A DNA stretch of 12,911 bases from Candidatus Bathyarchaeia archaeon (lineage in GTDB: Archaea > Thermoproteota > Bathyarchaeia > 40CM-2-53-6), in contig JBEKSC010000045.1 in assembly GCA_049517415.1 (NCBI GenBank), forward strand, positions 1 to 12,911. The letters run 5' to 3'. Numbering within the stretch: the first letter of the stretch is position 1; each line of letters opens with the position of its first letter. Shown here piece after piece: positions 1-12,911 of this stretch. A program made the position numbers and the translations under genes. The notes beneath the pieces are model-generated. The model did no database searches and was not told the origin of the DNA. It worked only from the letters and a program-made list of their open reading frames with translations.

Positions 1-1
1 C

Positions 2-106
2 AAAGAGAACGTAGAGGCGGTGAAACGCGCGAAGGATCTATCTCGAGGAGCCTTCCCACCCGAAGCTAAGAAGGGCGGTGAGAGAGAACTCTCCTACGTA
101 AGTTAA
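2..106 (+). CDS. 3' end of a CDS entering from the left edge (..KENVEAVKRAKDLSRGAFPPEAKKGGERELSYVS*); possibly PAC2/proteasome-assembly-chaperone family
   Basis: Frame 2 is open from the window edge to TAA 104-106. The charged tail ending in ELSYVS loosely resembles archaeal PAC2-family C-termini. The family call is weak. Confidence 0.5.
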   Translation, partial: KENVEAVKRAKDLSRGAFPPEAKKGGERELSYVS

Positions 107-123
107 CTCGCCCAGTGTTCGCA

Positions 124-285
124 ATGAAGGTCATGTGTAACCAATGCGGAAAGGTGCTGGATCTTATGGTGGCAACGTCCTTCTCAGTGGAAGAGTCCGG
201 ACAACTGAAAACATACCATTTCTGCACAGATGGCCACATGAGGGAATTTGCCCGAAAGAAAAGGCTTCCATTAGGCAAGTATTAA
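124..285 (+). CDS. 53-aa TRASH/YHS-like metal-binding protein (MKVMCNQCGKVLDLMVATSFSVEESGQLKTYHFCTDGHMREFARKKRLPLGKY)
   Basis: Manual translation, ATG 124 to TAA 283-285. CxxCGK...YHFCxxxH matches the TRASH/YHS layout. It fills the gap between the upstream stop and the ArsR gene. It is shorter than any ORF in the supplied track. Confidence 0.75.
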   Translation: MKVMCNQCGKVLDLMVATSFSVEESGQLKTYHFCTDGHMREFARKKRLPLGKY

Positions 286-330
286 CTGCCCGCGCAACCA
301 TACTAACTGCCGTAAGCGCAGGACTATTGG

Positions 331-627
331 ATGTCAACCTCCGAAGATTTGCATTCAGCCTCTACAACTTTCGCTGCGTTAGGTAACGTCGTGCGGCTTC
401 GCATTCTACTGATGTTGATGGATAGCAAGAAACCCTTGCACATTACTGCCGTCGCGAGCAACCTGAAAATGGATTACGGCGGGATTTACAGACACGTCGA
501 AGTTCTAAGGGAGGCAGGCCTGATACAGGTCTACGAAGTGGGTAGGTCGAGGGTACTCTCACCTCTCAACGTTGATCTTCTGCGCGACCTCGTTTCGAAA
601 GCGAAAAACTTCAACAAAAAGCGATAA
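331..627 (+). CDS. ArsR/SmtB-family winged-helix transcriptional regulator
   Basis: 98 aa; FAALGNVVRLRIL, HTH region and HVEVLREAGLI...GR motifs typical of the ArsR family. Confidence 0.85.
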   Translation: MSTSEDLHSASTTFAALGNVVRLRILLMLMDSKKPLHITAVASNLKMDYGGIYRHVEVLREAGLIQVYEVGRSRVLSPLNVDLLRDLVSKAKNFNKKR

Positions 628-673
628 TCTAATGTCGTAATTGATATAATATTATGCCTATTTAGTACAAATC

Positions 674-711
674 TCATAATGTAACAGTTAAGTCATGATG
701 TAAGAGTTAAG
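674..711. repeat. Tandem imperfect 19-bp direct repeat in the AT-rich intergenic region; candidate operator
   Basis: tcataatgtaacagttaag (674-692) then tcatgatgtaagagttaag (693-711), 17/19 identical. Confidence 0.7.
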
Positions 712-724
712 TAGTTGTGACTTA

Positions 725-1435
725 TTGTGCGCACAATTTGTGGTTTCGTTGGCCGAAGGACTGTTTGCCAGACGAAGCGTGGCGCTAACTGGTGCAGCCG
801 TTTTTGGGAGCTTGGCGGCTCTAACAACGATTGTGCTTCCTGCCAACATTCAGCCCGCATTCCCATTATTGAGCTTCCTACGTTTTGATCCGGCTGAATT
901 GTTCGATGTCCTAGCCTTCTTGATCTTCGGTCCTATACCCGCGCTGATAACCGCCGTCGTTCACTGGGCAATCCTTGCAGAAACTGGAACTAATGGTATC
1001 CTAGGCCCGACGGGGAAGTTCGCCGCAGTCTTGTCGACGCTGTTAGGGCTCTGGTTAGGAAGTATGGCCTATCGGCGCATAGCACAAAAGAGCACTCGCG
1101 CTTCTCTGGCTCTGGGCACGATGCTGGGTTTTGCAGCCTTAGCTCGAATCGGGTTGATGCTTGTCGTGAACTATTTCATTTTCACGTACATTGGGCCAGT
1201 TGTTTTTGGAATCAATTACCTCAGCTTCAGCCAAAAATCGCTAGCCGCGGTGGGAATGCAGTTCGCGAACTCTTCGCAGGTACTTTGGGCGATGCTTCTC
1301 TTCACGAGCATCTTCAACGGCATGCACGCGGCCTTCTCCGTGATAATCCCTTACATGATTTTCACGCCCTTGAGTTTGAAGGTCCCTGAAATCGCCTCAG
1401 GCCATCCTTGGATTAGCAAGTTCACATCCCACTAG
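725..1435 (+). CDS. ECF transporter S component, RibU/FmnP (riboflavin-type)-like
   Basis: About 6 hydrophobic segments. FPLLSFLRFDPAELFDVLAFLIFGP resembles the RibU-family F-L-x-x-D-x-x-[DE]...G-P signature. The true start may be GTG 740 or TTG 749. Confidence 0.75.
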   Translation: MCAQFVVSLAEGLFARRSVALTGAAVFGSLAALTTIVLPANIQPAFPLLSFLRFDPAELFDVLAFLIFGPIPALITAVVHWAILAETGTNGILGPTGKFAAVLSTLLGLWLGSMAYRRIAQKSTRASLALGTMLGFAALARIGLMLVVNYFIFTYIGPVVFGINYLSFSQKSLAAVGMQFANSSQVLWAMLLFTSIFNGMHAAFSVIIPYMIFTPLSLKVPEIASGHPWISKFTSH

Positions 1436-1471
1436 TGAAACGCTCCCGACTGAAATTACGCGGGCCTTTCC

Positions 1472-2398
1472 TTGATCGTTGCCTTAGCGGGAGGAGTTGG
1501 AGCAGCAAGATTCCTCGAAGGCTTAATTCGAGTAGCTCCTCAGAGAGACATCACGATCATAGGAAATGTTGGGGATGACACCAACGTGTACGGCCTCCAC
1601 GTCTCCCCAGACTTGGACATAGTCACTTACACACTCGCTGGCCTTGTTGACCAGAGAAAAGGCTGGGGCTTTCGAGGCGACACATTTCATTGTCAAGCGT
1701 TGCTTCGAAAATACGGTTTTGAAACTTGGTTCAACCTAGGCGACCGCGACCTAGCAACCCACATCTATCGTACGGAAGAACTTCACCGAGGCAGGCGGCT
1801 GTCGGAAGTTACTGGAGACCTAGTTTCGCGTTTGGGGCTTCGAGTGAAGCTGCTTCCTGCAACCGACGATTTGCTCCAAACATACGTTCTATCTGGAGGC
1901 CGACAAATGCACTTCCAACAATATATGGTGAGACGAAAGACGAAGCCAAAGGTTCAAGGAGTAGTTTTTCGCGGCACTGAATCCGCCAAGCCAGCGAAAC
2001 ATGTTGCCGAGTCAATCACGAGAGCAAGAGGCATCATTGTCTGCCCAAGCAACCCGATTGTTAGCATCGGCGCAATCCTCGCCGTTCGTGGCATCAAGTC
2101 CGCGCTCAGGAAAACTACGGGGAGGGTTGTTGGAATTAGCCCAATCATTGGCGGTAAGACAGTAAAAGGGCCAGCTGACAAATTGATGAAGGCAGTGGGA
2201 ATCGAGGCGAGTGCATTTGGAGTAGCCGAATGTTACAGTGGCTTCTTGGATACGCTCATAATCGACCGCCTCGACAGGGAACTTGCACCAGAGATCAAGG
2301 CCATCGGGATTAAACCGATTGTGACGAACACGCTCATGAAAACAATGGCTGACAAAGTTCGTTTGGCGAAAGTTGCAATAAGTGAATTCCGTCGTTGA
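1472..2398 (+). CDS. cofD: 2-phospho-L-lactate transferase (F420 biosynthesis)
   Basis: LAGGVGAARFL, GNVGDD, LHVSPDLD, WFNLGDRDLATH, PSNPIVSIG and KGPADKLM motifs; 308 aa. Confidence 0.96.
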   Translation: MIVALAGGVGAARFLEGLIRVAPQRDITIIGNVGDDTNVYGLHVSPDLDIVTYTLAGLVDQRKGWGFRGDTFHCQALLRKYGFETWFNLGDRDLATHIYRTEELHRGRRLSEVTGDLVSRLGLRVKLLPATDDLLQTYVLSGGRQMHFQQYMVRRKTKPKVQGVVFRGTESAKPAKHVAESITRARGIIVCPSNPIVSIGAILAVRGIKSALRKTTGRVVGISPIIGGKTVKGPADKLMKAVGIEASAFGVAECYSGFLDTLIIDRLDRELAPEIKAIGIKPIVTNTLMKTMADKVRLAKVAISEFRR

Positions 2399-3060
2399 AA
2401 ACTCGTTCACGTCAAGTGGGACGTGTGCATGCAATCGTCCCCTTGAACGTTCTCAAAAAATCGAAAGCACGACTTTCACCTATCCTTAGGCCGGCTGAGA
2501 GAGAGCAGTTAACTCTCGCTATGCTGAACGACGTTCTCTCCGCCTTGCGGATGGCGAAGCGGATTCATTCGGTAACGGTTGTTAGCGGCGATAAGAGCAT
2601 GCGTAGAATCTGCAAGCGTCTCGGAGCTAGTTTTCTCTGGGAGGGGAGAAGACGTGGCCTCAACAGGGGGGTCAAATTAGCTGTTAGACACGCTCAGCAG
2701 AGAGGTGCCTCCTCCGTTCTTGTGATTCATTCGGATCTCCCGCTTCTCAAAGCACTGGAAGTTGACACGTTCCTTAAGCGATCCGAGGGATGCTCAGTGG
2801 CGCTTACACCATCCAAAGACCGTGATGGAACTAACGCCCTGCTCATGAGTCCACCACAGGTGATCCGACCAGTCTTTGGCAAAGACAGCTTCCGGAAACA
2901 CCTGTCGCTCGCCAAGCAGAGAAAAGCTCGCAGCAAAGTGTTGCTGTTCAATGGCATTGGTTTCGACGTTGACACGCCAAGGGATGTCGTTGAGTTGATG
3001 CGTCGGCCGTTGCGGAATGAAACCGGACGAGTCCTACGGGCTTTTCGAAAACGGAGTTAG
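2395..3060 (+). CDS. cofC: 2-phospho-L-lactate/phosphoenolpyruvate guanylyltransferase (F420 biosynthesis)
   Basis: AIVP...KSKARLS, AMLNDVL, GLN, SDLP, GTNAL, FGKDSFRKH and DVDTPRD motifs. TTG start overlaps the cofD TGA (TTGA). Confidence 0.93.
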   Translation: MKTRSRQVGRVHAIVPLNVLKKSKARLSPILRPAEREQLTLAMLNDVLSALRMAKRIHSVTVVSGDKSMRRICKRLGASFLWEGRRRGLNRGVKLAVRHAQQRGASSVLVIHSDLPLLKALEVDTFLKRSEGCSVALTPSKDRDGTNALLMSPPQVIRPVFGKDSFRKHLSLAKQRKARSKVLLFNGIGFDVDTPRDVVELMRRPLRNETGRVLRAFRKRS

Positions 3061-3122
3061 CGGTGCGCCGAAAGAGACTCAGGGCAAAGGAATTTAGAGG
3101 CAAGCGGGAGTGTTTGGGTGGG

Positions 3123-4483
3123 GTGTTTGAATTAGCATCACCTAGGGAAAGCCACGATAAAGTGCTCCAGCTTCTGGAGCAGCATACTAAGTGGTTTTCA
3201 GAATCAATTCCGCTGATTGCATCGGAGAACGTTCCCAGCCCCGCGGTTCGCGAAGCCATCATTTCAGACTTCGGGAATCGCTACGCGGAATAGGCAAGCC
3301 GATCAGGCTTCTGCCTCCGTAGGGATGGGTTGGAGAACGCGTATACGCGGGCTGCGTATACATAGACCAAGTTGAGCGGCTCTGCATAGACCTAGCAAAG
3401 GATCTATTCCGAGTCGAATTCGCGGACGTTAGGCCAGTCTCTGGAGTTTGCGCAAACCTCGTGGTCTACACCGCTTTCACAAACCCCGGCGACCGCATGC
3501 TCACTTTGGCTATACCAAACGGCGGCCACATCTCGAGTGGCCGCAAAGATTTCTCTGGAACTGCAGGCTCGGTCCACGGCTTGGAAGTGGAATACTTTCC
3601 CTTCGACCGCCATGAAATGAACATTGACGTCGATAAGGCAAAGCAGAAAATTGAGAAGATGACGAAGGAGGAGAATAAACCGCCCAAGCTTGGGATGTTC
3701 GGTGGGAGCCTCTTCCTCTTCCCCCAGCCCCTGAGGGAGCTAGCTGAGTCGTTACATAATGTTGGTGCGACGGTGGCTTATGACGCGGCTCACGTCGCTG
3801 GGCTCATTGCGGGAGGAATCTTCCAAGACCCGCTGAGGGAAGGTGCTGACGTAGTGTGCCTGAGCACCCACAAAACGCTCTTCGGCCCGCAGGGAGGGGC
3901 GGTACTCTCATTCGAGAAATACGCGGAGCAAATCAAGAAGGCAACGTTTCCATCGAACACGAGCAACCACCATCTGCATAACCTAGCCGGGAAAGCGGTT
4001 GCTTTCGCGGAAATGTTAGAGTTCGGAAAACAGTACGCTAAGCAAGTTGTGGCAAATGCCAAAGCCCTGGGTCAGGCGTTGCATGAACGCGGCCTTAACC
4101 TTCTGGGCGAGCACAAAGGTTTCACTGAAACGCACCAGATCGCCGTTGACGTAACCAAGTACGGCTTGGGTGGAGACATGGAGAGAGCACTTGAAAGCGC
4201 CAACATAATCGTCAATCGCCAACTCTTACCCGGGGACATTCAGGCGGGAAGGCATTACCAAAACCCAGGCGGCATCCGCATAGGCGCCTCGGAGATTACA
4301 AGGATCGGGATGAAGGAAAACCAAATGGTCGAAGTGGCTGAGCTAATCAAAAGAATCGTCATCGACAAGCAAGACCCCAAGAAAGTCAAGGCCGACGTGT
4401 TAGAGTTTAGAAAAGATTTTCAGAAGGTTCACTACTGCTTCGAGAGCGCAAAGAAAGCCTACGAGTACATCAAAGTACGCTAA
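3123..4483 (+). CDS. glyA: Serine hydroxymethyltransferase, archaeal type; join(3123..3290,3323..4483), about 442 aa after removal of a 32-nt intron
   Basis: Exon 1 encodes IPLIASENVPS...SDFGNRYAE. Exon 2 encodes GWVGERVYAGC..., GGHIS, YDAAHVAGLIAG, the PLP-lysine motif STHKT and GIRIG. The halves are in different frames and join seamlessly if 3291-3322 is removed. The start codon is uncertain (GTG 3123 or TTG 3114). Confidence 0.93.
3291..3322 (+). other. Putative bulge-helix-bulge (relaxed, HBh'-like) intron in glyA pre-mRNA
   Basis: Central 4-bp helix GCGG 3285-3288 / CCGU 3317-3320. 3-nt bulges AAU 3289-3291 and AGG 3321-3323. Intronic stem AGGCA 3292-3296 / UGCCU 3312-3316 plus AGCC/GGCU closing a GAUCA loop. 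Cutting after the second nt of each bulge gives GAA|GGA. Confidence 0.85.
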
Positions 4484-4500
4484 CAGGTGCTTATATAACG

Positions 4501-5277
4501 ATGAATCCCAAAGTCACCGTCATAACCGGAGCGAGCAGCGGCATAGGGGCCGCACTAGCGAAGGAGCTGGGGGCTAGGGGCCACCAGTTGGTTATTGGAG
4601 CCCGTCGAGAAAAGGAACTGAAAGAAGTCGCAGCCCATACTGGAACTGACACGGTACCAGTTGTTGTCGATGTTACCCGACGGCGAGACATCGAACATTT
4701 ACGTGATGTTGCAATTGAGAAATTCGGTCACGTTGATGTTTGGGTGAGCAATGCTGGCCGCGGCTCAGGGAAGACCGTAATGGAGTTGACGGAGGCGGAA
4801 TTGGATGAGATGATTGCGGTTAACCTGAAATCCGCTTACTATGGGATGCAAACCATCGTTCCCCATTTTCAACAGAGGGGCGAGGGACACCTCATCAACG
4901 TATCCTCCTTCCTGGGCAGAGTTCCTTTGGCAACCTACCGGTCCGCGTATAACGCGGCCAAGGCGGGGGCGAATATGCTGACCACCAATTTGCGAATGGA
5001 CTTGAGGGTCAAATATCCGGGGATTCATGTTTCACTAGTTCTAGCGGGGTTCGTTGATACCGATTTTCACAAAGTCGCAGCCACACCTTTCCCCGTAAAG
5101 GCGGGAACCCGCGTCGGCGAAGCGGTCGTTCAATCCGCAGAAGAGGTCGCGAAACAGATTGCATCCCTGATAGAGCATCCGGTCGCTGAACTCTACACCA
5201 ACCCAGGCCAAAGGGATCTTACGGTGCGATACTATCAAGACGTAGGCGCATTCGAAGAACGAATGGCCCAAAGATAG
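4501..5277 (+). CDS. Short-chain dehydrogenase/reductase (SDR)
   Basis: TGASSGIG nucleotide-binding motif, NAG, INVSS and catalytic YNAAK; 258 aa. Confidence 0.93.
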   Translation: MNPKVTVITGASSGIGAALAKELGARGHQLVIGARREKELKEVAAHTGTDTVPVVVDVTRRRDIEHLRDVAIEKFGHVDVWVSNAGRGSGKTVMELTEAELDEMIAVNLKSAYYGMQTIVPHFQQRGEGHLINVSSFLGRVPLATYRSAYNAAKAGANMLTTNLRMDLRVKYPGIHVSLVLAGFVDTDFHKVAATPFPVKAGTRVGEAVVQSAEEVAKQIASLIEHPVAELYTNPGQRDLTVRYYQDVGAFEERMAQR

Positions 5278-5391
5278 TTCTCTTTAACTTAGGTGTTCGG
5301 CGAGGCTCATCATAATCGATGGTACAATCCTCAACCACAATTGCAACAGGCTTGCTCAAGAGCTAAACTTAGACGGCCATAGGAGGCTTAT

Positions 5392-5964
5392 GTGGTTTCG
5401 ATGCCGGTTCTGCGCCCAGGGGAAATGTACAGGGAGGTTGTTTTGGGGGATGGCAGGAAGGCTGTGCTGCGGTCTCCTGAGTGGGATGACCTAGACGACT
5501 TTCTAGGTTTGATAAACGAGTTAGTTGATGAACATGCCGACATTCTAAGAAGCACACACTCTACGCGGGGTGAGGAGGTTGATTGGTTAGCGGACCGGTT
5601 GACTGCCATAGAGAAGGGTAGCCTTATCGCATTAGTTGCCGAAGTAAACGGGAGAGTTGTTGCGAGCTCCGACGTCGCCCAGAGGACTCCGGAAAATCCG
5701 CAACACAACCATGTTGGGGTCCTTGGCATCGCCATACTGAAGACTGCCAGGGGGCTTGGGCTCGGAAAAGTGTTAATGGATTCACTCCTTGAACTCAGCA
5801 AAAAAGCAGGTTTGAAAATAATTATCCTAGACATGTTCGCCACTAACAGGGTGGCAAGGCGCCTATACGAAAAGGTCGGATTTGTAGAGGTCGGGAAGGT
5901 ACCTAAGGCCATCAACCAACACGGAAAATACATTGATCTAATTCGTTTTGCCATCGAAATCTGA
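5392..5964 (+). CDS. GNAT-family N-acetyltransferase
   Basis: ARGLGLGK acetyl-CoA motif A and N..ARRLYEKVGF. AGGAGG ribosome-binding site at 5381-5386, 5 nt before the GTG. Confidence 0.9.
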   Translation: MVSMPVLRPGEMYREVVLGDGRKAVLRSPEWDDLDDFLGLINELVDEHADILRSTHSTRGEEVDWLADRLTAIEKGSLIALVAEVNGRVVASSDVAQRTPENPQHNHVGVLGIAILKTARGLGLGKVLMDSLLELSKKAGLKIIILDMFATNRVARRLYEKVGFVEVGKVPKAINQHGKYIDLIRFAIEI

Positions 5965-5979
5965 AAGCGGGATTGAGCA

Positions 5980-6633
5980 TTATCTTCCGGCGTCTGCTAT
6001 TTCCGAGTTGGACGTTCGGACCTTCAGGATTTTGAATCCTAATTGGACTGCGGGCCCTATTGCGAGAGCGGCTACCAGCGTTCCAAGCCATGCTGGCCCT
6101 CCTAGCATCCATCCCACGACGACCACGGTTACTTCTATAATTGTGCGTGCAATACGCACGCTAGTCTTCCCGAGGCGTGATAGCGCCAGCATCAAAGTGT
6201 CACGTGGCCCGGCCCCAGCGTTGACTCCTATGTAGATTGCAGTGGCAAACCCCATGATCAAAACCCCGAGGAGGAGGTATCCGAGTTGAACGAGGACGGA
6301 ACCGGCGACTAGTGGAACGTAAGGTCTCAGGATATCGATCCATACACCGATGAAGATCATATTCGCAATTGTTCCCCAACCCAAGGGCTCCTTGAGGGCA
6401 ACATCAATGAGAATTATGATGAATGCGACGCCAATATTGGATTCTCCAAGCGTTATTGGTAAGTGGTAGGTTAGAGCCATTTGCAGAACATCCCACGGAT
6501 CCAAGCCAAGGCTCGCTTGAACAATCACATCGATCGCCACGCCGAATAGTAGAAAACCAATTTGAATAACAAAGAAGTCCCAGGCGAAGCGCCTCCAACC
6601 CAACCAATTGAACTGGAAGACTTTACCGTTCAA
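5980..6633 (-). CDS. YczE/YyaS/YitT-family membrane protein
   Basis: ASLGLDPWDVL, GWGTIANMIFIG, AGAGPRDTLM and GTLVAALAIGP motifs; multiple TM helices. Confidence 0.88.
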   Translation of the reverse strand: MNGKVFQFNWLGWRRFAWDFFVIQIGFLLFGVAIDVIVQASLGLDPWDVLQMALTYHLPITLGESNIGVAFIIILIDVALKEPLGWGTIANMIFIGVWIDILRPYVPLVAGSVLVQLGYLLLGVLIMGFATAIYIGVNAGAGPRDTLMLALSRLGKTSVRIARTIIEVTVVVVGWMLGGPAWLGTLVAALAIGPAVQLGFKILKVRTSNSEIADAGR

Positions 6634-6897
6634 GGCCTGTAAATTCTAACACCCGCCCGCAGACAGATTCGTTTCCTTCGCTCCTTGGTTCAGCAACTCA
6701 TTAATTTTGGTGTGGCATCATCGTGATTCCATACTCTTCGTATACATGTAGACGTCTCGGTGGAAGTGATCTTCTTGGGCCACCGGTTACGAGATGGTCC
6801 TCATTTAGTTTAGTCCAAACGATAGCATTCAGTACTGTTCTATTCTGTGGTCGTTTATCACGGCTCTTTCTTACCACCTAACTGGAGATCCTCGGTT

Positions 6898-7296
6898 ATG
6901 AGCGGAAGTGAAACAAACCGGCGTGAGTTTCTACTCTAATGGGTCGGCCTGTTCGTAGTAGCCCTCGCCGTAGTCTCAATCTTCATTTCAATAACTAATC
7001 TGGTAGCTAACGTGCTGAGTTACAACTGCTACATTCCAGTCGTTTCAGGAATACTCGGCATACCCCCGCCTCCACCCACACCAGTCTCGAACCCCGTAAC
7101 CGTCATAAATAGTACAAGGTTCACAAACGCTACAACGCCGAAAAGTGGTGTTATTCAGCAGCTGCCGCCATACGAATACTACTGCATGAATCCAATCATA
7201 CCAGTCGCCGTTCTGACCTTCATGTTCAATCTACTCTCCTCGCTCGTCTTCATAGGCGTCGGGGCGTATATGATGCTAAACGGAAAGAAACGATAG
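6898..7296 (+). pseudogene. Small membrane-anchored protein with a Pro/Thr-rich loop, interrupted by in-frame TAA at 6937-6939
   Basis: ATG 6898 (GGAGA at 6884-6888) is in frame with the 7012..7296 ORF: MSGSETNRREFLL*WVGLFVVALAVVSIFISITNLVANVLSY...TM-NGKKR. Confidence 0.55.
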
Positions 7297-7388
7297 TAAT
7301 CTTGCTCGAAAACTCAATGAAAAAGGGAGGATTAGTTGCGCAAGTCGTCCAAGGTAAAGGTCAAATGGACGAATTAACCTAGGCATCA

Positions 7389-8336
7389 TTGCTTGGGTCC
7401 CGAATGCCTCGATATTCACACGTTCTGCAAATTCAAGAAACTCAGGGTGCCGAAAAGCCTGAGTGGCTACGTGTGAAGTATCCCACCGGCCAGAACTATG
7501 AGAGAATTAGAGGCGTCCTTCGAAACCACAGCCTTCACTCAGTTTGCGAGGAAGCGCACTGCCCCAATGTGGCGGAATGCTGGGGTGGCGGGACAGCCAC
7601 CTTCATGCTCATGGGCGACACTTGCACGCGGGGCTGCCGGTTTTGCATGGTTAAGAGCGGAAACCCGCATGGGTTACTGGACATTCTTGAGCCTGCAAAC
7701 GTCGCCAAGACAATTGCCGATTTGGGTTTGAAGTACGTGGTGATAACCTCCGTAGATCGCGATGACCTTCCCGACGGAGGCGCAGGCCATTTCGCGTCAA
7801 CGATCAAGGCCATCAAGCGGCAAGACCCTAACGTGATTACGGAAGTGTTGATTCCTGATTTCCAGGGGAATCTTAATGACGTGAAGAAAGTGGTCGACGC
7901 AGCCCCAGAAGTCATAGCCCACAACATTGAAACCACAGAACCGTTGTCGCCAAAACTTCGCGACCCGAGGGCAACATACAAGCGGTCCCTTGGGGTTCTC
8001 AAGGGAATCAAGAAATTAGATCCGACGGTTTATTCGAAATCGTCTATCATGCTAGGCCTAGGCGAGGCTGAGGGTGACCTCGTCAAGGCGATGAATGACC
8101 TAAGGGATGTTGATGTGGATATCCTGACCTTAGGCCAGTACCTTCGACCTTCCAAGGGCCATATTCCTGTCACCGAGTACGTTAGCCCGAAAACGTTTGA
8201 ACACTACAAGGCTTTGGCTGAAGAGCTCGGATTCTTGTACGTAGCTTCAGGCCCGTTCGTTCGCAGCTCGTATAGAGCTGGTGAATTCTTCCTTGAAGCA
8301 CTGATACGAAAGAAGAGACTACGTGCTCTGACTTGA
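7389..8336 (+). CDS. lipA: Lipoyl synthase
   Basis: KPEWLR, CEEAHCPNVAEC auxiliary-cluster motif, CTRGCRFC radical-SAM motif and RSSY. The start may be ATG 7404. Confidence 0.97.
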   Translation: MLGSRMPRYSHVLQIQETQGAEKPEWLRVKYPTGQNYERIRGVLRNHSLHSVCEEAHCPNVAECWGGGTATFMLMGDTCTRGCRFCMVKSGNPHGLLDILEPANVAKTIADLGLKYVVITSVDRDDLPDGGAGHFASTIKAIKRQDPNVITEVLIPDFQGNLNDVKKVVDAAPEVIAHNIETTEPLSPKLRDPRATYKRSLGVLKGIKKLDPTVYSKSSIMLGLGEAEGDLVKAMNDLRDVDVDILTLGQYLRPSKGHIPVTEYVSPKTFEHYKALAEELGFLYVASGPFVRSSYRAGEFFLEALIRKKRLRALT

Positions 8337-8452
8337 TTCTTGACAGCACTGGCGCAACATGGCTTCTTAATTTCGTTGCCAAAGGGCAAAGATTTACTAG
8401 TGCTGGTCCAACTTTCGAGTTCGTTTCCGCAACCTCACGAGGGGGTTAGAGT

Positions 8453-9535
8453 TTGAGCCTTGAGTTACTGCAGGTCATAAAACCAACAGGCGAGTACGTT
8501 GAGGAGATGGAGCCGGAAATCTCGAAAGACGAGTTGCGCCGGCTCTATCGGACAATGGTTCTCGCCAGATGTTTAGACATTCGTGGCCTTCAGTTACAGC
8601 GCTCGGGTAGAATCGGTTTCTTCATTGGCGGCTTCGGTCAGGAGGCGGCCCATGTTGGAAGCGCTTATGCGTTGGACCCTGAGGACTGGATTTTCCCCGC
8701 TTACAGGGAAATTGGTTCAATGCTTCTTCGGGGGATCACGCTCAAGCAGCTTCTGAACCATTACTTTGCTAACGCAGAGGATGTTCAGAAAGGGCGCCAG
8801 CTCACGAACCTGCTCGGCCTCAAATCCGTCAATTACGTTTCCGGCTCAGCACCAATCGCCACGCAGATCCCGCACGCTGTCGGTACAGCACTAGCCGCGA
8901 AGCTTAGGGGCGACCCGATTGTCACGATGACCTATTTCGGCGAAGGAGCCACATCTGAAAATGATTTCCACGCCGGTATGAACTTTGCAGGCGTCTTCAA
9001 AACACCGACGGTATTCTTCTGCCAGAACAACCATTGGGCGATCTCTCTCCCAGTAGAAAAGCAGACTGCCTCTGAAACCATAGCCATCAAAGCTCAAGCG
9101 TACGGCTTCGAAGGCATACGTGTTGACGGAAACGATATTCTAGCTGTTTACAGGACAACGAAGGAAGCTGTAGATAAGGCGCGAAAGGGTGGTGGACCAA
9201 CGTTGATTGAGGCTGTTACTTACCGTATGGGGCCACACTCATCATCCGACGACCCGAAACGATACCGGGGTGAGGCGGAATTGGAAGAATGGCACAACCG
9301 CGACCCCCTCGTCAGGTTCCGAAGGTACCTAGAGAAAAAGAGACTCTGGAACGAGGCAGACGAGAAAAAGGCGCAGGAAGAAGTTAACTCGGAATTGGAT
9401 GAAGCCATCTCTTACTCCGAGAAACTGCCACGGCCGGCATTGGAAACTCTCTTCACGGACGTCTACGAGGAAATGCCGTGGCACCTTGAGGAACAGCTTC
9501 GTGAACTTCGCGAAGAGAAAGGAGAGAACGCTTAA
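8453..9535 (+). CDS. pdhA: 2-oxoacid dehydrogenase E1 alpha (pyruvate or branched-chain type; motifs lean branched-chain)
   Basis: GQEA, YRE, ThDP motif YFGEGATSE...NN and TYRMGPHSSSDD. Confidence 0.92.
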   Translation: MSLELLQVIKPTGEYVEEMEPEISKDELRRLYRTMVLARCLDIRGLQLQRSGRIGFFIGGFGQEAAHVGSAYALDPEDWIFPAYREIGSMLLRGITLKQLLNHYFANAEDVQKGRQLTNLLGLKSVNYVSGSAPIATQIPHAVGTALAAKLRGDPIVTMTYFGEGATSENDFHAGMNFAGVFKTPTVFFCQNNHWAISLPVEKQTASETIAIKAQAYGFEGIRVDGNDILAVYRTTKEAVDKARKGGGPTLIEAVTYRMGPHSSSDDPKRYRGEAELEEWHNRDPLVRFRRYLEKKRLWNEADEKKAQEEVNSELDEAISYSEKLPRPALETLFTDVYEEMPWHLEEQLRELREEKGENA

Positions 9536-9538
9536 CCC

Positions 9539-10513
9539 ATGGCGCTTCTCAACATTGTTCAGGCTGTCAACCATACTCTTCGGGATGAGATGAAACGTAA
9601 CGACAAGATCGTGATCCTAGGTGAGGATGTCGGAGTCAACGGCGGCGTCTTCCGCGCAACGGAAGGACTACTAAAGGAATTCGGGCCGAGCCGCGTCATA
9701 GACACACCGCTCACAGAATCCGGGATCATCGGCGTTTCAATCGGGATGGCGCTCTACGGGCTTAAGCCAGTACCAGAAATTCAGTTTATAGATTTCATTT
9801 ACCCGGCCTTCGACCAAATTCAAAGCGAATTGTCCAAGTTCAGGTATCGGTCCGGGGGCCATTTCACAACACCCGTCGTGATTCGGACGCCTTACGGAGG
9901 TGGCATAAAGGGCAGTCACTACCATTCTCAAAGCACCGAAGCTTTCTTCATCCACACGCCAGGCCTCAAGGTAGTTATTCCCGCCACACCATACGACACA
10001 AAAGGACTTCTCACCTCAGCCCTGCGCGACCCTGACCCCGTCATGTTCCTCGAACCGAAGAAAATCTACCGAACAGTCCGCGGCGAAGTCCCCGACGACG
10101 AATACACAATCCCCATTGGCAAAGCGAACGTTACCCGCGAAGGAGACGACGTCGTAATCTTCGCCTACGGCGCGATGCTCCACGTTGCCATGGAAGCGGC
10201 TGAATTAGCCTCGCCTAAAGGAATCGGCGTTGAAGTGGTCGATATCAGAACCCTGCTGCCCTTCGATATTGAAACGATCCTGAGTTCCGTTAAGAAGACT
10301 GGCAGGGTAGTCATCTTGCACGAGGCTTGCAAGACCTGTGGGTTCGGCGCGGAGATTGCCGCGCAGATTGCTGAGCGAGGCCTCCTACATTTGGAAGCGC
10401 CTATCGTTCGCGTAACGGGTTTCGATGTCCCCTTCCCGTACGCTTTGGAAGAGGAATACATGCCTAACGCTAACCGCGTGCTGAACGCGATTGAGAAAGT
10501 TCACAACTTCTGA
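9539..10513 (+). CDS. pdhB: 2-oxoacid dehydrogenase E1 beta
   Basis: GEDVGVNGGVFRAT, DTPLTESGI, EIQFIDF, HYHSQS and FLEPK motifs. Confidence 0.93.
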   Translation: MALLNIVQAVNHTLRDEMKRNDKIVILGEDVGVNGGVFRATEGLLKEFGPSRVIDTPLTESGIIGVSIGMALYGLKPVPEIQFIDFIYPAFDQIQSELSKFRYRSGGHFTTPVVIRTPYGGGIKGSHYHSQSTEAFFIHTPGLKVVIPATPYDTKGLLTSALRDPDPVMFLEPKKIYRTVRGEVPDDEYTIPIGKANVTREGDDVVIFAYGAMLHVAMEAAELASPKGIGVEVVDIRTLLPFDIETILSSVKKTGRVVILHEACKTCGFGAEIAAQIAERGLLHLEAPIVRVTGFDVPFPYALEEEYMPNANRVLNAIEKVHNF

Positions 10514-10535
10514 ATGAACTCCGGGTTGATGTAAG

Positions 10536-11780
10536 ATGGCCTTCGAATTCCGGCTCCCAGACATCGGCGAAGGAGTCGCTGAGGGAGAAGTTGTGAAATG
10601 GCTCGTGCAGGAAGGCGCCGACGTTAAGGAGAACCAACCGCTCGTCGAAATAATGACCGATAAGGTCAATGTGGAAATCCCTTCGCCGAGGAAAGGAACG
10701 ATTCTAAAGCTCATGGCGAAGGAGGGTGGCACTGTTAAGGTCGGCGAAGTTCTTCTGGTAATTGGCGAAAAAGGGGAACAAGGTTCAGCGCCTACGGTAG
10801 TTTCACCAACCACTACAACCGCGAACATACCCGCAGGTGTCCCTGCTAAAGTCACCGCTCCTACTCCATCACCCACTCTGGTTGCAGTGGCCCCGAAGAA
10901 ACCGCAAGAAATCCTTGCCACGCCAGCAACACGCAAGCTCGCTAGAGACATGGGAGTTGACCTTGGAACGGTTCAAGGGACCGGACCCGGCGGGAGAATC
11001 ACAGACGACGATGTGAGGCGGTTCAAGGATGTGGGAAGAAGCGCTGCAGTAGCCATCACGGTTACCGGGCCGCGTGGCGTCGAAGAGCGTGTCCCGATAC
11101 GGGGGATACGGCGGAAGGTTGCGGAACACATGGTCAAGTCGAGGGACAGCACCGCCCAAGTCACGCACGTGGACGAGGTCGACATGACTGAGGTCGTTCA
11201 CTTGCGGGAGAAGGCTAAGGCTTCAGCCGACAAACAGGGAATAAAACTCACATACCTCCCATTCATCATCAAAGCCCTCGTATTGGCCCTGAAGAAGTAC
11301 CCGTACCTCAACGCCAGCCTAGACGACGAGAAACAGGAGATTGTGCTCAAAAAGTACTACAATATTGGAATCGCCACCGACACCGATCAAGGCCTAGTAG
11401 TCCCAGTCGTGAGAGCAGCCGAACACAAATCGATTACGCAATTGGCAGAAGAAATCTCCAAGCTCAGCGAGAAAGCCCGTGCTGGACAGTTGACGTTAGA
11501 TGAGATTCAGGGCAGCACGTTTACGGTAACGAATGTTGGCGGAATCGGAGGAATTTTCGCGACGCCGATAATTAACTACCCTGAGGTTGCAATTCTAGGC
11601 GTCCACAAAATCACAAAACGCCCAGTCGTAAAGGACAATCAAATTGTCATCCGAGACATGACATACCTATCCGTCTCATTCGATCACCGTGTCCTAGACG
11701 GCGCCATGGCAGCCCAATTCATGAACGCTATCAAACAGTACTTGGAAGACCCGAAACTGCTTCTTCTCGAGACAGACTAG
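10536..11780 (+). CDS. pdhC: Dihydrolipoamide acyltransferase E2 (one lipoyl domain, peripheral-subunit-binding domain, catalytic domain)
   Basis: LPDIGEGVAEG...MTDKV lipoyl lysine, Pro/Thr/Ala linker, ATPATRKLAR...GTGPGGRIT and DHRVLDG. Confidence 0.94.
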   Translation: MAFEFRLPDIGEGVAEGEVVKWLVQEGADVKENQPLVEIMTDKVNVEIPSPRKGTILKLMAKEGGTVKVGEVLLVIGEKGEQGSAPTVVSPTTTTANIPAGVPAKVTAPTPSPTLVAVAPKKPQEILATPATRKLARDMGVDLGTVQGTGPGGRITDDDVRRFKDVGRSAAVAITVTGPRGVEERVPIRGIRRKVAEHMVKSRDSTAQVTHVDEVDMTEVVHLREKAKASADKQGIKLTYLPFIIKALVLALKKYPYLNASLDDEKQEIVLKKYYNIGIATDTDQGLVVPVVRAAEHKSITQLAEEISKLSEKARAGQLTLDEIQGSTFTVTNVGGIGGIFATPIINYPEVAILGVHKITKRPVVKDNQIVIRDMTYLSVSFDHRVLDGAMAAQFMNAIKQYLEDPKLLLLETD

Positions 11781-11879
11781 AGTCACGATGTCCTCGGACC
11801 ATAGTCGGGTAATACGGTGCCGCCGCACGCCTCTGCAAGGCTTTAATGAATGACTTTTCTCTTCGCTAATTGTTTGAAT

Positions 11880-12911
11880 ATGCAAAATTCGGGTAAGGGC
11901 CTGCGGAAGGTGATCACGCTACGCTACGCAGTCGCATTGTACGTAAGCTCGGTCCTCGGCTCTGGCGTTCTCGTCCTTCCGGGCCTTGCAGCCAAAATCG
12001 CTGGGCCCGGTTCACTTGTCGCCTGGATTCTCCTCTCCATAGCTAGCTACCCATTTGCTTACACTTTCGCGTCCCTTTCAGCTCGCAGGCCCGAGTCGGG
12101 CGGAGTCTATGCATTCGCAAAAGAAAGCTTAGGTCACAGTGTCGCGTCCATGACCGGGTGGCTTTTTGTATTATGGTACATTACCGGCGCCCCAGCTGTA
12201 ACATTGATCGCCGCTTCATACCTTGCGTTCGCGTTCCCAATGAGTAGACCGGAGATTTTCGTAGTCGCGGGCGCGATAATCTTCGCTGCGTTCGTGATCA
12301 ATTTCAAGGGAATAGTAGTAAGCAACAAAGTGCAGCTGGCCGTGGTGGTCTCGATAGTAGCGTTGCTGCTAGCCACAATAGTCGCATCATTCCACGATGT
12401 TGCCGTGAAAAACTTCTCCCCCTTTTTTCCAAACGGCCTCATCCCGATAGGAGTGTCTGCCGCACTAATTTTCTGGTCGTACCTCGGTTACGAAAATGTG
12501 TCCAATGTAGCGGAAGAGTTTGAGAACCCCAAACAGGACTTCCGCCGGAGCATAATGCTTAGCGTAATCATAATCAGCGCACTATACGTATCAGTCGCTC
12601 TGATGACCGTTGGGACGCTCGCCTACAAAGCAGGGGGAAGCGTCGCCCCATTCGCAGTTATCCTCTCAAACGTCCTAGGGATTTATGGAGCACCGGGAAC
12701 AGCAATCCTTGCAGTCTTCATCATTTTCAGCACGGTAAACGCCTACATGACTGGTATGTCGAGAGTAACCTATTCCGTTGCAAGGGACGGTGGGTTCCCG
12801 AAATACCTTGCAAACGTGGACGCTAGAACCGGAGCACCCAGCCGGTCGCTAACTCTCCTCTCGGGGCTCGCACTCTCGGTCATATGCATTTTCTATTTCC
12901 TGAATGTTGAC
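11880..12911 (+). CDS. APC-family amino acid permease, YjeH-like; runs off the right edge
   Basis: Manual translation from ATG 11880: MQNSGKGLRKVITLRYAVALYVSSVLGSGVLVLPGLAAKIAGPGSLVAW...ESGGVY...FWSYLGYENVSNVAEEFENPKQDFRRS. Absent from the ORF track, consistent with no stop inside the window. Confidence 0.9.
   Translation, partial: MQNSGKGLRKVITLRYAVALYVSSVLGSGVLVLPGLAAKIAGPGSLVAWILLSIASYPFAYTFASLSARRPESGGVYAFAKESLGHSVASMTGWLFVLWYITGAPAVTLIAASYLAFAFPMSRPEIFVVAGAIIFAAFVINFKGIVVSNKVQLAVVVSIVALLLATIVASFHDVAVKNFSPFFPNGLIPIGVSAALIFWSYLGYENVSNVAEEFENPKQDFRRSIMLSVIIISALYVSVALMTVGTLAYKAGGSVAPFAVILSNVLGIYGAPGTAILAVFIIFSTVNAYMTGMSRVTYSVARDGGFPKYLANVDARTGAPSRSLTLLSGLALSVICIFYFLNVD

Follow-up and report, generated by a model that had tools for sequence, protein, structure and literature searches.

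A 32-nt BHB intron in the glyA coding sequence of a Bathyarchaeia archaeon, with evidence for its removal from mRNA

The glyA gene of a Bathyarchaeia archaeon, coding for serine hydroxymethyltransferase (SHMT), is split by 32 nt at positions 3291-3322 of the window (the whole stretch of DNA that was analysed, 12,911 nt in length), and the reading frame is shifted by this segment. It is very probable that the 32 nt are an archaeal bulge-helix-bulge (BHB) intron, of a type usually met with in archaeal tRNAs, which lies within the coding sequence and is spliced from the mRNA. Since the intron interrupts the reading frame, the glyA protein needs splicing to be made. The features of the locus are collected in Table 1.

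Table 1 Features of the interrupted glyA gene (positions in the window) and the RNA ligase gene of the host genome G000.
Feature	Position	Strand	Basis
Candidate TATA-like box, AATTTAGA	3091..3098	+	Read from sequence; putative
glyA exon 1, 56 codons, GTG 3123 to ...NRYAE	3123..3290	+	Translation; Pfam SHMT 4-50
5' strand of the 4-bp central helix, GCGG, exon Ala-Glu codons	3285..3288	+	Pairs with 3317-3320
5' bulge AAU, cut 3290/3291	3289..3291	+	Unpaired in RNAalifold consensus; last exon-1 base in RNA contigs is 3290
BHB intron, 32 nt, opens with in-frame UAG	3291..3322	+	Sequence, translation, RNA contigs
Intron stem-loop, helix h', 3292-3300 with 3306-3316, 2-nt bulge, loop GAUCA	3292..3316	+	Folding, covariation, RNAalifold
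3' strand of the central helix, CCGU, within the intron	3317..3320	+	Comparative pairing, RNAalifold
3' bulge AGG, cut 3322/3323	3321..3323	+	RNA contigs begin exon 2 at 3323
glyA exon 2, 386 codons + TAA	3323..4483	+	Pfam SHMT 51-399; NCBIfam NF000586
RtcB ligase	G000:C5:94022-95332		PF01139, 572.9 bits, no stops

An earlier, sequence-only reading had located the interruption in the RYAEG motif between intact flanks; the letters are exactly as quoted there, and both exon frames are open. In translation, frame 1 from 3120 runs to ...SDFGNRYAE and is then closed by a stop, while the frame from 3323 begins with GWVGERVYAGC and stays open until the TAA at 4481-4483, the break falling between ...NRYAE and GWVGERVY. 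The Pfam matches of the two exons abut, at profile positions 50|51, and the exons are therefore contiguous in the SHMT profile; exon 2 scores 392 bits against NF000586 (cut-off 335). Intronless glyA orthologues have open frames of approximately 439-448 aa, compared with 56 + 386 codons in the host genome. The translation start is probably GTG 3123, with GTG 3063 and TTG 3111 also in frame; the RNA contig X17 described below has its 5' end at 3120, and the candidate TATA-like box would lie about 26-28 nt upstream of this apparent transcript 5' end. In the interrupted copies, strong purifying selection acts on both exons, with dN/dS of 0.039 and 0.038 in comparisons with the relatives G014 and G021. 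A glyA paralogue of the same genome (G000:C7:19689-20705), listed with one TAA inside, was considered as an intron candidate and rejected, as the TAA is its own terminal stop.

A comparison of 29 orthologous loci, taken from 40 related genomes, showed an insert at this junction in 16 and no insert in 13, with insert lengths of 25 nt (one locus), 30 nt (four), 31 nt (two), 32 nt (five), 33 nt (two) and 34 nt (two). The set was expanded with 80 loci from named records and, after removal of duplicates, includes 17 distinct sequences with an insert of 25-34 nt at the same codon junction, 73 without any and one, L052, with an insert at another glyA site, the two glyA sites being 16 nt apart. A survey of related glyA genes for presence or absence had been suggested on the basis of the sequence, and it returned a conserved helix-bulge geometry in most of these 17. 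All genomes whose protein is at least 81% identical to that of the host possess the insert, with the exception of G015; orthologues without an intron were seen in G015 and G019, which belong to the same genus, and in a sister clade (L038-L042, L049, L088, L089). On a quick gene tree, the insert label has to be gained or lost at least five times, counting the other-site insert of L052. The intron is most simply regarded as a tolerated, heritable element which is occasionally lost or gained.

With this distribution, an origin of the insert in faulty assembly or sequencing is scarcely credible, as is a recent inactivation of the gene by an insertion (a pseudogene or a small mobile repeat). The host genome, a bin from a metagenome, has 6.86% contamination and there are frame breaks elsewhere in glyA of G013, G018 and G019, but 16 genomes assembled separately have inserts of differing sequence at the same site, and the exons are intact and constrained. 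The insert is present in a single copy, with no other match of more than 13 nt in the genome, and 14 DNA runs each contained 93% or more of the words sampled from the stretch, a figure that refers to word share only.

The pairing geometry of 3291-3322 and its conservation are those of a genuine BHB and exceed chance. The helix GCGG/CCGU, the 3-nt bulges AAU and AGG and the intronic stem had all been recognized from the single sequence, and RNAalifold, run on 16 homologous sequences, independently predicted the BHB helices. When the borders are set by protein homology, the central helix is complete (4/4) in 15 of the 17 distinct sequences and has three of its four pairs in the other two; 4/4 together with at least four contiguous inner-stem pairs is found in 14/17, as against 20 of 34,000 shuffled introns. 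Across the 16 sequences 96.9% of central-helix cells are paired, the introns of G016 and G013 having a G-A mismatch there. For the structure as a whole 84.4% of cells pair compared with 72.6% after shuffling, and in control registers slid along the same 16 sequences only 31-49% do so. Both-side changes occur at 12 of 17 pairs; none of 500 shuffles came up to this result. In helix h', all 11 alignment pairs have a both-side change in some sequence, so the covariation of the stems proposed earlier as a check is indeed seen, and the central helix contributes two compensatory changes between exon and intron, namely GCCG/CGGU (G038) and GCAG/CUGC (L037). The 5' strand of the central helix is made of codons and is thus constrained by protein and RNA alike; the Ala-Glu codons are GCGGAA in 15/17 intron-bearing sequences compared with 11/73 intronless ones.

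The structural support is comparative rather than thermodynamic, since the single-sequence fold of the host segment was no better than that of shuffles (z -1.0); its minimum-energy fold favours an alternative CUACG/CGUAG pairing. The outer helix had been described as weak, and this holds: the 3' bulge is closed only by C3284-G3324, which is C-G in 16/16 sequences, with the next pair (A-U) formed in 4/16. The distal pairing CCAUC 3256-3260/GAUGG 3324-3328 that had been offered in addition did not stand, being available in 2 of 16 intron-bearing sequences with no compensating change. The strict hBHBh' form is therefore not attained: h' is present and covarying, the outer helix of 1-2 bp is vestigial, and the motif is a relaxed BHB.

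RNA evidence for splicing comes from two metatranscriptome contigs, X16 and X17, from different studies, both of which join 3290 to 3323 exactly and skip 3291-3322. Both are Logan assemblies, and their sources are near relatives with about 92-96% identity, not the host itself. The skipped segment has the form TA..AG, the shorter side of the join measures 135 and 171 nt, and there are 0 letters of slack. Out of four RNA runs examined, these two cover the junction and two (X15, X19) do not, and no intron-containing RNA contig was found in the two covering runs. The join corresponds to contiguous SHMT profile positions 50|51 and coincides with the cuts expected from the EndA rule (each bulge cut behind its second nucleotide), which had been applied to the sequence beforehand and removes exactly 3291-3322; the spliced junction, which was the RNA check put forward at that time, was thus found in both contigs. 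X17 agrees with G014 at 34 of 40 listed variant sites, and its distance to the host genome (about 92% identity) is about equal to that of G014 (93.3%); it probably derives from a G014-like organism. The DNA of G014 contains a 34-nt glyA intron.

The contigs could also be explained if intronless and interrupted alleles coexisted as DNA, with the RNA derived from strains that lack the intron, and with interrupted copies that are unspliced and silent or decaying. The intronless orthologues in the same genus and in the sister clade would fit such a situation, as would the less than 100% identity of the contigs to the window. We nevertheless consider it very unlikely, given the nearly uniform presence of the insert among the closest genomes, the tracking of an insert-bearing genome by X17 and the low dN/dS (about 0.04) in both exons of the interrupted copies; moreover, stem pairing has been kept through double changes, which is unexpected under decay.

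It is still less probable that the gap is handled in translation, either by frameshifting or by ribosomal bypassing (hopping) of the kind known from gene 60 of phage T4, with no RNA splicing involved. The unspliced frame contains a stop in all 17 distinct insert-bearing sequences, in 13 of them directly after the last exon-1 codon and followed by a hairpin, an arrangement like that of the gene 60 take-off site. However, the 32 nt are absent from the RNA contigs, no landing codon matches (GAA precedes the gap and none stands at its end), the gap varies between 25 and 34 nt, and it starts without a stop in 4/17. What is conserved is the BHB geometry, including the compensatory exon/intron pairs. 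As for self-splicing elements, an Rfam scan of positions 2900-3700 (E up to 1) found no group I/II or other family at the insert, its sole match being to a C/D box elsewhere, at chance level; 32 nt are far too short for a group I or II ribozyme to be plausible. No homing endonuclease was found near glyA within the window.

The relaxed motif had been expected to need a broad-specificity endonuclease, and the host genome appears to encode one. There are two EndA-family proteins (PF01974/PF02778), with genes on G000:C10 and C2, each with N- and C-terminal domains. One passes TIGR00324, has 3p1z_B as the closest PDB entry (E 7.5e-39) and carries Lys/Lys at the K44/R46 positions of the loop; the function of the crenarchaeal specificity loop is dealt with in the available part of PMC3241643. 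In the other, that His-containing stretch is missing, and beta-subunit models were matched only below their cut-offs. Judging from these sequences, the pair is likely to be a two-subunit alpha/beta EndA with a crenarchaeal-type loop, a type able to cut relaxed motifs. In the pre-mRNA, the 4-bp central helix would arise by pairing of exon GCGG with intron CCGU, between two opposite 3-nt bulges and with the covarying intron hairpin on its inner side. The two-subunit EndA would then cut each bulge behind its second base, and RtcB would join the exons to give ...RYAE|GWVGE.... On an unspliced glyA message, ribosomes would be expected to halt immediately at the in-frame stop codon. EndA and RtcB are presumably the acting enzymes, the excised intron may be either circular or linear, and it may have some regulatory role.

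No glyA intron was found in literature searches, in line with the sequence-only reading, which knew of none. In the available parts of PMC7714728 (2020) and PMC10485636 (2023), the archaeal mRNAs named as spliced by the tRNA endonuclease are only cbf5 and the HVO_1309 leader, and the latter review, in the same part, expects further cases. The closest known system is the cbf5 pre-mRNA intron of Crenarchaeota (Desulfurococcales, Sulfolobales), for which we refer to the accessible portion of Yokobori 2009 (PMC2738675), citing Watanabe 2002 and Yoshinari 2006. As described there, it is likewise short, lies within coding sequence in the most conserved protein motif and has a relaxed BHB-like motif, with hetero-oligomeric EndA in its hosts and patchy presence among relatives. 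Unlike cbf5, glyA codes for a metabolic enzyme and not an RNA-modification enzyme, its hosts are Bathyarchaeia of peat, wetland or soil records and not hyperthermophilic Crenarchaeota, and the introns have no sequence relation; splicing is documented by metatranscriptome contigs for glyA, and by RT-PCR and in vitro cleavage for cbf5 according to the same portion. The glyA intron shares its mechanism with the cbf5 introns, whose conserved position is close to the catalytic Asp, and stands outside their family, as its host gene is glyA and cbf5 has a separate intron.

In Haloferax volcanii, the 5' UTR of HVO_1309 contains a BHB intron (PMC7714728, PMC10485636, in the parts available), again a target of the archaeal splicing endonuclease in an mRNA rather than in tRNA or rRNA. 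That intron lies in an untranslated leader and is served by a homodimeric EndA, whereas the glyA intron interrupts the reading frame. With tRNA and rRNA BHB introns, including the non-canonical tRNA introns of Thermoproteota (PMC3241643, and Marck and Grosjean 2003 as cited in PMC7714728, both in part), it shares the 3-nt bulges, the 4-bp helix, the cut after the second bulge base, the size range and the presumed enzymes; it differs in having no tRNA body for recognition and almost no outer helix. A more distant parallel is HAC1/XBP1 splicing by IRE1 and tRNA ligase or RtcB (available part of PMC13149111), where a protein endonuclease also excises a small structured mRNA intron, a tRNA-pathway RNA ligase reseals the exons with a change of reading frame; there, however, the IRE1 kinase/RNase recognizes twin stem-loops under stress regulation, in place of a BHB.

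Two further housekeeping genes of the host genome are interrupted in a comparable manner. Its cbf5 has its own 19-nt intron (G000:C24:34228-34246) at GTLD|P, and the family-B DNA polymerase gene (polB) has a 24-nt BHB insert (G000:C46:8896-8919) in motif B. We somewhat favour the view that these and the glyA intron belong to one population of endonuclease-spliced mini-introns, which reside in the most conserved motifs of several Bathyarchaeia housekeeping genes and are repeatedly gained and lost, as the two neighbouring glyA sites would illustrate, and that mRNA splicing by the tRNA machinery is routine in the class. Their placement in invariant motifs hints at homing-like or reverse-splicing spread. 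The three introns make the origin and spread of archaeal protein-gene introns testable by comparison.

The glyA case brings a housekeeping enzyme of central metabolism into the very short list of archaeal protein genes for which splicing is known, in a different, abundant and uncultivated lineage, with RNA evidence and clean compensatory changes between exon and intron. The 16 natural variants are a set of substrates for studying how a broad-specificity endonuclease recognizes a BHB without a tRNA body. For annotation, gene callers will label such genes truncated or pseudogenes, so pathway reconstructions for Bathyarchaeia, such as those of one-carbon metabolism and replication, can be wrong.

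A scan of the whole host genome for BHB geometry with continuity of the open frame gave 2,884 matches compared with 2,927 under a decoy pairing rule (53 and 57, respectively, in the compact subset) and has no statistical power, so no census is given. It recovered glyA, and the polB insert was picked from it by eye from the flanking peptides. Other matches were rejected as gene boundaries: TrmB|DUF354 and unknown|YtfJ by Pfam, and C10:68076 and C24:17515 by eye, which by their motifs we take to be an ilvE-like start and an rpl4/rpl23-like boundary. ARAGORN in intron mode flagged 25 of 30 tRNAs as having introns, several of these "introns" being longer than 1 kb, which is a weak hint of intron richness.

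The glyA gene for serine hydroxymethyltransferase (SHMT) is found on contig C45 of the source genome bin G000 (2.65 Mb in 59 contigs), the nearest named records to which bear the titles Candidatus Bathyarchaeia or Bathyarchaeota MAG, and it is split into two pieces. The frame of the first, open from 3120, ends with ...IASENVPSPAVREAIISDFGNRYAE and a stop, and the second, comprising 386 codons in a different frame from 3323, begins with GWVGERVYAGC... and ends with TAA. The Pfam SHMT profile is matched at 4-50 by the former and at 51-399 by the latter, which alone scores 392 bits with NCBIfam NF000586 (cut-off 335). Strong purifying selection acts on exon 2, with dN/dS of 0.039 and 0.038 against the related genomes G014 and G021, respectively. 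The 32 letters between the pieces, identical on re-reading of the window to those quoted in the sequence-only reading, occur in a single copy within G000 and match no Rfam family. The gene neighbourhood is ordinary, with no homing endonuclease among the neighbouring genes of the window.

Coordinates of glyA, its intron and the other features discussed (window positions unless a contig or locus is named)
Feature	Position	Strand	Basis or remark
glyA, serine hydroxymethyltransferase gene	3123-4483	+	translation, Pfam, NCBIfam
glyA intron	3291-3322	+	32 nt
Central helix	3285-3288/3317-3320	+	GCGG/CCGU
Bulges	3289-3291 and 3321-3323	+	3 nt each
Intron stem	3292-3300/3306-3316	+	
X17 cDNA contig	3120-3290 and 3323-4231		1,121 nt, Nanopore
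glyA neighbours, in order			HTH regulator, CofD, CofC, glyA, short-chain dehydrogenase, GNAT acetyltransferase, lipoyl synthase, 2-oxoacid dehydrogenase E1-alpha, E1-beta, E2, amino-acid permease
cbf5 insert	G000:C24 (L124), 34228-34246		19 nt
Family-B DNA polymerase insert	G000:C46:8896-8919 (L123:1597-1620)		24 nt
Insert of another Bathyarchaeia glyA	L052, 833-864		32 nt
IF-2B/MtnA-family gene	G000:C2:40572-42333		uninterrupted

The 40 related genomes were searched using exon 2, both exons then being located by tblastn, and one paralogue-like locus (L030, 45% identical) was excluded from the orthologue count. An insert placed precisely at the Glu/Gly codon junction is present in 16 of the 29 orthologous loci, the other 13 having none there; the lengths are 25, 30 (four loci), 31 (two), 32 (five), 33 (two) and 34 nt (two). 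The bearers include 13 genomes of the G000 genus, two (G039 and G031) from another family and one (G038) from a third, and two members of the G000 genus, G015 and G019, are without it. A further 80 loci from named records added one case at the same site, L037 with 34 nt, and one at another site 16 nt downstream, L052 with 32 nt; the Nitrososphaeria, Methanomethylicia and Asgard glyA loci returned among them were all without an insert. After duplicate removal, the presence/absence alignment proposed by the sequence-only reading comprised 17 distinct sequences with an insert at this site (16 distinct inserts), 73 without and, additionally, L052. The unspliced frame contains a stop in all 17 bearers, including the six in which the insert length is divisible by three. 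The insert is conserved at one site and not accidental. In three related loci (L026 in G013, L028 in G018 and L029 in G019) the glyA matches are split into two frames farther downstream, probably owing to assembly indel errors unrelated to the intron.

For the bulge-helix-bulge (BHB) motif, exon borders were fixed by protein homology alone, and the geometry was then asked at those borders. The central 4-bp helix, formed by the four exon bases and the four intron bases that precede the last two of each, is complete in 15 of the 17 sequences, with G016 and G013 showing a single G-A mismatch, and it is accompanied by at least four contiguous inner-stem pairs directly after the bulge in 14 of the 17, a combination passed by 20 of 34,000 shuffled inserts. 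In a MAFFT alignment of 16 sequences (L006 was omitted, its insert being identical to that of L005) the proposed structure has 84.4% of paired cells versus 72.6% in shuffles, and pairing falls to 31-49% when the 3′ partner is slid by one to three columns. Changes on both sides are seen in 12 of the 17 pairs, values reached by none of 500 shuffles, and each of the 11 intron-stem pairs covaries, so the stem covariation suggested as a check is present. In the central helix of G038 (exon GCCG, intron CGGU) and L037 (exon GCAG, intron CUGC), a silent Ala-codon substitution in the exon has its counterpart in the intron. The exon half of this helix is constrained, Ala-Glu being encoded by GCGGAA in 15 of the 17 intron-bearing sequences versus 11 of the 73 intronless ones. 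RNAalifold, run on the alignment alone, returned the same helix, the same stem and a 3-nt 5′ bulge, in agreement with the helix, stem and 5′ bulge originally drawn. The single-sequence fold of G000 is no better than shuffles, its minimum-energy form favouring CUACG/CGUAG.

On the outer side only C3284-G3324 is invariant, with an A-U pair added in 4 of the 16 sequences and nothing more, which bears out the earlier description of a weak exon-exon helix; the distal CCAUC/GAUGG pairing offered with it was found in 2 of the 16, uncompensated, and is not retained. Because the outer helix is nearly absent and distal pairing is not conserved, the glyA motif represents a relaxed, bulge-helix-loop-like form.

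When sequencing runs were searched with 3063-4483, 14 DNA runs contained 93% or more of the words sampled and six RNA runs contained 6-14%. Contigs of four RNA runs were aligned to 3000-4500 at 90% likeness, those of X15 and X19 not reaching the junction. A 306-nt contig from X16 (Illumina, study P15) and the contig from X17 (study P16) both join 3290 directly to 3323 (“skips 32, TA..AG”); their shorter flanks measure 135 and 171 letters, and no letter at the join could be assigned to either side. These assembled contigs come from near relatives, sharing about 96% and 92-93% identity, respectively, with the window, and in them exactly 3291-3322 is missing, with no slack, as had been predicted; the insert was in none of the contigs of the four runs, two of which reach the site. 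Of 40 listed variant sites, the X17 contig matches G014 at 34, G021 at 26 and G010 at 15. G014 shares 93.3% identity with G000 across the same stretch of 909 nt, and its DNA has an insert of 34 nt at the glyA site. The simplest reading is that the X17 contig derives from an organism like G014 and represents its transcript after splicing.

The X17 contig starts at 3120, beside letters resembling a cDNA primer, with a AATTTAGA box about 27 nt upstream (region 3091-3125). Transcription would accordingly start near 3120-3123, and the mRNA looks leaderless with GTG 3123 as the start codon. In the pre-mRNA, exon GCGG would pair with intron CCGU, the splicing endonuclease EndA would cut at 3290|3291 and 3322|3323, and the exons would be joined by the RNA ligase RtcB, presumed to be active. 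In unspliced RNA, ribosomes would halt at the UAG opening the intron. The analysis gave no pointer to a regulatory role.

G000 possesses two EndA-family genes, both with N- and C-terminal domains, and an intact RtcB gene. The 190-aa protein encoded on C10 exceeds the TIGR00324 cut-off (84.7 versus 59.6 bits) and contains a GPGIDHAPF-type stretch, the His of which is presumably catalytic; the C2 protein (187 aa) lacks this stretch, scores below the cut-off and weakly matches “subunit beta” models. The closest PDB chain to the C10 protein is 3p1z_B (E 7.5e-39), followed by 3ajv_B, 2cv8_A and 2zyz_B, and two Lys residues are aligned to K44 and R46 of 3p1z_B. According to PMC3241643, K44 and R46 are both conserved basic residues in a loop specific to Crenarchaea, which confers broad substrate specificity including bulge-helix-loop cleavage. 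With two EndA-family genes, one carrying these loop residues, and RtcB, G000 is equipped in gene content for a relaxed BHB in mRNA, including a predicted endonuclease of the broad-specificity type thought necessary at the outset. The C2 gene lies head-to-head with an IF-2B/MtnA-family gene. ARAGORN in intron mode reported only 30 tRNAs in G000, 25 of them flagged intron-bearing, some with implausible introns (>1 kb).

The glyA insert is a genuine, spliced, relaxed-BHB intron, of the same kind as that of cbf5 pre-mRNA in being a relaxed BHB within an archaeal protein-coding gene, though both the gene and the lineage are new. According to PMC7714728 (2020), the motif had been found in one mRNA, cbf5, with the HVO_1309 leader added, and in PMC2738675 the cbf5 intron is linked to the hetero-oligomeric enzyme and its relaxed specificity. 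No BHB intron in glyA or a polymerase gene was found in the literature searched, which leaves most subscription journals outside its coverage, in line with the earlier remark that no glyA case was known. A quick maximum-likelihood tree built from 85 distinct exon-2 proteins (15 rows labelled as insert-bearing, L052 included) requires at least five changes of the label: a 10-member clade of the G000 genus bears the insert and its sister G015 does not, L037 stands isolated with intronless relatives around it, G039 pairs with G031 and G038 stands alone. This could reflect either an insert of old date that was lost many times or one gained repeatedly at a single site.

L052, from a Bathyarchaeia glyA 67% identical to that of G000, shows a second, independent intron site, 16 nt downstream in ...GWPGE|RVY; its insert has the helix CUGG/CCAG and bulges AGA and UUA, and its removal restores ...GWPGERVY, the minimum-energy fold taking a neighbouring register instead.

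Two further inserts of G000, judged by sequence to be BHB introns, keep the glyA intron company. The CBF5 model is matched in two pieces (profile 5-71 and 70-322), and removal of the intervening insert (helix CCCU/GGGG, bulges AGA and UAA) restores ...GGTLDPKVTG..., the insert lying at the catalytic GTLD|P motif; it is the classic protein-gene intron of archaea, found here in a Bathyarchaeia genome. The polymerase insert lies within the Phe codon of motif B, between halves matching NCBIfam NF004416 at 83-403 and 406-621; its minimum-energy fold has the helix GCUC/GGGC, the 5′ bulge AUA and four unpaired 3′-side bases (AAUU), and the cut sites are predicted from the homology borders. Among 30 related loci, 11 have a 20-26-nt insert inside the same codon, 14 have a plain codon, four lack an exon-1 match and one is oddly aligned; the central helix is 4/4 in all seven of the 11 caught by the sequence pattern, and the stems vary between genomes. 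The three introns (glyA 3288-3325, C46 near 8895, C24 near 34227) each fall in the most conserved motif of the protein, namely NRYAE|G, polymerase motif B and GTLD|P, a preference shared with homing elements, but have no attached endonuclease gene. In one polymerase locus (L134, G003:C5) the frame reads through a 20-nt insert, with a frame change about 25 codons upstream and motif B replaced by unrelated residues, which may be due to an error of assembly or represent an unusual variant.
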